A stretch of DNA of 64,000 nucleotides from an uncultured bacterium. GTDB taxonomy: Bacteria; Bacteroidota; Rhodothermia; Rhodothermales; DASSAV01. Location of the stretch: NCBI GenBank assembly GCA_966250015.1, contig CBINFS010000001.1:231309-295308 (forward strand), read 5' to 3'. How positions within the stretch are numbered: position 1 is the stretch's first letter; each line of letters starts with the position of its first letter. Positions 1 through 64,000 of the stretch are shown here, one piece after another. The notes under the pieces were generated by a model, which saw only the letters and a list, made by a program, of their open reading frames with translations, ran no database searches and had not been told where the DNA came from. The position numbers and the translations under genes are program-made.

Positions 1-1095
1 GGCTGCCGCGATGAACATGGGGACGTAGTTGCGCGTCTCCCGGGGGAGGTATTCGTAGATCTCCCAGAAAGTCCCTTTTTCGCGACCGGAGCGCCGAAGC
101 GCTTTAGTCACGTTTCCGGCCCCGCAATTGTAGGCGGCGAGGGCCAGCTGCCAATCGCCGAACGTATTGTAGAGGTCACGCAGGTGCCGGGCGGCAGCGC
201 GCGTCGCCTTCTCCGGATCGCGACGCTCGTCGACCCAGGAGTTGATCTGAAGGTCGTACATCCTGCCGGTGCCTGCGATGAACTGCCACATCCCGACGGC
301 TTGCGCCCAACTGACGGCATGGGGGTTCAGGCCGCTCTCGATCATGGCGAGATACTTGATCTCGTCGGGCAAGCCCTCTTCCGCCAGCACCTGTTCGATC
401 ATGGGGAAGTACGTCTCCGCTCGGCTCAGCCACCGATACATGTGCTTTTCCGGCTGCCTGAGCAGGTACGCGATGCTTTGCTCCACGAGACGGTTCATCG
501 TCATCTCGACGACCGTTCCCATCGGGCGTGGTGTTGGAAGGGTAACGTCCTCAAGGAGCGGATTCTCGAGCTCGTTCAGCGCAGCAAAAATATCTGCACG
601 GAGCTGAAAGATCTCACCATACTGAAGTGAGCCGATTTCGGGAGAAGAGCCGTAAAAACGCTCGTACTCCGTGACGACAGAGCGGTAGAGTTCCTGGAAG
701 CTCGGGCGCTCCATGATGTCCGGCTGTGAGAGCAGGGTGCTCAGCTCGGTCATCGCAAGGCCGATCAGCTCCTCCGCTTTTTCTCCGTCGTTCTGGGCTT
801 CAGCCTGAAGAATGTCAGCCTGATACCGGTATATCCGGGCAATGCGCAGGAGAATTTCGTTCTCACTGAGCGAATCGGAGGGGGTTACGAAACCGGAGTA
901 GAGCTGCGGGAGCTGGAGCCCGGGGCGCTTTGTGCTTAAGGTGGGCAGGGTCTGGGGGGGCAGGCTGGCTGCGCGATCTATCTGCTGGTTCGACCGGTTG
1001 CTGCGAGCCGTTGTGCGTGGGCTCTGGACCTGCTGTGCGAGGGAAGTTGCACTGGTCAGTACGAGGGCGAGGGTCAGGATTAACGTTCGGCGCAC
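1..1095 (-). CDS. Lytic transglycosylase (SLT domain, MltD-like), C-terminus runs off the window start; GTG start with signal peptide
   Basis: The reverse-complement translation of 1-180 gives the SLT motif ...[19 protein letters not shown]... The frame stays open from a GTG at 1093-1095, with a signal-peptide-like N-terminus ([22 protein letters not shown]). It is absent from the ORF track because it is partial. Confidence 0.7.
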
Positions 1096-1256
1096 AAGAT
1101 TCTCCGTTCCTAGTAGTGTGTGAGGATGTAAGTTAAAGGATAACTTTAACCACGCTCGCTACGGGCGTACACGATAAGACGCTATGCCCATTTTTGCAAG
1201 CCTTTACCTTATTTCTGTTGCATAGCCTAAAGTGGCCGTCTTTTTCCCGAGAGGAT

Positions 1257-2810
1257 TTACAGCGGTATGTTTCCGTGCTTCTTTCTTGGATTGTTGACCA
1301 CTTTATTTTCGAGCATTATCAGTCCGTTTATTAATCTGCGGCGCGTTTCTCGCGGCAGGATGACGTCGTCGACGTACCCCCATTCGGCGGCCACGTAGGG
1401 GTTTGCGAACTTTTTGCGGTATTCCTCGACGAAGCGGGCCTCGGCCTCTTCGGGCTTTTCAGCTTCGGCGATCTCTTTCCGGTAAATGATCTCGACGGCT
1501 CCGCGTGGCCCCATGACGGCAATTTCAGCCGTAGGCCAGGCGTAATTCAGGTCGCCCCGTATGTGTTTGGAGCTCATCACGTCGTAGGCTCCGCCGTATG
1601 CCTTACGCGTGATGACCGTGAGTTTGGGCACGGTTGCTTCGGCAAAGGCGAAGAGCAGCTTTGCCCCGTGCCGGATGATCCCGTGCCACTCCTGTGTGGT
1701 GCCGGGCAGGAAGCCGGGCACGTCCTCGAAAACCACCAGCGGAATCCCGAAAGCATCGCAAAAGCGAACGAAACGAGCCCCCTTGACGGAGGAGTCGATG
1801 TCCAGTACCCCTGCCAGGACGGCCGGCTGGTTCGCCACGATGCCAACCGATCGCCCGCCGAGGTGTGCGAAACCTACGATCAGATTTTCCGCAAACCGGG
1901 GGTGGATCTCGAAGAACCGGCCGTCGTCCACGACACGCCGGATCACGTCGTGCATGTCGTAGGGCTTGTTGGGATTGTCGGGTACGATCGTGTCCAGCGC
2001 CTCGTCGGCTCGGTCCACTGGATCCGAGGTCGGGAAAAAGGGCGGTGGATCCTCACAGTTCTGCGGAATGAAGTCGAACAGCTCACGGATTCCAGCCAGG
2101 CACGCCGCGTCATTGGGGTACGTGAGGTGTGCGACGCCGCTTTTCGACGCGTGTGTCGCCGCTCCTCCAAGCTCCTCGTGCGTGACCGTTTCGTGGGTAA
2201 CCGTTTTGACGACGTTGGGGCCCGTGACGAACATGTAGGACGTCCCTTCGACCATAAAAACAAAATCCGTAATGGCGGGGCTGTACACGGCGCCCCCGGC
2301 GCACGGGCCCATGACCGCCGAAATCTGCGGAATGACGCCGGACGCGAGGGTGTTCAAAAGGAATATCTCTGCGTAGCCCCCCAGCGAGACGACTCCTTCC
2401 TGGATGCGGGCGCCTCCCGAATCGTTGAGCCCGATGACCGGTGCGCCGTTCTCCATCGCAAGCTTCATCAGTCTCGTGATCTTCGCCGCGTGGGCCTGGC
2501 CGAGCGACCCGCCGAAGACGGTAAAATCCTGGCTGAACACGTAGACCGGGCGTCCCTTGATCGTACCGAACCCTGTCACGACCCCGTCGCCGTAAGGCCT
2601 GTTCTGGTCCAGGCCAAAGTCGTGTGATTGATGCCTGACGTACAAACCCAGCTCTTCAAAGGAGCCTTCGTCGAGTAGCAGATCGATGCGTTCGCGGGCA
2701 GTCAGTTTCCCTTTTTCATGTTGCCGGGCTATTCGATCCTCGCCCCCTCCCTTCATCGCTTCAGCACGAAGACGCAGGAGGTCTCCTGTTGGTCCTGTCG
2801 GGTCGCTCAT
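1257..2810 (-). CDS. pccB: Acyl-CoA carboxylase carboxyltransferase beta subunit (propionyl-CoA carboxylase beta / methylmalonyl-CoA carboxyltransferase family)
   Basis: A 541-aa ORF with the hallmark [23 protein letters not shown]-terminus, two carboxyltransferase halves and an acyl-CoA binding region. The likely true start is the internal Met (MSDPTGP) at 2810 rather than 2882. Confidence 0.88.
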
Positions 2811-3103
2811 CAGATCGGCAGTTCGTGTGAGGGAAGTAGCATGCCGGCCCGCGCCCGATGACGGGGCACAGGCCATCGGCACACAAAAAATATTCCACCC
2901 GGACCGTTGCTACCCATCGATAGCTGTCCGGATTGGCTTGAGGTTACTCAGGAAGATGATTCAAAACAGAAAACCGTCGTTTAAGTGTAATAATTCACAC
3001 AGCCTCGATCATCGGTCTGCGGCTCATTACCCGGTCGACGAGTAACCCTTTCGTTTTCAAGGATTACGAAAGCTCGCCAGGAAATCGGAGTAGAAGGCCG
3101 GGT

Positions 3104-4420
3104 TTACACTCTACGAAAACGTTTTTCGACGGCATCCGTGAAGGCCACGGCCGTCTCGCCGTAAATGTTGACCTGATATTTCTTGAACACCTCTTCGGCA
3201 ACAATTTTGGACGCTTCGGCCCAGGAATGGGCCTCGTGAAGGGACTTGAGCACCGTCTCGTAGGCTGCCTTGTTGCCTCCGAAGAGGTTTCGAATGAAGA
3301 CGTCCCGGTTTTGAATGCCGGGTTCTCCCAGCACTTCGCGTTCGAGGGCGGCGAGACCCGGATCCCCTACCACAGCAGGTTCGGACTGTTTACGGAATTG
3401 CATCCAGAGTGGGACTTTCTGAGGCTCTGGGCTGCCTTTCGGTGCAGGCGCGGGCTTCACGGGCGGCGTCTTCGCACGGTCAGCGGCAGCAACGGTTTGC
3501 CCTGACGAGGTCTTCTGTCGGAATTGCTGCCAGAGAGGGACGGCAGCTTGCGTTTCAGGGGCAGGGGACGCCGGTGGTACCGGGGCCGCCGGCCGCACGG
3601 GCTCCTGGACAGGAGGCAACGGCCTGGCCACCGGTTTTTCGACTTCAGGCTCCAGAGGCTTCTCGAGCAGACGCTTCAGCCCGGATTCGTCAAGGACGTG
3701 CAGGTTCTCTCGCTGCTGAAGCTCCCTGAGGCGCGAGACGATCGTGCCGGCTCCCTTGTTTTCAAAAAAGATGCAAAGCAGATCGATCGGGACGCCTGTT
3801 TCGGGGAAAACCTGCACCGTGCGCATGAACTCGAATGCAGGGTTCAAGAGCCGAATCCAATCCTCGGGCGTGTAGTCGCTGGTCATCCGGCGATCGCTTC
3901 GCGTCAGGACCGAGGCAAAACGGCTTCGATCGATTTCGTGGAGGTTCTTTTGTTCGGCGTATGCCTTCAGGACTTCCCGGAGGTACGAGTAGACGCCGAA
4001 GTAAGCCATCCGCCGGTAGATCACCCGAATGGGCAACGGTCCGCTTTCGTCCTGAAAGACAAAATCGACCAGGGTATGCGTGGGCTGGAACAGATACGAA
4101 GTGACCTCAAAGATCGCCCGTTCGAGCTTGTCGGCCCACTCGTCCCGGGGAATCCGGGTGTGGGTCGAGAGCGCCTGCGTAAGGGCTTTGAAGGCGCTCT
4201 GAACTTCGGGATGATCGTAATCGAACCAGTCTGAACAGGCGGCCCGCAGCTCCTCAATTTCCAGGTCCACGCTGCGCTGCATCGTCTGTACGAGGAAGTG
4301 AGACACGAGCCAGGGCATCGGCTCTCTTTCGAAACTCGATTTTGGATATGGCCGATCCGGTGGATACAGCCCGATCAGACGTTTGAATATCAGGTTTGAT
4401 ACTTCGCGCAACATTGTCAC
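3104..4420 (-). CDS. Hypothetical protein with a Pro-rich linker flanked by a repeated VPLW(Q/M)QFR(Q/K) motif
   Basis: A 438-aa ORF with coding-like composition and no recognisable catalytic motifs. The motif VPLWQQFRQK...VPLWMQFRKQ occurs twice, about 40 aa apart, around a PAPAPK-rich segment. Confidence 0.55.
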   Translation of the reverse strand: MTMLREVSNLIFKRLIGLYPPDRPYPKSSFEREPMPWLVSHFLVQTMQRSVDLEIEELRAACSDWFDYDHPEVQSAFKALTQALSTHTRIPRDEWADKLERAIFEVTSYLFQPTHTLVDFVFQDESGPLPIRVIYRRMAYFGVYSYLREVLKAYAEQKNLHEIDRSRFASVLTRSDRRMTSDYTPEDWIRLLNPAFEFMRTVQVFPETGVPIDLLCIFFENKGAGTIVSRLRELQQRENLHVLDESGLKRLLEKPLEPEVEKPVARPLPPVQEPVRPAAPVPPASPAPETQAAVPLWQQFRQKTSSGQTVAAADRAKTPPVKPAPAPKGSPEPQKVPLWMQFRKQSEPAVVGDPGLAALEREVLGEPGIQNRDVFIRNLFGGNKAAYETVLKSLHEAHSWAEASKIVAEEVFKKYQVNIYGETAVAFTDAVEKRFRRV

Positions 4421-4709
4421 TTCAACCGGTTAGTTTCCACTTCCGCATCGTAAGGTAAAGTTTCGCATCCATCGGTGCAGCCGTTTTGAACCCGATCGAC
4501 CGTGAAGAACGGGTTGAACCCGCCCCTTCCATTTTGTAAAGAACGCGTAATCCGGACGCACAGGCGACGTGACAGGCTTTCTCTTTTATAACATTCGGAT
4601 GGAGGATAACGAAAGAATGTTTAGATTCAACGGAGAAACGTGAAGCGGGATGCGTGGGCTGGAATTATCTTGAAATAAGACAAGCATATCATAAAAAAGA
4701 GGAAGGGGT

Positions 4710-5813
4710 ATGAAGTGTATCGCCCTTAGCGTCAGGAAATACCTGGCCGTTTTTTTTGTGGTTCTGGGAGCCGGTCTGCTTTTCAGTGCCTGTGATTCGT
4801 CCGATCCGATCGATGGTGGCGTCGAGGTGACCGTGATGACGCGGAATCTTTACCTCGGTGGCGATCTGTTTACCGTCGTCGGAGCCACGTCTCCCACTCA
4901 GGTGCCGCTCCTGGTCGGACAACTCTGGCAGGCCATCGAAGCCAGCAACTTTGCCGAACGCGCGGAAGCCCTCGCCGACGAGATCGTCGAGAATCAACCG
5001 CACCTGGTTGGACTGCAAGAAGTCTCGCTTTACCGTACGCAAACTCCGAGCGACTATCTCACCGGGAACGTAGAAGTCAATGCATCAACCGTTGCGATCG
5101 ACTTTCTCCAGCTTCTCATGGATGCCCTTGAAGAGCGGGGTGCGGATTACCGCGTCGTCGCCACGTCAAACAACGCCGACGTGGAGATGCCCGCCGTTTT
5201 CAGCCTCACCCAGACGATGGACATTCGGCTTTCGGACCGGGACGTCATCCTGGCACGGGGTGACGTGGAAGTCAGCGGCCCGGTGACGCGTAATTTTTCG
5301 TTGAACCTTTCCATCCCGATTGGAGGCGAAGGAGGGCCGACGGTGTCGTTCACTCGAGGCTACGGCCTCGTGACGGCGGTGGTCGACGGTGTCCAGTTTA
5401 CGTTTGCAAACGCGCACCTCGAGGTCGGTGGTGAAGCAGCGTTTTTTCAGGAGGCCCAGGCTCGCGAGCTGGTGAACAACCTGCAATCGCTACCCGATCC
5501 TGTGATCCTCGTGGGTGATTTTAACAGTCCCGCCGACGGATCAGACACCGACTCGTACGGTGTGCTGACCGAGCGATACACCGACGCCTGGGCGGAGCTT
5601 CAGTCCGCCAACGGATTTACCTGCTGCCAGGCGGCGGATCTGCGGAACACGACGTCGCAACTCGATAACCGGATCGATCTGATCCTCTACCGTGGCAACG
5701 TTGAGGCACAGGAAATCGATCTCGTCGGTGAAAATCCGGCGGATCGCACCCCTTCAGGGCTCTGGCCTTCCGATCACGCCGGCGTGGTGGCAACCCTCGT
5801 CATCACGCAGTAA
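4710..5813 (+). CDS. Endonuclease/exonuclease/phosphatase (EEP) family lipoprotein
   Basis: A lipoprotein signal (LLFSAC) is followed by EEP-fold motifs (VGDFNSPADGSD ... PSDHAGVVATL). Confidence 0.7.
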   Translation: MKCIALSVRKYLAVFFVVLGAGLLFSACDSSDPIDGGVEVTVMTRNLYLGGDLFTVVGATSPTQVPLLVGQLWQAIEASNFAERAEALADEIVENQPHLVGLQEVSLYRTQTPSDYLTGNVEVNASTVAIDFLQLLMDALEERGADYRVVATSNNADVEMPAVFSLTQTMDIRLSDRDVILARGDVEVSGPVTRNFSLNLSIPIGGEGGPTVSFTRGYGLVTAVVDGVQFTFANAHLEVGGEAAFFQEAQARELVNNLQSLPDPVILVGDFNSPADGSDTDSYGVLTERYTDAWAELQSANGFTCCQAADLRNTTSQLDNRIDLILYRGNVEAQEIDLVGENPADRTPSGLWPSDHAGVVATLVITQ

Positions 5814-5836
5814 GGCGGGGCGAAACGTCTCGGCGC

Positions 5837-6991
5837 TTATGATCCCAGGTTCGACGCCGGGATGAATCGCATCGAGATCGAGTTGACGCAGTGCCGTGTG
5901 TTTTTGGCCGTGAAGCCTTCACCCTCGAACACGTGGCCGAGGTGCGCTCCACAGTTGGCGCACAGGATTTCCGTGCGGCGGCCGTCTGCGTCCAGGGTGC
6001 GTTTCACGGCGCCGGGTATTTCGTCGTCGAAGCTCGGCCAGCCGCAGTGTGCGTCGAACTTGTCTTCCGAACGGTACAGCGGGGCATTGCACTGCCGGCA
6101 GATGTAGATGCCGGCCTCGAAGTGTTGGTCGTATTCCCCGGTGCCCGGGTATTCCGTGCCCTTATAGAGGATGACACGCGCTTCTTCGGGTGTCAGGGGG
6201 TTATAGTCGCCCTTCTGTTTTACCGGAGGCAGGCCGAAGGCGTCCTGTATGGATCGTTCTGGTTTCAAATCGTTGTCCTCGAATCTTTTGGTGTACACGT
6301 GACAGTACGGTAGCTTGCCCGTCTTCGCGTAGTAGTCCTGGTGGTACTCTTCGGCTGGCCAGAAGGTCGACGCCGGCTGGACCTGGGTGGCCACGTCGTA
6401 GCCTTTTTTCTCCAGGATGCGGATGAGCTCCTCTGCGGTCTCGCGTTGGGTATCGTTCAGGTAGAAGATGGCCGAGCGGTACTGCTCGCCAATGTCAGGC
6501 CCTTGCCGATTAACCTGCGTGGGGTCGTGTATCTCGAAGAACAGCCTCGCCAGATCCCGGTACGACGTTTTTCTGGGATCGTAAATCACTTCGATGGCTT
6601 CGGCGTGGCCGGTATTTTTGTAGCTGACGTCCTTGTACGTCGGGTTGTCGACGTGCCCACCCGTATATCCAACGCGCGTGGACAGCACACCCGGCGCCCG
6701 TTTGAAGTGGTACTCGACGCCCCAGAAACAACCCCCGGCGAAAATCGCCACGGTGGAGGTATCCGATGTACCGGCAGTTAGTTCGGGTGTGGGCGCCGTG
6801 GTCTGCGCCACGGCTACTCCCGGGCTCGATAGGGGGGCATACCGCGGGAAGTAGAACAGCAGGACGGCGCCTGCACCTGCGATGGCCAGCGGGAGCACGG
6901 CCATTCGACCGGATTTGTTTTGCCGCTCGTACAGGGCGAGTACGAGAGCGCCCGCAATGAGTATCAACAGCAAAATCAGAATCGGTTGCAT
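5837..6991 (-). CDS. msrAB: Bifunctional peptide methionine sulfoxide reductase MsrA-MsrB fusion with N-terminal membrane anchor
   Basis: The MsrA GCFWG motif (GGCFWGVEYHF) is followed by an MsrB domain (CGWPSF, RTEILCANCGAHLGHVF), preceded by one or two hydrophobic helices. The start is taken at the internal Met MQPILILLL. Confidence 0.88.
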   Translation of the reverse strand: MQPILILLLILIAGALVLALYERQNKSGRMAVLPLAIAGAGAVLLFYFPRYAPLSSPGVAVAQTTAPTPELTAGTSDTSTVAIFAGGCFWGVEYHFKRAPGVLSTRVGYTGGHVDNPTYKDVSYKNTGHAEAIEVIYDPRKTSYRDLARLFFEIHDPTQVNRQGPDIGEQYRSAIFYLNDTQRETAEELIRILEKKGYDVATQVQPASTFWPAEEYHQDYYAKTGKLPYCHVYTKRFEDNDLKPERSIQDAFGLPPVKQKGDYNPLTPEEARVILYKGTEYPGTGEYDQHFEAGIYICRQCNAPLYRSEDKFDAHCGWPSFDDEIPGAVKRTLDADGRRTEILCANCGAHLGHVFEGEGFTAKNTRHCVNSISMRFIPASNLGS

Positions 6992-7378
6992 GGCCTTGCC
7001 CTCCAATCGTGATCGAACGCCCGGATGCGCCTGCCGGCTCACCAGACGAACTACGACGCTTCAACGGTGTTGTTTCGGTCGTAAGTGTCCTAAAATGGGT
7101 CACCTACGCTATCGATCAGTTCAAGAGTTCGCAGGGTATGCCGCTACGTTGTCACCCCGTCGTGTTAGCCTTCCGTTTGGCCTGACTGGTTGTGTCGGAG
7201 ACGTTCCGTTATCAGCCCGCTGTTACACCGCAAGTATGATTGTGGGGCAGCGCCGGTATTCCACAAAAATTATCGGTGTGGGTGAGACGAGCGTGAACCG
7301 GTACGGCCAATCATCCGTTTGGATAGGGGATTCTGAATAAGTGGAGAGCACAGCTCCTTGGAATATTTAGAGCTTCAG

Positions 7379-10351
7379 ATGGACGAACGCATCATCATTC
7401 GAGGCGCTCGCGAGCACAATCTCAAAAACATCGACCTGGACATACCGCGAAACCAGCTGGTCGTGATAACCGGCCTGTCGGGTTCGGGGAAGTCGAGCCT
7501 GGCCTTCGACACGATTTACGCCGAAGGTCAGCGGCGATACATGGAGAGCCTGAGTGCGTACGCGAGGCAGTTTCTCGGGATGATGGAGCGCCCCGACGTC
7601 GATTTCATCGACGGTTTGTCTCCGGTCATTGCCATCGAGCAAAAGACGGTCAGCCGGAACCCTCGCTCGACGGTGGGGACCGTTACGGAGATCTACGACT
7701 TCTTACGCCTTCTTTTTGCGCGGGCGGGTACCGCGTACTCGTACGTCTCCGGCGCCCCGATGCGCAAGCAGTCCGACGACGAGATCATCGACGGCATCCT
7801 CCAGTTTCCGGAGGGCACCCGCGTCCTGATCCTTGCGCCGCTCGTGAAGGGACGAAAAGGCCATTATCGCGAGCTGTTCGAGCAGATCACGCGCCAGGGA
7901 TTCCAGCGCGTCCGCATCGACGGGGAGGTGCGTGAGGTCACACAGGGGATGCGCGTCGACCGGTACAAGACGCACGACATCGAAGTGGTCGTGGACCGGA
8001 TCGTGGTGAAGGAGGGCGTGCGGCCCCGCGTGAGCCAGTCGGTGGAGACGGCGCTCGGGATGGGGAGCGGGACCCTGATTGCCTGCGTCGTCGGCCTCCC
8101 GGAAGACGCTGAAGGAAATTTTCCTTCGGTGCCTTACGACGTCCTGTTCAGCCGGCATTTGTTTAGCCCGGAGGACGGGATCTCCTACGATGATCCGTCC
8201 CCGAACACCTTTTCGTTCAACTCACCCTACGGCGCGTGTCCGGTCTGTAACGGCCTCGGCTCGCAACGCGAGCTCGACATCGATTTGCTTATTCCAGACA
8301 AATCGAAATCGATCGCGGAAGGCGCACTGGCCCCTATTGGCAAACCGCGGGACATCTGGATTTTCAGCCAGCTACGGGCAGTCGCCGACGCCTACGGCTT
8401 CGACTTCGACACGCCATTCAACCGCCTTTCGGAGGAGCAGCAAAACGTGATTCTCCACGGGGCCGGTGACCGGCAGTTCGACATCGTTTATCACTACAAG
8501 GATCGGGAGGTTCGCTACAAGCATCGCTTCGGCGGACTTTTCGAACACCTGCACCACACGTACGACAGCACGACGTCTCCATCGCAACGGAAGTGGGCCG
8601 AGTCCTACATGCGGGAGATGCCCTGCAAGGAGTGCGGAGGAGGCCGGTTAAAACGGGAGAGCCTCTCGTATAGAATCGGCGGGAAAAACATCGCCGAGCT
8701 GGTGGCGATGGACCTGACGTCGCTGCGCCGATTCTTCGACGACGTGGAGTTCAGCGAGCGGAATCGAATCATCGCGGAGCCGATCATAAAAGAGATCTGC
8801 GAGCGGCTCGACTTTTTGATCAACGTCGGAGTAGAGTATCTGAACCTCGATCGTCCGGCGCGGACGCTTTCCGGCGGCGAAAGCCAGCGAATTCGGCTGG
8901 CCACGCAGATCGGCACGCAGCTCGTCGGCGTGCTCTACGTGCTGGACGAACCGAGCATCGGGCTTCACCCGCGGGACAACCATCGGTTGATCGAATCACT
9001 CAAGTTGCTGCGCGACCTCGACAACTCCGTGCTCGTCGTAGAGCACGACCGGGACATGATCGAATCGGCAGATTTCGTCGTTGATCTCGGCCCGGGCGCC
9101 GGTGAGCGTGGAGGAGAGGTCGTTCGAGCGGCATCGCCGAAGGAGTTGCTGGTTTCGTCAAACGGCCACGTGGGCCTGACGGCCTCATACCTGAAAGGGG
9201 AAAAGCACATCGGTGTCCCGAAGCATCGCCGGCCCGGAAATGGCCAGCACCTGCGCCTGTACGGAGCAACCGGACACAACCTCAAGGGGGACACGCTGGA
9301 CCTTCCGCTGGGCATGTTCGTCTGCGTGACGGGCGTGTCCGGATCGGGCAAGTCGAGCCTGATCAACCAAACGTTATATCCGATCCTGGCCGGCCGTTTC
9401 CACCATGCCCGTGAGGTCCCGCTGCCGTACGAACGGATCGAGGGACTCGAACACATCGATAAGGTGATCGACATCGATCAGAGCCCGATCGGCCGTACGC
9501 CCCGGTCGAATCCGGCGACCTACACGGGTCTTTTCAGCCACATCCGCGATCTTTTTGCGCTTCTGCCGGAGTCCAAGATCCGGGGTTATAAGCCCGGCCG
9601 TTTTTCCTTCAACGTGAAGGGAGGACGGTGCGAGACGTGTAAGGGCGCCGGGATCGTAAAGCTGGAGATGAATTTCCTCCCGGACGTCTACGTCGAATGT
9701 GAGACTTGTCACGGCAAACGCTACAACGCCGAGACCCTCGAAGTCCGCTACAAAGGCAAATCCATCGCGGACGTTCTCAACATGACGGTGGCGGAGGCGC
9801 TGGAATTTTTCGAGAACGTGCCCAGGATCGAGCGGAAACTGAGAACGCTTCATTCGGTGGGGCTCGATTACATTCGCCTGGGCCAGCAGGCCACACGCCT
9901 GTCGGGGGGTGAAGCCCAGCGGGTCAAGCTCTCGAAGGAGCTCTCCCGTCCGGGCACGGGGAAAACGCTGTACATCCTGGATGAGCCCACGACGGGTCTA
10001 CATTTCGAGGACATTCGCCAGCTTCTGCTGGTGCTACAGGCACTCGTGCGAAAAGGGAATACGGTGCTCGTCATCGAGCACAACATGGACGTCGTCAAGG
10101 TGGCGGACTGGGTGATCGACATGGGTCCCGAAGGAGGCGAAGCCGGCGGCTCCATCATCTTCTCCGGCACTCCGGAAGACCTGGTCAAAAGCGGCACCTA
10201 CACCGGGCAGGCCCTCAAAATCGAGCTCGAACGATCGGCCTACGCTCCGTCCGAAAACGGCATGGACGAGCTAATCGACCTCGATTCTCTGGTGGCTGAC
10301 GACGAAGAAGCGGACGAAAGCGACCTGGAAGAGGAAGCCGAAGAAGAGTAA
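7379..10351 (+). CDS. uvrA: Excinuclease ABC subunit A (UvrA) with acidic C-terminal tail
   Basis: N-terminus [23 protein letters not shown], two ABC ATPase modules ([25 protein letters not shown] signatures) and zinc-finger cysteines ([16 protein letters not shown]; CETCHGKRY). The ATG at 7379 is preferred over the TTG at 7358. Confidence 0.96.
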
Positions 10352-10457
10352 AAAAGGCGTTCGGATCTTCCATCGTGATCGTTTGTTTTCCCGGTTTGTC
10401 CCGGAAATGCGGGGGCGTCAAACAACTCTTTTCTGGTCGGTTAGCACGACTACACGG

Positions 10458-11045
10458 ATGGAATTTGTCATAGAAGTGGCGGGTCCCCAACATTTGACCT
10501 ATGCAGAAGAGATTTGCAGGGTCATCGAGGAAGCCGCAAAGGCGAGAGGTACCGGTATTGCCAAACGTGATCCGGAGTACATCCGCAAGAAAATTCAGGA
10601 GGGAAAAGCGGTAATCGCCCTTCACGGAGAGGAATTCGCAGGATTTTGTTATATCGAGACCTGGAGTCACAACAAATACGTGGCGAACTCGGGCCTCATC
10701 GTGGCGCCACCTTTCCGAAAGGCCGGGCTGGCGAAACGAATCAAGAAGATGGCGTTCGACCTCTCCCGCAGCCGCTTTCCGGAGGCGAAAATCTTCGGCA
10801 TCACGACGAGCCTGGCGGTCATGAAGATCAACTCGGAGCTGGGCTACAAACCGGTGACCTTCTCAGAGCTGACCACCGACGAGGAATTCTGGAACGGGTG
10901 CCGGAGCTGTCCGAACTTCGACGTGCTCACCCGCACCAATCGGACGATGTGCCTCTGCACGGGGATGCTGTATGACCCTGCCGAAGAGCTCAAAGCACGT
11001 CGGAACGGCCAACCGGAAGGGGAAGAGGGGGCACAACCATCCTGA
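10458..11045 (+). CDS. GNAT family N-acetyltransferase
   Basis: GNAT motif A (RKAGLAKRI) and a typical acetyl-CoA binding core. The start is taken at MEFVIEV. Confidence 0.6.
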   Translation: MEFVIEVAGPQHLTYAEEICRVIEEAAKARGTGIAKRDPEYIRKKIQEGKAVIALHGEEFAGFCYIETWSHNKYVANSGLIVAPPFRKAGLAKRIKKMAFDLSRSRFPEAKIFGITTSLAVMKINSELGYKPVTFSELTTDEEFWNGCRSCPNFDVLTRTNRTMCLCTGMLYDPAEELKARRNGQPEGEEGAQPS

Positions 11046-11159
11046 CAGGCGGATTGTTTTCTGCACACGAAGACAGGCTTCATTATTGGTGGAGGAGTGC
11101 TGCTCGTGCCCTCCAGCAATTCCTGAAGGCCACATTTCATAAAGATCCCTAGTCAATTC

Positions 11160-11690
11160 TTTCCTCGGGATGACAAAGTGGAGTGACAGGAATGGCAATG
11201 AGGCCAGATACCTGCCCATACCTCTCTACTTGTCATTCCGAACCCGCAAAGCGGGTGAGGAATCTTCCCGAAGTGCGGCCATTCTGGTAGGCTCCAGAGG
11301 CGAATGCTTCCGTATGTTCCGGCATGGCCGGGATGACGTGGTGTTGGGAGTGTGGTGAGTGAAAACGATCACGTTGGGAGAGGCTTAAGCGTAATAAAAT
11401 TAAGTCATTCCGGACTTGATCCGGAATCCAGGAGGGAGCTGCGCGAGGCCAATCCGTTAAGTCTGATAGAACCGTTGCCAGGATCTCCGCATTCGCGGAG
11501 ATGACGTGTTGGGTAAGGTTGAAGTACAATATCACGTCCCGCCTTCGGTCTCCATCTCATCAAAAAATCATCTGCGCTAATCTGCGCCATCGGCGGATTT
11601 TTTAAGCCTTCGCGTGTGTCCTATCAGTCAAAGTCAGGGGGTACCCGTTCTCAATTGTGATCCACCGTCAAGTCATCCCCTGGGGACTCG
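11160..11690. repeat. Non-coding region with two tandem ~115-nt paralogous structured elements and six copies of an 8-mer GTCAT(T/C)CC / GGGATGAC
   Basis: The box GTCATTCC occurs at 11232 and 11404, GTCATCCC at 11672, and the complement GGGATGAC / GAGATGAC at 11168, 11330 and 11497. Unit 1 (11230-11348) and unit 2 (11402-11513) share the order 5' box -> ATTCC...GGAAT hairpin -> GGCCA(A/T)TC -> short hairpin -> GATGACGTG(G)TGTTGGG. The hairpins differ in sequence but keep base-pairing. Confidence 0.6.
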
Positions 11691-11901
11691 TTGTATGTAG
11701 CCTCCAGCCGATAGGCGTGTGCAGCATTTTGAACAGAATGGGCGCAACGGCTTGGATCGCTATCTTTCGATTCAAACAGTTTGACGGCGGGTAGGCCGAT
11801 TTCGAGCATTAAATCCGTCAGGGTACGGATTTTGCGTTAAGAATGGGTGGGTGTGCGAAAGCGCTACGTTCAATCACCGTACACTCGACCACCTTCCTGC
11901 C

Positions 11902-12381
11902 ATGCGAAAACCAATTTTGCTAATCGCCGTAGCCGGTCTGAGCCTGCTGTTTCTCTTCGGATGTTCGCCCTACGGGTACACCTCGGTGATGCGGTTCCCG
12001 GATGAATGGCACAGGCGTGCCAGGAACTATGGTTACCGCGTCGATCAAGACGTGCGCGAATACGTCCGTTTCGTCGATCGGCACGTGGGCTTGAGTAATC
12101 AGCAAGCGCGCCGGATCGACCGGATGCTCACCGAGCGGACGTACCGGTTGATCGAGCGTAGCCGCAACCCGGAACGTGTATATCCCTTTCCTCGTCGCTA
12201 CGTCAGGGACCAGAATAACACCGAGCGTCGATTCTGGCGGTCTGCCGACGCGACCATCGAGCGGTATCTCGACCGAAGACAGCGACGGGAGTATCGTGAT
12301 CTCGTCCGCCGAGAGTTCCAAAGTCGGGACCGTTACGACCGTCGATATGATCGGAATGATCGTCGCTACGATCGGGATTAG
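11902..12381 (+). CDS. Lipoprotein, Arg/Asp/Tyr-rich with C-terminal RYDR repeats
   Basis: Signal peptide with lipobox (LLFLFGCSP). The C-terminus reads RDRYDRRYDRNDRRYDRD. It is the first gene downstream of the repeat region. Confidence 0.6.
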   Translation: MRKPILLIAVAGLSLLFLFGCSPYGYTSVMRFPDEWHRRARNYGYRVDQDVREYVRFVDRHVGLSNQQARRIDRMLTERTYRLIERSRNPERVYPFPRRYVRDQNNTERRFWRSADATIERYLDRRQRREYRDLVRREFQSRDRYDRRYDRNDRRYDRD

Positions 12382-12514
12382 CCGCCCGACCATGGCCAAA
12401 ATTTGAACGATAGCCTCCTACTGCCAGAGAAAAGCCCCACTACCCGATTTGCCGGATAGTGGGGCTTTTCGGTCCTTTTCACCTCTTCTGATACGAGGCA
12501 ACCGGATTCGATTC

Positions 12515-13933
12515 CTAGAGACGGACCGTAACGGTGGCGGCCACGATGTTCGCGCCGAAGCTGTAAACACCCGAGTTCAGGGCCGTCGTGGGACGTTGTC
12601 CTGGCGCAGCGTCGACGATGCGTCCGTCACGATCCGACTGGTGCAGGTACTGATACGCCGCATTGATCTCGACGGACGGGACCGGCTGCCAGCCTAGGCC
12701 GATGGTAAACTCGACGCGTGATGCTTCCGGAAGCAGCGGGGTGACGGTCTCGTCGGGCGCTGCCGCTCCGTGTGTGAGAAAGCCGCCCCGTACTTTCCAG
12801 GCGTCGTTCAGCGCATACTCGGCGCCAAGCCGGATCGCGTGCGTGTCGCTGTATCCTTCATATTGTTCGAGATCGGGTGCGTTCTCAAGGTCGACAACGA
12901 TTTCATCGAAGGTCGACCATCCGGACCACTGGTAGTCGGCGAAGAGGGCGAGGCTGTTCGTCGCCTGGAAGCTCGCGCCGGCAACGAACTGGGCGGGCAT
13001 CGTGATTTCAGTGGTTCCGGACTGTGCACCAAGCGCTCCGCCCGTACCGAAGATGCCGCTACCCAGGAGCACCGCGTCGATCGGGGCGCCAGCTAGTGGG
13101 CCCAGCGCCGGGTTCTGGGGAAGTGACAGCCCGGTTGGGATCTGTTCGAACTCGGCATCTCCTTCATACTCGATTTTGACCGGCAGCAGGTACCGTGCAC
13201 CCAGGCTTACCCGATCGGTTGCCTTGAACTGGACGCCGAAGTGCCCGCCAAAACCTGTTGCGCCGCTCGCCGAAATTTTTGCTTCCGCAAAGTCCGTGCG
13301 CAGCGGTACGCCGAGCTGCTGAAACGTCAGGCCGGCGCCCGGGACGGTTTGCTGCGAGAGGTCGAGGCGCCTGTTGAGCTCCACGCCTGCGATGACGTAC
13401 GTAAAGCCTGCTCCGACCGAAAGCTGCTCGGTGATCCGGTATGCAACGGTCGGCTGGACGTAGATGGATTGCAGGCTGTTGTCGAACCCGAGGAAGCGGC
13501 CGTCGAAGTCCAGCGGCCACTGCGTCCCAAGGCCGTACGGTACGTACACGCCGAGTCCTGCAGCAAACCGCTCGTTGAAGCCGTACGTGGCATACACGTG
13601 CGGGACGAAGGACGGGTCGTTCTGAAGCTCGCTAGCCCTGCCAGACTGGTTATCGGTGAACTCTCCGAAAGGGGCGATGACCGTCGTTCCGATGCTGAGG
13701 GTCAGGCCGGTGCGATTGACGATACCTGCCGGGTTATAAAAAACGGCCGAGCCGTCGTCGCACGTGCTCGCCACCGTGGCGCCCGCGCGACCGGTGGCAC
13801 AGGTGCCATGCTCGTAAACGGAGAATCCCTGTGCAGCGGCGCTGTGGGTGAAAACCGGGGCGAGAAGCACCCCGATTAGCAGTAAGCCGCCAAGAAGGCT
13901 TCTCCTCGTTAAAAACAGTAGCTTTTCCAGCAT
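12515..13933 (-). CDS. FadL/TodX/OmpP1-family outer membrane transporter for hydrophobic compounds
   Basis: Signal peptide followed by an N-terminal GFSVYEHG...GRAGATVAS..DDGSAVFYNPAGI region typical of the FadL family, and a beta-rich remainder. Confidence 0.65.
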   Translation of the reverse strand: MLEKLLFLTRRSLLGGLLLIGVLLAPVFTHSAAAQGFSVYEHGTCATGRAGATVASTCDDGSAVFYNPAGIVNRTGLTLSIGTTVIAPFGEFTDNQSGRASELQNDPSFVPHVYATYGFNERFAAGLGVYVPYGLGTQWPLDFDGRFLGFDNSLQSIYVQPTVAYRITEQLSVGAGFTYVIAGVELNRRLDLSQQTVPGAGLTFQQLGVPLRTDFAEAKISASGATGFGGHFGVQFKATDRVSLGARYLLPVKIEYEGDAEFEQIPTGLSLPQNPALGPLAGAPIDAVLLGSGIFGTGGALGAQSGTTEITMPAQFVAGASFQATNSLALFADYQWSGWSTFDEIVVDLENAPDLEQYEGYSDTHAIRLGAEYALNDAWKVRGGFLTHGAAAPDETVTPLLPEASRVEFTIGLGWQPVPSVEINAAYQYLHQSDRDGRIVDAAPGQRPTTALNSGVYSFGANIVAATVTVRL

Positions 13934-14318
13934 GTTTTCCTCCTTTTCAAATGGACAGGCGGACGATAAAAAATGGCTGCCCGGCCTAACCTGTTCTGCG
14001 AAACCGGCAGATGACGAGGCACAACAAGTAATCCATAGGATCGGAAATGCCGTTCCTGTTAAGTTCTTCGTGCTCGATCCCTGCCGTTTTTAAATTGGGT
14101 TTGTGTCAAATCCGATGAAAAGTAGGTAAACGGAATCTGAACGTCCAGTCACTTTGGCTTCGTACGCTTTCTTTAGCGGACGAGCAGTCTCCGAGAATGG
14201 CTGCTACACTCTGAATCAGGCGAACGTTTTGTCTTTTGAGTGTCCGTGTTGCGATGACAGGAATACCGCCCTATTTTTGAATCTTGCTTGAAGAAGGAAT
14301 TTTAATCGTAATCAGTCC

Positions 14319-15692
14319 ATGACACAGCCTACAAAGATCATTCTCGCAGAGAAAGACGCTCCCACACACTGGTACAACATCGCGGCAGACATGCCTGCGC
14401 TTGGGATTGAGATGCCCCCCGTATTGCATCCCGGCACCCATCAACCGATCGGTCCTGACGACCTCGCACCGCTCTTCCCCATGGCCCTGATCCAGCAGGA
14501 AGTCAGCACGGAACGGTACATCGAGATTCCGGACGAGGTGCGGGAGGTTTATCGACTCTGGCGGCCGACCCCTCTGATTCGGGCGCGTCACTGGGAAAAA
14601 GCGTTGGACACCCCTGCGGAGATCTATTACAAATATGAAGGCGTGAGCCCGTCGGGGAGCCACAAGACCAACACGGCCCTTGCGCAGGCGTATTACAACG
14701 CAAGGGAAGGTACGAAACGGATCACGACGGAAACGGGAGCGGGGCAGTGGGGCAGCGCCCTGAGCTATGCCTGCCAGATTTTTGGGATCGAGTGCAAAGT
14801 GTACATGGTGCGGGTGAGCTACGAGCAGAAGCCGTACCGGCGCATCCTGATGGAGACGATGGGCGCCACGGTCATCCCTTCGCCGAGCCGTGAAACGCAG
14901 GCCGGCCGGGCAATCCTTGCCGAGCATCCGGACAGCTCCGGCAGCCTCGGCATCGCCATCAGCGAGGCGGTCGAGGAGGCTGTGTCGCGTGACGACACGC
15001 ACTATTCGCTGGGTAGCGTCCTGAACCACGTGATGCTACACCAGACGGTGATCGGTCAGGAGGTGATCAAGCAGCTCGAGCTGATCGGAGCCGACTGGCC
15101 GGACGTGGTGGTGGGCTGCACGGGAGGCGGCAGCAATTTCGCCGGCCTCGCCTTCCCATTCCTTGGCGCCATGGTGGAGCGGGGAGCGAAGACGCGGATC
15201 CTGGCCGTTGAGCCGTCGGCCTCCCCAAGCCTCACGCGGGGCAAATACGCATACGACTTTGGCGACACGGCACGCCTGACGCCCCTGGTGAAAATGTATA
15301 CCCTGGGCCACGACTTCGTCCCCGCGCCCATTCACGCGGGCGGGCTCCGTTATCACGGCATGAGCCCGCAGGTCAGCGCACTTCATCACAAGGGTTTGCT
15401 CGACGCCCGTGCCGCGAAACAGAACGAAATTTTTGAGGCCAACGTCAGTTTTGCGCGAGCCGAGGGCATTCTTCCAGCGCCTGAAACCGGTCATGCCGTC
15501 TGGGGCGCCATGAAAGAAGCGCTCGAAGCCCGTGAGCGGGGAGAGCGACGTACGATCGTGCTCGGCCTCAGCGGACACGGCCACTTCGACCTTAGCTCTT
15601 ACGAGGCGTACCTGTCCGGCAAGCTTGAGGATTACGAGTATCCCGAGGAGCAGGTAGAAGCCAGCCTGGCCGCCTTGCCGCAATTTGATTGA
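14319..15692 (+). CDS. trpB2: TrpB-like PLP-dependent enzyme (tryptophan synthase beta chain type 2)
   Basis: A 457-aa ORF with a long N-terminal extension (WYNIAADMP...), the PLP lysine region ([15 protein letters not shown]) and a glycine-rich loop ([11 protein letters not shown]). Confidence 0.85.
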
Positions 15693-15876
15693 CCCTGGAT
15701 AATCCCGGGAAGGCAGACAGAAAAACCGGAAAGGCCCTGACGCACAGACGCTGTGGTCGGGGCTTTTCCGTGTGGTAAACGATTCTTTATAAAAACCTTG
15801 TTTTGGCGATTGGCTTCCATCGGCTACCTTACCGTTTGACGGCCCGTCCAGGCACCCTTCACGCACCCGGTCGCCC

Positions 15877-18081
15877 ATGAAAAGCGGATATTTTGTTCTC
15901 TTTGTACTCTTTCTCTATTCAGTGCCCGCCTGGTCGCAGGATCTGGCGCCGATGCAAGTGGATCGGGTCAACGGGCCGATTCAGCTCGACGGACTGCCCT
16001 TCGAGCCGGCGTGGGATGCCATCGAGCCGTTGCCTCTCATCCAGTACGAACCCAACCCCGGTGAACCGGCGACGGAAAAAACGGAGATACGTATCGCCTA
16101 CGACGACGAGTACATCTATTTCTCGATGCGGGCATACGATTCGGACAAGACGGGCATCCGGGCCAATACCCTCTACCGGGACGATCTGAGCGGGGACGAT
16201 CACTTCGAGATTCTGCTCGACACCTTCAACGACAACGAGACAGGCCTCGTCTTTACGACGACCCCTGCCGGCATCCGAAGAGAAGCGGCGGTTTCGAACG
16301 ACGCGAGCGGAGCTTTTAGCGCGTGGTTGAACGTGAGCTTCAACACCTTCTGGGACGTCAAATCCGTCGTCGACGAGCGAGGCTGGTTCACCGAGCTCCG
16401 AATTCCGTTTTCGAGCCTTCGTTTCCAGGACGATAACGGGCGCGTCGTGATGGGATTCAGCGTGCAGCGCAAAATCGCACGCCGCTCGGAGCGGTTGATC
16501 TACCCGCCCGTTTCGCCGAGCATTTCGTGGGGTTTCTTGAAGCCGTCGCTGGCACGCAAGATCGTGTTCGAGGGCGTCTACAGCCGTAAGCCGCTCTACG
16601 TTACCCCTTATGCCTTGAGCGGGCTCGAGCACGCCAGCGGCTTCGATGCGCTCGACAAATCGTGGGGCGAGGACGAGTTCAAGCGGGAAATCGGCGTCGA
16701 CCTGAAATACGGGATCACGAACAATCTCACGCTCGACCTGACCGTCAATACCGATTTTGCGCAGGTGGAAGCCGACGACCAGCTGGTCAATCTGACCCGA
16801 TTTTCGCTCTTTTATCCTGAAAAGCGACAGTTCTTTCAGGAACGCGCCGGGATATTCGAATTCAACACGGGCGGATTGAGCCGCCTTTTCCACAGCAGGA
16901 GGATCGGACTTACTGACGACGGGCAGCCGGTGCGGTTGCTGGGTGGAGCCAGAGTCGTTGGGCGGGTCGGCGATTGGGACCTGGGCTTCATCAACATGCA
17001 GACCGATGAATACCGGGATATTCCGTCGGAGAACTTCGGGGTCCTTCGCGTGAGACGACGCTTCCTGAACGACTATTCGTTTGCCGGAGGTATGGTGACG
17101 AACCGAATTGGTCTGGACGGCACCTACTCGACGGCGTACGGGCTCGACAGTAACATCCGGTTGTTTGGCGACGATTACCTCTCGATTCAGTGGGCGCAGA
17201 CGTTCGACGACCGGATCGTCGACTCCGGTGATTTGAATGGCATCAACTCGGGCCGCGTCAATGCGCTCGTCGAGCGTCGGCGGAGGCAGGGGTTCGGGTA
17301 TGCGACCGGCCTTACCTGGTCGGGACCCCACTTCAACCCGGGTCTCGGTTTTATCCAGCGGTCGGACTTTTCGATGTTTGATCAGACCGTTTCGTATAGC
17401 TGGATACCGGGGTTGACGTCCAGTCTGCTCTGGCACACGCTTGGTTTCCAGGGCGCCGTGTACCTGCGGAATCAGGATCGTTCGGTCGAAACGGCTGAGA
17501 TCGGGCCAGAATACACGTTTGGCCGCAGGTCGGGTTCGACTGGGACTGTCGAGCTCAAGATGATTTACGAGGACCTTCTGTTTCCCTTCTCGCTATCGAA
17601 CGACGCCGTCGTCCCGGCCGGGAGCTACACGTTTTACCAGGCCAACGTGCAGTACCGGATGCCCCAGACGAGTCTCAAACAGATGGGCTTAAACCTCAAC
17701 GTGGGCTCGTTTTACGACGGGCACCGGATCTCAGCCGGATTCACCCCGGCGTGGTACGTATCGAAGCACCTGCGGCTCAGCGGCGAGTACACCTACAATC
17801 TCGTCCGTTTTCCGGATCGCGACCAGCGCTTCGACGCCCACATCGCCCGCCTTCGCATCGGGACCGCGCTGAACACGGCGCTTTCGACGAACGCCTTCGT
17901 GCAATACAACAGTGCGTCCCGGGCGTTCTCGGCCAACGTCAGGTTCCGTTACAACTTCAGGGAAGGGAACGATCTGTGGATCGTGTTCAGCCGGAACGAT
18001 TGGGTGAACATGCGGCCCGTGTTGCCGCTTGCAGACACGCAGACGATCCTCTTGAAGTACACCTACACCTTCGACATGTAG
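15877..18081 (+). CDS. DUF5916-family secreted/outer-membrane protein with N-terminal CBM9-like domain
   Basis: Signal peptide, then a CBM9-like segment (DGLPFEPAWDAIEPL..., YIYFSMRAYD) and a long beta-rich C-terminal region. It is paralogous to the partial ORF at 62673-64000. Confidence 0.65.
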   Translation: MKSGYFVLFVLFLYSVPAWSQDLAPMQVDRVNGPIQLDGLPFEPAWDAIEPLPLIQYEPNPGEPATEKTEIRIAYDDEYIYFSMRAYDSDKTGIRANTLYRDDLSGDDHFEILLDTFNDNETGLVFTTTPAGIRREAAVSNDASGAFSAWLNVSFNTFWDVKSVVDERGWFTELRIPFSSLRFQDDNGRVVMGFSVQRKIARRSERLIYPPVSPSISWGFLKPSLARKIVFEGVYSRKPLYVTPYALSGLEHASGFDALDKSWGEDEFKREIGVDLKYGITNNLTLDLTVNTDFAQVEADDQLVNLTRFSLFYPEKRQFFQERAGIFEFNTGGLSRLFHSRRIGLTDDGQPVRLLGGARVVGRVGDWDLGFINMQTDEYRDIPSENFGVLRVRRRFLNDYSFAGGMVTNRIGLDGTYSTAYGLDSNIRLFGDDYLSIQWAQTFDDRIVDSGDLNGINSGRVNALVERRRRQGFGYATGLTWSGPHFNPGLGFIQRSDFSMFDQTVSYSWIPGLTSSLLWHTLGFQGAVYLRNQDRSVETAEIGPEYTFGRRSGSTGTVELKMIYEDLLFPFSLSNDAVVPAGSYTFYQANVQYRMPQTSLKQMGLNLNVGSFYDGHRISAGFTPAWYVSKHLRLSGEYTYNLVRFPDRDQRFDAHIARLRIGTALNTALSTNAFVQYNSASRAFSANVRFRYNFREGNDLWIVFSRNDWVNMRPVLPLADTQTILLKYTYTFDM

Positions 18082-18104
18082 CGCTTGGGCGCCGGGAGGT
18101 AAGG

Positions 18105-18422
18105 TCATTCTTCTTCGCCTTTCGATCCCGGCAGGCCGGTGTGGGAGCCGTCTCCTTCTGAAATCTCGTCGAGCAGCTCCTCAGCCTGCTCTCCGACCTG
18201 TTCGAGAATGTCGATTGCGGAGTCGGTCGGGCGTTCGAGGATCACGAGGGCTGCCAGGCACATCGATGGAGCGTCTCCCTGGTGAGCGCCGTAAGCGGCT
18301 CCTCCCATCGGGCTCACGTGCGCTACCCGCCAGCCCCGGCCGAGGTGGATGTTGAGCTCGTCCAGACCGCGTGTTTTGACAGTGTCGGTGGTTACGATCA
18401 GCGCTTTTTGCTCGGTTTTCAT
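18105..18422 (-). CDS. Small hypothetical protein with acidic C-terminus
   Basis: A 105-aa ORF with good coding composition. No family was recognised. Confidence 0.4.
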   Translation of the reverse strand: MKTEQKALIVTTDTVKTRGLDELNIHLGRGWRVAHVSPMGGAAYGAHQGDAPSMCLAALVILERPTDSAIDILEQVGEQAEELLDEISEGDGSHTGLPGSKGEEE

Positions 18423-18681
18423 AGTATCCTCGGCCTTCTATTCTCGACCCGCAACCCCTCAAAAATGCATGGATGCGCAGTAAAAACAGGTATCCCGGTG
18501 GTCACCTTCGCGATGCCCCGAGTGACCCGTGGAACGAAGCAGACTTCACGTCATTAATGGCGTTCACTTAAAAGCATTATCGGGCCCTGTGCGTGCCGTT
18601 ACTCGATTCGACCCACAACCGACGGCGTGGGTTTCGATGGGAGACGGCCTGCGATTTAAGCTAAAGAACATCGTTCAAAGA

Positions 18682-19674
18682 ATGCGGGTCGGGTTGGTAT
18701 ACGATTTATTCGAGGACTACCCCTGGGCAGAGGGAGACCCGTCCGATGCCGATGCCGAAAACGAGCCCGTCGAAACCGTTGAGGCGATCGCTGAGGCCGT
18801 TCGGATACTCGGCCACAAACCGGTTTCCATTGGCAGTGCATTCGACGTGTTGAAGCACCTGGGCAAGATCGACGTGGACGTCGTCGTCAACATCGCCGAG
18901 GGGGCTGGCAGCCGCAATCGAGAAGGATTCGTACCGACGCTGCTGGAAATGGCGGGGATCCCGTACCTCGGCTCTGATGCCCTGACGCTTTCCCTGAGCC
19001 TGGACAAAGCGTGGACGAAGGACCTTGCCGTGGCCGCGGGAATACCGACGCCGCCCTACCGGGTTTATTCGTCTGTTTCTGAAGTCGACACAGGCGACCT
19101 GCCCGGGCTGTTTCCGCTTTTCGTCAAGCCCCGCTATGAGGGGTCGTCGAAAGGCATTTTTGCCACGAGCCGCGTGGACGACGCAGAGTCTCTTTTGCGC
19201 GAGGTGGAGCGGATTACGACGGAATATCGGCAGGATGCCCTCGTCGAGGTTTTCATCGAGGGGGGAGGTGAATTCACCGTGTGTATCACGGGAAACGACT
19301 CGCCGGAGGCTTTCCCTGTACTTCAGCGGGCCGTGGAGCGGGCAACTCGTATCGGTCTCCACGCGTTGGAGCACCGGGGTGCACCAGCCGGCGAGTGGGA
19401 CTACCTTCTCGAAGGGAGCATCACCCCGAAACTCGAGCGACGCCTTCAGAAGGACGCGGTGCGCATTTACGAAAAGCTCGAGTGCAAAGATTTCGCGAGG
19501 GTGGACTTTCGTGTGGACGGAAAGGGCAAGCCCTGGTTTCTGGAAATCAATCCCTTACCCACTTTTGCAACGGATGGCACCTTTGCCATCGTGGCGGAGC
19601 TGATCGGCAAGCCCTATCCGGAGTTTCTGGCGAGTGTTCTGCGAAAAGGCTTCAAACGACTGGGGTTCGACTAA
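18682..19674 (+). CDS. D-alanine--D-alanine ligase-like ATP-grasp enzyme
   Basis: Ddl-like N-domain (RVGLVYDLF...EAVRILGHKPVSIG) and ATP-grasp fold (FPLFVKPRYEGSSKGI..., FLEINPLP). The start is taken at MRVGLVYD. Confidence 0.75.
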   Translation: MRVGLVYDLFEDYPWAEGDPSDADAENEPVETVEAIAEAVRILGHKPVSIGSAFDVLKHLGKIDVDVVVNIAEGAGSRNREGFVPTLLEMAGIPYLGSDALTLSLSLDKAWTKDLAVAAGIPTPPYRVYSSVSEVDTGDLPGLFPLFVKPRYEGSSKGIFATSRVDDAESLLREVERITTEYRQDALVEVFIEGGGEFTVCITGNDSPEAFPVLQRAVERATRIGLHALEHRGAPAGEWDYLLEGSITPKLERRLQKDAVRIYEKLECKDFARVDFRVDGKGKPWFLEINPLPTFATDGTFAIVAELIGKPYPEFLASVLRKGFKRLGFD

Positions 19675-19712
19675 AAATTGAATGCCTGACGGACAGGCTG
19701 TAGGAGACGGGC

Positions 19713-20918
19713 ATGATTAATGGATCCTTACAAAACGGGATCGATCCGGAACGGATGACGGAGTGGAGAGACTGGAAGTGGCAAATGCGCAACCGTATCC
19801 ACCGCGAAGAGACGCTCCGGCAGTACATCAATCCAACTGACGACGAGCTTGCGGCGATCGAGGCGACGCGCAACGTATTCCGGTGGAATATCACGCCCTA
19901 TTACGCCTCGTTGATGGATCCCGACGACCCCGAGTGTCCCATCCGGCGTCAGGTCGTTCCGCGGATGAGTGAGCTGGAGCCGGACATCGTCGGGGTGATC
20001 GATCCGCTGGAGGAAGTTGCCCATTCACCGGTAAAGAATCTGATTCACAACTATCGAGATCGGGTTGCTTTTTGTGTAACGGCTGAATGTGCCATTTACT
20101 GCCGGTACTGCCTTCGGAAGCGTATGGTGGGCGACGCGGATCATTTCCTGAACCGGGAGGAGGTTCAGGCCGCCATCGATTACATTGCGGCGCATAGTGA
20201 AATCCGCGACGTGCTGTTGACGGGTGGCGATCCGCTGACGTTCAGCGATAAAAATCTGGACTGGCTGCTCGGGCGATTGCGGGCGATCCCGCACGTCGAG
20301 GTGATCCGGATCGGGTCGCGGATGCCGGTCAAGCTGCCGTATCGTATTACACCGGAGCTTTGTGAGGTTTTGTCTGCGCACCATCCGATCTGGCTGAACA
20401 CCCATTTCAATCACCCGAAGGAGCTGACCACGGATGCGGCCGAAGCGGTGGATCGGCTTTTGAGGGCGGGTGTACCGGTCGGGAATCAGACGGTCTTGCT
20501 CCGGGGCATCAACGACCGCGTTGAGACGATGCAAAAACTTCTGGAGGGGCTGGTAGGGATGCGCGTGCGTCCCTATTATCTTTACCAGGCTCAGGTACTT
20601 GGTGGGACTGCCCACTTCCGGACGTCGATCGAAAAGGGGATCGAGATTATGAAGGCGTTGCAGGGGCGTACGACGGGTTTTGCCATCCCGAAATACGTGC
20701 TCGATACGCCTTACGGCAAGGTGCCCCTGAACGGTACGTACATCCGCGGTCGGTGCGGGGACTACGTCATTATGGAGACCTACAGCGGGCAGTTGTGGGC
20801 AGAACCCAATCCGATTCCACCCGGATCGTCGTGTTCTTACCGATTGCCGGAGATTGAATGGCCGGAAGGGGTGGATACCATCCCGACCGGCGCCCCTACT
20901 TTCATACCGGTACAGTAG
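19713..20918 (+). CDS. KamA-family radical SAM lysine 2,3-aminomutase
   Basis: Radical SAM CxxxCxxC (CAIYCRYC), the KamA N-terminal region (WKWQMRNRI...) and a C-terminal Zn-binding Cys cluster. Confidence 0.88.
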   Translation: MINGSLQNGIDPERMTEWRDWKWQMRNRIHREETLRQYINPTDDELAAIEATRNVFRWNITPYYASLMDPDDPECPIRRQVVPRMSELEPDIVGVIDPLEEVAHSPVKNLIHNYRDRVAFCVTAECAIYCRYCLRKRMVGDADHFLNREEVQAAIDYIAAHSEIRDVLLTGGDPLTFSDKNLDWLLGRLRAIPHVEVIRIGSRMPVKLPYRITPELCEVLSAHHPIWLNTHFNHPKELTTDAAEAVDRLLRAGVPVGNQTVLLRGINDRVETMQKLLEGLVGMRVRPYYLYQAQVLGGTAHFRTSIEKGIEIMKALQGRTTGFAIPKYVLDTPYGKVPLNGTYIRGRCGDYVIMETYSGQLWAEPNPIPPGSSCSYRLPEIEWPEGVDTIPTGAPTFIPVQ

Positions 20919-21050
20919 GGCAGTGTTCGAGGAGGAGTGTGGAGGTCAGGTGTGGCGAAACGTTTGACTTTGCCTGTATGTGCTGGTAGATTGAGCACCT
21001 TCCTACTACTCTCATTACTTAATTCTTAACGGCCTCACTCATTCTGCCGT

Positions 21051-22385
21051 ATGCTACGTGTTCTCTTCATCGTTCTTGCTGTTGTAGCGGTGGCGCTCGC
21101 ATTTGTACTCAGGCTCCCCGAGCTCTATATCGCGGCGGGAGTGCTTGTCGTGCTGGCCCTGGTCGTATTGCTCGTTCAAATGAGGAACAGGCACGAAAAA
21201 GATCAGGCGATCTACGGGTCGGGAGGCCGTTCTGCATCGAAGGATAAGCTTACTCCTCGGGAAGAAGAACTGTCGTCGCTGGGTATCATCGACATCCGGC
21301 CGAAGGATAAGTTCGCCACGGCCGTGCCTGCCTCGAATGACGAACCTGCCGAACCCCGGGAGGATGCGTCCTGGCACAGGGAAGAAGAAGCTTTTCAGGG
21401 TGGGAACGACATTCACGTCGTACCGGCGCCGGCGCGCGTCCGTAAAAAGAACTGGTCGGCCGATGCGGATGAGAGTCCTGCGCAGGTAAAGCTCAAGAAA
21501 GACGTCATCGTACCTTTTCTTCAGTCGCTCCTGACGGCCATCGACGCCAACACGGTGTGTGTGTTGAAGCTGGTCGAGGCGCCGCTCAAATACCGGATCG
21601 AGGCCATCGTCAGCAAGAACTCTTACGCGAGAACGCAGGGGTACTTCTCCTTCAAATCGCCGGTTCTTCCTGATTCCAATAGTCAGCATACGGTAACGGT
21701 TTCCCGAGTCGGAGGAGGGGGGGGTGCAACGGATAACCTGGGTTACTACCTCGAGCCCATCGCCGTCCGTCAGATTGCCGTCATGCCGATTCCGGCGACG
21801 CAAAAGGATGCGCAGCACATACTGCTAGCCGATTCCATGGAGGACGACGGGCTCAACTCGGACCGCCAGCGTTTTCTGATCGATCAGTTCGTACACCTTC
21901 TCGCCACCTTGATGGACACCGGCATCGAGGATCGGGCCGGGCAGAGCGTATCGGCGCTGCGTCCACGTCGGGAGATCATCGCTGAAGAGATGAAGCGTGC
22001 CCGCAAAACGGGGCAGTCGCTGGCGCTCGCGCTCGTACACTTGCAACGAGCGGAGCAAGTGGCCGAAAAGGGCGCCACCGTCGTTCGAAAAACGGAGCAA
22101 GCGCTGGAGGCCCGGATCAAAGGTGCGCTCGATGGCGGGCGCGTCGAGCGATTCGGTGAGCTCACCTACGGTGTCCTGTACAACGGGAACGTGTCGGAGG
22201 TAGAACGCTGGGCCCTTGCGCTTCAGCGCGAGCTGGCCGAAGAGACCGGGCTGCTCGAAGGGGGAGTCAGTATCGGCATTGCCATGCTCGACGATCGGCA
22301 CGAAAGTGCAGACGAACTGCGCGCCGACGCCACGGAAGCCTTGCGGGAAGCGTTCGAAACCGGAGCGTGTACAATCATCGAATAG
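21051..22385 (+). CDS. Membrane protein with GAF-like middle region and degenerate GGDEF domain
   Basis: Two N-terminal TM helices. The C-terminal region resembles GGDEF, but the GG(D/E)EF site reads RFGELTYGV, so it is probably catalytically inactive. Confidence 0.5.
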   Translation: MLRVLFIVLAVVAVALAFVLRLPELYIAAGVLVVLALVVLLVQMRNRHEKDQAIYGSGGRSASKDKLTPREEELSSLGIIDIRPKDKFATAVPASNDEPAEPREDASWHREEEAFQGGNDIHVVPAPARVRKKNWSADADESPAQVKLKKDVIVPFLQSLLTAIDANTVCVLKLVEAPLKYRIEAIVSKNSYARTQGYFSFKSPVLPDSNSQHTVTVSRVGGGGGATDNLGYYLEPIAVRQIAVMPIPATQKDAQHILLADSMEDDGLNSDRQRFLIDQFVHLLATLMDTGIEDRAGQSVSALRPRREIIAEEMKRARKTGQSLALALVHLQRAEQVAEKGATVVRKTEQALEARIKGALDGGRVERFGELTYGVLYNGNVSEVERWALALQRELAEETGLLEGGVSIGIAMLDDRHESADELRADATEALREAFETGACTIIE

Positions 22386-22530
22386 GCTTCGAGTTTATTC
22401 GATTCGACGTCCAGATCCCACTTTCTGCTCGGTAGGGGAACCCCTGTGAGAATGCAGGGTGGATTCATTCCATGCTCGTTCCGCCTGTCTTTTTTCTTTC
22501 TGTTGTGGTCGTTCAGCTGGGTTGGTTCCC

Positions 22531-23718
22531 GTGTCAATATTTGTAACGATAGTTCTTGACGGTGTCGGGATCGGTGCTCAACCTGATTCTGGCGATTTTG
22601 GAGACGCAGACAGTCATACGCTTGCCCACATTTGTGAGACCGTTCCGGTACGGCTGCCTCACCTCACCGAGCTGGGTCTCGGTTGTATCGCACCCCTGAA
22701 GGGTGTACCCGCAGTTCCGAATCCCCGTGCCGACTTCGGGAAAATGAAGGAAGTCTCAGCCGGTAAAGACAGCACGACCGGGCACTGGGAGCTCTCGGGA
22801 ATAGTTTTAAAGCGGCCATTTCCAACGTATCCTGACGGGTTTCCGCCCGAGATCGTCGAGGCGTTTTTGGCAGGCACCGGACATCGCGGCGTGCTGGGAA
22901 ACAAGACGGCGTCCGGCACCGAAATCATCGCCGAGCTCGGTGAGGAACACCAACGGACCGGCCTCCCCATCGTTTACACGTCGGTCGACAGCGTATTTCA
23001 GGTGGCAGCGCACGTCGATACGATACCGCTCGACGAGCTTTACCGGATCTGTCAGTTCGCGCGGGATGAAATTTTCACCGGAGACCATGCCGTGGGCCGT
23101 GTAATTGCCCGGCCGTTTACGGGTACGCCGGGGTCCTACAGGCGTTTGTCCGATCAGCGTAAGGATTTTTCCCTGCGTCCTCCTGCGCAACCCGTTCAGG
23201 GAGCCCTTCAGGAGAAACAGGTGCAAACGATAGCCATCGGAAAGATCGGCGAGCTGTTTGGCGGCGTCGGTTTCGATCGCAGCTTCAAGACGCGGTCGAA
23301 CCTTCAGGGAATCAATTGCACGCTGGAACAGATGAAGTCCTCCGCTGCTGAGGGCCGGCCTACATTCATCTGGACCAACCTGGTCGATTTCGATCAGGAG
23401 TACGGCCATCGGAACGATCCCGAAGGGTTTGCCCGGGCGCTGGAAGAGTTCGACCGGGCGCTTCCGGAATTACTGGCACTCGTTCCGGAAGGAGGCCGTC
23501 TGGTGCTCACGGCCGATCACGGCAACGATCCGATCACGCCGAGCACGGACCACAGCCGTGAATACGTACCGCTGCTGGTTTACGGGGGAGGCGGGGGAAG
23601 AAATCTTGGTACACGTGACAGCTTTACGGATCATGCGGCGACCGTGGCTGATTTCTTCGACGTTGCCTTTGACTGCTCGGGTAGATCGTTTCTGCATCCC
23701 GGTACGTCGGGTCAGTGA
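22531..23718 (+). CDS. deoB: Phosphopentomutase
   Basis: N-terminus VSIFVTIVLDGVGIGAQPDSGDFGDADSHTLAHI matches the DeoB metal-binding motif. A GTG start at 22531 is inferred; the track ORF starts further upstream. Confidence 0.85.
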   Translation: MSIFVTIVLDGVGIGAQPDSGDFGDADSHTLAHICETVPVRLPHLTELGLGCIAPLKGVPAVPNPRADFGKMKEVSAGKDSTTGHWELSGIVLKRPFPTYPDGFPPEIVEAFLAGTGHRGVLGNKTASGTEIIAELGEEHQRTGLPIVYTSVDSVFQVAAHVDTIPLDELYRICQFARDEIFTGDHAVGRVIARPFTGTPGSYRRLSDQRKDFSLRPPAQPVQGALQEKQVQTIAIGKIGELFGGVGFDRSFKTRSNLQGINCTLEQMKSSAAEGRPTFIWTNLVDFDQEYGHRNDPEGFARALEEFDRALPELLALVPEGGRLVLTADHGNDPITPSTDHSREYVPLLVYGGGGGRNLGTRDSFTDHAATVADFFDVAFDCSGRSFLHPGTSGQ

Positions 23719-24354
23719 GTGCTTATGCCAGAGGCAATCGATCCGTTGAGCAGCCCCGAAATACCCTCCGGTTGGGAAGAGCTGACCATCCCGCTCTCGG
23801 ACCTGAAGCGGGACGCGCTTCGGTGGACGTTCTATTTTGCGGTGGGATTGTTCGTCCCGTACCTGATCCTGTGGGGCTGGCCGTCATTTCAATTGTCGGG
23901 CCGCGGGTTTGCGCCGCTGTGGCTAGTCTTGCTGTACAGCGTTGCGTTCATCCTGGTCTACGCGATCAGCGCGCTCGCTCACGAGGCGCTGCACGCACTG
24001 GCCATAGTCGTCTTTGCCCGCGTTCCGCTAAGGGAGATCACGTTTCGGGCGAGGCTTCGTGAGGGGATCCTTTACGTCCATACGGCAAGGCCCATGACGG
24101 TTACTGCCTATCGTCTCGTTCTCGCCTTACCTGGAATCGTGCAGGGGGTATTGCCCGCGCTGGCCGGCCTGATGGCGGGAAGCGGCTGGCTGGTTTTTTA
24201 TGGCTTTGTCATGCTGTCTTCCGCCATCGGAGACATTGCGATGCTGCGCCTCATGCGGCCGCTCCGCCGTGATACCCTCGTGGTGGATCACCCTTCCAAG
24301 CTGGGTTGCCTGATCTCGCGCCCTGCCGATCGAAGAAATACAGCTTTTTTGTGA
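23719..24354 (+). CDS. DUF3267-like membrane protein with HExxH motif (putative zincin-like)
   Basis: Multi-TM protein containing HEALH. It abuts the deoB stop codon. Confidence 0.5.
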   Translation: MLMPEAIDPLSSPEIPSGWEELTIPLSDLKRDALRWTFYFAVGLFVPYLILWGWPSFQLSGRGFAPLWLVLLYSVAFILVYAISALAHEALHALAIVVFARVPLREITFRARLREGILYVHTARPMTVTAYRLVLALPGIVQGVLPALAGLMAGSGWLVFYGFVMLSSAIGDIAMLRLMRPLRRDTLVVDHPSKLGCLISRPADRRNTAFL

Positions 24355-24443
24355 AGGCGCTTCCCGCATTTGCCGATGCCTTAGTATACTTTCGGTGCGA
24401 AAGGGCCTGACTGCCGTTTAATGGAAGTACGATCGGTTTTTGA

Positions 24444-25640
24444 ATGAAGCAGTACGACATCGCAATTGTCGGCGGCGGAATCGTCGGCCTGGCGACGGCA
24501 TATCATTTTGCGCTCCATTACCCGGATAAATCCGTGGCCGTGCTGGAGAAGGAGCACGACGTGGCGACACATCAGACCGGCCGCAATTCGGGTGTGATCC
24601 ATTCAGGTATTTACTACCGCCCCGGTTCGTTGAAAGCCTGGAATTGCAGGGAGGGCAATCGCAAGCTCGTCGAATTTTGTGAGCGCGAAGGCGTCCCTTA
24701 TGATGTTTGCGGCAAGGTGATCGTGGCGGTGGACGAACGGGAGCGACCCCGGCTTCGGGCGATTTACGAACGCGGCATCGAGAACGGTATTTCCTGTCGG
24801 ATCATCGGCCGTGAGGAGCTGCAGGAGCTCGAGCCGCATGCCGTCGGGGTTGAAGCGATCCACGTCCCCGATGCGGGCATCGTCGACTTCGTCGGGGTGT
24901 GCCGCCGCTTCGTAGACGTTATCCGAAGGCACGGTCACGATTTGTTGCTGGGGGCTTGCGTCCACGGTATGAGACGCATGAACGGGCTAATGACCGTCGA
25001 ATCGACCGCCGGTGAGGTGCACGCCCGCTACGTCGTCAACTGCGCAGGACTTTATGCCGATCATGTTGCACGGCTAAGCGGCGATAACCCCGACGTTCAG
25101 GTCCTACCCTTCCGCGGTGAGTACTACAAGCTCAAACCTGAGGCGGAGCACTTCTGTCGAAACCTGATCTATCCCGTTCCGGACCCCGCATTCCCGTTTC
25201 TGGGTGTTCACTTCACGCGGATGGTCGGCGGTGGCGTCGAATGTGGGCCAAGCGCCGTACTTGCGTTCGCGCGTGAAGGGTATTCGCTCACCGAGGTCAA
25301 TTGGAAAGAGCTCGGCGAGATCCTTCGTTACCCCGGTTTTCGACGCCTTGCAGCGAAGCACTGGAAAAAGGGCCTTTCCGAGATCTGGCAGTCGATGAGC
25401 AAGCGGGCATTCCTTCGGCAGCTCCAACACCTCGTGCCTTCGATTACAGCGGACGACCTTGAACCGGCTCCGTCGGGCGTCCGGGCGCAGGCCGTTACCC
25501 GTCTCGGGCAAATGGTGGATGACTTCCTTATAACGGAGACCGAAAACGTCGTCAACGTCTGCAACGCAGCCTCCCCCGCGGCGACGGCTTCTCTAAATGT
25601 GGGCAAGCTCGTCGCCGAAACGCTCGCCAAACGCTTTTGA
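24444..25640 (+). CDS. lhgO: L-2-hydroxyglutarate oxidase-like FAD-dependent oxidoreductase
   Basis: N-terminal FAD fold (YDIAIVGGGIVGLATAY) and an LhgO/YgaF-like length and pattern. Confidence 0.8.
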   Translation: MKQYDIAIVGGGIVGLATAYHFALHYPDKSVAVLEKEHDVATHQTGRNSGVIHSGIYYRPGSLKAWNCREGNRKLVEFCEREGVPYDVCGKVIVAVDERERPRLRAIYERGIENGISCRIIGREELQELEPHAVGVEAIHVPDAGIVDFVGVCRRFVDVIRRHGHDLLLGACVHGMRRMNGLMTVESTAGEVHARYVVNCAGLYADHVARLSGDNPDVQVLPFRGEYYKLKPEAEHFCRNLIYPVPDPAFPFLGVHFTRMVGGGVECGPSAVLAFAREGYSLTEVNWKELGEILRYPGFRRLAAKHWKKGLSEIWQSMSKRAFLRQLQHLVPSITADDLEPAPSGVRAQAVTRLGQMVDDFLITETENVVNVCNAASPAATASLNVGKLVAETLAKRF

Positions 25641-25645
25641 CGGGT

Positions 25646-26320
25646 TCAACGTGCGGCACGGCGAAATCTGAAATTCCTTTCCAGCAACCGCCGCACGAGA
25701 CGGTCGAACAGCAGCGAGTCCTCTCCCTTGACGTAGAAATACCCCGCCGTGGAAATGATGAGCGCCCCGATGGTGTTGACGATCAAGTCGCCCATCGTGT
25801 CGTTCAGTCCAGATTTTTGCATGTTCATACCGAAAATCTGGTCCATAGCAAACTCGAAGATTTCCCAGATCACGCCAATCGTCATGGCGAAACTGAACGA
25901 AAAGAGCCCGACGAAGACGGGGGAAAGAAAGATGGTGGCTTTTCGTTCTCGATTCAGAACGTAGACCAGGATGAAACCGGCAAGGCCCATCAGAATACCG
26001 GCGCCGGTGTGAAGTACGAGATCCCACCACCAGAACCGGGTGTAGTACGACCGCATCTCCCCGAGAAACAGAGATGCGAAGATGAAGACGATGGTGAGGA
26101 GGTCGATCTCGATGGGCAGGTAGACCCGGAAGTTCCTCCTGATCATCGCCGGAAGGAACGTCAGGATCAGTATGCCCGTCGAAAGAAAAAGGGTGAGCCA
26201 GCTTCCCTGTACGAGTGAATAAACGATCTGACCGACGAGGATCAGCTGCAATCCGTACGAGATGTACAGCTGGATCCTGTCCGCCCGATCGAGGGAATCA
26301 AACTGAAAGAGGAATCGCAT
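25646..26320 (-). CDS. Integral membrane protein, hypothetical (YjdF/DUF2238-like)
   Basis: A 224-aa ORF with 5-6 predicted TM helices and no catalytic motif. Confidence 0.5.
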   Translation of the reverse strand: MRFLFQFDSLDRADRIQLYISYGLQLILVGQIVYSLVQGSWLTLFLSTGILILTFLPAMIRRNFRVYLPIEIDLLTIVFIFASLFLGEMRSYYTRFWWWDLVLHTGAGILMGLAGFILVYVLNRERKATIFLSPVFVGLFSFSFAMTIGVIWEIFEFAMDQIFGMNMQKSGLNDTMGDLIVNTIGALIISTAGYFYVKGEDSLLFDRLVRRLLERNFRFRRAAR

Positions 26321-26600
26321 TCGGAGTCCGGACTATCTCGAGGTTACTTGTGCTCTTGCCTCTTATACACCCCAGAAGGGTCTGGATGCGTAACAGAGAG
26401 GCATCGTTCTGTTTTTCTCTATTTCGTAACTCAATTCCGGCCTTACCGTAAAGCCGAGCTTCCCGTACCTCGATATTTCGAAAGGTGGACGTATCGTCTA
26501 TTTGTATGGGGTAAACATGGAATTATCTTGGCCAATGATGCACGTCCCGCCGAACGAGCTCGTCAGCGCCCACACGAACCATCACAGAGCGAGGAACGCA

Positions 26601-28136
26601 ATGCGTAAGAGATTGAATCCTGCCTGCATTTTCCTGACCATCTTGTTGCTGTTTTCCAGCCGCACCGGTAACGCGCAGGGGTTGATCGAGCAGTTCGAGC
26701 AAAAGGTCACCGAGTTTACGCTGGATAACGGGCTCGACTTCATCATCATCGAGCGGCACGAGGCTCCGGTGGCGTCCTTCTTCACGTATGCTGACGTGGG
26801 ATCGGTCAACGAGGTCAAAGGAATTACCGGTCTGGCCCACGTGTTCGAGCACATGGCATTCAAGGGTACGACGACCATTGGGACGAAGGATTTACAGGCC
26901 GAGCTGGCAGCCTTGAAAAAGGAAGATGAGGTGTACGATCGACTTCGGCAGGAACGCCAGAAAGGCGTCCTGGCCGATACGGCGTTGATTGCCAGGCTGG
27001 AAGCTGAGTTTGAAGCGGCGGTCAAAGAAGCGCAGGGCCTCGTAAGAAGCAACGAATTTGACGAGATCGTTACTCGAGCGGGCGCCGTCGGGTTGAATGC
27101 CTCGACGAGCTCGGACGCCACACAGTACTACTACAGCCTGCCGTCCAACAAGGCTGAGCTCTGGTTTGCACTCGAAGCCGACCGTTTCACCAACCCGGTT
27201 CTTCGCGAGTTTTACGTGGAGCGCGACGTGGTGATGGAAGAGCGGCGAATGCGCACCGAAAGCAATCCGTTCGGCCGACTTCTCGAAGAATTTCTTTCGA
27301 CGGCATTCAAGGCACATCCGTATGGCGAGCCGGTCGTCGGCCACATGTCGGACCTGCAGACGCTCACGCGAGCCGAAGCCGAGGACTTCTTCAAGAAGTA
27401 TTACGGTCCCCAGAACCTGACGATTGCCATTGCGGGAGACGTGGACCCGGAGGAGATGCGTAAGCTTGCGGAGCAATATTTCGGAAGCTTACCGGCAGGG
27501 GAGAAGCCCGAGTCCGTTGAGACCATCGAGCCGCCCCAGATAGCCGAACGTCGGGTCATTCTCCCGGAAACGTCACAGCCCATCCTCATGGTGGGCTGGC
27601 ACAGAGGAAGTATTCACGACCCCGACGACCTCGTTCACGACGTACTCGGCGACATCCTGTACAATGGGCGTACGAGCAGGTTGTACAAAAGGCTGGTCGA
27701 GGAGGACCAGTTCGTACTCGAAGTTGACGGTTTGAGCAGTTTCCCCGGCAGTAAATACCCGACCCTCTTCCTCATCTACGCCATTCCAAATCAGGGCCGT
27801 TCGCCTGAAGAAGTAGAACAGGCGATCTATCAGGTGCTCGAGGACATCAAAACCAACGGTGTCATGACGGAAGAGCTCGAGCGTGCTCAGGTCCGGCTGC
27901 GTGCGTCCGTGATCCGGCAGCTCGGTTCGAACATGGGGCTGGCAGCCAATTTTGCCTTCTACAAGACCGTAACGGGCGACTGGCGGAACCAGTTTCGCCA
28001 GCTCGACCGCCTCGCCTCGGTCACGGTGGAAGACGTCCAACGCGTTGCCGCCTCCACGTTCGTGCAGCGCAACCGCACGGTAGGTATGGTCAAAACGGAA
28101 GAAACGGAGTCTACCGCTTCGGCGGGCGCTCCCTGA
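26601..28136 (+). CDS. M16 family zinc peptidase (active subunit, HxxEH)
   Basis: Signal peptide plus the inverted zinc-binding motif GLAHVFEHMAFKGT. Confidence 0.88.
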   Translation: MRKRLNPACIFLTILLLFSSRTGNAQGLIEQFEQKVTEFTLDNGLDFIIIERHEAPVASFFTYADVGSVNEVKGITGLAHVFEHMAFKGTTTIGTKDLQAELAALKKEDEVYDRLRQERQKGVLADTALIARLEAEFEAAVKEAQGLVRSNEFDEIVTRAGAVGLNASTSSDATQYYYSLPSNKAELWFALEADRFTNPVLREFYVERDVVMEERRMRTESNPFGRLLEEFLSTAFKAHPYGEPVVGHMSDLQTLTRAEAEDFFKKYYGPQNLTIAIAGDVDPEEMRKLAEQYFGSLPAGEKPESVETIEPPQIAERRVILPETSQPILMVGWHRGSIHDPDDLVHDVLGDILYNGRTSRLYKRLVEEDQFVLEVDGLSSFPGSKYPTLFLIYAIPNQGRSPEEVEQAIYQVLEDIKTNGVMTEELERAQVRLRASVIRQLGSNMGLAANFAFYKTVTGDWRNQFRQLDRLASVTVEDVQRVAASTFVQRNRTVGMVKTEETESTASAGAP

Positions 28137-28180
28137 AATGACTACCACCCCGCTGCCTGTTTGCCACTCTCTAACAGTTT

Positions 28181-30370
28181 TTGACCCAGCTTACCATGCA
28201 AATCCGAACGCTTTTCCTCGCCGTCTTCCTCACGGCCATTCCTGCATTCACGGTGTTGGCTCAGCGGCCGATCGATCAAATCGAGTATCCTCCGCTGAAG
28301 GACTTTGAAGTACCCGAGGCCGAACGCGTCGACCTGCCCAATGGGATGGTTCTGTTTCTCATTGCGGACCCCGAGCTGCCGCTGGTGAACATGTCCGCCC
28401 GGATCGGGACCGGATCGGTGTACGAACCCGCTGACAAGGTCGGGTTGGCTGCCATTACGGGTACGGTGATGCGCACAGGAGGTACGGCGACGAGGACCGG
28501 GGACGAGATCAACGAACAGCTCGAGAGTATGGGGTCGATCGTCGAGACGTCGATCGGAACCGAATCTGGCTCGGCTTACATGTCGGCGCTCAAAGAGTAC
28601 ACGAGGGAGACGCTGGAGCTCTTTGCCGACATTCTGATGAACCCGGCCTTTGCCGAGGACAAGATCCAGATCGCGAAGACGCAGCAGAAATCGATGATAT
28701 CGAGGCGTAACGATGACCCGCAGGATATCGCCTTTCGAGAGTTTGGAGAGGCCATCTTCGGCTCCGACAGCCCGTACGCTCGTTCGCCCGAGTATTACAC
28801 GATCGACGCCATCAGCCGTGATGACCTTTTGGCATTTCACAACCGGTTTTTCGTTCCGAACAACGTCTACCTGAGTGTTTGGGGTGACTTCGAAAAGGAC
28901 GCGATGGTGCAGACGATACGGGAGGCGTTTTCAAGCTGGAAAAAGGACGATGATTTCGTCCGCCCAACCTTGCCTCCGCTTCCACCAGCAACGGAGGCGG
29001 GCGTCTATTTCATCCCTAAAGAGGACGTCAATCAGAGCACCATTCTCATTGGCCACGTAGGCGAGCTTCGCCAGGATCACGAGGATTACCCGGAGGTCCA
29101 ATTGATGAACGACGTGCTCAGCGGCGGTTTTGCAGGCCGGCTGATGCGAAACGTGCGGTCGGATCAGGGGCTCGCGTATGCAGTGTTCGGGGCTTATACG
29201 GCGGAATACGATCACCCCGGACTGTTTTATTCGGGCGTTCTCTCGAAGAGTGAAAGCACCGTGAGGGCTACCCGGTCAGTTCTCGAGCAAATCGAGAGCA
29301 TGCAGACCGTACCGCCGACTGAGGACGAGCTTGCCCTTGCCAGAGAGGCATTCCTCAATTCTTTCGTCTTCAATTACGATACGAAGAGTGAGATCGTACA
29401 GCGTATGATGACGCTGGCATATTACGGCTACCCGCTCGATTTCCTGGAAAAGACGAGAGAAGAGATCGAGCAGGCTACTGCAGACGACGTGGTACGCGTT
29501 GCAAACCGGTATCTCAAGCCCGACCAATCGAAGATTCTGGTCGTGGGAAGGGCAGAGGATTTCGACGAACCGCTTTCGGCCCTGGGCGCCGTTCAGGAAA
29601 TCGACATCACCATTCCGACACGTCCCCCTGGAGAGGCGGCGCCACAAGTCTCATCGGAATCCATGACGGAAGGGAAGGAGCTTCTCAATCGCATGATTGC
29701 TGCGTTGGGAGGATCTGAAGCTTTCTCCAGGATCAGCAACATGAAGATCAACGGGGCCCAGCGTGCAAACACGCCGGCTGGAGAGTTCCAAATGGAGAGT
29801 GCTGTGACGGTGGATTTGCCCGATCCTGGAGCGGAGATCGAACGGATGATGGCCGGTTCGGGCCGGCTGCTCATTAATCAGTCGACACCGGGCGGAGCAT
29901 TTGTCATTGTACTGGACGGTGAACAGGCCGTCGTCAAAGGCCCGCAGGGCACTCAGTCTCTACCCGAACCGCTCAGGCAGCAGATCAAGGATGAGCTTTG
30001 GCGCGACATCACCTATCTCGCACGTTTCGCCGACCATCCCGACCTCCAGGCACATGCTTTGGGTACGGAAGAGTTTGATGGAAGCCCGCGCCAGGCGCTT
30101 CGAATCACGCCCGGCTCGGGAAGCCCGTTTACGCTTTTCCTCGATCCTGAATCCAATCTGCCCTCGGGTCTTCGGTACGAATCAATCGATCCAACGAGCG
30201 GCGCCCCGGTGGCGTCCGAAGACCGATTTGACGACTTCAGACAGGTGGGGGACATCCTTCTTCCTCACAGGATAGTCACGTATCGCGATGGGGAAATCTC
30301 GCTCGAGACCACGCTCACGAGCGTACAATTCAACACCGAGGTAGACGATAGCCTATTCGACGTTCAGTAG
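28181..30370 (+). CDS. M16 family peptidase-like protein lacking HxxEH (non-catalytic partner) with ~250-aa C-terminal extension
   Basis: M16 fold, but GLAAITGTVMRTGGT replaces HxxEH. A terminator follows at 30398-30433. Confidence 0.8.
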   Translation: MTQLTMQIRTLFLAVFLTAIPAFTVLAQRPIDQIEYPPLKDFEVPEAERVDLPNGMVLFLIADPELPLVNMSARIGTGSVYEPADKVGLAAITGTVMRTGGTATRTGDEINEQLESMGSIVETSIGTESGSAYMSALKEYTRETLELFADILMNPAFAEDKIQIAKTQQKSMISRRNDDPQDIAFREFGEAIFGSDSPYARSPEYYTIDAISRDDLLAFHNRFFVPNNVYLSVWGDFEKDAMVQTIREAFSSWKKDDDFVRPTLPPLPPATEAGVYFIPKEDVNQSTILIGHVGELRQDHEDYPEVQLMNDVLSGGFAGRLMRNVRSDQGLAYAVFGAYTAEYDHPGLFYSGVLSKSESTVRATRSVLEQIESMQTVPPTEDELALAREAFLNSFVFNYDTKSEIVQRMMTLAYYGYPLDFLEKTREEIEQATADDVVRVANRYLKPDQSKILVVGRAEDFDEPLSALGAVQEIDITIPTRPPGEAAPQVSSESMTEGKELLNRMIAALGGSEAFSRISNMKINGAQRANTPAGEFQMESAVTVDLPDPGAEIERMMAGSGRLLINQSTPGGAFVIVLDGEQAVVKGPQGTQSLPEPLRQQIKDELWRDITYLARFADHPDLQAHALGTEEFDGSPRQALRITPGSGSPFTLFLDPESNLPSGLRYESIDPTSGAPVASEDRFDDFRQVGDILLPHRIVTYRDGEISLETTLTSVQFNTEVDDSLFDVQ

Positions 30371-30397
30371 TTCGCAGAGGCAAAAAATCGTGGCCAG

Positions 30398-30433
30398 GGC
30401 CTGCCGGAGACGGGTACTCCGGCAGGCCTTTTT
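30398..30433 (+). terminator. Rho-independent terminator after the M16 peptidase pair
   Basis: GGCCTGCCGGAG-acgggta-CTCCGGCAGGCC followed by TTTTT. Confidence 0.8.
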
Positions 30434-30565
30434 CGTCTCCGCAAAAGCGCCTTTTTTACCCCGAAAACCACGTTTTTTACGGTTCATTTTCTTTTTTCGT
30501 CTATGACATAAAGGTGTCACAGGCGATTTTTATCATATAAGAAAATCAGAACGTGAAGCGGGGGA

Positions 30566-31288
30566 TTGGTCATGGAAAAGGCAGCACTTTCGACGAATGC
30601 AAGGATCTTCTCGGCTCGTGGTTATCGGGAAACGGCGCCGATACTCGTAGAGCCGACTTTGTTCTACAACCCGCCCTACGAGCATCCTCTGGAGGACGAA
30701 TTTGCTTGGCATCTGGTGAAATATCTGGATCCCAAATCCGCTCTCGGATACCAGGTGAAATTCGACACGCCGGTGGCAAACCTTTGGGTGGACTTTGTGG
30801 TCGAGATTGGAGCTCGTCGGATTGGATTCGAATGCAGTACGTTTTACGAAGACGAAAACGAGCTCGCGCTTCGGGATGCCTTGCTCGTCGGGTCGGGCGC
30901 TCTCCACACGTTGTATCGTCTGCGGGGCGTCGACGTGATGTACCGGCTGCACGACGTGCTCTACTTGATCTCGCAGATCGATCGTACGTTGTTTAGTGCG
31001 AGGGGCAGGATCAACCTCGAGACGCTGGCGTCCGCGGAAGCACACGAGTGCAGGGTGGATCCCGACTCATCCAGCCTGAGCATCGTATACCGGCCGGTCG
31101 AGGACGAAGACGAAATCGACGGCGAAGCGTTCAGCTGGCCGAGCCTGGGAGGAGAGGAAAGCACGCTCTATCTGCGCCGGCTGGATCACAGACTGCCCGA
31201 CTCCTGGGTCAGGGATTACTACCGGGCGCTCGCCTATTTCGACAACTCGGTCGACCGGATGAGCGAGCAGTGGGCAAAGACTGCCTGA
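30566..31288 (+). CDS. Hypothetical protein (no family recognised; weak VDFVVEIG motif reminiscent of DUF559/PD-(D/E)xK nucleases)
   Basis: A 240-aa ORF with coding composition, bracketed by strong terminators. It has an AT-rich promoter region upstream. Confidence 0.5.
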   Translation: MVMEKAALSTNARIFSARGYRETAPILVEPTLFYNPPYEHPLEDEFAWHLVKYLDPKSALGYQVKFDTPVANLWVDFVVEIGARRIGFECSTFYEDENELALRDALLVGSGALHTLYRLRGVDVMYRLHDVLYLISQIDRTLFSARGRINLETLASAEAHECRVDPDSSSLSIVYRPVEDEDEIDGEAFSWPSLGGEESTLYLRRLDHRLPDSWVRDYYRALAYFDNSVDRMSEQWAKTA

Positions 31289-31298
31289 AATGCCAAAT

Positions 31299-31346
31299 AA
31301 AACGCAGGTTACCGGCGAACGACTGTGCACCGGTAACCTGCGTTTT
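31299..31346. terminator. Bidirectional terminator between convergent genes
   Basis: Perfect 17-bp stem AAAACGCAGGTTACCGG/CCGGTAACCTGCGTTTT with a 14-nt loop, plus A/T runs. Confidence 0.85.
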
Positions 31347-31357
31347 ATGTATACGGA

Positions 31358-32644
31358 TTACTTCACGGTGACGCCGTCGGACGTATCGGCGCTTTTAGAG
31401 ACGGCCGCAACCAGCTCGTCTTCGGAAGATTCTGATTTTTTCAGCATACCGGCCACGTCGATGCCGGTGGTAGCTTTGAGGCTTTCGAGCAAGGCCGGAG
31501 CGGCTCCGGCGATCTGGTGGAACACGGCGGGGATGCCGCCGCCCCCGGTCTGGCCGCTGTCGACAACCGTCAGGCGGTCGATTTTGAGGTTGTCGACTGC
31601 TTTGATAGTTTCCCTCATGATGTCGGGAAGCATCTGGATGAGGAAAAGCTTTTCTGCTTCAGGGCCTGCCTGTTTCCACAGCTCCAGCTTACGTTTCAAG
31701 ACCTCGACTTCGGCCTGACCGTCTTCAAGGATACGCGCAGCGTTACCTTTTGCGATTTCCTCTTTCGCCTTTCTTTCCGCTTCTGCCGCAATCACGACCT
31801 TGGCATGTTGCCGTTTTTCGGCAAGGGCGATTTCCTCGAGGGCGAGCTCCTGTTCGGCACGCGCCTGGGCGACACGGGCGGAAACGCTGACCTTGGCTTC
31901 TTCAGCTTCAGCCTTTGCGGCCAGCTGGGCCTTTACGATGCGCACGTCGTTTTCGGCCTCGGCGATGGCCTTATCGGCTCTGGCTTTTGCCACACGCGCG
32001 GCTTCCTCCTTTTCAGCCTCGACCACCTGTGCGGCAGAAAGTATGTGGGCCGTACGCTGGCGCCCGATTGCATTCAGGTAGCCTCGCTCATCCTCGACAC
32101 TCTGAATCTTCAGCACGTCGAGCTGTAGGCCCAGCGCACTCAGGTCGTTATCCGCTTCTTCGACGAGCTCTTTGGCAAACTTGAGACGGTCCTCGTTGAC
32201 TTCTTCCGGGGTCAATAGCGCCAGCACACCGCGCAGGTTACCTTCGAGGGTTTCCTTCGCGATCATCTGGATTTCGTCGCGCGTTTTCCCCAACAAGCGC
32301 TCGACTGCGTTGTTCAGCTCCGTCTCGTTCGAAGAAATCTTGACGTTGGCTATGGCGCGTACCGTGAGGGGGATTCCGCCTTTTGAATAGGCATTTTGCA
32401 CGGTCAGGTCCAGAGGGATGGTCGTCAGATTGAGCCGATCAACCTTCTCGATGATCGGAATGCGGAACCCGCGCCCTCCCCGGATTACGCGATAGCCGAC
32501 GCCCGTCCCGTCACCGAGCTGGCGGCGCCGGCCGCTGAATATCAGCACTTCGTTCGGCTGGCAGATCTTGAGGTTGGCACGAATGATTCCGAAAACCGTC
32601 AAAAAGCCCAGGATCAGAACGGCGGCAATGATAATCGGGGTCAT
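31358..32644 (-). CDS. Flotillin-like SPFH/band-7 protein
   Basis: N-terminal TM helix, an SPFH domain and a long Ala/Glu-rich coiled coil. Confidence 0.85.
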   Translation of the reverse strand: MTPIIIAAVLILGFLTVFGIIRANLKICQPNEVLIFSGRRRQLGDGTGVGYRVIRGGRGFRIPIIEKVDRLNLTTIPLDLTVQNAYSKGGIPLTVRAIANVKISSNETELNNAVERLLGKTRDEIQMIAKETLEGNLRGVLALLTPEEVNEDRLKFAKELVEEADNDLSALGLQLDVLKIQSVEDERGYLNAIGRQRTAHILSAAQVVEAEKEEAARVAKARADKAIAEAENDVRIVKAQLAAKAEAEEAKVSVSARVAQARAEQELALEEIALAEKRQHAKVVIAAEAERKAKEEIAKGNAARILEDGQAEVEVLKRKLELWKQAGPEAEKLFLIQMLPDIMRETIKAVDNLKIDRLTVVDSGQTGGGGIPAVFHQIAGAAPALLESLKATTGIDVAGMLKKSESSEDELVAAVSKSADTSDGVTVK

Positions 32645-32694
32645 AGTGTATCACCCTATATTGGAGGCAAAAATGAAAACGAGAATATGCCTGC

Positions 32695-33276
32695 TCAAGC
32701 CGGCTTGACGACCTCAGCAATGCCCTGCTTCATTCGAATGACGACCACCTCGTCACCCGGTTTGAACGTTTCGTCTGCAACGTCTCCAAATGGTCGTGCC
32801 ATCAACTGAAGGCGCTGGCCTTTGGCTTCCAGCCTGATCTTTCCTTTTTCAGAGCCGGCAAACGGTATGACCACGACGCCGGTTTTTCCCTTCAGGTCAT
32901 CCACGGCCACGTCGCTCGATACGTGCTCGTACCCGACGCGGTGGATGACGTAGTTGCCCCCGAGCCCTACCACGAGGCCAGTCAGTACGGAGGCTACAGG
33001 AGTAAAAATGGCGCCCGCGTCGATCCAGGACAGTAGCAGGCCGGTCATCCCAAAAAAGGCCAGAAAGAGGAACAGCGCGCGGATGCTGAGGAGATCGACC
33101 AGTCCGGGGCCGGCGTCCGGCGCATGGCCTGAAAGGTCATGGTCGGTGTCCGTGTCGGCTTGCGCCTCGAAATGGCCATCCGTGTCTGCGTCGGCTTCCG
33201 TGTCCCCACCGCCAAAGAGCGACAGGAGTACGAAGAAGCCTCCGACCAGCAAGCTGATTAAATAGATGGCATCCAT
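32695..33276 (-). CDS. NfeD-like membrane protein (flotillin partner)
   Basis: TM helices plus a C-terminal OB-fold-like beta domain (GKTGVVVIPF...GDEVVVIRMKQGIAEV). It lies upstream of flotillin on the same strand. Confidence 0.7.
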   Translation of the reverse strand: MDAIYLISLLVGGFFVLLSLFGGGDTEADADTDGHFEAQADTDTDHDLSGHAPDAGPGLVDLLSIRALFLFLAFFGMTGLLLSWIDAGAIFTPVASVLTGLVVGLGGNYVIHRVGYEHVSSDVAVDDLKGKTGVVVIPFAGSEKGKIRLEAKGQRLQLMARPFGDVADETFKPGDEVVVIRMKQGIAEVVKPA

Positions 33277-33361
33277 ACGTCACGCAGAAGGATTTGATAG
33301 ACGCTACGTATGAATAATAAACCGGGTTACGTTGTCGATCAACCAAGTTGAGGTTCACACG

Positions 33362-33405
33362 AAAAAAGGGGGCGGCCCGGTACCCTGGAGCCGCCCCCTC
33401 TTTTT
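33362..33405. terminator. Terminator downstream of glnK
   Basis: AGGGGGCGGC-loop-GCCGCCCCCT flanked by A and T runs. Confidence 0.8.
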
Positions 33406-33423
33406 GGTTTATGTCTTCCTGCA

Positions 33424-33774
33424 CTAGAGGACCGGTGTTACGGCAGCCGTGTCCTCCTCTCCCGTTCTTATGCGATACACCTTCTCGACAGGCAATACGA
33501 AGATTTTCCCGTCACCAACTTCGCCCGTGCGAGCGGCGGCCAAGATGGCCTGCACCGTTGGCTCCACGAAGTGGTCCGATACGCCGATGTCGAGCTGGAC
33601 CTTTTCTTTGAACTCCATCTTGACGGTGGTTCCGCGGTACGTCTCGACGGCTTCCATTTCGCCGCCGTGACCCTGCACGCGCGACACGGTCAGGCCTCGG
33701 ACCTCGGACAAAAAGAGTGACTTCAGGACGTCATTCAGGCTTTCCGGCCTTATGATGGCTTTGATCAGTTTCAT
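33424..33774 (-). CDS. glnK: Nitrogen regulatory protein P-II
   Basis: A 116-aa P-II protein with the uridylylatable T-loop RYRG. It sits immediately downstream of amtB. Confidence 0.92.
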   Translation of the reverse strand: MKLIKAIIRPESLNDVLKSLFLSEVRGLTVSRVQGHGGEMEAVETYRGTTVKMEFKEKVQLDIGVSDHFVEPTVQAILAAARTGEVGDGKIFVLPVEKVYRIRTGEEDTAAVTPVL

Positions 33775-33799
33775 GTTTATCCTTTAACCATTTTGGGGT

Positions 33800-35185
33800 T
33801 TATGCAGATGCAGCCTTCACGCCCGACATCACCGGGGCGGATACAACTTTCGCGGGTTTCGGCGCGACCTCTCGGTCGAGCAACAGGATGGCGCCTTCGC
33901 CGTGCGTGTACGCCTCCTCCCCGTGGTTGACGATGTCCATACCCAGACCTTCCGCTTTCTTGTCGGCGCGGACTGCCACTACAAGGCTGAGGCCCTTCAG
34001 GATACCGTACGTCAGGACGCCGCTGTAGGCGAACACGGCAACGATCGAGATGAGCTGGACGACGAGCTGCCAGGGGTTGCCAAACAGCAGACCGTCAGCG
34101 GAGCCGTTCCATGCCGCGTCGGCAAAAATCCCGGTCAGGATGGCGCCCGTTATGCCGCCGAGTCCATGAGCGGCAAAGACGTCGAGCGAATCGTCGAACC
34201 TGGTTTTCGACCGCCACAGGATCATGAAGTAGCTGGGGAAGGCAGCGATCGTGCCGATGAGGATGGCGGAAAGTGGCGAGACGAACCCCGCTGCCGGCGT
34301 AATCGCAACCAGTCCTATCACGATGGCGGTAGCCACACCGACAGCCGTGATGTGCTTCGTACGGAAGTGATCCAGTACGATCCAGGCGACCAGCGTCGCA
34401 GCCGGTGCAAGGATGGTGTTGATGAAGGCGAGGGTAGCCGTGCCGTTCGCGGCAAGCGCACTCCCACCGTTAAACCCGAACCACCCGAACCAGAGCAATC
34501 CCGCGCCAAGCAGCACGAAGGGTACGTTGTGGGGCAACAACGCCTGGCGGCCGTAGTCTTTTCTCGTGCCCAGGAAAAGGGCCGCCACGACCGCCGCCGC
34601 TCCGGCGTTGATGTGAACGACGGCGCCGCCGGCGAAGTCGAGCGCGCCGAGCTCCGCCAGCCATCCACCGCCCCATACCCAGTGCGCGACAGGAGCGTAC
34701 ACGAGCAGAATCCAGAGAACTATGAACGCCAGGTACGCACTGAAACGCATACGTTCGACGATGGCGCCGGAAATGAGCGCCACGGTGATGATGGCGAACG
34801 TACCCTGGAAGCCCATGAAAAGCAGGTGCGGGATCGAGCCGAAGGGTTCCAGGCCGACGTTATTCAGCAGGGCCATCGAAAAACCACCGCTCAACAACGT
34901 CCCCTCGCTGAAAGCCAGGGAGTAGCCGATCAGCGCCCACAAAACACCCGTCACGCCGAGCGAGGCAAAGCTCATCATCATCGTGTTGAGAGCACTCTTC
35001 GATCGTACGAGCCCCCCGTAGAAAAAGGCCAGGGCAGGCGTCATGAGCAAGACGAGCGCAGTCGATACGAGTAGCCACGAGGTGTCTGCTCCAGAAATCG
35101 CCGTCTCCGGCACGGCATCCTGCGCAAATACGACGTTCGATCCGGTGAGAGCAAATAGAAGTGTCAGTATGATTCTACGTTTCAT
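33800..35185 (-). CDS. amtB: Ammonium transporter
   Basis: A 461-aa Amt/MEP family protein with about 11 TM helices and a signal peptide. Confidence 0.95.
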   Translation of the reverse strand: MKRRIILTLLFALTGSNVVFAQDAVPETAISGADTSWLLVSTALVLLMTPALAFFYGGLVRSKSALNTMMMSFASLGVTGVLWALIGYSLAFSEGTLLSGGFSMALLNNVGLEPFGSIPHLLFMGFQGTFAIITVALISGAIVERMRFSAYLAFIVLWILLVYAPVAHWVWGGGWLAELGALDFAGGAVVHINAGAAAVVAALFLGTRKDYGRQALLPHNVPFVLLGAGLLWFGWFGFNGGSALAANGTATLAFINTILAPAATLVAWIVLDHFRTKHITAVGVATAIVIGLVAITPAAGFVSPLSAILIGTIAAFPSYFMILWRSKTRFDDSLDVFAAHGLGGITGAILTGIFADAAWNGSADGLLFGNPWQLVVQLISIVAVFAYSGVLTYGILKGLSLVVAVRADKKAEGLGMDIVNHGEEAYTHGEGAILLLDREVAPKPAKVVSAPVMSGVKAASA

Positions 35186-35242
35186 GGTTCAGGAGAATTG
35201 ATATGATTGATTACAAAAGTCGGGAGAGCAGCCGGGTGTGAG

Positions 35243-35965
35243 TCAGAACGAGATCCCGATGCCACCCCAGAACACGGTGCCATTGTGGCCGAACGCACGA
35301 GCCTGGGCCTCGTAGACGTCGTCCAGGGCGATCTGAAAGCCGATGAGCGGGCTGATCTCGAGAAACCCCGTTGAAAAGCTCGTTCCCACGGTCAGGCCGA
35401 GCGAGCTGAGCGCCGTACGGTCCTCGAAAAGGAAATTGCTGTCCAGGCCAAGACTGGCGCCGAGCGTAAAGGCCTGCCCTCCTATCGTGACGTCCTCTCC
35501 AATGGCGGCCTGAGCATACAGGCCGTCCATCGTATCGAAGTCGTAGGCTGCGAATAAGCTTGGCTGGAGCGGAATCCCTGAGAAACCAACCGATGCGAAA
35601 ACCTCCTGTGTGGGAAGGAACTCGAGCTCCCCGTCGGTAGGTGTCGGAAACGTATAGAACGTGTATCCGGCGCCAATCGAGACGTCGTCCATCTCGATGG
35701 CGTAAGCCGCGGTCAGGTCAGCTTCGTTGAAGCGGGCTACCTCTCCGGCATCCGGATCGAGGTTGCCGAAGAAGGACAACGAAAAGCTCTGATACGACGC
35801 TGTAACCGTCGGCTGGAAAACAAAACCGGTAGAGAGTACCTGGCCGCGCCAGACGTAAGGACTACCATAGAAGATGGAAGTGCTGAGCTGTACCTGCGCA
35901 AACGCAGAAGAATACAAACCGGACAAGCACAGGCCGAGCAGAAGTAGAAGGACGTGCTTTTTCAT
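35243..35965 (-). CDS. Small outer-membrane beta-barrel protein (porin-like) upstream of amtB
   Basis: Signal peptide MKKHVLLLLLGLCLSGLYSSAFAQ, alternating beta pattern, and a C-terminal Phe. Confidence 0.6.
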   Translation of the reverse strand: MKKHVLLLLLGLCLSGLYSSAFAQVQLSTSIFYGSPYVWRGQVLSTGFVFQPTVTASYQSFSLSFFGNLDPDAGEVARFNEADLTAAYAIEMDDVSIGAGYTFYTFPTPTDGELEFLPTQEVFASVGFSGIPLQPSLFAAYDFDTMDGLYAQAAIGEDVTIGGQAFTLGASLGLDSNFLFEDRTALSSLGLTVGTSFSTGFLEISPLIGFQIALDDVYEAQARAFGHNGTVFWGGIGISF

Positions 35966-36272
35966 CTGGATAAGGTCTGACTGGTGAGTGGAATACGGCC
36001 GTCGCATAATATTTTTGCGCTGATTGCCTATTGTACTTAAAATTATTTAGTACTAACGCAACGGCGCTAAAATAAATTATCAACTCCCCGGTGTCAAGAC
36101 CTATTTTAGGCATTTCAGATTGGTAGCCTAAAAATATTAGAATAGATGTGAAAAATGGCTAATAATGTTGGAGGTGGAGCACGTTTTACCCCAAGAACGT
36201 GCTTCCGTTACGCTGAGGCTGTCCCGGAAAGCGAAAACATCCCGGTTTAGTAAAGAGAGGTGATCGATCAGG

Positions 36273-37400
36273 CTATCGGCACGGTTGATCGATCTCTGCC
36301 GGGCCCTGGCTACGTAAAAAGTGCAGAAGTGGGCTCTCAGTCTCGTCCAGGCCAGGGGTTGGTGCCTGCTTTTCGCAATCGCGCCACAATTGGAGGAAGG
36401 TGCCGTTTTCGTATGCGGACACCAGCGCCGGATGGATGTAGTACTGACGGCAAACCGTGGTGGTATTTCCGAGCTCGGCAGAAACCCGTTTGACCATCGC
36501 GACGAGGTTTCTTTTCAGGTCTTTTTCTGAGTCCGGAAGCCCGATCTCGCATAAGAAACGGGCCGCTCGCACCGTGCCGCCCCAGGTGCGGAAATCCTTA
36601 GCCGTCAGGTCTCTGCCCGTCGTTTCTTTTATGTAGGCATTTACGTCGGATGACCCGATCGTGCGTCGCGTCCCGTCGCTTTCATAATACTGGAACAGCT
36701 CGTACCCCGGGACGTCGCGGCAGCTTCGTACGATCCGGGCAAGCCTTTCGTCGTCGAGCTGGATCGTGTGCTTTTTCCCGCTTTTGCCCTTGAACGAAAA
36801 GGTGCAGGATTCGCCCGTGATCTGAACGTGCTTGTCCCTGAGCGTCGTAAGCCCGTACGATTGATTCTCTTTCGCGTAGGCGTCATTTCCGATCCGGATG
36901 AGGGTGCGGTCGAGGAGGGTCAGCACGGTGGCGAGTACCTTGTCGCGGGAGAGGCCTTTCAGGCGAAGGTCGTGTTCAGCTCGTGCCCGAAGCTGCGGCA
37001 GGGCCTCACCGAAGGAGACCATGCGGTTGAATTTGGTCTCGTTTCGGACGCGCTCCCATTCGGGGTGGTAGATGTACTGCTTGCGGCCTTTTTCGTCCCG
37101 GCCCGTCACCTGAAGGTGCCCTTCCGGGTCCTCGCAGATCCACACGTCGGTCCAGGCTGCCGGGATGACCAGCTCCGCGACACGCGCCCGCAGGGATGGG
37201 TCTCTGACGCGATTGCCCTCCGGGTCGAGGAGGACAAACCCTCGACCGTGCCGCCTGCGTCTGAACCCCGGCTCTTCGTCTGATACGTACCGCAGACCGG
37301 CGAGGCGTGCCGAAAACTCCGGGTGAGCGGCCGAACCGATTCCCGCCTGTCCGTCTCCCTCAGGACTCATCCTGTACTTTTCAAAAGTGGCGTTCGACAT
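36273..37400 (-). CDS. DNA topoisomerase IB (poxvirus/eukaryote-like, bacterial TopIB)
   Basis: Typical bacterial TopIB sequence (YIYHPEWERVRNE, KDFRTWGGT, RQYYIHPALV). The start MSNATFEKY overlaps the upstream SDR stop as ATGA. Confidence 0.8.
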   Translation of the reverse strand: MSNATFEKYRMSPEGDGQAGIGSAAHPEFSARLAGLRYVSDEEPGFRRRRHGRGFVLLDPEGNRVRDPSLRARVAELVIPAAWTDVWICEDPEGHLQVTGRDEKGRKQYIYHPEWERVRNETKFNRMVSFGEALPQLRARAEHDLRLKGLSRDKVLATVLTLLDRTLIRIGNDAYAKENQSYGLTTLRDKHVQITGESCTFSFKGKSGKKHTIQLDDERLARIVRSCRDVPGYELFQYYESDGTRRTIGSSDVNAYIKETTGRDLTAKDFRTWGGTVRAARFLCEIGLPDSEKDLKRNLVAMVKRVSAELGNTTTVCRQYYIHPALVSAYENGTFLQLWRDCEKQAPTPGLDETESPLLHFLRSQGPAEIDQPCR

Positions 37401-38263
37401 CAACCCCCCACCATTCTTCCGCCGTTCGGGTGCAGCGTCTGGCCGGTGATGTACGAGGCGTCTTCCGAGGCCAGGAATACGTAGCATGGTGCAACTTCCT
37501 CAGGCTGCCCCGGCCTGCCCATCGGCGTGTTTTTCCCGAATGCTTCGACCTTCTCCGGCGGAAACGACGCCGGAATGAGCGGTGTCCAGATGGGTCCCGG
37601 CGCAACGGCGTTGACCCGGATGTTTTTGTCGGCGAGGTTCTGGGAGAGTGCCCGGGTGAATGCCAGGATGGCTCCCTTCGTCGACGAATAGTCGATCAGG
37701 GTTTCGTTTCCCTGGAACGCAGTGACCGAGGTGGTATTGATGATCGAGCTGCCCTCCTTCATGTGCTCGAGAGCAGCCTGGGTCAAAAAGAACATTGAGT
37801 AGACGTTCGTCCGGAACGTCTTTTCGAGCTGCTCTTCGGAGATGCCTTCCAGCTCTTCCTGGACGTATTGTACGGCCGCATTGTTGACCAGTACATCCAG
37901 CCTGCCGAACTCGTCGACAACCTGCTGGACGAATTGCCGGCAGAACGACCGGTTTCCGACGTCGCCCGGAACGAGCAGGCAGCGGCCCCCCTCTTCCTCC
38001 ACCATTTTCCGGGTTTCAGCGGCGTCCTCGTGTTCGTTCAGGTACCCGATGGCCACATCGGCCCCTTCGCGTGCGAAAAGCACGGCAACCGAGCGGCCGA
38101 TGCCGCTGTCCCCACCCGTGATGATGGCGACCTTATCCTTCAGCTTTCCCGAGCCGCGGTAGTACGGCGCCTCCGATTGCGGCTTCGGCGTCATTTCGCC
38201 TTCAAATCCGGGTTGCTGTTCCTGTTGCTGTGGTGGTAGCTGTTCCGGTCGTTCCGTTGGCAT
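37400..38263 (-). CDS. SDR family oxidoreductase (YghA-like general stress type)
   Basis: TGGDSGIGR Rossmann motif, NNAA, and a YxxxK catalytic region. Confidence 0.88.
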   Translation of the reverse strand: MPTERPEQLPPQQQEQQPGFEGEMTPKPQSEAPYYRGSGKLKDKVAIITGGDSGIGRSVAVLFAREGADVAIGYLNEHEDAAETRKMVEEEGGRCLLVPGDVGNRSFCRQFVQQVVDEFGRLDVLVNNAAVQYVQEELEGISEEQLEKTFRTNVYSMFFLTQAALEHMKEGSSIINTTSVTAFQGNETLIDYSSTKGAILAFTRALSQNLADKNIRVNAVAPGPIWTPLIPASFPPEKVEAFGKNTPMGRPGQPEEVAPCYVFLASEDASYITGQTLHPNGGRMVGG

Positions 38264-38420
38264 GGTCTTTCGAGCCTATTTTATTGATAATGAACCTTTT
38301 GCGGTCCCGTATTAATCCCGGCTCTTCCAACGCGTTTCGCCCGGTTACGCAATCATTACGGCTGGAGCGGTGGTATTTAAAGTTCGTCGTATTCCAGTAG
38401 GGTCGAGCAGTGATACCATG

Positions 38421-38463
38421 GCTGCATAAACGAAGAAAGGCACCCTGGGGGAGGGTGCCTTTC
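38421..38463 (-). terminator. Terminator after rpoD
   Basis: GAAAGGCACCC-loop-GGGTGCCTTTC, followed by a T-rich tract on the minus strand. Confidence 0.75.
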
Positions 38464-38492
38464 AAATAAGCTTACTTGTACAATGCCGGCGT

Positions 38493-39332
38493 TTAGCCGA
38501 TGTGCATCTGGAGCTCTTCGCGGCGGTGTTTCTGCCGCAGCTTGCGGAGTGCTTTCTCCTTGATCTGGCGAACACGTTCGCGTGTCAGGCCGAACCGTTG
38601 GCCGATCTCTTCGAGCGTCAGCGGATGCTCACGGCCGATGCCGAAGTACAGGCGCGTGATCTCGGCCTCTCTTGGATGCAGCATGCTGAGTGCACGCTCG
38701 ATGTCGATCTTGAGCGACTCGTCGAGCAGCATCTCGTCGGGCGAGGTGTCCTCGTCGTCGGGAAGCACGTCGAGCAGGCTATTGTCGTCGTCGTCGTTGA
38801 ACGGGGCGTCCATCGAGAGATGCCGTCCCGTGTGCTGCATGGCTTCACGAACCTTTTCGACGTCGATGTCGAGCTCTTTGGCGAGCTCTTCGATGTTCGG
38901 TGCGCGCTCGTGCGATTGGGCCAGCTTGGCGCTGGTTTTCCGGATCTTCGAGATGGTACCGATCCGATTGAGCGGCAGACGGACCACCCTGCTCTGTTCG
39001 GCGAGAGCCTGCAGGATGGCCTGACGAATCCACCAGACGGCATAGGAGATGAACTTGAAGCCGCGCGTTTCGTCGAAGCGTTGCGCCGCCTTAATCAGCC
39101 CGTAGTTTCCTTCATTGATCAGGTCAGCCAGGCTAAGGCCTTGCCCCTGGTACTTTTTGGCTACTGATACCACGAAGCGAAGGTTGGCACGCGTCAATCG
39201 GTGGAGGGAATCCTGGTCGCCCTGCTTGATACGACGCGCCAGCTCGACTTCCTCGTCTGGCGTCAATAGCGGGATCTGGCCGATCTCTTGCAGATACTGA
39301 TCCAGCATCCGCTGCTGGCGTGGGACATACAT
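38493..39332 (-). CDS. rpoD: RNA polymerase sigma-70 factor (short primary sigma as in Bacteroidota-like lineages)
   Basis: Regions 2-4 are present ([18 protein letters not shown], region 4 [24 protein letters not shown]). It is 279 aa. Confidence 0.85.
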
Positions 39333-39519
39333 AGGCCTATCAGCGATTTTATTGTAGCAGTTTTTCCGTATGAACAGGAGTGGTAACGTTCACTGATTGG
39401 GGTGCACGATCAACTGATCAGATGATTAACCCTTTTGGTCGTTCGGCTGTGTCCCCCACGCATGAGAGACGTCCGAAGTTCCAATTCATTTGATAATTCA
39501 AGGATCTTTATCCACGGAA

Positions 39520-41070
39520 TTATCTATCGTTTCCGACCAAAGCCAAAACTCCGTCCGCTACATTACGTTCCTCGCTTAAACGCGGTACTTTCGTCTGGCC
39601 GCTCAGTTTTCCGCGTGTATTCTTTATCCAGCGGTAGAATGTTCCCTCCGGGAGGACGACGATTTCGGGCATTTCAAACGCGCGAGCCTCCCGGCGGATC
39701 TGATAGTGCCGGTTAACCTTTTGGAGGTGATCGTCTACCGCCTGTGCAAACTGCTGGAGATCGGCCGGGGGGTTCTCAAACTCGATAAGCCACTGGTGAG
39801 CCGGCATACGGTCCGGCTCAAAAGCACGCGGCGCCACGTGGAAATTGAGGACCTGAGCCCCGGTAACCTCGCACGCGTGGAGGATGGCAGCCCTGGCCTC
39901 CTCGCTGAATACCGCCTCGCCGTATTTGTCGATCATTTCGCTCGTCCGGCCCGCTACGATGATTTTGTGCGGGGACGTGCTCGTAAACCGGATGACGTCG
40001 CGCACGGCATACGACCAGAGCCCGCTGCACGTCGTGACGTACATGGCGTACCGGACGTCCGGTTCGACGTCCCGGATCGTGTATCGCCTGGCGCCTTCAC
40101 GGTTCAATTCGTCCATCCGCACGAACTCGAAGAAGACGCCGTTGTCCAGGTGCAGGAGCAGCGAGGGGTCGTCGAGGTCGGACTGGAAGGCAAAAAATCC
40201 TTCCGACGCCCCGTACGTTTCGACGTAGTGAAGGTCCGGCTTTCCGATCAGGGAGTCCAGCAGTGATCGGTAAGAGCTCAGGGCAACCCCGCCCGACATG
40301 AATACCTGCAGGTTAGGCCACACCTCACCGACTGTGCTGACGTTCCGGTTGTTAAGCATGTTGTAGCGCTCGATGAGCAGCTTGAAAAACACCATCGCCC
40401 AGGAGGGCACCATGACGATCAACCGGATGTCCATGCCGATTGTCCGCTCGACGATGGCTTCAAGCTTGCGTTCCCAATGTGGCAGGAACGCAATTTCGTT
40501 GGGTACGGCCTGATAGAGGCCTTGGAAGAAGGAAGGCGCGTGCTCGGCCTGAAGGCCGCTGACCTCGCCGACCATAATCTCGCCGTACGACGTGTCCTTC
40601 TCGATTCTTCCGGGTAAGGTCAGGTGTTTTCCGAAGAGAAAGGACGGATTACCCGACGCTGCCAGATAGTTCAGCCCGACGCCGATGCTGAACGCATTGT
40701 TTTCGGCGAGCATGTCGGTACTCACTGGGATTAGCTTCCCGGACGAAGCAGTGCCGCTGGATACGGCGAAATGGGCGAATTTTCCCGGCCAGAAGACGTC
40801 CGCAGCGCCCCGGCGCACCCGGTCGATGTCCGTGCGGAAGTGTTCGTAATCGTGCAGCGGAACGCGCTCCTGATAGGCCGATATGACGTCCTCCTGTCGT
40901 GCAAGCTCTTCAAAACCGAATCGCCGCCCCCATTCCGTGCCCGCACTACGCCTGAGCAGACGGCGTAGCAATTCGGCCTGTGTGCGAACGGGATGGGTGA
41001 CAAACCGCCTTATTTTGCGGTAAGGGCCAAAAGGGGCGAGCCGAACGACCTGGCTCAGGAGTTCACACAT
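39520..41070 (-). CDS. GH3 family acyl-acid amido synthetase-like protein
   Basis: A 516-aa adenylate-forming fold with GH3-family motifs (SSGTASSGKLIPV...). Confidence 0.75.
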   Translation of the reverse strand: MCELLSQVVRLAPFGPYRKIRRFVTHPVRTQAELLRRLLRRSAGTEWGRRFGFEELARQEDVISAYQERVPLHDYEHFRTDIDRVRRGAADVFWPGKFAHFAVSSGTASSGKLIPVSTDMLAENNAFSIGVGLNYLAASGNPSFLFGKHLTLPGRIEKDTSYGEIMVGEVSGLQAEHAPSFFQGLYQAVPNEIAFLPHWERKLEAIVERTIGMDIRLIVMVPSWAMVFFKLLIERYNMLNNRNVSTVGEVWPNLQVFMSGGVALSSYRSLLDSLIGKPDLHYVETYGASEGFFAFQSDLDDPSLLLHLDNGVFFEFVRMDELNREGARRYTIRDVEPDVRYAMYVTTCSGLWSYAVRDVIRFTSTSPHKIIVAGRTSEMIDKYGEAVFSEEARAAILHACEVTGAQVLNFHVAPRAFEPDRMPAHQWLIEFENPPADLQQFAQAVDDHLQKVNRHYQIRREARAFEMPEIVVLPEGTFYRWIKNTRGKLSGQTKVPRLSEERNVADGVLALVGNDR

Positions 41071-41416
41071 CTGTCCCGAACACCGAACTGATAGGGTGAC
41101 TGACGTAAAGACGCCGTATATGGGGTATCCCGACTACGGTAGAAAAACCAATAAACGCGAAAATGTAACGCAACGCCGTTCACCTGAGCGACTCCCAAAG
41201 GTTCCTTTCACGTTTTTTCGCACTGCCGGTATTTCGCTACGATTTCCCGCCTAGCCGGTAGAGTACTGCCTTTCGATGGGACGCAAACGCCCTACCATAT
41301 CACGTGTACCTGTCACCCACTCGGACACGTAAAACTACCAACGTGCCGTTTACTTCCTCTGCACGCCATTATTAGCCGTTTGGCGTGGACGCCTTAGAAA
41401 GGCGGGACCGGACGTG

Positions 41417-41911
41417 TCATCCCTGCCAGGGCTCGTCGGCAGTAGGTCCGTAAATCGACGGCACCGGTACGTCCCGCAGACGCAGGTAAACGGTCATCTG
41501 GCCGCGATGATGGCTCAAATGGCTGATGTGCTGACGAATTACCGCAACGCGGGGCAGTGTAAACAGCGCCTGTCCTTTCAACTTCAGCGACCAGGGCACC
41601 TCGTAATCGGCGTCCGTCGCCGCTTGAATCGCCTCGCGAGATTTCCGAACGTTTTCGTCAAAGGTGTTGAGCAGCGTTTCCGTGCTTTCGTTGGTGTAGC
41701 CGCCTCCGGCGGTAAGCTCCAGATCGGTGGTGGTCAGGGTCATGCCGATCCAGCCGGGCATTCGGGCAATAAGCTGCGCCAGGTGTGCGATGGAGAAAGA
41801 TTTAGGATGAGGCTTCCAGTCGGGGTTGTCGTCAGGTACGCGTTCGAGGACGCGACGCGTGGCGGCCATTTCCTGGTCAAACTCGGGTAGCAGGGTTTCA
41901 GATATGCTCAT
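41417..41911 (-). CDS. DinB/YfiT-like metal-dependent hydrolase
   Basis: DinB_2 His triad pattern (HLAQLI...HISHLSHHRGQ). Confidence 0.75.
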   Translation of the reverse strand: MSISETLLPEFDQEMAATRRVLERVPDDNPDWKPHPKSFSIAHLAQLIARMPGWIGMTLTTTDLELTAGGGYTNESTETLLNTFDENVRKSREAIQAATDADYEVPWSLKLKGQALFTLPRVAVIRQHISHLSHHRGQMTVYLRLRDVPVPSIYGPTADEPWQG

Positions 41912-42252
41912 AATCGGTGCTCCTCCTTGCTGTTAAACGACGTCAAACAATTCTATGCGGCCTCAAATGTACACATACAGTGGCCAATGCCCGGGAAGAC
42001 AATGCCAATATACATTACCGGTGCTATCGCGAAGCATCTCCGACACAGGTTTGTTACCCGGTTCTTCCGAGGCAAAAGGGTAAGACCTGCTTTTCCCGCT
42101 TTGATCCTGAGGAGCGTTACCGGGCATCCAACTGAGCGGCTTCTTGAGTGTACTTTCATTATACAATACCTTCAAAATGAAGCCGGCAGCGTGCAAGAAA
42201 GCCCCCTAAAGTTTATCCGGGTTCCATTCCCGGAACATGACTCTTTGTAATC

Positions 42253-42744
42253 ATGAGATACTCGAACATAGTCCCCCTCCTGTGTTCAATCGGACTCCTC
42301 TTCCCCATTGCCGCGTGCGATAGCACAGAGGATGATGGCATGGTCGTAGTTGAAACCGTCGTGGATCAGGTCGTTTACCAGCCCGGGGATACCGTGGTCG
42401 TGACCATCAGCAACGTTGGGAGACCGGAGCTCGTCTTCGTAGGTGCTTGCGATGACGGAAGTGTGGCTGCATTCCTCATGACGTTTGACGGCGACGAAGC
42501 TTCAGGATACTCTTTGGCTTCAACAGAGGTGGCGTCGTGTGACACTATCACGAAGACGATTCCTCTCGAGCCCGGAGCGCAGCTCGTCCAGCGTTTCCCC
42601 ATCACGCTTCCAGCCTCGGAGAACCGTTCACCGACGACACAGTACGTGCTCTGGTTTAACGTCTACGACGTCGAAAGCCCACCAATCCCTTCGCGAATCT
42701 TTACCAACAGCCAGTCGAACGTCTTCCGGATTGACGCGCCCTGA
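42253..42744 (+). CDS. Hypothetical lipoprotein
   Basis: Lipobox LLFPIAAC, 163 aa. Confidence 0.5.
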   Translation: MRYSNIVPLLCSIGLLFPIAACDSTEDDGMVVVETVVDQVVYQPGDTVVVTISNVGRPELVFVGACDDGSVAAFLMTFDGDEASGYSLASTEVASCDTITKTIPLEPGAQLVQRFPITLPASENRSPTTQYVLWFNVYDVESPPIPSRIFTNSQSNVFRIDAP

Positions 42745-42910
42745 TCGGTGGGTTGGCGAGGATCAGCAGTTCGTCATGCGGTTAGGGCATCCGACGTTAC
42801 GTGACGTCGTATCGCGCCGTTTGTAACGGCGCCATGGATCAGGTACGATTCCCCGTCGTTAACGAGACTCTTCACGGTTACCACGTCACGACCTCGGCCG
42901 ATCGTACATC

Positions 42911-43846
42911 ATGTTGCTGCCGCCTTCACACACGTCAGAAGCTTTCGACGGGGACCGGTTCGTCCTGGATTGCCGGGGAAAGCGGTTGGATTGCCGGCCC
43001 GGCATCCCGGAGGGCGCCCACGTCATGGGTATTTTGAACGTGACGCCCGATTCGTTTTCAGACGGCGGGCGGTACATCAGGGTGGACGACGCCCTCAGGC
43101 GCGCGGGGGAGATGGTGAAGGAAGGGGCCGCCATCATCGACGTAGGGGGCGAATCGACCCGGCCGCGTGGCGCGGTGTATGGCGAAGGCGCGGCTGCAGT
43201 ACCGGCCGAGGTGGAACGGAAAAGGGTCATACCGGTGATCGAAGGTATAAGGAGCCGTTTCCCGGAAGTTCTGGTTTCCATCGACACGTACAAGCCGGAG
43301 GTGGCGCGGGCGGCGCTCGATGCCGGCGCGCACATCGTAAATGACATCACCGGCCTGCGATTCGGACCCGAGATGGCAACGATCGCGGCCGAGTACGGGG
43401 CTCCGCTCGTCGTGATGCATTCGCTGGGCAAGCCGGGCGCGCTTCCGCACGCCACCGGCTATCGGGACGTGGTTCAAGAAGTGTACGACGCCCTGAAGAC
43501 GGCGGTAACGACGGCTGAGCAGGCGGGCGTGGCACACGTCGTTACGGATCCGGGCTTTGGCTTCGGAAAGTTGCCTGCGGAGAACCTGATGCTCTTGAAC
43601 CGGGTTGACCGATTCCTTTCATTAGGACGTCCGGTGCTCGTCGGGGTGTCCCGGAAGAGTACGATCGGCGTGGTGCTGGGCAGCACGGATTCGCCGGTTC
43701 CGCCGGAGGGTCGGCTTTTTGGTTCGCTCGGCGCGACGGCCGTGGCCGTCTTGAGGGGGGCAACGATCGTCCGCACCCACGACGTGCGCCCTACCGTTGA
43801 AATGCTTCGCGTTCTTGCGGCTACGGCAACACAAGGCCTTGCTTGA
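42911..43846 (+). CDS. folP: Dihydropteroate synthase
   Basis: GILNVTPDSFSDGG motif and a pterin-binding TIM barrel. The true start may be the internal Met at about 43025. Confidence 0.9.
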   Translation: MLLPPSHTSEAFDGDRFVLDCRGKRLDCRPGIPEGAHVMGILNVTPDSFSDGGRYIRVDDALRRAGEMVKEGAAIIDVGGESTRPRGAVYGEGAAAVPAEVERKRVIPVIEGIRSRFPEVLVSIDTYKPEVARAALDAGAHIVNDITGLRFGPEMATIAAEYGAPLVVMHSLGKPGALPHATGYRDVVQEVYDALKTAVTTAEQAGVAHVVTDPGFGFGKLPAENLMLLNRVDRFLSLGRPVLVGVSRKSTIGVVLGSTDSPVPPEGRLFGSLGATAVAVLRGATIVRTHDVRPTVEMLRVLAATATQGLA

Positions 43847-43891
43847 CGTCTACTTCTCGAATAGTGGTTCTTAATCTGACCTGATTCATCC

Positions 43892-44686
43892 TTGTATCTC
43901 TTCGACACCATCCCCGTTCGCATCGTCGATGTGCTCGAGATCGGCATCGTCGCATACATCCTGTATAAGCTCTATCAGCTTATGCGGGGTACGATTGCGG
44001 TGCAGATCTTTTTCGGGGTGATGGCGCTCTACCTGATGCAGGTCATCGTTACGGCGGCTGAAATGACGATGCTCAGGCGGCTCTTCCAGTCGGTGAGCGA
44101 AGTCTTCGTCATCGCCGTGATCATCCTCTTTCAGCCTGAGATTCGACGGCTTCTGCTTCTGCTTGGCCAGAATCCGCTCGTACGGCGCCTGGTGAACTCA
44201 CCGGCTCGCGAGGAACTGATCGCGGAAGTGGTGGCGGCCGTTGAGGAGATGAGCCGCAAGCACATCGGGGCGCTCATCGCCTTTGAACGCTCGACGGGTT
44301 TGAGGAGTTACATCGAGACAGGCGCCCTGCTGCAGGCTCAGGTGAGCCGGGACCTTCTGGTCACGATCTTTTTCGCTCAGAATCCACTCCACGACGGCGC
44401 GGCCATCATTCGAGATCGGCACATCGAGGCAGCCCGATGTATCTTACCAATCTCTACCAGCATGCGCCTCAGCCCCCATCTGGGTTTGCGGCACCGCGCA
44501 GCAGTTGGATTGACCGAGCAGACTGACGCCTTTGTGGTAGTCGTTTCCGAGGAAACGGGCAATATCTCGGTCTCGATGAATGGCGAGCTGATCTCGAATC
44601 TGTCGGTGAATGAATTCAGAAACCTGCTCGTCGATGCGTTAGAGGCGAATCCATCGGTCGAGACAGAGTTGAAGGCGGCCGAGTAG
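43892..44686 (+). CDS. cdaA: Diadenylate cyclase (c-di-AMP synthase, CdaA type)
   Basis: Three N-terminal TM helices and a DAC domain (GALIAFERSTGL, DGAAIIRD, RHRAAVGLTEQTDA). Confidence 0.9.
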   Translation: MYLFDTIPVRIVDVLEIGIVAYILYKLYQLMRGTIAVQIFFGVMALYLMQVIVTAAEMTMLRRLFQSVSEVFVIAVIILFQPEIRRLLLLLGQNPLVRRLVNSPAREELIAEVVAAVEEMSRKHIGALIAFERSTGLRSYIETGALLQAQVSRDLLVTIFFAQNPLHDGAAIIRDRHIEAARCILPISTSMRLSPHLGLRHRAAVGLTEQTDAFVVVVSEETGNISVSMNGELISNLSVNEFRNLLVDALEANPSVETELKAAE

Positions 44687-44734
44687 CGGAGACGCCCGCC
44701 GGAAATTACAGATTCGCCAAATCATTACGGCTTC

Positions 44735-45400
44735 ATGGAAGACAGGAAATACCAGCGTCCTCGGGCCAACCTGGTCGAGGAGCTCCGGCATAAGGGCATC
44801 ACGGACGAACGGGTGTTGAAGGCCATTGGTACGGTCCCGCGGCATCTGTTTGTCGAGCCCGCACTGCGCAGCAGGGCCTACGCCGACGAGGCGCTTCCAA
44901 TCGGCATGAAGCAGACGATCTCGCAGCCGTTTACGGTCGCTTATCAAACGATGCTGCTCAATCCCCAACCGGGTGAGCGGATTCTGGAAATCGGTACGGG
45001 AAGCGGTTATCAGGCGGCCATCCTGTGTGAGCTTGGCGCGCGCGTGTTTTCGGTCGAACGTCACGCTCCGTTGCTCGATCGGACCCGGCGTTTGCTGGAG
45101 ACACTCGGGTATCGGGTCGTCACGCGCCTGGGGGACGGCACGCTCGGATGGCCGTCTTTTGCGCCGTACGACGGCATCCTCGTGACCGCCGGCGCTACCA
45201 ACATTCCGCCCGCCTTGCTCGAACAGCTCAAAATCGGCGACCAAGAGCACCCGGGCGGGCGGCTCATCATCCCGATTGGCGACGAGCAGGGACAGGTAAT
45301 GAATCGCATCACGCGCATTGGACCGAACGACTACGAACGGGAAGAAACCAATACCTTTCGGTTCGTCCCTCTCGTCGGAGAAGGAGGCGGCGGCCAGTAA
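44735..45400 (+). CDS. pcm: Protein-L-isoaspartate O-methyltransferase
   Basis: SAM motif LEIGTGSGYQAA and a PIMT-family sequence. Confidence 0.9.
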   Translation: MEDRKYQRPRANLVEELRHKGITDERVLKAIGTVPRHLFVEPALRSRAYADEALPIGMKQTISQPFTVAYQTMLLNPQPGERILEIGTGSGYQAAILCELGARVFSVERHAPLLDRTRRLLETLGYRVVTRLGDGTLGWPSFAPYDGILVTAGATNIPPALLEQLKIGDQEHPGGRLIIPIGDEQGQVMNRITRIGPNDYEREETNTFRFVPLVGEGGGGQ

Positions 45401-45497
45401 GGCGTGCCAGAATACCGAGCGCTCAACGACAAATCCATCAATACCCCTCTGTCCGTGCTTTAGTTAGCCTTCCGTTGTTCGATACCTCACGGGAGCC

Positions 45498-47324
45498 TTG
45501 AGGCCTCTTACGAATGACGGAACAAATCCAATGCACTGGCACGCCGCCCTCTTTATGTTGCCCCTCATACCGGCAGGAGCGATCTGTATTGCGCTCGGTC
45601 TGTTATCCTGGCGGCGCCGTACCGTGGCGGGAGCTTCTGCCTTCTCGTTGCTCATGTTCACCGGGGCATTCTGGGCGCTCACCTATGCGTTGGAGCTGTC
45701 CACCGTCGGGAACGTGGTCCAGAGCCGGTTCTGGAATGGCCTGAAGCTTTCCTCCGCCGCCCTTCTATCGCCTTTTTTTGCCCTTTTCGTTCTCCGTTAC
45801 ACCCGTCAGGCGTGGCTTACGAAACGATTTGCGGCAGGGATACTGGCGCTTCCCCTGCTGGCGGGGTTGTGCCATGCTCTCGTAACCGTACAGGGCACGC
45901 TCATAGCCGGTGACGTCCAATTCAATGAGTTGGATACCCTGGAGGCAGGGTATTACACGCTTTGCAGGCTTGAGCGAGCCTATACCTTCTGCCTCACCCT
46001 TTTCGTTGAGGGAATACTGCTGCGAGAGGCCACGCAGGCTCCCCGTCTGTACAGGCAGCAGGCATTGGTCATGATCCTGGGAGGGGTGATACCGCTTGCC
46101 GGGCTGTTTGCGCCGTTCGTGCTCGAGCGAGAGGTGGGTGGCGCCCTTCCCCTCACGTTCATGCTCGCCGGCACCGGCGTCACCTGGGGGTTCATCCAGT
46201 ACCGGATGCTCGACATCATACCCGCCGCCCGCGACCTCGTCGTCGAGAGCATGAGCGACCTCGTGCTCATCCTGGACGTGCACAACCGGATTGTGGATAT
46301 GAATCCGGCAGCCGAACAGGGATTTGGGTTCTCTGCCGACGAAGTGGGAGGGAGACCACTGGAAACGGTATTTCGTGAGGCAACGAGCTTCCAGGCGGAC
46401 CCGCCGGAAGAGGTGGAAGCACAGGCAGAGATCATCCTTCGAGACGGTGAAGGACCGCGATACTTCGATTTTCGGATCTCCCCTCTCTACGGATGGCGAA
46501 ATCTGCTTGCCGGATGGCTGATCGTCCTGCGGGACGTCACGGAGCGGAAGCTCTACGAAGAAGAGCTGATCCTCGCAAAGGAACAGGCCGAAATCGCGGC
46601 GGACATGAAGTCGGCTCTGTTGAACAACGTCAGCCACGAGCTTCGCACGCCGCTTGCCAGCATCATCGGGTTTGCGCACGTCGTGGCCGAGGAAGTCCCG
46701 CCTGAGCAGAAGGAGTTCATCGAAATCATCGAACAGAATGGCCAGAGGCTGCTGAACACGCTGAACAACATACTCGATCTGGCCCAGCTCAAATCGCGAG
46801 GTCTGACGAGCCGTCCGGAGATATTCGACGCAGCGGCAGAGGTTCGGGAAACGGTGCGTTCGCTCGAGATCATGGCGCGTCTGAAAAACCTGCCCTTACT
46901 GGTATACACACCGGACGAGCGTGTCGAATGCAAGCTTGATCGGAATCATCTCTCCCGCACGCTCACCAACCTGCTCGGCAACGCAATCAAGTTTACGGAG
47001 ACCGGGCACGTATCCGTCCATCTGGACTACGACGACGACACGATCACACTGATCGTCAAAGATACGGGGATCGGGATCAGCGAGTCCTTCAAGCCATTCC
47101 TTTTCCAGGAGTTCAGGCAGGAGAGTACGGGTAATGACCGGTCGTACGGTGGAAACGGGTTGGGGCTCGCCATCACGAGGCATCTCGTCGGGATGATGGG
47201 AGGCACAATATCGGCTGAGAGCCGCCGGAACGCCGGCACCACGTTTACGGTCAGGATTCCGCGATACCCAGATCGTGCCGGAGCGGACAAGGACCTGCAG
47301 CTGGGTGAAGCACAATTCAGCTAA
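45498..47324 (+). CDS. Sensor histidine kinase with N-terminal 7TM sensor region, PAS, HisKA and HATPase domains
   Basis: About 7 TM helices, a PAS domain, the H-box (SHELRTPLASIIGF) and N/G boxes (GNAIKFT, DTGIGI, GGNGLGLAI). Confidence 0.85.
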   Translation: MRPLTNDGTNPMHWHAALFMLPLIPAGAICIALGLLSWRRRTVAGASAFSLLMFTGAFWALTYALELSTVGNVVQSRFWNGLKLSSAALLSPFFALFVLRYTRQAWLTKRFAAGILALPLLAGLCHALVTVQGTLIAGDVQFNELDTLEAGYYTLCRLERAYTFCLTLFVEGILLREATQAPRLYRQQALVMILGGVIPLAGLFAPFVLEREVGGALPLTFMLAGTGVTWGFIQYRMLDIIPAARDLVVESMSDLVLILDVHNRIVDMNPAAEQGFGFSADEVGGRPLETVFREATSFQADPPEEVEAQAEIILRDGEGPRYFDFRISPLYGWRNLLAGWLIVLRDVTERKLYEEELILAKEQAEIAADMKSALLNNVSHELRTPLASIIGFAHVVAEEVPPEQKEFIEIIEQNGQRLLNTLNNILDLAQLKSRGLTSRPEIFDAAAEVRETVRSLEIMARLKNLPLLVYTPDERVECKLDRNHLSRTLTNLLGNAIKFTETGHVSVHLDYDDDTITLIVKDTGIGISESFKPFLFQEFRQESTGNDRSYGGNGLGLAITRHLVGMMGGTISAESRRNAGTTFTVRIPRYPDRAGADKDLQLGEAQFS

Positions 47325-50254
47325 AACGGCACACTGGCCCGGATACGGTAGTAAACCTCGTATTCGTCTCCACTTCCAAAAGCGGACGCGGGTTGCGCCA
47401 CGCCCAGGGCATGGGCAAAGCCGATCACGCCCCCAAGTCTCAGCTCATTTTTGAGCTCAACGCCGACACCGACGCGACGTATGGCGTCGTCGAAGTTGGA
47501 GCCGCTCCAGACCATTCCGGCGTCGGAGAAGAGGGCCAGTGCCGTGCTGCCGAGCGACACGATACCCAGGAGGCGTGTTTGCAAGTCGGGAAGCAAAAGC
47601 ATGCGGTACTCTGCCGTTCCGAACAGCATGCGACTGCCGAGGGCATAGCGACGGAAGCCCCTCACGCGCTCGCTTTCGCCGAGCGTGAAGGGAATGTACT
47701 CGGGAATGTCGAGTTGAATGTCGTCGTGACGTGAAAGGCCAACGTAATCCTGCGCGAACGAATCGCCTTCCTGGATGCGGGCTCGTGCGTAGAGAAAGAG
47801 ACGATGCAAGCCGATACTCCGAATGATGCCGTAGGCAGCCAGATCACCCCGGACGAATCGGCTATCGCCGCCAAGCACGGGCAGGGCAGCTTCGAGCTGC
47901 AAGCGTGCGCCGAACCCGTCGAGCGGGTGGACCGTGTTGAAACGATACGGCCGCTGCTTCCGGTGCGTCAACGAGAGGCGCAAGTCGGCCTGCTGGCCTG
48001 CTTCGGGCGGCGGCAAGCCATCCAGCTCTTCGACGTCTTCGGCGCTGAGCGGGTCGATGTCGACGTATCGCGCTCTGAACCCGAGTCGGGTAGCCGTAAA
48101 CGGGCTTATGCCGACGTCGAGTGGCCACTCGAGGGTGACGTCTCCACCGAGGTAGTTTTCAACGAGCAGCTCGTTTCCATAAAAGCGCGAGGAGCCCGGC
48201 ATATGGTACAGGCTGATCCCGACGGTCGGGTGCCACTGGTTGTTGATGTACGTACCGGCGATCAGGCTCCGTTCCAGGGGTGACGCGAAGGAAAGCCCGC
48301 CGATGGTGGAGAAAATGTGTTTACCGAGCGGCTCGAACCACGTCGTCAGGCCGATGACGCCCCAGTCTTTCGGATTGTCGTAGTAGGGGACAGCGACGGA
48401 AACCGCGTGAGTGACGTTTTTCCACGACCGGTAGTCGTATCGAGCCGTTATGAGTGACGAGTCTTCGGGTATTTCCGCCGGTACTTCGTTCGGGGGCCTG
48501 TGCGTGATCCACGACTGGTAGGCTTTCGGAATGACAGGCGGAGGGTAGGATACCTTTCGTCGGGCGTCGATCCGGTAGGCCCTGTCGTTTTCTTTTGTCT
48601 CGTCGGATACGATCACGAGGCTGCCCGAGGTACGCAGGGAATCGGGCGGAAGCCAGTCGTACGCCGTAGCTCCGGTAGCAAGGTAGGTGACTCGCCGCGT
48701 CGCACCGGTCTCGAGGCTGTGGACGAACACGTTCGGCACCCGATCGCGAAACGACGTGAACGCAATCGACTGGCCGTCGGGGCTCCAGACGGGGAGCCGG
48801 TCGTCGTCACCCTTCTTGCCCGTCGAAAGCACACGCTGCTCGTGTGTTTTCAGGTCGTAAACGACCAGCGAACGCGTTCCGTCCTCGTCGAACAGCGCAT
48901 AGGCCAGCCGGCTGCCGTCGGGACTCCAGGCAACCAACGAGATCTGCACGTCACCGGTGTAGGCAGTCAGGGGCGACTCATTGCCTGTTTCAAGGTCGAG
49001 CAAAAAGAGGTTGGCCGTCCCTGCATCGGAGCCGATGAAGAGGAGCTGAAGGGAGGAGGAGTCGGGAGAAAAGACCGGTGAGGAGGCACGGCGGCCATAC
49101 GTCAGGCGGCGCAGGTTACGCCCGTCCGCGTCCACGACGAAGAGGTCGTTCAGCAATGATCCGTGTTCACTCCTTACGGTTCGCGCAAAAGCCAGCCGTT
49201 TCCCGTCCGGGCTCCACGAGACGGGCGCCTTGATCGACCCCTCCGCCACGATCCGGGTGGATTTACGATCCCGATCAACCACGTACAACCGACGGAAAGG
49301 CCGCTGGAGCGATACCAGCGACAGGACGGCGACGTGCGTCGTGTCGGGGCTGTATTTAATGTCGTACCGGTACTGCCCGGGAAGCTGGAGTGGAGCCGCA
49401 CGGAGCGAATCGGGCCGTTCCATCTGTCCGGCCAGCGTATTGTAGTAGACGTTTACGTGACGCCGCCAGTCGTCAAAAAAACGGCGATACGAGTTATCGG
49501 TTGTCTCCTCGAAGGCGCGGCCGAAGTCGTGCACCTCACCGAGACCGAAAAGCACTCTTTTCCGGTGTTTGAGGAGCTTCGAGAGGGTGGTGTCGCCGTA
49601 CTGATCGGCAAAGTACCGCAACTGGGAATTGCCGGAGGCATACAGGAGCCGTCCGTTCCAGACCGAGCGCCCGTCATTGTAGGAAAGCCGGTCGTCCAGC
49701 ACGGCGGTTCGTAGCCACCGCTCGCCCCGTTGCGCATCCCACACCTCGGTTTCGTACTGGGCGAGCCCTTCTGCCCAGAATCGTGGCATCGGATCGCCGA
49801 AAAGAAAAGATAAAAACCCGAGGTTGGACCGAACCGCGCGAAAGTGGAATAGATGGGTAAGCTCGTGGGCAATCACCTTGCGCAGCCATTTCTCCTCCCC
49901 CGTCCAGACTTCGGCCGCATCGTTGACGTGGACCCAGATATTCGTGTATCCCGTTCCGACGCCGACGGCGAAGCCGTTCGTAATCTCGTCCTCGTCCGAG
50001 AGGTAAATCCGGATTTTCCGGTCGAACGTGACGTCCAAGTTCGCCGACAGGACTTCGTACGCGGCTTCGGCGATGGGCGCGGCTTTGGTTTCGATCCCGC
50101 TGAGGTGCCGCGGGTACATGATCTCGAAGTGTTCGGTCTCCGCCACGAGCCACTTGAGCTCCGGATGGTTGCGCCCGTTATACGTGTTGAAACCCTGGCC
50201 ATGCAGGTCAAACGTCAACAGCAGACCGAAAAACAGGAGGGCAACAATTCGCAT
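47321..50254 (-). CDS. Outer-membrane multidomain protein: zincin HExxH peptidase-like domain + TolB-like beta-propeller + Omp85-type (Bac_surface_Ag) C-terminal barrel
   Basis: Signal peptide, HELTHLFH plus a downstream Glu (WAEGLAQYE), and PD40 repeats (SWSPDGKRLAF, FSPDSSSL, AWSPDGSRLAY, VWSPDGQSIAF). The C-terminal barrel carries the Omp85 loop-6 VRGF motif and a terminal ...SVPF. Confidence 0.7.
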   Translation of the reverse strand: MRIVALLFFGLLLTFDLHGQGFNTYNGRNHPELKWLVAETEHFEIMYPRHLSGIETKAAPIAEAAYEVLSANLDVTFDRKIRIYLSDEDEITNGFAVGVGTGYTNIWVHVNDAAEVWTGEEKWLRKVIAHELTHLFHFRAVRSNLGFLSFLFGDPMPRFWAEGLAQYETEVWDAQRGERWLRTAVLDDRLSYNDGRSVWNGRLLYASGNSQLRYFADQYGDTTLSKLLKHRKRVLFGLGEVHDFGRAFEETTDNSYRRFFDDWRRHVNVYYNTLAGQMERPDSLRAAPLQLPGQYRYDIKYSPDTTHVAVLSLVSLQRPFRRLYVVDRDRKSTRIVAEGSIKAPVSWSPDGKRLAFARTVRSEHGSLLNDLFVVDADGRNLRRLTYGRRASSPVFSPDSSSLQLLFIGSDAGTANLFLLDLETGNESPLTAYTGDVQISLVAWSPDGSRLAYALFDEDGTRSLVVYDLKTHEQRVLSTGKKGDDDRLPVWSPDGQSIAFTSFRDRVPNVFVHSLETGATRRVTYLATGATAYDWLPPDSLRTSGSLVIVSDETKENDRAYRIDARRKVSYPPPVIPKAYQSWITHRPPNEVPAEIPEDSSLITARYDYRSWKNVTHAVSVAVPYYDNPKDWGVIGLTTWFEPLGKHIFSTIGGLSFASPLERSLIAGTYINNQWHPTVGISLYHMPGSSRFYGNELLVENYLGGDVTLEWPLDVGISPFTATRLGFRARYVDIDPLSAEDVEELDGLPPPEAGQQADLRLSLTHRKQRPYRFNTVHPLDGFGARLQLEAALPVLGGDSRFVRGDLAAYGIIRSIGLHRLFLYARARIQEGDSFAQDYVGLSRHDDIQLDIPEYIPFTLGESERVRGFRRYALGSRMLFGTAEYRMLLLPDLQTRLLGIVSLGSTALALFSDAGMVWSGSNFDDAIRRVGVGVELKNELRLGGVIGFAHALGVAQPASAFGSGDEYEVYYRIRASVPF

Positions 50255-50501
50255 GGGGACGGAACGTCTCAAAACGATGCTGGAGAAACGTACGGTGTTG
50301 AATATACAGCCCAAAACCGCTACGCCACAGGGAGAAAGACTGCTATTTCGTCCTAGACAGTTACCGCCACCAGCCGAAAAAAGAGCCAGGCCTCCTACTT
50401 TTCCGACTGTTCCAATTTAGGGGAGCGAAACGCCGTTTGGATTGTTATGAGGAGTGTGGAGTCCGAATAGGGTCGTTATCCCTTCTGGAGGCGTTACGCA
50501 G

Positions 50502-52595
50502 ATGGCCCCGACAAGACGAATCGAGATCCCGGTACAGGGGATGGACTGTGCCTCGTGCGCGCGGCACGTACAGAAAGCCATCGAAGAGGTACCCGGCGTT
50601 TGCTCGGTCGAAGTGTTGCTCGGTGCGGAGAAAGCGGTGCTCGAGCTCGACGGCAGGAAGCCCGCCGACCTTGAGGCCATTCGCCGTGCCGTGCAGGATG
50701 CGGGCTACAGCGTTCCCATGGAAGAGCCCCGCTTACCATCCGGCGCGCTTACGTACGGACGCAAGGTCTTCTTTGTGCTCGGGCTTGTTTTTGGGGTCGT
50801 GTTGTTCGTCGCGATCGTCGGGGAATGGCTTGGATTCTTTGAGGCCGTACAGGAGCGCGTTCCATTCTGGGCTGGTTTTGCCCTCGTGCTGCTCGTTGGC
50901 TACCCCGTGCTCTTGAACGTGATCCGGGCGACGCTCAAGCGTCAGGTGATTTCGCACACGCTCATGTCGGTCGGCGCCATCGCGGCGTTACTCGTCGGTG
51001 AGTGGGCGACGGCTGCCGTCGTGGTCTTTTTCATGCGGGTGGGTGATTACGTCGAAGGATTCACGGCGGACCGCGCCCGCCAGTCGGTGCGGTCCCTCAC
51101 CGCTCTGGCGCCGCAGACCGCCCGCGTGGAAGACGAAAAGGGCGAGCGCGAGGTGCCCGTGTCGGAGGTGCGTCCGGGGGATCGGGTCGTCGTGAGGCCG
51201 GGTGAGCGGATTCCGGTGGATGGTATCGTCGAAAGCGGGCGTGCGACGATCGACCAGGCCGCCGTCACCGGGGAGTCTATTCCGGTCGAGGCCGCCGCCG
51301 GTTCGACGGTCTACGCGGCTACAGTCGCGCAATACGGCAGCCTGCGCATCCGAACGACGGCCGCCGGGAGCGATTCGACGTTCGGCCGCGTCATTCGGAT
51401 GGTCGAGCAGGCGGAAGCCAATCGAGGGAACGTGCAGCGTTTGGCCGACCGGTTCTCGGCCTATTACCTTCCCGCCGTGGCGGTTATCGCGCTTCTCACG
51501 TATTTGCTCCGGCAGGACCTCATGGCCACGGTGGCGGTGCTGGTCGTGGCTTGCTCGTGTGCGTTCGCCCTCGCGACGCCCGTGGCAATGCTGGCGTCGA
51601 TCGGGGCAGCAGCCAAAAAGGGCCTGCTCGTCAAAGGTGGACGATACCTGGAGGCGCTGGCACGCGGCGACGTGCTGCTGATCGATAAAACCGGAACCCT
51701 GACGCTGGGAAAACCCCGGATCACCGACGTGATCGCGCTCAACGGCTATCCCGAGGAGGAAATCCTTGCCCTCGCGGCGAGCGCTGAGTACGACTCCGAG
51801 CACCCGCTCGCGGAATCCGTGCGACGGGCGGCGTTGGAACGCCGGATACCCTTCGAAAGGCCGGACCGGTTCGAGGCCATTCCAGGGCGCGGCGTCCGGG
51901 CAGACGTCCACGGGCATACCGTCGAGGTGGGTAACGGGCGATTGCAATCGGCCGGACCGGCTCAGGACGCTCAGGACGATGTGGACCGGCTGAGGAGAGA
52001 AGGTAAAACGCTCCTGTTCGTCGAGGTAGACGGGACCCCTGTCGGGCTGTTCGGCGCCGCTGATACGGCACGCGGCGACGTCCCGGAAGCCCTGGAGGCC
52101 TTGCGTCAGCTCGGCATCCGACACGTCGAGCTCCTTACGGGCGACCGTGAGGAAACGGCTGCAGCGCTTGCGGAGCCCTTGAAAATCCGCTACCGGGCCT
52201 GTCTATTGCCCGAGGACAAGATCCGGATCGTCCGTGAGTACCAGGCGCAGGGGCACACGGTGGTCATGATCGGCGACGGCGTCAACGACGCTCCCGCGCT
52301 GGCGCAGGCCGACGTGGGCATTGCGATGGGCGTGATCGGTACCGACGTGGCGATCGAGGCCGCTCACGTGGGGCTGATGCGTGAGGACTGGTTGCTGGTA
52401 CCGGAGCTGTTCCGCATATCCCGGCGCACGATGGGCGTGGTGAAGCTCAACATCGGATTTACGACGGTCTACAACGTGGTGGGCCTGACGCTCGCCGCCC
52501 TCGGCATCCTGCCTCCCATCCTGGCCGCCGCCGCCCAATCGCTGCCCGACCTGGGCATCCTCGCCAACTCCGCCCGCCTGATCAGACAGGGCTGA
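50502..52595 (+). CDS. copA: Heavy-metal translocating P1B-type ATPase (CopA-like) with N-terminal HMA domain; transmembrane motif CSC instead of CPC
   Basis: GMDCASC in the HMA domain, DKTGTLT phosphorylation site, GDGVNDAP hinge, and ACSCAFALATP in the metal-binding helix. Confidence 0.85.
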   Translation: MAPTRRIEIPVQGMDCASCARHVQKAIEEVPGVCSVEVLLGAEKAVLELDGRKPADLEAIRRAVQDAGYSVPMEEPRLPSGALTYGRKVFFVLGLVFGVVLFVAIVGEWLGFFEAVQERVPFWAGFALVLLVGYPVLLNVIRATLKRQVISHTLMSVGAIAALLVGEWATAAVVVFFMRVGDYVEGFTADRARQSVRSLTALAPQTARVEDEKGEREVPVSEVRPGDRVVVRPGERIPVDGIVESGRATIDQAAVTGESIPVEAAAGSTVYAATVAQYGSLRIRTTAAGSDSTFGRVIRMVEQAEANRGNVQRLADRFSAYYLPAVAVIALLTYLLRQDLMATVAVLVVACSCAFALATPVAMLASIGAAAKKGLLVKGGRYLEALARGDVLLIDKTGTLTLGKPRITDVIALNGYPEEEILALAASAEYDSEHPLAESVRRAALERRIPFERPDRFEAIPGRGVRADVHGHTVEVGNGRLQSAGPAQDAQDDVDRLRREGKTLLFVEVDGTPVGLFGAADTARGDVPEALEALRQLGIRHVELLTGDREETAAALAEPLKIRYRACLLPEDKIRIVREYQAQGHTVVMIGDGVNDAPALAQADVGIAMGVIGTDVAIEAAHVGLMREDWLLVPELFRISRRTMGVVKLNIGFTTVYNVVGLTLAALGILPPILAAAAQSLPDLGILANSARLIRQG

Positions 52596-52613
52596 TCGTT
52601 AGGTTCGACCGGC

Positions 52614-53774
52614 TCAATACTTCATCAGCAGGTTCAGCAACCCGCGGTCGAGCTTGTGGCCGTACCAGTCTTCGTATTCGATGTCAGTTCTGCCGGAGTC
52701 GAGGATGCCGAAGTCGCCGCGGAAGTTCCAGAGGGCGTATCCGATCCCGTGCGACGTCAGGATGTCCAGGACGTCACCGAACCAGGCGAGGAACACTTCG
52801 TGTGGGGTTTCCCGCCAGCAGCCGCATTCTCCACAGTGAACGCCGACGCCCTGCTCGACCATCTCGATCCACGGCCGGTAAAACTCCTCGAGGTCTTCCC
52901 GGCTGAACTGGCGGCCGTCGATCTCGCCCGGCCAGACCGGAGTGGGCGCATCGTCCGGATTTTCGAAGACCCAGGGAGCGCGGTAGTGCGAGATGTAATG
53001 GGGGAAGTACCCGCGGCAGCTCTGCCCGATGTCGAGGTCTGCGATTTCCGGGATGGGAACCGCGCCGACGTCGTTCCCGTCGGCGATGACGAGGTGATTG
53101 GGGTTGTGCGAGCGGATGGTTTCCAGTGCCGCTTGTGCAACCTTCCGGTAGACCTCGCCGGGGACAGGGCTACGCCGGGAGAACTGGTCGTTCATGTCCT
53201 CGCGGGCGCTGGGTTCGTTGACGAGGTCGAAGCTGATCTTGTCAGGTGAGACGTCTTTGAATCGCTCGGCCCACATGGACCAGTGGAAAAGGAAAGCTTT
53301 CTGGGCCTCTTCGTCTTCCCACAGGTTGTAGGGCTCGTTGAAACCGGCGTTGACGCAGTAACCCGGCGCCCGGTGAAGATTCAGGCTCACGTGGATGCCG
53401 TACTTGTGCGCCTTTGCCACCAGGTCCTCGATGTACTCGACCTGCTCCTCGTCGATGTTGTACACCTCTTCAGGCGTGATATTCCGGGAGCGGTCGAACT
53501 TGACGTAGCGTGGGTAGGCCATCGGGATTCTCACGAAGTCGAATCCCCAGTCGGCCATCCATTTAAGGTCCTCCTCTGTCGTTTGGGCGCGTCCGTTACC
53601 CGGGTTGGGCGAGAAAAAATCCAGGAGGTTAAACCCACGCCAACGCGGGAGCTTGTTCCGGACGGGTTCTCCGGAAGTCCCGGCACAACCGAGGTTACTC
53701 GCCAGGTAAACGCCTGCCGCCGAGGCTGCTGTGGTTTTCAGAAAAGCTCTGCGGTTGAGGGAACGGATCGACAT
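52614..53774 (-). CDS. Glycoside hydrolase family 5 enzyme with Tat signal
   Basis: Twin-arginine signal (NRRAFLK) and the GH5 catalytic NEP motif (FDLVNEP). Confidence 0.8.
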   Translation of the reverse strand: MSIRSLNRRAFLKTTAASAAGVYLASNLGCAGTSGEPVRNKLPRWRGFNLLDFFSPNPGNGRAQTTEEDLKWMADWGFDFVRIPMAYPRYVKFDRSRNITPEEVYNIDEEQVEYIEDLVAKAHKYGIHVSLNLHRAPGYCVNAGFNEPYNLWEDEEAQKAFLFHWSMWAERFKDVSPDKISFDLVNEPSAREDMNDQFSRRSPVPGEVYRKVAQAALETIRSHNPNHLVIADGNDVGAVPIPEIADLDIGQSCRGYFPHYISHYRAPWVFENPDDAPTPVWPGEIDGRQFSREDLEEFYRPWIEMVEQGVGVHCGECGCWRETPHEVFLAWFGDVLDILTSHGIGYALWNFRGDFGILDSGRTDIEYEDWYGHKLDRGLLNLLMKY

Positions 53775-53868
53775 ACTTTTTCCACCGAAAGGTTGACAGA
53801 CAGAGGAGAATATCTGCCTTTAAGGTACGGGCTCGCGGTGGAAAGGGTCAACGGCCCTTGGAACGGGA

Positions 53869-54747
53869 TCACGAGGCGACGTGGCGGATCTCCACCTGGC
53901 CTTTCCGTATGCGCGTTTGATAGGCCGGCTGTGGGTGCGTGGCGGGGCCGTGTACGACCGAACCGTCGCGGAGGTCGAAGACCGAATCGTGCCAGGGGCA
54001 CTGCACCGTGAAGTCGTGGAACTCCCCTTCTTCGAGCGGACCTCCGGAGTGGCTGCACACCGCGTTGATCGCGTGGACTGTGCCCTCGCAGCGGTAAAGG
54101 AGCACCTTCGATCCTTCGACGTCTACCGCCTTCGGTTCTCCTTCGGGAAGCTCTGCTTCGGGAAGGACGGCCGTCCACTTCTCCGGTCCCGAGATCTCCT
54201 CGCTGTGATCGACGCCTACCCTGTGGGTGTAGACGAGGTGCCCGCCGAGCCAGGCCGAGGCGGCAAGCAGGGCGAGCGCCAGCGAGGAGAAAAATACGCC
54301 GCGCGCTCGCTTTCCATTCTTCCGGTCGCGCAACGAGAGCAGGTAGAGCCCGAGGTTGACGCTGTTCAGCAGCGCGTGCATCGATGCGCTGCTCATGGCG
54401 GGCTTTTCAACAGTCGAGAAGTCGGCGAGCCCGCTGATGGCCGTCGCGACGGCGGATATGCTGCCTGCCGATACGAGCGTGTCGGCGGCCTTTTCCGCAA
54501 ACCGTGCTCCCCGGGCGGCCGCGAGGACGTCGAAGAGGGTGGCCAGCGTAAAGGCGCCCACGGTGACGTCGGTCAGCATCGGATGGAGTGGGTGGCCGAG
54601 CCACGTACCGTGGAGCAGGTCGGCTATTTTCCGGGCCGGGTATCCACCCTTCAGCACCGCGGCATGAATGGATCGGGACAGCTTCAGCCCGTTTTCGGAT
54701 AAGCCCGGCAGTTGCTCCGTTTTCTGAACGAGAAGGTCTCCCAGCAT
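53869..54747 (-). CDS. Membrane domain (DUF2231-like) fused to Rieske [2Fe-2S] domain
   Basis: Rieske boxes CSHSGGPLEEG and CPWHDSVFDL, with an N-terminal 4-TM region. Confidence 0.75.
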   Translation of the reverse strand: MLGDLLVQKTEQLPGLSENGLKLSRSIHAAVLKGGYPARKIADLLHGTWLGHPLHPMLTDVTVGAFTLATLFDVLAAARGARFAEKAADTLVSAGSISAVATAISGLADFSTVEKPAMSSASMHALLNSVNLGLYLLSLRDRKNGKRARGVFFSSLALALLAASAWLGGHLVYTHRVGVDHSEEISGPEKWTAVLPEAELPEGEPKAVDVEGSKVLLYRCEGTVHAINAVCSHSGGPLEEGEFHDFTVQCPWHDSVFDLRDGSVVHGPATHPQPAYQTRIRKGQVEIRHVAS

Positions 54748-55063
54748 GGATCAATACCGGCTCGTTTGGAGAGTAGGTACAGTCGGTTAGAATCCCTCAA
54801 ACGCTATTGTCCCCACCAACGATTAGCAAGATGCTCCATGTACCGATCTGGTGAAGTGAAAGCCGGTTTGGACTCCAATTTCCCGGTATTTCGAGCTGGT
54901 TGCAATTCGGAGAGGTCGTGTTTCTGGATTTTCACCGCACCGAAACCAGAGGGGCACATTTGCCGGGCGCCATTGCCTGAGCTCAGGCGTTTAGAGATCG
55001 TGATGGACAGGAGTCCATCAAGCAGTACTTATGTTGGGGACCATCAAGCAGTGAGAGTGAGCA

Positions 55064-55333
55064 ATGAACGTTCAGGACTTCAAATTCTTTTTGATACATA
55101 GAAGTGGTTATCGGGCACTCGGGGCCAGCCGAAAAATCGGCAATGGATACCTGATGTTTCGGATTCACCATCCCAGCGCCAACGTGTACGACGCACTCGG
55201 CACACGCAAGCCTTACGAGTGTGTCGGCGGCATCGCGAGCGACGACATCCAGCAGATGATCGAGAGTGGGGAGTGGGACATCGCGTCGGACAGCCCGTAC
55301 GAACAGGTTGAGGCGGAGGAGGCCGTATTTTGA
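55064..55333 (+). CDS. Small hypothetical protein (89 aa)
   Basis: The ORF has a GC3-rich second half and a strong terminator immediately downstream. The N-terminal 30 codons are AT-rich, so the start may be the internal Met. Confidence 0.45.
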   Translation: MNVQDFKFFLIHRSGYRALGASRKIGNGYLMFRIHHPSANVYDALGTRKPYECVGGIASDDIQQMIESGEWDIASDSPYEQVEAEEAVF

Positions 55334-55355
55334 TAAGTGGTTAGTTTCAGTGACT

Positions 55356-55400
55356 AAAAAGAGGGAGCGGGGCCGTCTGGGTCGCCGCTCCCTCTCTTTT
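55356..55400. terminator. Bidirectional rho-independent terminator
   Basis: AGAGGGAGCGG-loop-CCGCTCCCTCT, then TTTTT. Confidence 0.85.
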
Positions 55401-56182
55401 TATCCCTGGAGGAGCGACCCGCCGCCGTCGATCCAGATGGGGGTGCCCGTGATGTGGCTCGACCGGTCCGACGCGAGGAAAAGGACGAGCTCGGCTACCT
55501 GCTCGGGTTTACCGGCCTTGCCCTCGCTGAGGGGGATGCCGCCTTCCGGGAAAATGGCGGGTTCAGCCGCTTTCTCGACGTTCCTACGTTCGGTGTGCTC
55601 TTCGACGTCGGACTCGATGGCGCCCGGGCAAATGGCGTTGACGCGAATACGCATCTTGGCGAGCTCGAGGGCCAGCATCTGCATGAGGGCGATCTGGCCG
55701 GCCTTCGACGTGGAATACGCGCTGGCGCCGGCCGTCGAAAACTGCCGCGTGCCGTTGACGGACGATGTGATGATCACCGAGCCACCCCGGCGTTTCAAAT
55801 AGGGGACTGCGTATTTGATCGTGTAGAACGTTCCGGTAAGGTTGATCGAGAGCGTCTGGTTCCACTCTTCGGGTTTAATCTCTTCGATCGGCGCCCAGAC
55901 GCCGTTGACACCGGCGTGGGCGAAGACGACGTCGAGCTGACCCCACGTGCGGTCGATTTCTTCGTACACGCGCTGAACGTCCCTGTAATTCGCGATGTCG
56001 GCCGCGATGGCCAGCGCCTGCCCGCCCTCGTTTTCGATCTCCTTGACCGTCCTGTCGAGCTTTTCTTTCGTCCGCCCTGAAACGGCCACCCTGGCACCTT
56101 CGCGGGCGAACAGGAGGGCGGTAGCCTTCCCGATCCCCGAACCTCCACCCGTCACGAGCGCCACTTTCCCCTCGAGTTCCAT
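55400..56182 (-). CDS. SDR family oxidoreductase (3-oxoacyl-ACP reductase-like)
   Basis: TGGGSGIGKA, NAIC and a YxxxK-type core. The start is taken at MELEGKVALVTGG. Confidence 0.88.
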   Translation of the reverse strand: MELEGKVALVTGGGSGIGKATALLFAREGARVAVSGRTKEKLDRTVKEIENEGGQALAIAADIANYRDVQRVYEEIDRTWGQLDVVFAHAGVNGVWAPIEEIKPEEWNQTLSINLTGTFYTIKYAVPYLKRRGGSVIITSSVNGTRQFSTAGASAYSTSKAGQIALMQMLALELAKMRIRVNAICPGAIESDVEEHTERRNVEKAAEPAIFPEGGIPLSEGKAGKPEQVAELVLFLASDRSSHITGTPIWIDGGGSLLQG

Positions 56183-56334
56183 ATCTCCCTCCCTCTCTGT
56201 TCGTGCATATATCGTCAAATAACGCTCCCCATCGAATTCCGGTCACGGGCAAGGCGTAACGATGTTATACTACATGCTCGCCAGCGGCTACATAGCTCAG
56301 TTTGTGAACGTAAGGAAGGGCGGGGAATGTATCC

Positions 56335-57237
56335 TTACGGCGTTTCGCCGAGGACGATGCCGGCGTAGATGGCGGAGGTGCTCTGGATTTCAGGAGGGAG
56401 GCGGCCGTTTGAGAAGCGGACGAAGATTTCGCGGACGTAAGGCAGGCGGTCCGTCAGGCTGTAGCTGACGTCGAGCGCGACGTACGTTGCCAGCGGGTCA
56501 TCGCTTTCTTCAACGATCTCCGGCAAGCCGAAGCTGTTGAAGAAGCGGAAGTCGACGTGCAGGCCAAGGGGGCGGAGGATAGGACTATTGAGCCGTTGGC
56601 CGATTAAAAACTTCCAGGAGGCAGCCCCGTCGATCCGGGCGAAGGGGGATAGATCCTCGTCGATGGAATCGCGGAGGTCGGACTTGAGCGGTTTCACGGC
56701 GTTGAGACCAACCACAACCGACGGCACCAGGAACCACCAGCCTTCGTCCTTGATGTTGATGTAGCTGAGCTCGCCGCCGCCGGCGAGGTTGACGGCGTCG
56801 AACACCTGGTCGGCCTCGGCCTTTACGTCAGCGCCAATTTCGATGAAGCCCCAGTCTTTCGTGGGGCGGGGAAGCTGGGGCTCCGGGTCATCAGGTGAAA
56901 ACTCTGGGGGCTCAGGTGTTCTTTTTAAGCTGATCGACCAGCCCGCGTTCAGCTTTGCGGTGAGGTTTTCGGGGTTGTGGCGTGGTTTGAGGGCGACGGC
57001 CCCCTCGGCAGCGGCCGAATAGTACCATCCCTTCGGGTACGTCCCTGCAGCCGGTTGCGAATAGTACTCGTCCCGTACCGCTCCAGAAAACCGGACGGCC
57101 AAGGTGAAGGCGTCCTCACTTCGGAGGATCGCCGGCCTCAGCTCGAGGGCGGACGTCTGGGCAAACGCTGTACCGGCGACGAACAGCAACGGGAGAACGA
57201 CGAATACACGGAATAGGGGTGGCATGGTATCGTACAC
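56335..57237 (-). CDS. Secreted/outer-membrane hypothetical protein
   Basis: A signal peptide and a beta-rich 300-aa sequence. Confidence 0.5.
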   Translation of the reverse strand: MYDTMPPLFRVFVVLPLLFVAGTAFAQTSALELRPAILRSEDAFTLAVRFSGAVRDEYYSQPAAGTYPKGWYYSAAAEGAVALKPRHNPENLTAKLNAGWSISLKRTPEPPEFSPDDPEPQLPRPTKDWGFIEIGADVKAEADQVFDAVNLAGGGELSYINIKDEGWWFLVPSVVVGLNAVKPLKSDLRDSIDEDLSPFARIDGAASWKFLIGQRLNSPILRPLGLHVDFRFFNSFGLPEIVEESDDPLATYVALDVSYSLTDRLPYVREIFVRFSNGRLPPEIQSTSAIYAGIVLGETP

Positions 57238-57258
57238 GATTGGAGTGCGAGAGCGGGT

Positions 57259-59004
57259 CTACACGACTTCGCTGCCGAAACGATAGAGGGCATCGACGAA
57301 TCCGGCTAATTCGGCCAGCGTCTTGTCGCCGTCGGAGAAAAATTCCGCCAGCTTGGTGACGGTCTCTTTGACCGATTGCCCGGTCTCGCCCCGAGCGCCG
57401 GTGGCCCGGATGTAGGCATCCACGTCCTGCGCCAGCTTTTTGCACTTCCTGTTGAAGATCGTGGCGGTTTCGTGCTCCTTGTTCCAGTACTGGAGCTGCC
57501 GCAGGCGAACGTCCTTGACCTGGTCGAACGGGAGCGTCCGGTGCACGGGGTAAAGCTGGTCGAAGAGAGCCTCGTACGTACGCTTGTGCGCCTCGTTATT
57601 CTTCGACCATCGGCTATCTACCCGCGTCACGGTGAAGACGGTGGGACCAAAGAGGTGGTCTATCGCCGACTTGAGCCAGGGGGCAGGCTCGGCGCCGACA
57701 CGGTTATGGTTGGCGTGGACGAAACGACAGTAACGTTCGACGTTCGGCCCGCCCGCTTTTGATGCCTGATCGGGCAGGTTCAGGAAAGCGCGAGGCGCAA
57801 TTTCGCTTATCAGGCTGAACTCCTTCGGCGTGAGATGGCTCTGGAAATATTGCCAGAAGTGCTCTTCGGTGAGCCGCATGCGGACGAGCCAGCCGTCGGT
57901 GCCGAAGAGGATCCGTTTCTGGTACGGGCTGCCGTCTTGCAGAAATCCTTTGAGGTGGCGGAAGTAGTTTTTCTCCGCATCACCGCCGCCCATCATCTGG
58001 ACGTGATACGAGACGTCCGTGTACACTCCCTGGAAATCCTTCATAAGCGTGAGGATGCGGCCCGTCCAGGAATTGGGGTCGATGGCCGGTCCGACGAGGC
58101 CCTGCGCGCCGCCGAAGTGGGCGACGCACAGGCGAAGGTCGGGATTTCGGTTGAGAACGGGCAGCCAGTGCGAAGGATCGCAGAGGCCGATGTTCGCCGT
58201 ACTCGCATAAAAGCCACCGTGCGTGCAATGGACGACGATCGGCAACGACATCTCCCGGCAGTAGTCGTACACTTCCTGCATCTCGGGCGTGTCGACGCTG
58301 TAGCCGAGCGAAGGGTATAGCTTGACGCCGACGAACCCCATCTGCTCAACCGCCTGCTTCAACGTCGTGAGGGTGTCCTTACGGACGGGGTTCACACAGT
58401 AAAAGGGTAGAATGCGGCCGGGGAAGCGGAGAACGGCTTCGGAGTTTTCCCGAAGCTGACGCATGAACAGCTGCTCGTCGCGATCGTCGTTGTCCCCGGC
58501 GGTGATGTCCATCATGAGGGAGACGAGCAGGTCGTCGGGGTCGAGGTGGGCGAGGAGCTTTTCGGCCACGTCGCCGGCCGAGGGCTGGAGGCAGAGACGA
58601 AGGGTCTGGACGATGTCGAAGAACGTGCTCTTGTTTGCATCGCCGTCCTGCCGGTCGATGGCAGTAGAGAGCTTGTCGAGAATACTGCGAAGCGCCGCCG
58701 ATCCGAGTGTTTCGACGGGCATGCTTCCAAGGATTCGGACCTCCAGGGGGAGGTTGTTCTGCTGGTCCTTTACGAACTTTTTGAACCCGCTGTTTTTCTT
58801 GATTTTCTTTAGCAGGCGGGTGAGGAGATCCTCTTCGACGAGCAATTCGGGATGATCGAGCTGTTCGACGAGGAGGTCTTCGACGGCGCTGATCACAAAA
58901 TCAGGGAGCCGCTCTTGCGTTAGCCGGTCGACGAGGATCGAGATGGTTTTGCGGGTGAGAACGGTGTGGAGCGAGAAGATGTGAGCGTGACAGTTTACCC
59001 GCAT
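57259..59004 (-). CDS. Amidohydrolase-2 family (TIM-barrel metal-dependent hydrolase) with large insertion and C-terminal extension
   Basis: Metal-ligand motifs CHAHIF, GVKLYP, HCTHGG and FGTDGW, in a 581-aa protein. Confidence 0.65.
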   Translation of the reverse strand: MRVNCHAHIFSLHTVLTRKTISILVDRLTQERLPDFVISAVEDLLVEQLDHPELLVEEDLLTRLLKKIKKNSGFKKFVKDQQNNLPLEVRILGSMPVETLGSAALRSILDKLSTAIDRQDGDANKSTFFDIVQTLRLCLQPSAGDVAEKLLAHLDPDDLLVSLMMDITAGDNDDRDEQLFMRQLRENSEAVLRFPGRILPFYCVNPVRKDTLTTLKQAVEQMGFVGVKLYPSLGYSVDTPEMQEVYDYCREMSLPIVVHCTHGGFYASTANIGLCDPSHWLPVLNRNPDLRLCVAHFGGAQGLVGPAIDPNSWTGRILTLMKDFQGVYTDVSYHVQMMGGGDAEKNYFRHLKGFLQDGSPYQKRILFGTDGWLVRMRLTEEHFWQYFQSHLTPKEFSLISEIAPRAFLNLPDQASKAGGPNVERYCRFVHANHNRVGAEPAPWLKSAIDHLFGPTVFTVTRVDSRWSKNNEAHKRTYEALFDQLYPVHRTLPFDQVKDVRLRQLQYWNKEHETATIFNRKCKKLAQDVDAYIRATGARGETGQSVKETVTKLAEFFSDGDKTLAELAGFVDALYRFGSEVV

Positions 59005-59135
59005 GGGAACGCACCGTATGGTCGGCCGGATGAATTGGGTACATCCGGTTAAAAAGGTACGATACTCTCATTAGCGCCGTCAACGAAGCGCCGTCTACAC
59101 TTTTGGCGCAAGTGCCAAGAAAGAAAAGTGCTACG

Positions 59136-59789
59136 TCAGGTGGAGACCGGCATCACCGGATCGGCGGGGCGTTCACGTTTGAATCGAAAATCACACTTGT
59201 CGGCTCCATTTGCGATCGTGCCCGACCGCACGAGCGTCAATCCGGCGATACCCGACGTGACGTAATCGACCTCGCAGAGGATCGAGGCGTATTTACCGTA
59301 GCCATGCCTTTCGAACAGCTTGCATATCCCGCATTCGAGGATGTCGACCCCATACCCCAGGCCGAACGTTTCGTCTTTATCCGTGACGATCCTCGAAACG
59401 AACCCGTCCGGATGGCCACGTTCACCGAGCTTTCTATCCAGATACCTCAGTAGCACGCGCGAAATTCGCGAACCGATCAGCTTTACGGGAAGCCTTTTGC
59501 GCCACGCCTGGAAACGGGTCTTCGGCCGTACGTAGTCCTGCGCGATCTCCAGGCAGATCTGCCGGATGCGCTCGAAGCTTTCGCCCCGTCCATCCAGCAC
59601 CTCGATCAAGGACAGAAAGTAGGCTGCGATGTCCAGCCTTCGGTCCATCGGGTTCTTCGACGATCTCGAGAATCGCACGTCTCCCTGGAGCGCCCGGTAA
59701 CCCGCGTCGACGTCAGCCATCAAGGCATCCTCGTTTTGAGGGAAATGCGCCTCGATGGCTTTCTGGAAGTACTTCCTGTACGTTTTCAT
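59136..59789 (-). CDS. Hypothetical protein, possibly L-2-amino-thiazoline-4-carboxylic acid hydrolase-like
   Basis: About 217 aa with a Cys cluster (ECGICKLFERHGYGKYASILCEVDY). The family assignment is tentative. Confidence 0.45.
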   Translation of the reverse strand: MKTYRKYFQKAIEAHFPQNEDALMADVDAGYRALQGDVRFSRSSKNPMDRRLDIAAYFLSLIEVLDGRGESFERIRQICLEIAQDYVRPKTRFQAWRKRLPVKLIGSRISRVLLRYLDRKLGERGHPDGFVSRIVTDKDETFGLGYGVDILECGICKLFERHGYGKYASILCEVDYVTSGIAGLTLVRSGTIANGADKCDFRFKRERPADPVMPVST

Positions 59790-59817
59790 CGGGTTAACGG
59801 GCCGGTGCCGGTCGTTC

Positions 59818-60015
59818 TCAATCTTTTCGAGGCCTTCTCTTTTTTTGCTGCTCGAGCGCAAGACCGATGGCCACCCCGATGGCGATGCCCGAACCCAAAC
59901 CTACGGCCATGTCGTCCATTACGGCCCCAAGCAGCGCGCCGATCCCTACCCCTATGGCTACTCCCACGGCCAGGTTTCCGCCGGAGGTGCTCTCATTCTC
60001 ATTTTGTGGTTGCAT
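59818..60015 (-). CDS. Small glycine-zipper membrane protein
   Basis: A 65-aa protein with repeated GxxxG (GVAIGVGIGALLGAV...GLGSGIAIGVAIGLAL) and a basic tail. Confidence 0.5.
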   Translation of the reverse strand: MQPQNENESTSGGNLAVGVAIGVGIGALLGAVMDDMAVGLGSGIAIGVAIGLALEQQKKRRPRKD

Positions 60016-60031
60016 ATCGGTACTTTTTGAA

Positions 60032-60976
60032 TCAGCCGAGACCTTCGACGAAACCTTGCCTCCAGGTGGGGTAGGTCAGCGTCCAGTCGAGCTCGCGTTT
60101 GGCCTTCAGGTTCGATCCGCCGCGGCTCTCGGTCATGATCGCTACGCCTTCTTCACCCATCAGGAACTTCGCGATCCAGGTCGGCACTTTGCGTGGCGGT
60201 TTGGCGCCAAAGACATCCGCCAGGAACGGCAGCCAGACGGAGACGGGAGCGGGCTCGTCGTCGACGATGTTGTAGATACCGGGTGTGCCGCGATCCATTG
60301 CCGCTACCGTTGCGCGGGCGACGTCCTCTATGTGGATGAACGACCAGATGCCGGACCCGTCGCCCACGATGGGGATCATACGTTTACGGACCATGTCGGC
60401 GATGGCGCCGTCCCGGGAGATTCCGGTTCCCGGTCCGTAGAAGAAGCCGCAACGCAGGGCGAAAGCTTCGACGTCGGTGGACATAGACACCGCGTTTTCG
60501 AGGTGGCGGATGGCCGCGAGGGTATTGCGAAACCCGGCCGGCGGATTGGGGTCGAGCGGGTCCTCTTCCGTCTTGATCGGTCCACCCACCGGAGCAAACG
60601 GCCAGCCGCAGAAGCTCTGGGCGATAAAACGGCGGGCGCCAACCTCCCGCGCGGCCAATAGAAGGGTGTCGGTGACCTCGGTGCGGAACCGGTTCGTCAG
60701 CGCGAACTCCTGGTCGAACTTCCTGAAGTCTCCTGAAATGCCTGCGAGAGCCGTGAGATGATGGATGACGACCTCCGGCTCGGCCCTCCTGACCGCAGCC
60801 GTCAGGTCTTCGCGGTTGAGTGGATCGGCAACGACAGGTCTTGCGCCTGCCATCTCGACTTCTTGCCCTTTCTCCGGCGAGCGAACCAGTGCGATGACCT
60901 CGTGCCCATCGGCTACCAGCATGGGTACCAGAACCTTACCAACTGCTCCTGTACTTCCGGCTACAAATACCTTCAT
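60032..60976 (-). CDS. NAD-dependent epimerase/dehydratase family protein
   Basis: VFVAGSTGAVGKVL Rossmann motif and an extended SDR fold. Confidence 0.82.
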   Translation of the reverse strand: MKVFVAGSTGAVGKVLVPMLVADGHEVIALVRSPEKGQEVEMAGARPVVADPLNREDLTAAVRRAEPEVVIHHLTALAGISGDFRKFDQEFALTNRFRTEVTDTLLLAAREVGARRFIAQSFCGWPFAPVGGPIKTEEDPLDPNPPAGFRNTLAAIRHLENAVSMSTDVEAFALRCGFFYGPGTGISRDGAIADMVRKRMIPIVGDGSGIWSFIHIEDVARATVAAMDRGTPGIYNIVDDEPAPVSVWLPFLADVFGAKPPRKVPTWIAKFLMGEEGVAIMTESRGGSNLKAKRELDWTLTYPTWRQGFVEGLG

Positions 60977-60994
60977 GGCTCCATAATTCAGTCA

Positions 60995-61024
60995 ATGAAC
61001 GTTCAGTGTACCGGTGCGGATTGC
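60995..61024 (-). terminator. Hairpin downstream of the RidA gene (candidate terminator)
   Basis: GGTGCGG-attgcacgacgaac-CCGCACC directly after the RidA stop on the minus strand. No clear T-run follows. Confidence 0.4.
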
Positions 61025-61041
61025 ACGACGAACCCGCACCT

Positions 61042-61440
61042 CTACTCTAGATCATTCACGACAAAACAGTCCGCTTCGATCTCAACGAGCCAGTCGGGGT
61101 CGATGAGGCGGCTGACCTCGACGAACGTAGACGCCGGCCGGACGTCAGCAAAGAACTCGCCGTGCGCCCTCGCGGCTTCCTCCCAGCGGGAGACGTCCGT
61201 CAGCATGACGCGGGTGCGGACGACGTCTTTTTTCGATCCCCCTGCTTCCCTCACGGCCTTGAGGATGATCTCGAGGCAGCGGAGAGTCTGGCCGTAGAGG
61301 TCGCCGGGGCAGGCGGTGGATCCGTCGTCTGCGATGGGGGCGGTCCCGGAGACCGAGATGATGGGACCGACACGGACAGCTCTCGAAAAACCGATGGCCG
61401 GCTCGTATGGCGAACCTGAGGAAACGTTTTTGCGAGTCAT
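61042..61440 (-). CDS. ridA: RidA/YjgF family reactive intermediate deaminase
   Basis: YjgF/chorismate-mutase-like fold signature (AVRVGPIISVSGTAP...). The start is taken at MTRKNVSSG. Confidence 0.8.
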   Translation of the reverse strand: MTRKNVSSGSPYEPAIGFSRAVRVGPIISVSGTAPIADDGSTACPGDLYGQTLRCLEIILKAVREAGGSKKDVVRTRVMLTDVSRWEEAARAHGEFFADVRPASTFVEVSRLIDPDWLVEIEADCFVVNDLE

Positions 61441-61638
61441 TTCGGTGGGTAAAAGCGCGATCAGGCCGATCTTAGCGTCTTGGTGAATCGAATCTGCCCG
61501 TCGTCGAGGGTAGCAGGGCGGAGGTTTATGGATTTTAAACTGGGTGAAGGAGCCAAAAGCCGACTTTCTATGCGCGACCAATTACAATTGTTGGAACCAC
61601 GGATCGCTGACAGTAATCATTTCACTTCTGAAAGAGTT

Positions 61639-62088
61639 TTACGCCTCTTCCAGTTCGTCCTCATATTCGATGACGTCATCAGGGCCATTCTTAACGGCTT
61701 CGAGAACGACCATTGGATAACGCATGGCGACGGTCAGAAGTGTACGCGCCGGTCCGCGTGGATCTCGCCGACCCTGTTCCCATTCCTGAAGGGTTCGTTT
61801 GCTTATTCCAAGTAGCTCGGCAAAGCCATCCTGCGTTTGCCGCAACCGTTCCCGGATTTTTCTTATCGGAATCTCACCTTTTGCCGCTCCAACTGGTTTT
61901 CCGTTGAAGGCTTTTTTGAGATCATTTGCGGCACTTTCGAGGTCCCAGGTTACGCGCCCGTTTTCCTTCACTTCAAGCAATACCTTGCCCGAGTACGTGA
62001 ACGTACGGGAAGGAATGCTTTGCCCTTTCTTGATGGCCACCATTTCACGAACGCTTTCTTTGAGCCGTTCGAAATCCCTGGGGTCCAT
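61639..62088 (-). CDS. higA: HigA-2-like antitoxin (XRE-family HTH at C-terminus)
   Basis: N-terminus MDPRDFERLKESVREM and a C-terminal HTH (LRQTQDGFAELLGISKRTLQEWEQGRRDPRGPARTLL) resemble Vibrio HigA-2. It has an ATG start with a GAGAGGTGAG Shine-Dalgarno sequence. Confidence 0.75.
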   Translation of the reverse strand: MDPRDFERLKESVREMVAIKKGQSIPSRTFTYSGKVLLEVKENGRVTWDLESAANDLKKAFNGKPVGAAKGEIPIRKIRERLRQTQDGFAELLGISKRTLQEWEQGRRDPRGPARTLLTVAMRYPMVVLEAVKNGPDDVIEYEDELEEA

Positions 62089-62116
62089 GGCTCACCTCTC
62101 CTGTTTCGTAGCAGCG

Positions 62117-62442
62117 TTATTGCTTTAGTTCCTTCAGGATCGTAACCAACTCTCTTAGCTCCCGCTTCGTCAAGTCCGATTTCTCATTCTTGCTATAGAC
62201 GTCGAGAAAGAAAATTTGGTGGTCGTCGACGAACCAGTAATAGATAACCCGAGCACCTCCACTTTTACCTCGGCCACTCGCCTTGATACGAACCTTTCGC
62301 AAACCGCCGCCGCCACTGATAAGAGGTCCTTATTCGGGATTCTCAATGAGTATAAGCTGAAGCTGCCGATAATCTTCGTCACTTACACGATCGGCGAGTC
62401 GTTTTGTGAAAGATGGTAGTTCGGCAAACTCCAGGGGCCGAG
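62117..62442 (-). pseudogene. higB: HigB-2-like (RelE/ParE superfamily) toxin gene disrupted by in-frame TAA and lacking a start codon
   Basis: The C-terminal half (GGGGLRKVRIKASGRGKSGGARVIYYW...FLDVYSKNEKSDLTKRELREL) and the N-terminal half (FTKRLADRVSDEDYRQLQLILIENPE) lie in the same frame, separated by a TAA at 62330-62332. A further in-frame stop sits at 62443-62445 with no ATG between. Confidence 0.7.
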
Positions 62443-62603
62443 ATTACGGCTTGATGCCGTCTCTCACACGACTCACCACTATTACGTACGGCAATGACGT
62501 ACAAGGGTTTCGAGGTGAATTAACCAATCCGGAGCGCCAAAGACAAGAGGTAAAAGTGAGCTCAGTCGGATGTGCCTTGGACAGGCCTGCAAATGAAAGG
62601 TGC

Positions 62604-62658
62604 TTTCTAAAACGCGAGGATGGCACCCGGTTAAATCATATACCCGGGCGCCATCCTC
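62604..62658 (-). terminator. Terminator after the DUF5916 paralog
   Basis: GAGGATGGCACCCGG-loop-CCCGGGCGCCATCCTC (one mismatch), followed by a U-rich tract on the minus-strand transcript. Confidence 0.7.
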
Positions 62659-62672
62659 AAACCTGAATACTT

Positions 62673-64000
62673 CTACCGCTGGAACAGGTACTGGAACTTG
62701 AAGAACACCTGGCGGCTGGTGCGGATGAAGCCGTAGGGCTCGTCGTACTCGCCGTACCCGTGGGTCGAGCCGACGTAGAACACGGTGAAGGGATTGATCT
62801 TGTACGACAACAGGGGCTCGAGCGACAGCACTTCGTCGAATTCGTTGTACTGGGTGATCAGGCGCACCGAGAGCTCGCGCGAGAACTGGTAGCCCATGCC
62901 GGTACGAAGGATGAAGCCCTCGTAAAACTTCTCGTCGGAATCCAGCTTCTTCAGCCGGGAGTAGTTGAGCGACGAGGAGAAGGTGAGGCGGGGCAACGGC
63001 CTGATCGTCAGGTTTGAACCCGCCGAAAGCCTGCGCCCGGCGACCGGAACGTCTTCGTTCCGCGCGATGTCGCGCCCGAACGACACGTACCCGCCTCCGT
63101 TGATCTTGTCGCTGAAGTTGGTATTGACGTTGACCAGGCCGGTGACCAGCCCGCTGAAGTCGACGTCTTTGTACCGTTCGCGTTTTGCCACGACCTCGGT
63201 ATAGAGGTACGTCTGCCCTTTCAGCTCGGCGCTGAGGCTCGGAACGATTGCCTCGTCCTTTTTCCCCCACCCGTAATCCATCGTCTTGACGAAGAACACG
63301 CCAGGCGACAGGCGGACGAAGAAGCTGTTTTTGGGGTAGACGTGGATGCGCTGGTAGGTCCTCAGCTGGTGCCGGTCGTTCAGCGTCACGAAGCCGTTGT
63401 CGGTGCGGAAGGTCGGGCTGTAGGCGGAGTAGTCGGCCCCGAAGTTCCAGTGTCGCGTGCCGCGGTCGAGGGTGGTATAGAAAGCGAACCCCTGGAACGA
63501 CTCGCCGTCGAAGCCGATCGTGTGCCGGCCGTTGGCGAAGGTGCCCTCGTCGAGGTCTTCGGTCAGCGAGGGGTCGTCCGGCTCCACCGTGCTGCTCAGG
63601 GCGACCTGGGTCTCCAGGGTGTAATTCTTAAAAAACTGCAACCGGAGGTCCGAGCTGATGACGGTACCCGAGCCGCCGTCGAACAGGCGGCGGTCGGTGA
63701 CGATGCCGCCGACGAACGAGTTGTTCCCCAGGGAATGGCGCACGCGCAGGATGTTCGATACGCTACGCCCGGCGGTAACGAGCTCGCTCCGGTCCTGGAA
63801 CGGCATCAGCATCGGTGTGGCGTCGTCGACGGCCGAGAGGAAGCCGATGCGGGTCTGCCCCATCCGGCCGGTCATCTTGGCTGCGGCGATCGGGCTGTTG
63901 ATGGAGCGGGTGTAGACCACGTTCAGCCAGCTATTGAACATGTCGGCGCCTTCCTGGAAGAACGGGCGGCGCTCGGGATAAAAGAGCGCAACGGTCGAGT
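62673..64000 (-). CDS. DUF5916-family outer-membrane/secreted protein, N-terminus beyond window end
   Basis: The frame stays open to the window edge. It has clear similarity to 15877-18081 (ILRVRHSLGNNSFVGGIVTDRRLFDGGSGTVISSDLRLQF vs VLRVRRRFLNDYSFAGGMVTNRIGLDGTYSTAYGLDSNIRLF). Confidence 0.65.
   Translation of the reverse strand, partial: STVALFYPERRPFFQEGADMFNSWLNVVYTRSINSPIAAAKMTGRMGQTRIGFLSAVDDATPMLMPFQDRSELVTAGRSVSNILRVRHSLGNNSFVGGIVTDRRLFDGGSGTVISSDLRLQFFKNYTLETQVALSSTVEPDDPSLTEDLDEGTFANGRHTIGFDGESFQGFAFYTTLDRGTRHWNFGADYSAYSPTFRTDNGFVTLNDRHQLRTYQRIHVYPKNSFFVRLSPGVFFVKTMDYGWGKKDEAIVPSLSAELKGQTYLYTEVVAKRERYKDVDFSGLVTGLVNVNTNFSDKINGGGYVSFGRDIARNEDVPVAGRRLSAGSNLTIRPLPRLTFSSSLNYSRLKKLDSDEKFYEGFILRTGMGYQFSRELSVRLITQYNEFDEVLSLEPLLSYKINPFTVFYVGSTHGYGEYDEPYGFIRTSRQVFFKFQYLFQR

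Follow-up and report, generated by a model that had tools for sequence, protein, structure and literature searches.

What is the long spacer downstream of a GNAT acetyltransferase gene in an uncultured bacterium, with its two structured and apparently duplicated units, and does it work as RNA or as DNA? In the window that we analysed (the whole stretch of DNA, 64 kb), the plus strand carries uvrA (7358-10351), then the GNAT gene (10383-11045), and then a small ORF without a Pfam match (start at 11851 or 11903, end at 12381). Between the GNAT gene and this ORF lies a gap of 857 bp (11046-11902), in which no ORF has a Pfam match, the Pfam scan near the repeat array having covered the six ORFs beside the region; a first-pass annotation of this DNA had likewise seen no protein-coding signal there. 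The GNAT protein is 73-78% identical to those of Roseithermus and of uncultured Rhodothermaceae MAGs, and UvrA is ~80% identical to the proteins of the same relatives. Judged from these two proteins, the source organism is a relative of Rhodothermaceae. We conclude that the region is very probably a small cluster of CGTC-tagged REPs, or NTS-like (Ssn-related) motifs.

Tagged hairpins in alternating orientation

The gap contains five or six short hairpins, here called modules, each built as (C/T)GTC-AT-stem-loop-stem-AT-C, which begin ~100 nt past the GNAT stop codon, between flanking genes on the same strand, and which alternate in orientation along the region (- + - + -). Both this alternation and the common (C/T)GTC-AT...AT-C design had been overlooked by the first-pass annotation. 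In the shared design, an unpaired (C/T)GTC tag stands 5' of a stem that opens with A-T and T-A, pyrimidines pair with purines, the distal stem and the loop vary between modules, and a C follows the stem.

The two units first proposed for this region do exist, with a hairpin near each end, and their extents here are 11231-11338 for unit 1 (modules m2 and m3) and 11403-11506 for unit 2 (m4 and m5). Each consists of two modules in opposite orientation, whose GTC tags point outward and between which lies a spacer of ~50 nt. The left end of unit 1 is m2 (11231-11264, plus strand), in which the TGTC tag is followed by ATTCC-GA-ACCCGC-AAA-GCGGGT-GA-GGAAT and a final C, and whose hairpin has a folding energy of -17 kcal/mol (z -3.4). 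The spacer (11265-11313) leads to the right end, m3 (11314-11338, minus strand), a degenerate module that reads CGTC followed by AT-C-CCGGC-CAT-GCCGG-AACAT, and whose tag and 5-bp hairpin are legible directly from the sequence. Unit 2 opens with m4 (11403-11430, plus strand; AGTC, ATTCCGGA, CTTGA, TCCGGAAT and CCA) and closes, after its own spacer (11431-11478), with m5 (11479-11506, minus strand; CGTC, ATCTCCGC, GAAT, GCGGAGAT and CCTG), the hairpin of which folds at -15.3 kcal/mol (z -3.6). Upstream of unit 1 stands a module that had not been annotated before, m1 (11144-11175, minus strand), with a TGTC tag, ATCCC-GAGGAAAGAATTGACTA-GGGAT and a closing C. Its inner hairpin is degenerate and its tag faces m2; no significant left partner of m1 was found.

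The earlier claim that conserved boxes follow one another in the same way in both units is right for the terminal hairpin modules only and fails for the internal spacers, the similarity of which is not significant (293 of 1000 shuffles score as high). The units can be called paralogous only through their terminal modules, because the spacers resemble each other no more than shuffled sequences do.

A 13-nt box of the unit 1 spacer, TGCGGCCATTCTG, recurs inverted at 11734-11746 (4 of 1000 shuffles). A doubtful third unit can be drawn at 11662-11790, where a 10-bp inverted repeat, CCACCGTCAA / TTGACGGCGG, surrounds ~110 nt; within it lies a GTCAT hairpin that is a possible sixth module, m6 (11671-11692, plus strand; AGTCATCCCCTGGGGACTC), and it also encloses the 13-nt box CAGAATGGGCGCA, complementary to the box in the unit 1 spacer. 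This stretch may be a decayed dimer, or it may be unrelated.

A repeat family dispersed among genomes

The number of exact GTCATYCC copies in the 64-kb window is 11, five of them in 11167-11679, against an expected count of 4.95 across the whole 64 kb. The first-pass annotation had counted six copies in the region, far above chance, and had proposed a genome-wide count as a test for a dispersed repeat family. The concentration stands; the number of exact copies in the region is five, the sixth copy being GTCATCTC. The longer pattern GTCATYCC-N3-30-GGRATC occurs three times in the window, all in the intergenic region (m1 is among the matches), versus 0.10 expected.

We scanned the window with a covariance model, R1, made from 61 copies that come exclusively from other organisms. 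It gave exactly three matches with E<0.01, namely m2 (32.2 bits, E 4.3e-5), m1 (28.1 bits, with E 3.5e-4 for the window as a whole) and m4 (23.1 bits, E 4.6e-3). Once the filters were switched off, m5 came out as marginal (10.1 bits, E 0.05 inside the intergenic region), and m3 (0.5 bits), m6 and the distal end of the putative third unit were not significant. The search of the rest of the 64-kb window with R1 found no further module copy outside the intergenic region. In the family alignment the invariant GTCA...TC was forced by our search patterns, and it is not independent evidence because those patterns demanded these letters. An inner stem pair that the scans did not demand covaries (GC 29, AU 18, CG 7), and the tandem G.A/A.G is retained in 54 of the 61 copies.

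Copies are spread over other genomes. When the region was compared by blastn with 80 syntenic Bacteroidota loci, copies of the m2 design appeared in genomes of Kapaibacterium (L055) and Christiangramia. In viral contigs, TTGTCATTCYGA-N5-25-GARGAATC is found on at least 120 contigs, with at least 147 modules, and the commonest form among the matches listed is the 27-nt TTGTCATTCYGA-GCGNAGC-GARGAATC. A structural scan of ~1.66 Mb of unselected Bacteroidota fragments yielded some two dozen module candidates in non-syntenic positions, and the Bacteroidota MAG J06614_4 (L006), which is among the closest GNAT relatives (75%), carries three tandem dimers. In addition, 27 nt of m4 (11404-11430) are identical to a copy on plasmid pMC4 of Sphingopyxis indica (L201 1501-1527), which is itself half of an inverted dimer with tags outside. 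Among all fetched loci, 76 pairs of neighbouring modules have their tags outside, and in 70 of them the distance is no more than 150 nt. Neighbours with tags inside are mostly separated by over 500 nt, which makes the dimer the repeat unit.

Other searches returned less. Plasmids searched by blastn with a canonical unit gave no match, since repeats this short and diverged lie below the sensitivity of BLAST, and a full-text search of the literature with the module sequence gave primer lists alone. We also looked in the fetched loci for genes that lie between inverted modules, and no transposase or nuclease candidate emerged.

Two of these copies deserve a description of their own. The identity of the 27-nt module spans a relative of Rhodothermaceae and an alphaproteobacterium. 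In L006, positions 4000-4760 hold three tandem repeats of ~260-340 nt between convergent ORFs, each with a tags-outside dimer, in which the modules are ~50 nt long and contain large inserts.

Named repeat families and the Ssn nuclease

Among the closest published systems are the CGTC-tagged REPs, families CGTC-1 to -4 (Di Nocera, De Gregorio & Rocco 2013, PMC3733652). In that paper, the tag is CGTC or TGTC (CCTC too) and stands unpaired at one end of a stem-loop, the stem of 8-9 bp opens with AT, the loop has 4-5 nt and the tail is mostly CCA. The repeats form mostly tags-outside ('HH') dimers with spacers of 20-100 bp. Five phyla are reported to carry them, Bacteroidetes and Chlorobi among them, and they form clusters in Neisseria, whose dRS3 is family CGTC-1.

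The modules described here carry TGTC (m1 and m2), CGTC (m3 and m5) or AGTC (m4). The stem of m4 fits in full (8 bp, 5-nt loop, CCA), and that of m5 also has 8 bp, with a loop of 4 nt and CCT as its tail; these two match the published description almost point for point. Modules m1 and m2 also start with AT and continue with a 5-bp basal stem, the tandem G.A/A.G, an inner hairpin and a CTT tail; m3 is degenerate with respect to the published stem. Units 1 and 2 are both tags-outside dimers with spacers in the published range. The array thus shares with CGTC REPs the tag, the A-T/T-A start of the stem, the HH dimers and an extragenic site between same-strand genes. It differs in the m1/m2 variant, with an inner hairpin of variable length, and in the AGTC tag of m4, and a relative of Rhodothermaceae is not among the organisms named in the passages of the paper that were consulted. 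The suggestion of MITE-like elements with terminal inverted repeats, one of several made for this region at first, came closest: both units are built as inverted dimers from a palindromic repeat family that is already known and dispersed.

In Neisseria, dRS3 has been extended to the 28-nt NTS, CGTCATTCCCGCGMAVGCGGGAATCYRG (Chenal et al. 2025, PMC11893778), and NTS-like 'Ssn-related motifs' (SRMs) flank genes of small GIY-YIG proteins (cd10448; PMC11893778). The nuclease SsnA binds and cuts the NTS as single-stranded DNA only, not as RNA or double-stranded DNA; cleavage needs 3 nt upstream of the palindrome, binding needs the C after it, and the loop tolerates change or extension (PMC11893778). 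In N. meningitidis the motif-nuclease pair lowers transformation by motif-bearing DNA, and the role of the motif outside Neisseria is stated as unknown in the same paper (PMC11893778). Our modules resemble this system in the tag, the base of the palindrome and the 3' C. A hand-made search pattern for SRMs, HGTCWYN(0-2)YYVSBRHN(0-5)WNVSBRGN(0-2)RNCYNB (PMC11893778), matches m5 as its sole match in the window, where 0.53 matches are expected by chance per 64 kb, but it does not fit m1-m4 or m6, and the 64 kb contain no ssn gene. In addition, the dRS3 pattern itself (ATTCCC-N8-GGGAAT) is absent from the region, and the window has one match with one mismatch, at 6133, which is at chance level.

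The link to ssn genes is visible in other genomes. Using as tblastn query a consensus of the small GIY-YIG protein family, we recovered ssn-type genes that all encode PF01541 (GIY-YIG). The ssnA gene of N. gonorrhoeae sits within an array of 16 R1 matches (the NTS), and the ssn gene of Planktothrix is flanked by three dimers of the m1/m2 subtype, TGTCATTCTGAG...GAAGAATC, which score 30-43 bits with R1. In Novosphingobium there is a CGTC hairpin 39 nt upstream of the ssn gene and another 3 nt downstream. Of five ssn relatives on viral contigs, however, only one has an R1 match nearby, and one more has a tagged hairpin recognised by eye. The same model matches the modules of the window as well as those flanking ssn genes, and the 'TGTCATTCYGA-hairpin-GARGAATC' variant falls into one family with the motifs that flank these genes. 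In the 64-kb window and in L202 (a metagenome contig of the same population), no ssn homolog was found (tblastn E>0.7), nor in any other fetched locus.

The Planktothrix gene lies on a Planktothrix agardhii plasmid (NZ_LR882964; L284 1-2667), between a type IIL MmeI restriction-modification gene and the DISARM gene drmA, which is a defence-island setting.

By analogy with Neisseria, the array (two HH dimers and m1, in alternating orientation, downstream of uvrA-GNAT) would present a tagged hairpin once one of its strands is single-stranded, and this hairpin would be bound by an Ssn-family nuclease. From the published work, we expect a small single-domain GIY-YIG enzyme, encoded elsewhere in the genome, whose cut would adjoin the tag. 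Such cutting lowers the recombination of incoming motif-bearing DNA in Neisseria, and the motif-ssn-motif architecture suggests that the nuclease may also seed the spread of the repeat. We infer that a cognate Ssn nuclease cuts these hairpins here and drives their spread in the same way. For recognition, nothing but the tag, the basal part of the stem and the 3' C would matter. If these alone are constrained, the distal stems and loops can drift or extend, and the pattern of different sequence with the same pairing would arise between units because their distal parts are free to drift among repeat subtypes. The first-pass annotation had read this pattern as compensatory change, expected of a functional RNA; the differences between the hairpins are real, and the subtypes of a DNA repeat explain them.

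Some features also recall the NIME arrays of Neisseria, in which dRS3 flanks RS segments (PMC1797815): the hairpins are intergenic and alternate, and the segments of 50-65 nt between them are unrelated. Unlike NIME, the array is small (5-6 modules), and we saw no link to filamentous-phage integration or to antigenic genes.

Conservation, strain variation and competing readings

The syntenic relatives L002 and L003 retain uvrA-GNAT. In L003, fadL follows ~300 nt after the GNAT gene, and there is no long spacer, no array and no lipoprotein gene (the first-pass reading of the downstream ORF); downstream of uvrA-GNAT in L002 there is no lipoprotein or fadL match. The conservation in related genomes that the first-pass annotation had looked to as support is thus missing in L003, and tblastn with the ORF 11851-12381 matched in 0 of the 80 genome loci fetched with a GNAT match, L003 included. 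An orthologous alignment for covariation could not be made because the closest genomes have only 73-78% GNAT identity and L003 lacks the long spacer.

Contig L202 offers a much closer comparison, with 99.6% identity to the window over 6591 nt and no indels. The two differ at 25 positions, 20 of which fall in 11151-11539, the most SNP-dense part of the 6.6 kb. The changes in L202 disrupt module pairs at 11240, 11412 and 11171; the R1 score falls from 32.2 to 24.0 bits in m2 and from 28.1 to 20.6 in m1, and m4 drops off the match list. Since the changes within m1, m2 and m4 all reduce the fit to the family model, the three model-supported modules show no sign of purifying selection.

These data bear on the idea that the array is kept for a host function, whether in terminating the uvrA-GNAT mRNA or stabilising its 3' end, or in insulating it from the downstream gene. 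The position of the array, just after the GNAT stop codon and between same-strand genes, is suited to such a role, which has been proposed for enterobacterial REPs (PMC3733652), and family copies prefer sites downstream of genes. However, the array is not conserved in L003, it is where most of the strain differences accumulate, and no U-tract terminator follows the modules. We hold this reading to be unlikely. It is compatible with the identity of the repeat, to which it merely adds a role.

Slightly less likely still is mobile DNA of the REPIN or MITE type, in which a transposase (RAYT or IS200-like Y1, or a classical IS), and not an Ssn-type nuclease, would move the modules. Two inverted hairpin repeats around a spacer are indeed the architecture of a REPIN, and the clustering of the modules, together with the preference of family copies for convergent over divergent gaps (18 vs 7), is REP-like. 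More generally, REP/BIME and REPIN-RAYT systems share with our modules the tagged hairpins, the inverted doublet as unit, the clustering and an enzyme partner that works on single-stranded DNA. Yet the tag of those systems is GTAG, whereas the family tag is (C/T)GTC and those of the modules are (C/T/A)GTC, and their enzyme is an HUH Y1 enzyme and not GIY-YIG. Moreover, PMC3733652 found CGTC repeats to lack any RAYT or other transposase partner, while PMC11893778 and the present checks tie the modules to GIY-YIG ssn genes.

The proposal made first, in which units 1 and 2 would be two small RNAs paralogous to each other or, in tandem, the cis-regulatory leader of the gene at 11902, and would be selected as RNA, draws on real observations: the single hairpins are stable (z -3.4 to -3.6 for m2 and m5), unit 1 folds better than its shuffles on the plus strand (z -2.7), and the gene-free region upstream of a same-strand gene is long. 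But the two strands of the units fold about equally well, with z -2.4 on the minus strand of unit 1, and -0.9 (plus) and -2.1 (minus) for unit 2. The tags of the two modules within each unit are on opposite strands and the unit spacers are unrelated. Family copies are not biased in their orientation towards the genes next to them (26 same, 34 opposite), and wobble pairs show no asymmetry between strands (T.G 6 vs A.C 7). The absence of the long spacer and lipoprotein gene from L003, the lack of a lipoprotein or fadL match in L002 and the SNPs that break pairs in L202 count against it as well.

Rfam gave the same answer. The covariance search that had been suggested as a check returned no match at gathering score in the whole window, and the canonical family units matched nothing. 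At E<=10 the region has just two chance snoRNA matches (E 1.4 and 8.8), the former, to a C/D snoRNA, being the only Rfam match of the unit 2 spacer. SRP RNA, which parts of unit 2 had been thought to resemble, is not matched even at this threshold, and we dropped it. The supposed terminator, a plus-strand hairpin flanked by A6...T6 (11562-11603), is weak (-11.4 kcal/mol, z -1.4) and was not reported by the terminator scan. Every DNA-or-RNA test points to DNA, and what was found is the very outcome that the first-pass annotation had set against a functional RNA, a known repeat family; an RNA-selected pair or leader is thus highly improbable. Should the array also act at the RNA level, for example through hairpins in the 3' UTR of the GNAT mRNA, this would be a by-product. 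None of these three readings is favoured over a cluster of CGTC-tagged REPs, a known kind of DNA repeat and not a new RNA. This removes a false lead and adds documented repeats of the NTS/SRM type in a bacterium related to Rhodothermaceae.

The strain differences are themselves unevenly placed. Fifteen of the 25 fall in a patch of 48 nt (11171-11218, or L202 2720-2767) in the 55-nt linker between m1 and m2, whose tags face inward; the patch has 15 substitutions (8 transitions, 6 transversions) and no indels, and the remainder of the two sequences is ~99.9% identical. Neither the window nor any of the fetched loci holds a recognisable paralog of the patch, which may be a recombination tract bounded by the tags or an assembly chimera. 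One segment that differs sharply between near-identical strains recalls the mosaic exchange of RS segments, or recombination tracts, proposed for NIME arrays (PMC1797815), and a patch between two tags is a small hint on how the motifs shape recombination. We entertain, as an improbable extension, that the array is an active site of tag-bounded exchange in which the 48-nt patch was replaced in a co-occurring strain and, separately, that the motif-nuclease pair takes part in phage-host conflict, because the motif is abundant on viral contigs and an ssn gene lies between a restriction enzyme and DISARM. If true, the exchange site would supply, for a bacterium other than Neisseria, evidence from nature that patches of recombination are bounded by Ssn-type motifs. 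A separate idea, adenine-specific mutation of the patch as in DGRs, was rejected, as the changes occur at all four bases.

In metagenomic and viral contigs the 'TGTCATTCYGA-hairpin-GARGAATC' variant is common and often yields spurious short ORFs, and recognising the family allows annotators to mask such regions. In two of the viral contigs (L177, 2887-9254, and L140, 6917-12730), tags-outside dimers stand in nearly every intergenic gap, and they mix the stem subtypes TTCC, TTCT, TTTC, TCCT, TCCC and TCTC.

What the first reader, a model, noticed from the sequence alone, without database searches (positions are those of the whole stretch)
18682..20918. Ddl-like ATP-grasp ligase immediately upstream of a KamA-family lysine 2,3-aminomutase
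KamA-family enzymes make (R)- or (S)-beta-lysine. Known uses are lysine fermentation, N-epsilon-acetyl-beta-lysine osmolyte synthesis (which needs a GNAT partner), or EF-P beta-lysylation (which needs the aaRS-like EpmA). Here the only adjacent partner is an ATP-grasp ligase of the D-Ala-D-Ala ligase family, 39 bp upstream on the same strand. No EpmA, acetyltransferase or fermentation genes lie nearby. This suggests ATP-dependent ligation of beta-lysine to another amino acid or to a protein side chain, as RimK does, that is, a possibly uncharacterised beta-lysine-containing product or protein modification. A degenerate-GGDEF membrane protein follows downstream.
Basis: inference. Interest (0 to 1): 0.55.

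Follow-up and report, generated by a model that had tools for sequence, protein, structure and literature searches.

The report
Conserved aminomutase plus ATP-grasp ligase pair
A radical-SAM enzyme that makes a beta-amino acid sits next to a ligase that looks like D-alanine ligase but is not one; the same pair recurs in several bacterial phyla and is sometimes fused into one protein, so it most likely makes an undescribed small beta-amino-acid peptide.

Summary
Window 18682-19674 (+) encodes a 330-aa ATP-grasp ligase with a Ddl fold. Window 19713-20918 (+) encodes a 401-aa KamA-family aminomutase 38 nt downstream. The window is a Rhodothermales chromosome.

- The ligase is not a housekeeping Ddl. 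It scores 133 bits against a cut-off of 243, and the D-Ala-binding motifs are gone while the ATP/Mg residues are kept.
- The pairing is strongly conserved. In 78 of 85 related loci a KamA gene lies downstream on the same strand. These loci come from Rhodothermales, Myxococcota and Ca. Omnitrophota.
- At least 14 protein clusters fuse the two enzymes into one polypeptide, in both orders.

Other lineages carry one KamA with two or three ligase modules. That fits stepwise peptide assembly better than a single protein modification.

In the window's KamA clade, one of the two aspartates that hold lysine's epsilon-amine in the solved lysine aminomutase is glutamine (Q294), and no substrate-specific model reaches its cut-off. 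It may be beta-lysine or another basic beta-amino acid.

The product is unknown. I found no description of this pairing.

The parts
18682..19674 (+). ATP-grasp amide ligase with a Ddl fold. It belongs to an uncharacterised subfamily with the motifs D22-x3-E26-[FY]-[DE], T32, N-I-A-E73-G-x3-R78-N-R80-E81 and L-E288-I-N290-P-L-P.
   Evidence: Pfam PF07478, 92 bits. Ddl NCBIfam models give 133 bits against a cut-off of 243. 499 representative clusters match at E<1e-30, and the family invariants come. The ATP/Mg/acyl-phosphate residues are kept (K109, K149, E189, E197, R273, D275, E288, N290), whereas the D-Ala motifs of Ddl are lost. AF2 model pLDDT 88.5; top PDB folds are Ddl/VanG.
19675..19712 (+). 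38-nt spacer between ligase and aminomutase, with a Shine-Dalgarno-like AGGAG. No terminator-like site on the + strand.
   Evidence: Sequence; promoter/terminator scan. In related loci the two genes overlap by 4 nt (L036, L060, L077).
19713..20918 (+). KamA-family radical-SAM/PLP amino-acid 2,3-aminomutase of the 'Q-type' clade. It has CxxxCxxC at C126/C130/C133, Q294 in place of CsLAM D293, D331 (= D330), the PLP lysine K336 (= K337) and R269 in place of the Zn ligand C268.
   Evidence: TIGR00238, 359 bits against 199; every substrate-specific equivalog is below its cut-off. Alignment to 2A5H. Motif positions. All 120 nearest homologues carry YQ[AS]Q.
21051..22385 (+). 444-aa protein with two N-terminal TM helices, a low-complexity linker and a C-terminal degenerate GGDEF-like domain. 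It is a lineage-specific third gene that stays behind KamA in Rhodothermales. It possibly has its own promoter at 20964-20992. Its role is unknown.
   Evidence: Translation. GGDEF E = 0.031. Homologue present after KamA in 14 loci, and still there in R. litoris and R. profundi, where the flanks differ. Absent from the Myxococcota and Omnitrophota versions. Promoter-like site.
18105..18422 (-). 105-aa acidic protein of unknown function, transcribed divergently from the ligase. It is a conserved neighbour in many Rhodothermales only, and its membership of the system is doubtful.
   Evidence: Homologues with a conserved 'VEGDGA' motif in the acidic tail in 17 loci. No hit in Pfam, NCBIfam or PADLOC. 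The gene called at that position is a cyclase in R. litoris and FadL in R. profundi; I did not search those loci for the small protein. Replaced by a VanZ-like membrane protein in Myxococcota.
18423..18681 (.). Divergent intergenic region upstream of the ligase. No known riboswitch or other Rfam element.
   Evidence: Rfam at gathering threshold on the whole window gave 0 hits. A permissive search of 18050-18750 gave only a chance snoRNA match at E = 2.1.

Best explanation
This is a two-enzyme biosynthetic cassette.

Step 1: the KamA-family radical-SAM/PLP enzyme moves the alpha-amino group of a basic L-amino acid to C3, giving a beta-amino acid. The substrate is lysine in the D-type relatives. 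In the window's Q-type clade it is lysine or a near analogue such as arginine, ornithine or a side-chain-modified lysine.

Step 2: the Ddl-fold ATP-grasp enzyme uses ATP to turn a carboxylate into an acyl-phosphate and couples it to an amine. This forms an amide between the beta-amino acid and a second amino acid, or another copy of itself. The product is a small soluble (iso)peptide.

With one ligase module, as here, I expect a dipeptide-type or short homo-oligomeric product. Lineages with two or three modules would make longer ones. Possible roles are a compatible solute, an organic cation, or another small metabolite.

What is shown:
- the family membership of both proteins;
- intact catalytic residues;
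- loss of the Ddl substrate motifs;
- conserved adjacency and gene fusion.

What is inferred:
- that the ligase uses the aminomutase product;
- which partner supplies the carboxylate;
- that the product is a free small molecule;
- its physiological role.
For: 1. Adjacency. KamA lies downstream on the same strand in 21 of 24 Rhodothermales genome loci and 57 of 61 metagenome loci that have enough downstream sequence. In 70 of these 78 it starts within 400 nt. In several loci the two genes overlap by 4 nt.

2. Breadth. The source names on the database entries give Rhodothermales, Myxococcota and Ca. Omnitrophota. Flanking genes differ between and within these groups while the pair stays together.

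3. Rosetta-stone fusions. 11 clusters are ATP-grasp-KamA and 3 are KamA-ATP-grasp.

4. Variable ligase number per KamA:
   - two adjacent ligase genes in Omnitrophota;
   - KamA, then a tandem double ligase, then a third ligase, with an amino-acid permease nearby (L114);
   - ligase-ligase-GNAT-KamA (L123);
   - KamA-ligase (L124).

5. The ligase keeps all ATP/Mg/acyl-phosphate residues but has replaced the D-Ala1 and D-Ala2 determinants. Family-invariant acidic and arginine residues take their place.

6. More distant members of the same ligase family pair with Peptidase_S58, the DmpA/BapA family. From my own knowledge this family includes beta-aminopeptidases, which fits beta- or D-peptide metabolism.

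7. The Omnitrophota partner KamA passes the AblA lysine 2,3-aminomutase cut-off (529 against 525) and keeps both substrate aspartates.

8. Base composition of the pair equals that of the window. Ligase and KamA divergence track each other (r = 0.98), so the two genes were inherited together.
Against: - There is no biochemical evidence, and no product is known.
- No third gene is conserved across phyla, such as an exporter or regulator, that would point to a metabolite role.
- The two genes are separated by unrelated genes in 6 Rhodothermales loci. In Salinibacter sp. 10B and two or three MAG loci no KamA lies within 2-7 kb. Co-transcription is therefore not obligatory.
- From my own knowledge, NMR surveys of solutes in Rhodothermus marinus and Salinibacter ruber have not reported a beta-lysine peptide.
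- Q294 makes the amino-acid substrate uncertain.
- Envelope-related neighbours in some lineages (MurJ, VanZ-like, LPG_synthase_C) fit the cell-envelope rival.
Confidence: 0.5

Rival explanations
1. Cell-envelope modification. The ligase attaches the beta-amino acid to a peptidoglycan precursor or makes a dipeptide that enters the stem peptide, as VanA-type ligases do. Alternatively the product decorates a lipid head group, changing surface charge.
For: The closest characterised relatives are all peptidoglycan ligases. In marine Myxococcota the pair is flanked by a VanZ-like membrane protein and followed by MurJ. One ATP-grasp-KamA fusion is followed by a stand-alone LPG_synthase_C domain. In Omnitrophota, GT2 and Wzy_C genes lie upstream. 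In Rhodothermales a membrane protein always follows KamA.
Against: None of these neighbours is shared between phyla. The MurJ match is just under its equivalog cut-off (206 against 236), and MurJ may simply be the housekeeping gene in local synteny. The D-Ala-binding residues that a Van-like ligase would keep for D-Ala1 are gone. No Mur ligase that could add such a dipeptide is linked.
Confidence: 0.2
2. Post-translational protein modification. The ligase adds the beta-amino acid to a side chain or terminus of a protein. It would then be an ATP-grasp substitute for EpmA acting on EF-P, or a RimK/TTL-like tailing enzyme.
For: EpmA/EpmB shows that beta-lysine can be a protein modification. In Omnitrophota the cassette is followed by an EF-G paralogue and a YchF-like gene. 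A conserved small acidic protein lies next to the ligase in Rhodothermales. A short TTL Pfam match passes its cut-off (22.2 against 20.1).
Against: No EF-P or other candidate target is linked in any of more than 110 loci. The small acidic protein is restricted to part of one order. The KamA proteins are LAM/AblA-like and score far below the EpmB cut-off (261 against 369). Two or three ligase modules per KamA are not expected for a single-site modification. The TTL match covers only the generic Mg-binding strand (residues 262-299). Bacteroidetes EF-Ps belong to the PGKGP subfamily, which is proposed to work unmodified (bioRxiv 10.1101/2023.09.18.558224). No paper in the searched library links EF-P with an ATP-grasp enzyme.
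Confidence: 0.12
3. Reversed order of reactions. The ATP-grasp enzyme first acylates the side-chain amine of L-lysine (or ornithine) with an amino-acid carboxylate. The Q-type KamA then shifts the alpha-amine of that neutral conjugate.
For: The D293-to-Q change removes one of the two negative charges that hold a free epsilon-ammonium in CsLAM, and would suit an amide. In every Q-type system the ligase comes first, both as separate genes and in the fusions, whereas D-type fusions have KamA first.
Against: Gene order does not predict reaction order, and D-type Omnitrophota operons also place the ligases first. No KamA-family enzyme is known to accept a side-chain-acylated substrate (from my own knowledge).
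Confidence: 0.12
4. No functional link. The ATP-grasp gene is the organism's D-Ala-D-Ala ligase, or a redundant paralogue, and merely sits next to a lysine aminomutase.
For: Public annotation calls it 'D-alanine--D-alanine ligase'. I could not check whether a canonical ddl lies elsewhere in this genome.
Against: It scores 133 bits against the Ddl cut-off of 243. The GGxSxExxVS motif, H63, E68, K215/Y216 and S281/L282 are all lost. There are fusions to KamA in both orders. Adjacency holds in three phyla with different flanks.
Confidence: 0.02

Closest known systems
D-alanine--D-alanine ligase and VanA/VanG-type ligases (Ddl family, PF07478/PF01820)
   Same: Closest relatives by sequence and fold. 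Same three-domain ATP-grasp architecture and the same ATP, Mg and acyl-phosphate-stabilising residues.
   Different: Only 20-27% identical and below all curated Ddl cut-offs. The N-terminal D-Ala1 motif, the omega-loop Lys-Tyr and the Ser-Leu that bind D-Ala2 are replaced. The genomic partner is an aminomutase, not mur/dcw genes.
AblA/AblB pathway for N-epsilon-acetyl-beta-lysine (methanogens, some bacteria)
   Same: A lysine 2,3-aminomutase is encoded beside the enzyme that derivatises its beta-lysine product into a small solute. The Omnitrophota-type KamA even passes the AblA model.
   Different: The tailoring enzyme here is an ATP-dependent ligase that forms an amide with an amino-acid carboxylate or amine, not a GNAT acetyltransferase. 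The window's KamA is below the AblA cut-off and has Q294. One lineage has both a GNAT and two ligases (L123).
EpmB/EpmA beta-lysylation of EF-P
   Same: A KamA-family aminomutase plus an ATP-dependent enzyme that forms an amide with the beta-lysine carboxylate.
   Different: EpmA is a class II aminoacyl-tRNA-synthetase paralogue that works through an adenylate, and its target is a protein. Here the ligase is an ATP-grasp enzyme, the KamA is not EpmB-like (261 against 369), and no EF-P is linked.
Carnosine synthase (CARNS1) and bacterial L-amino-acid ligases (BacD/YwfE, TabS, RizA); Ngg of the NAGGN osmolyte pathway
   Same: ATP-grasp enzymes that make free di- or oligopeptides without ribosome or NRPS. 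Carnosine synthase specifically ligates a beta-amino acid (beta-alanine). This is the closest working analogy (from my own knowledge).
   Different: These belong to different ATP-grasp subfamilies, and no sequence relationship beyond the superfamily was seen here. None is coupled or fused to a radical-SAM aminomutase.
Arginine 2,3-aminomutase BlsG in blasticidin S biosynthesis
   Same: A KamA-family enzyme whose beta-amino acid is then joined by an amide bond to another building block. The arginine model is nominally the window KamA's best equivalog hit (461 bits). In the fused Q-type lineage the neighbour is a GntC/VioD-like PLP enzyme of arginine-derivative chemistry.
   Different: The score is far below the cut-off of 600. 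The window pair lies in a conserved chromosomal core context, not in a secondary-metabolite cluster. I could not verify the nature of the blasticidin ligase in the papers available.

Membership tests
D-alanine--D-alanine ligase (Ddl) | Reaches the curated family score (NCBIfam NF002378 / TIGR01205) | tested here: not met
   133.1 bits against 243, and 127.6 against 245.65.
D-alanine--D-alanine ligase (Ddl) | ATP-grasp fold with Ddl-type domains and conserved ATP/Mg/acyl-phosphate residues (DdlB K97, K144, E180, E187, R255, D257, E270, N272) | tested here: met
   All eight are conserved (K109, K149, E189, E197, R273, D275, E288, N290). Foldseek top hits are Ddl/VanG at TM about 0.75.
D-alanine--D-alanine ligase (Ddl) | D-Ala binding determinants: N-terminal GGxSxExxVS (E15), H63, E68, omega-loop K215-Y216, S281-L282 | tested here: not met
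   The motif is absent.
D-alanine--D-alanine ligase (Ddl) | It is the genome's only ddl (housekeeping role) | not testable with these tools
   Only 64 kb of the genome is available, and there is no second Ddl-like gene in it.
KamA family radical-SAM aminomutases (TIGR00238) | Family score, the CxxxCxxC cluster motif and the PLP-binding lysine | tested here: met
   358.7 bits against 199.2. C126/C130/C133 and K336, aligned to CsLAM C125/C129/C132 and K337.
Lysine 2,3-aminomutase (KamA/AblA, TIGR03820) | Equivalog score | tested here: not met
   451.4 bits against 525.4. The Omnitrophota partner KamA does pass, at 529.2.
Lysine 2,3-aminomutase (KamA/AblA, TIGR03820) | Both aspartates that bind the lysine epsilon-ammonium in CsLAM (D293, D330; their role is from my own knowledge of Lepore et al. 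2005) | tested here: not met
   D293 is Q294 and D330 is kept as D331. Q is present in all 120 nearest homologues and all ATP-grasp-KamA fusions.
EF-P beta-lysylation system (EpmB + EpmA) | EpmB equivalog score, with an EpmA (class II aaRS-like) partner and efp | tested here: not met
   261.2 bits against 369.3. No tRNA-synt_2-like gene or efp in the window or in more than 110 related loci.
AblA/AblB N-epsilon-acetyl-beta-lysine pathway | GNAT acetyltransferase adjacent to the aminomutase | tested here: not met
   No GNAT in the window. A GNAT occurs only in one distant lineage, L123, and it does not match AblB.
Arginine / glutamate 2,3-aminomutase (TIGR04468 / TIGR04368) | Equivalog score | tested here: not met
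   460.8 bits against 600, and 443.2 against 650.
ATP-grasp amino-acid (peptide) ligases as a functional class | Forms an amide between two amino acids or amines through an acyl-phosphate | not testable with these tools
   Catalytic residues are intact, but activity needs an enzyme assay.

The most novel reading that the evidence does not exclude
A widespread, modular, ribosome- and NRPS-independent route to beta-amino-acid peptides. One KamA-type aminomutase feeds one to three dedicated Ddl-like ATP-grasp modules, encoded separately, in tandem or fused. These build a previously unknown class of beta-lysine- or beta-arginine-type oligopeptide metabolites in Rhodothermales, Myxococcota, Omnitrophota and other lineages. 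The window's Q-type KamA would define a new substrate specificity within the family.
Probability: 0.4. Interest if true: 0.7.

Novelty: new variant of a known kind. Interest (0 to 1): 0.6.

Why it matters
Beta-amino acids made by radical-SAM aminomutases are known to go four ways: fermentation, one acetylated osmolyte, EF-P modification, and NRPS or related antibiotic pathways. A conserved and repeatedly fused partnership with an ATP-grasp ligase would add a fifth route: direct ATP-dependent assembly of small beta-peptides.

It would also give a function to a large protein family. About 500 clusters at 50% identity match at E<1e-30, and public databases currently label these proteins 'D-alanine--D-alanine ligase'. 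That label could mislead cell-wall and vancomycin-resistance annotation.

The pair occurs in cultured, partly tractable organisms: Rhodothermus, Rhodocaloribacter, Longimonas and, in a MAG assigned to the genus, Salinibacter. The product and its role in salt or heat adaptation, or in the envelope, can therefore be tested directly. Such ligases could also be useful biocatalysts for making beta-peptides.

Tried and rejected
Checks that led nowhere:
- A riboswitch or other RNA element upstream of the ligase: none.
- A defence-system role: no PADLOC hit for any of the four genes.
- An EF-P link: no efp in the window or in any fetched locus.
- A shared third gene: the ~450-aa protein after KamA in Rhodothermales is unrelated to the 475-aa protein in the L114 cluster and is absent from other phyla.
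- The small acidic upstream protein as a carrier or target (LysW- or S6-like C-terminal glutamates): its C-terminus is not conserved. Only an internal 'VEGDGA' is, and the protein is confined to part of Rhodothermales.
- A profile search of the 444-aa family against PDB sequences: nothing, so the GGDEF assignment stays weak.
- The mirror-tree correlation (r = 0.98) mainly reflects shared phylogeny. I do not count it as independent evidence of co-evolution.

Literature:
- Searches for ATP-grasp together with aminomutase, KamA, beta-lysine or EF-P found no description of this pairing.
- The search syntax cannot match '2,3-aminomutase'.
- Three key papers were not held: Iyer et al. 2009 on amidoligases, Lepore et al. 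2005 and Ruzicka & Frey 2007.
- I could not confirm from the available text that the blasticidin ligase BlsI is an ATP-grasp enzyme.
Full report
WHAT IS THERE

The window is a piece of a Rhodothermales chromosome of about 58% G+C. The closest named relatives of both proteins come from Rhodocaloribacter, Rhodothermus, Longimonas and Salinibacter.

At 18682-19674 (+) lies a 330-aa ATP-grasp protein. It matches Pfam Dala_Dala_lig_C at 92 bits.

At 19713-20918 (+), 38 nt later and preceded by AGGAG, lies a 401-aa KamA-family radical-SAM/PLP aminomutase.

The composition of the pair equals that of its surroundings. No terminator-like site separates the two genes on the + strand.

I scanned every ORF of 90 aa or more in the 64-kb window against Pfam. 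There is no EpmA-like synthetase paralogue, no GNAT, no EF-P and no lysine-fermentation gene.

THE LIGASE IS NOT A Ddl

The best NCBIfam Ddl models give 133 and 128 bits, against cut-offs of 243 and 246. The closest solved structures are Ddl and VanG, at 20-27% identity. The AF2 model has pLDDT 88.5.

I aligned the protein with E. coli DdlB and four canonical Ddls recovered in the genome scan. The residues that bind ATP and Mg and stabilise the acyl-phosphate are all present. In DdlB numbering these are K97, K144, E180, E187, R255, D257, E270 and N272.

The substrate determinants of Ddl are gone:
- The N-terminal GGxSxExxVS motif is absent.
- H63 is E73 and E68 is R80.
- The omega-loop K215-Y216 is R-G.
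- S281-L282 is G-T.

In their place the family has its own invariant residues: D22, E26, T32, E73, R78, R80 and E81.

An exhaustive HMMER search of 1.84 billion cluster representatives found 499 clusters at E<1e-30. This is well above the level at which true Ddls match, so it is a large, distinct and unnamed subfamily. Public records call its members 'D-alanine--D-alanine ligase' or 'ATP-grasp domain-containing protein'.

THE PAIRING IS CONSERVED AND REPEATEDLY FUSED

Genome scan:
- 25 Rhodothermales loci were found, and 24 have enough downstream sequence.
- In 21 of these 24 a KamA gene follows on the same strand.
- In 15 it follows directly. In 6 it comes after one to three unrelated inserted genes: Dabb, HAD, or a sugar-phosphate isomerase-like TIM barrel.

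Metagenome scan:
- The scan used a family alignment and returned 80 loci at 41-65% identity, of which 61 have enough downstream sequence.
- In 57 of these 61 a KamA gene follows, and in 55 it starts within 400 nt.
- Three of the four exceptions are contigs that end inside a second ligase gene.

Exact-sequence look-ups of representative proteins assign these loci to three groups:
- Rhodothermales.
- Marine Myxococcota, arranged VanZ-like(-) | ligase-KamA-MurJ-oxoprolinase.
- Candidatus Omnitrophota, arranged ligase1-ligase2-KamA followed by EF-G-like, YchF-like, purH and others.

Start and stop codons overlap by 4 nt in members of all three groups.

The flanks change while the pair stays. Rhodocaloribacter litoris and Rhodothermus profundi have quite different neighbours, but both keep ligase-KamA-(~450-aa membrane protein).

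The two enzymes also occur as single polypeptides:
- 11 clusters at 90% identity are ATP-grasp-KamA.
- 3 clusters at 50% identity are KamA-ATP-grasp.

Further arrangements were seen:
- KamA, a tandem double ligase, a third ligase, and an amino-acid permease nearby (L114).
- Ligase-ligase-GNAT-KamA (L123).
- KamA-ligase (L124).

WHAT THE AMINOMUTASE MAKES

The Omnitrophota partner KamA passes the curated AblA lysine 2,3-aminomutase model (529 against 525). It keeps both aspartates that bind the lysine epsilon-ammonium in the C. subterminale structure (the role of D293 and D330 is from my own knowledge of Lepore et al. 2005). For those systems beta-lysine is well founded.

The window's enzyme is different:
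- It keeps the Fe-S cysteines (C126, C130, C133), R134, D330 (as D331) and the PLP lysine (K336).
- It has Q294 for D293 and a two-residue shorter loop before the PLP lysine.
- It has lost the Zn cysteines.
- It scores about equally, and below cut-off, against the arginine (461/600), lysine (451/525) and glutamate (443/650) models.
- Gln at this position is found in all 120 nearest homologues and in every ATP-grasp-KamA fusion.

There is one hint in the fused Q-type lineage. There the operon also encodes a PLP enzyme most similar to GntC/VioD, which act on hydroxy-arginine, and a RaSEA-like radical-SAM protein.

The substrate here is thus lysine or a related basic amino acid, or possibly a side-chain-modified lysine. 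'Beta-lysine' should be treated as provisional.

MOST LIKELY MECHANISM

The aminomutase supplies a beta-amino acid. The ATP-grasp enzyme forms an acyl-phosphate on one carboxylate and couples it to an amine, giving a small amide-linked product. I favour a free small peptide (confidence about 0.5) for these reasons:
- The number of ligase modules per KamA varies from one to three, as in stepwise peptide assembly.
- No candidate target protein is conserved.
- Neighbours in other lineages are a permease, a GNAT and an EamA transporter.
- More distant members of the same ligase family are paired with S58 peptidases instead of KamA. From my own knowledge the S58 (DmpA/BapA) family includes beta-aminopeptidases.

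The working analogies are carnosine synthase, which is an ATP-grasp enzyme that ligates a beta-amino acid, bacterial L-amino-acid ligases, and the AblA/AblB osmolyte pair.

RIVALS

- Envelope modification (0.2). This rests on MurJ and VanZ-like neighbours in Myxococcota, an LPG_synthase_C neighbour of one fusion, and the Ddl ancestry.
- Protein modification, including an EpmA substitute (0.12). This is weakened by the absence of efp, the non-EpmB character of the KamA, the multiple ligases, and the report that Bacteroidetes EF-Ps belong to the PGKGP subfamily proposed to work unmodified.
- Reversed reaction order, with the ligase acting first (0.12). This is suggested only by Q294 and gene order.
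- Chance adjacency to a housekeeping Ddl. This is essentially excluded (0.02).

LINEAGE-SPECIFIC COMPANIONS IN THE WINDOW

The 444-aa gene at 21051-22385 stays behind KamA throughout Rhodothermales. It has two TM helices and a C-terminal domain that matches GGDEF only at E = 0.031, with RFGELTY in place of the signature. It may have its own promoter. It is absent from other phyla.

The divergent 105-aa acidic protein at 18105-18422 is conserved in many Rhodothermales. It has an invariant 'VEGDGA' in its tail but no known family.

Neither gene can be assigned a role.

NOVELTY

I found no description of this pairing in the searchable literature. This comes with caveats: several relevant subscription papers were not held, and the search syntax cannot match '2,3-aminomutase'.

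Both enzyme kinds are well known. What is new is their dedicated, widespread and often fused partnership, plus a KamA clade with an altered substrate pocket. I rate it a new variant of a known kind, with interest 0.6.

LIMITS

Nothing here is biochemical. I could not test whether a canonical ddl exists elsewhere in the genome, and I could not run whole-genome co-occurrence profiles.

Noticed in passing
window 18105-18422 (-): 105-aa acidic protein with no known family. It is transcribed divergently from the ligase and conserved in about 17 Rhodothermales loci. It has a ~65-aa globular N-terminal part and an acidic tail carrying a conserved 'VEGDGA' motif.
   Followed up: partly
window 21051-22385 (+): Membrane-anchored protein with a degenerate GGDEF-like C-terminal domain (RFGELTY; Pfam E = 0.031), and possibly a GAF-like middle domain (a reading of the sequence by eye, not tested). 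It always follows KamA in Rhodothermales, even where the flanks differ.
   Followed up: partly
L116 8001-11126 and L118 8001-11116: Tandem double ATP-grasp proteins of the same ligase family are directly followed by a Peptidase_S58 (DmpA/BapA family) gene, with no KamA nearby. This could be a synthesis/degradation pair for a beta- or D-amino-acid peptide.
   Followed up: no
L115 5022-9258 and L112 5959-10157: Operon of a RaSEA-like radical-SAM protein (TIGR01210, 173 against 212), a GntC/VioD-like PLP enzyme (335 against 415) and an ATP-grasp-KamA fusion. It looks like a small pathway for a modified basic amino acid.
   Followed up: partly
L120 2700-5808: An ATP-grasp-KamA fusion is followed by a stand-alone LPG_synthase_C (PF09924) protein. 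That domain transfers aminoacyl groups in MprF.
   Followed up: no
L061-L109 (Omnitrophota loci), e.g. L077 11214-13175: In many Omnitrophota loci the ligase-ligase-KamA cassette is followed by a short (~650-aa) EF-G paralogue and a YchF C-terminal-domain protein. These are either translation-related neighbours or plain synteny.
   Followed up: no
window 39520-41070 (-): Bacterial homologue of the plant GH3 acyl-acid amido synthetase family, with all three GH3 domains matched. This is another amide-forming enzyme of unknown role.
   Followed up: no
window 36273-37487 (-): Bacterial type IB topoisomerase (Topoisom_I plus Top1B_N_bact). This enzyme is uncommon in bacteria.
   Followed up: no
window 14319-15692 (+) and 15877-18081 (+): TrpB-like (TrpB2) PLP enzyme standing alone without trpA, followed by a 734-aa DUF5916/CBM9 protein. 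The TrpB2 gene is syntenic with the cassette in some Rhodothermales (L001, L009, L023).
   Followed up: no
window 7358-10351 (+): 997-aa UvrA-like ABC ATPase, probably a UvrA paralogue, next to a fused MsrA-MsrB on the opposite strand.
   Followed up: no
L121 9640-11717: In Rhodothermus profundi the ligase-KamA-membrane protein module is directly followed by the TrkH/TrkA potassium uptake genes. This is a weak hint of an osmoadaptation context.
   Followed up: no

What the first reader, a model, noticed from the sequence alone, without database searches (positions are those of the whole stretch)
47321..50254. Omp85-type barrel fused to a TolB-like propeller and an HExxH metallopeptidase domain
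A single ~980-aa secreted protein combines three parts. The N-terminal domain has HELTHLFH plus a downstream Glu, consistent with a gluzincin-like active site. The middle has at least four PD40/TolB beta-propeller repeats. The C-terminal region carries Omp85-family hallmarks: a VRGF loop-6 motif and a terminal aromatic (...SVPF). Omp85 proteins normally carry POTRA domains at the N-terminus. Replacing those with a protease and a propeller suggests a surface-anchored or self-exporting protease, or a novel Omp85-family protein that docks a periplasmic peptide-capture module.
Basis: partly seen in the sequence, partly recalled or inferred. Interest (0 to 1): 0.6.

Follow-up and report, generated by a model that had tools for sequence, protein, structure and literature searches.

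The report
Omp85 barrel with propeller and zinc peptidase
This gene encodes a real outer-membrane protein that joins a zinc-protease domain and a TolB-like propeller to a BamA-type barrel, but the design was catalogued in 2014 as the "WD40-like" Omp85 subfamily, so it is a new member of a known family whose function has never been tested.

Summary
Window 47321..50254 (-) encodes a 977-aa exported protein with three parts:

There is no POTRA domain.

Across 90 relatives only 18-45% identical to the query, just seven columns are invariant. Five are the zinc-site residues H130, E131, H134, E162 and G163. The other two are barrel residues: R865 of the loop-6 VRG motif, and G931.

The claim of novelty does not hold. 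Heinz & Lithgow (2014) defined this "WD40-like" Omp85 subfamily. Their Table S3 records TolB, BamA/TamA and aminopeptidase/collagenase fold matches for about 100 members. Papers from 2024 and 2025 mention the same architecture again. I found no functional study.

No gene neighbour is conserved (at most 8 of 80 loci).

The most likely mechanism is an outer-membrane-tethered zinc peptidase facing the periplasm, with the propeller selecting unfolded substrates. A self-exported surface protease is not excluded.

The parts
47321..50254 (-). Whole gene: 977 codons plus a TAG stop. Peptidase-propeller-Omp85 outer-membrane protein.
   Evidence: ORF list. 99%-identical 977-aa homolog P0001 and more than 3000 relatives. 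AF2 model with pLDDT 88.6 and pTM 0.87.
50195..50254 (-). Sec signal peptide (aa 1-~20, MRIVALLFFGLLLTFDLHG|QG). No lipobox Cys; the protein has no Cys at all.
   Evidence: Read directly from the sequence. Low pLDDT for residues 9-26. The homolog consensus ends AxA-QGF. Cys count is 0. The cleavage site is inferred, not predicted with a tool.
49385..50176 (-). Gluzincin (clan MA(E)) zinc-peptidase catalytic domain, aa 27-290.
49853..49867 (-). HELTH (H130, E131, H134): two zinc ligands and the catalytic base.
   Evidence: Translation. Invariant in 111 of 111 representatives and in alignments A2 and A3.
49766..49777 (-). WAEG: E162 is the third zinc ligand and G163 follows it. E162 lies 27 residues after H134.
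   Evidence: Translation. E162 and G163 are invariant in 111 of 111. Aligns to WLNEG of M1 aminopeptidase A. Spacing across the family is 24-30 residues, mode 27.
49640..49642 (-). Y205, a candidate transition-state-stabilising residue.
   Evidence: Y in 92 and H in 19 of 111. Aligns with the Tyr of the 'SYSKG' segment of M1 aminopeptidases in the profile alignment. Its catalytic role is inferred from what is known of M1.
48566..49372 (-). Six-bladed PD40 / TolB-type beta-propeller, aa 295-563.
48413..48565 (-). Linker, aa 564-614, with a short helix (577-584) carrying the near-invariant W582. Too short to be a POTRA domain.
   Evidence: DSSP of the model. W582 in 109 of 111. No POTRA family hit at E<=10.
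47324..48412 (-). 16-strand Omp85 (BamA/TamA-type) barrel, aa 615-977.
47654..47665 (-). Loop-6 VRGF motif (aa 864-867).
   Evidence: Translation. R865 in 111 of 111, G866 in 108 of 111, position 864 is V, L or I.
47516..47530 (-). FSDAG on strand 13 (aa 909-913), an (F/G)xDxG-type motif. In BamA this is the partner of loop 6.
   Evidence: Translation. F909 in 90, D911 in 103 (plus 7 E), position 913 is G or A in 97 of 111. The pairing with loop 6 is taken from what is known of BamA and was not tested here.
47324..47353 (-). C-terminal beta-signal, YYRIRASVPF. It has a terminal Phe and alternating hydrophobic residues.
   Evidence: Translation. The terminal residue is F in 67 of 111 representatives.

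Best explanation
The gene encodes a member of the 'WD40-like' (peptidase-propeller) subfamily of Omp85 outer-membrane proteins.

After Sec export and signal-peptide removal, the C-terminal 16-strand BamA/TamA-type barrel is inserted into the outer membrane. It carries a normal C-terminal beta-signal, so insertion is presumably by the cell's own BAM.

Loop 6 lies between strands 11 and 12, as in BamA. Strand 1 therefore begins on the periplasmic face. The ~50-aa linker, the six-bladed TolB-type propeller and the ~260-aa gluzincin domain then hang into the periplasm in place of POTRA domains.

The gluzincin domain has a complete catalytic set: H130 and H134 plus E162 as zinc ligands, E131 as the base, and Y205 as the likely transition-state residue. 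It is therefore most likely an active zinc endo- or oligopeptidase.

The most likely mode of action is an outer-membrane-tethered periplasmic peptidase. The variable propeller selects or gates unfolded polypeptides, as propellers do in S9 and tricorn peptidases. The Omp85 barrel acts as the anchor and possibly as the receptor for unassembled beta-barrel proteins. Functionally this resembles BAM-associated BepA.

Shown here: the identity of the three domains, the absence of POTRA, conservation of the architecture, and conservation of the catalytic and loop-6 residues.

Inferred: periplasmic orientation, catalytic activity, the role of the propeller, and the substrates.
For: - Domains.
- Catalytic residues H130, E131, H134, E162 and G163 are invariant in 111 of 111 cluster representatives. 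Together with R865 and G931 they are the only invariant columns in alignments of 90 and 52 relatives at 18-45% identity to the query.
- Y205 is Y or H in all 111 and aligns with the Tyr of the SYSKG segment of M1 aminopeptidases.
- The architecture is fixed. The N-domain search returns almost only 900-1000-aa proteins with the domain at the N-terminus.
- Barrel topology: 16 strands, with VRGF in the strand 11-12 loop and FxDxG on strand 13.
- pTM of 0.87 for the whole chain suggests a defined arrangement of the domains.
- The propeller is the least conserved part (1 of 269 columns >=80% conserved) and the peptidase the most (28 of 264).
- The literature places N-terminal extensions of Omp85 proteins in the periplasm and lists this subfamily as uncharacterised (PMC4104836, PMC11358297).
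Against: - No experiment exists for any member. I found only catalogue-level mentions.
- Orientation is inferred from strand parity and analogy. I could not inspect the model coordinates or PAE, so I do not know whether the active site faces the propeller channel or the barrel.
- PlpD shows that an Omp85-type barrel can export an N-terminal enzyme domain.
- There is no conserved neighbour (BAM, chaperone or regulator) to support an outer-membrane-protein quality-control role.
- The per-domain conservation comparison is biased, because the distant set was recruited with the N-domain as query.
Confidence: 0.55

Rival explanations
1. Type Vd-like self-export. The Omp85 barrel translocates its own N-terminal peptidase-propeller passenger to the cell surface, as PlpD does with its patatin domain. 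There it acts as a surface-anchored or released nutritional protease.
For: - PlpD is an Omp85-type (not TpsB-type) barrel with an N-terminal enzyme. Heinz & Lithgow raise the same alternative for enzyme-carrying Omp85 proteins.
- The catalytic site is strictly conserved.
- The closest structural match of the peptidase domain is a secreted endopeptidase, M30 lugdulysin, and M9 collagenases also score high.
Against: - There is no POTRA domain between passenger and barrel, whereas the patatin-like subfamily carries PF07244 (Table S2).
- The passenger would be about 540 residues, including a closed six-bladed propeller.
- TolB-type propellers are periplasmic modules.
- The whole-chain pTM of 0.87 implies a docked arrangement rather than a flexible one.
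- Strand parity places the N-terminus in the periplasm.
- No autoprocessing site is evident.
Confidence: 0.15
2. An assembly or insertase factor. The barrel works like BamA or TamA, and the propeller acts as a built-in BamB-like scaffold for partner or substrate binding, as Heinz & Lithgow 2014 suggested. The peptidase domain would serve as a chaperone-like or processing accessory rather than a degradative enzyme.
For: - The loop-6 VRG Arg and the strand-13 FxDxG-type Asp, which are functional hallmarks of BamA, are conserved to the same degree as the zinc site.
- Strand 16 is short (7 residues) in the model, as at the BamA seam.
- The barrel's best structural matches are BamA proteins.
- The published hypothesis is in PMC4104836.
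Against: - The propeller is six-bladed and TolB-type, not the eight-bladed BamB type.
- It is the least conserved domain.
- This reading does not explain why the full catalytic set of a peptidase is invariant across the family.
- No POTRA domain is present to hand over substrates.
- No conserved TamB-like or BAM-lipoprotein neighbour is present.
Confidence: 0.15
3. An envelope tether or structural protein. This would be a barrel-anchored TolB relative that binds a Pal/OmpA-like partner or peptidoglycan, with the zinc domain acting on peptidoglycan peptides or being non-catalytic. [quoted passage not shown]
For: - The propeller is homologous to that of TolB.
- The 2025 MBE paper proposes that OMP-TolB-like proteins are related to the ancestor of TolB and speculates about peptidoglycan remodelling.
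Against: - The TolB N-terminal domain is absent. The alignments start at TolB residue ~140.
- The TolB equivalog model scores 107 bits against a cutoff of 343.
- No propeller residue is conserved across the family.
- No tol-pal genes are adjacent.
- The gluzincin fold matches peptide-bond hydrolases that act on proteins and peptides.
Confidence: 0.08

Closest known systems
WD40-like / WD40-Omp85 subfamily of the Omp85/TpsB superfamily (Heinz & Lithgow 2014, Front Microbiol 5:370, PMC4104836)
   Different: Nothing essential differs. The window protein is at most 62% identical to any species-representative genome. The paper's main text discusses only the propeller, as a 'BamA-BamB fusion', and never the peptidase. 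The invariance of the zinc site shown here is not in that paper.
BamA / TamA (canonical Omp85 insertases)
   Different: No POTRA domains. The BamA equivalog model TIGR03303 scores 26.6 bits against a cutoff of 297. The periplasmic part is an enzyme plus a propeller.
PlpD / type Vd secretion (patatin-like Omp85)
   Same: An Omp85-type barrel with an N-terminal hydrolase domain in a single polypeptide.
   Different: PlpD has a POTRA domain between passenger and barrel and a patatin lipase passenger. Here there is no POTRA, the enzyme is a zinc peptidase and a propeller is present. Export of the passenger has not been shown for this family.
TolB (Tol-Pal system)
   Different: It lacks the TolB N-terminal domain, is fused to a barrel and a peptidase, has no tol-pal context and scores below the equivalog cutoff.
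Gluzincin peptidases: Pfam Peptidase_MA_2 (PF13485), M1 aminopeptidase catalytic domain, M30 lugdulysin, M9 collagenase
   Same: Thermolysin-like fold, HExxH plus a downstream Glu on the next helix, and a Tyr aligned with the M1 Tyr.
   Different: - The HExxH-to-Glu spacing is 27 residues (family range 24-30), not the 18 of M1.
- There is no GxMEN exopeptidase motif. The family has (S/T)DxD(D/E)IxNG(F/Y)A instead.
- The M1 N-terminal and C-terminal domains are absent.
- The query is below the PF13485 cutoff (15.5 vs 32.4 bits).
BepA/YfgC (BAM-associated M48 zinc protease with a TPR domain) and propeller-gated peptidases (S9 prolyl oligopeptidase/DPP-IV, tricorn)
   Same: These are functional analogies only. 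BepA is a zinc protease positioned at the outer-membrane assembly site. S9 and tricorn are peptidases whose access is filtered by a PD40-type propeller. S9 propellers are sequence- and fold-related to this one.

Membership tests
Omp85 superfamily (Pfam PF01103) | Sequence match to the Omp85 barrel model above its gathering score | tested here: met
   42.1 bits for the full protein and 44.6 bits for the C-terminal part, against a cutoff of 24.
Omp85 superfamily (Pfam PF01103) | 16-strand barrel with a long loop 6 between strands 11 and 12 carrying (V/I)RG(F/Y) | tested here: met
Omp85 superfamily (Pfam PF01103) | N-terminal POTRA domain(s) | tested here: not met
   No PF07244 or other POTRA hit at E<=10. 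Only a ~50-aa linker precedes strand 1. POTRA is not required for the non-POTRA subfamilies defined in PMC4104836.
WD40-like Omp85 subfamily (Heinz & Lithgow 2014) | An Omp85 barrel plus N-terminal PD40/WD40-like propeller repeats, with no POTRA | tested here: met
   PF01103 plus PF07676, matching the Table S2 architectures. TolB is the best structural match for the propeller, as in their Table S3.
WD40-like Omp85 subfamily (Heinz & Lithgow 2014) | An aminopeptidase- or collagenase-like (gluzincin) domain at the extreme N-terminus (Table S3 column 'best aminopeptidase hit') | tested here: met
WD40-like Omp85 subfamily (Heinz & Lithgow 2014) | Direct sequence clustering with the listed UniProt members (for example D0MEQ5, Q2S5S8) | not testable with these tools
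   UniProt sequences could not be fetched. Indirect support: homologs at 49-57% identity in Salinibacter, Salinivenus and Rhodothermaceae genomes.
BamA (TIGR03303 equivalog) | Score above the equivalog cutoff, with five POTRA domains | tested here: not met
   26.6 bits against a cutoff of 297.15, covering the barrel only.
TolB (TIGR02800 equivalog) | Score above the equivalog cutoff, with the TolB N-terminal domain and a tol-pal context | tested here: not met
   106.8 bits against a cutoff of 343. Only the propeller aligns, from TolB residue ~140. The neighbours are a histidine kinase and a P-type ATPase.
Gluzincins, clan MA(E) | HExxH plus a Glu zinc ligand on a following helix, in a thermolysin-like fold | tested here: met
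Peptidase family M1 | HEXXH-X18-E spacing and a GXMEN exopeptidase motif | tested here: not met
   The spacing is 27 residues (family range 24-30). The upstream strand reads DEITNGFA, with no Glu before the Asn.
Peptidase family M48 (BepA/HtpX-like) | Pfam PF01435 above cutoff and an M48 fold | tested here: not met
Pfam Peptidase_MA_2 (PF13485) | Score above the gathering threshold | tested here: inconclusive
   The query scores 15.5 bits against a cutoff of 32.4. However, 30 of 52 distant full-length relatives match at E<=1e-3 (best 1.9e-12), and the domain is precomputed on P0097, P0101 and P0114.
Type Vd secretion (PlpD-like) | Passenger-POTRA-Omp85 barrel layout, with the passenger exposed or released at the surface | tested here: not met
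   There is no POTRA. Surface exposure cannot be tested with these tools.

The most novel reading that the evidence does not exclude
The protein is a self-contained outer-membrane-protein quality-control machine. The Omp85 barrel, whose loop-6/strand-13 lock is as strictly conserved as the zinc site, would capture the beta-signal of unassembled or stalled barrel proteins at its seam. The tethered propeller-gated gluzincin would then degrade them. That would be a one-polypeptide equivalent of BamA plus BepA, and the first Omp85 protein with a degradative rather than an assembly or translocation role.
Probability: 0.2. Interest if true: 0.7.

Novelty: new member of a known kind. Interest (0 to 1): 0.3.

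Why it matters
The family is large. The peptidase domain alone matches 1888 clusters at 50% identity. It is spread over Rhodothermales, Balneolales, Salinibacter, KSB1 and, according to the literature, many other phyla. The published list suggests several paralogs per genome.

No member has been studied experimentally. The only published functional idea, a BamA-BamB-like platform, ignores the peptidase.

The one new point from this analysis is that the zinc site and the loop-6 arginine are among the only seven invariant positions across very divergent members. This argues that both the enzyme and the Omp85 mechanism are functional and probably coupled. If so, the family would add a proteolytic role to the Omp85 superfamily, and it can be tested directly in cultured Rhodothermus or Salinibacter.

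As a genome-scan finding, however, it is an instance of an already catalogued architecture and not a discovery.

Tried and rejected
- M1 aminopeptidase membership. Rejected on the HExxH-Glu spacing and the missing GxMEN motif.
- Operon or partner search. The window's neighbours recur in at most 4 of 80 related loci. De novo clustering of flanking ORFs found no family in more than 8 of 80 loci apart from ORFs overlapping the gene itself. No paralog is present in the window.
- The search for related loci with the divergent alignment A3 failed because no stretch was conserved enough. A1 was used instead.
- The listing of cluster members on 10 distant representatives gave no organism names. The profile search added only KSB1, Bacteroidetes and Balneolaceae names, so the phylum-level spread rests mainly on the literature.
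- Promoter and terminator scans were at background level.
- Literature searches for functional work under several term sets found only catalogue-level mentions.
- I could not reach the model coordinates or PAE, so the orientation of the active site relative to the propeller and barrel was not determined.

Full report
**1. What is there**

The minus strand carries an ORF at 47321..50314. Homologs, including a 99%-identical 977-aa protein from public assemblies (P0001), start at the ATG at 50254. That start gives MRIVALLFFGLLLTFDLHG|QGF, a typical Sec signal with no lipobox. The protein contains no Cys. Its TAG stop overlaps the TAA of a convergent histidine-kinase gene within the sequence CTAA.

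**2. Domain identities**

Pfam places PD40 (73.1 bits), DPPIV_N (44.4) and Omp85 PF01103 (42.1 against a cutoff of 24) above threshold. The HExxH region gives only sub-threshold M48 and Peptidase_MA_2 hits. NCBIfam shows partial, sub-cutoff matches to TolB (106.8 vs 343) and BamA (26.6 vs 297), so the protein is neither of these.

An AF2 model built on 55 homologs is confident, with pLDDT 88.6 and pTM 0.87. It shows:
- a mixed alpha/beta N-domain (27-290)
- about 24 strands forming six blades (295-563)
- a ~50-aa linker with one short helix
- 16 long strands (615-972)

A profile of the N-domain aligns to M1 aminopeptidase A weakly (E 0.013) but in register. HExxH aligns to HELVH, WFxEG to WLNEG, and LLY205AxG to SYSKG.

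The domain is not M1. The spacing from HExxH to the Glu is 27 residues (family range 24-30) against 18 in M1. The upstream strand carries (S/T)DxD(D/E)IxNG(F/Y)A rather than GxMEN.

**3. Barrel hallmarks**

The long loop 832-874 lies between strands 11 and 12 and carries VRGF (864-867). Strand 13 carries FSDAG, an FxDxG-type motif. The C-terminus, YYRIRASVPF, is a standard beta-signal. No POTRA or TpsB/ShlB family is detected even at E<=10.

With 16 strands and loop 6 in the canonical position, the N-terminus of strand 1 lies on the face opposite loop 6. In every solved Omp85 protein, that face is the periplasm. This step is an inference.

**4. Family and conservation**

The full protein has more than 3000 homologs. 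The best 120 are all 930-1050 aa long and 51-71% identical.

The N-domain alone finds 1888 cluster representatives at E<=1e-3. Nearly every complete hit is 900-1000 aa long with the domain at the N-terminus, so the three-part layout is fixed.

In 111 full-length representatives, H130, E131, H134, E162, G163 and R865 are present in 111 of 111. G866 is present in 108, D911 in 103, and Y205 is Y (92) or H (19).

In alignments of 90 and 52 members only 18-45% identical to the query, the only invariant columns are H130, E131, H134, E162, G163, R865 and G931. Peptidase_MA_2 is detected in 30 of the 52.

By domain, the peptidase is the most conserved (28 of 264 columns >=80%) and the propeller the least (1 of 269). 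This set was recruited through the N-domain, which biases the comparison.

W582 in the linker helix is conserved in 109 of 111 and remains unexplained.

**5. Context and distribution**

The gene is monocistronic. It is convergent with a 7TM-PAS histidine kinase and divergent from a heavy-metal P-type ATPase. There is no paralog in the window.

In 80 related loci, from Rhodothermales, Salinibacter/Salinivenus, Rubricoccaceae, Roseithermus and Balneolales, no neighbour recurs in more than 8 loci. A KSB1 member at 36% identity was also named. The closest species-representative genome is 62% identical.

**6. What is already known**

Heinz & Lithgow (2014, PMC4104836) divided the Omp85/TpsB superfamily into ten subfamilies, one of them 'WD40-like/WD40-Omp85'.
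- The main text describes the TolB-like propeller and likens the protein to a BamA-BamB fusion.
- Table S2 lists PF01103 plus PF07676 architectures.
- Table S3 gives, for about 100 members, best Phyre2 hits to BamA or TamA, to TolB, and, in a column headed 'best aminopeptidase hit', to 1z5h, 4kxd, 3qnf, 4fgm, 4ar1 and 4ar9 at 98.7-99.6.
- The word 'aminopeptidase' never appears in the main text.

A 2024 paper summarises the subfamily as having 'divergent WD40 and peptidase domains' (PMC11358297). A 2025 paper describes widespread 'OMP-TolB-like' proteins and proposes that TolB arose from them by loss of the barrel (PMC12204202).

I found no functional or structural study. No solved structure matches the barrel or the peptidase part by sequence.

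**7. Mechanism**

Best-supported reading (about 0.55): an outer-membrane-anchored, periplasm-facing, catalytically competent zinc endo- or oligopeptidase. The variable propeller would select or gate unfolded substrates. The Omp85 barrel would be the anchor and possibly the substrate receptor.

Rivals:
- PlpD-like self-export to the surface (0.15). The missing POTRA, the strand parity and the docked model argue against it.
- A BamA/BamB-like assembly platform (0.15). It does not explain the invariant peptidase site.
- A TolB-like tether (0.08). It lacks the TolB N-domain, has no conserved propeller residues and has no tol-pal context.

The most novel reading not excluded is a one-polypeptide BamA-plus-BepA-like degradation machine for outer-membrane proteins (about 0.2).

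**8. Verdict**

This is a new member of a known but experimentally uncharacterised subfamily. Interest is modest. The useful addition here is that the zinc site and the loop-6 arginine, with G163 and G931, are the only invariant positions across the family. That makes a coupled proteolytic Omp85 function a concrete and testable hypothesis.

Noticed in passing
window 47321-47324: The stop codons of the Omp85-peptidase gene (TAG, minus strand) and the convergent 7TM-PAS histidine kinase gene (TAA, plus strand) overlap within the four bases CTAA. There is no intergenic space and no terminator-like site between them.
   Followed up: partly
window 48488-48511 (aa 577-584 of the protein): W582, in the short helix of the propeller-barrel linker, is conserved in 109 of 111 divergent family members. 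It sits within a YxxWxxxxP pattern. Its role (plug, membrane-interface anchor or domain contact) is unknown.
   Followed up: partly
window 52614-53774 (-): A GH5 cellulase-family protein with a twin-arginine-like signal (MSIRSLNRRAFLKTTAASAAG).
   Followed up: no
window 53869-54747 (-): A fusion of a DUF2231 membrane domain with a C-terminal Rieske [2Fe-2S] domain.
   Followed up: no
window 42911-45400 (+): A folP (pterin-binding) - cdaA (diadenylate cyclase with CdaA_N) - pcm (isoaspartyl methyltransferase) gene run. It is kept next to the Omp85-peptidase gene in only 3-4 of 80 related loci.
   Followed up: partly
window 39520-41070 (-): A bacterial protein with all three GH3-family (plant auxin-amido-synthetase-like) domains: PF03321, PF23571 and PF23572.
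   Followed up: no
window 45498-47324 (+): A histidine kinase with an N-terminal HisKA_7TM seven-transmembrane sensor region and a PAS domain. No response regulator was seen among the ORFs I examined next to it.
   Followed up: no
homologs P0001-P0120: All homologs carry the precomputed Pfam accessions PF26549 and PF26550. These are not in the local Pfam copy, so their names and the regions they cover could not be checked.
   Followed up: no
models me5bb5fa14df8 and mf82225a5236b: The peptidase domain is predicted less confidently on its own (pLDDT 78.6) than as part of the full-length model (about 89 for the same residues). This hints that contacts with the propeller help to define it.
   Followed up: no
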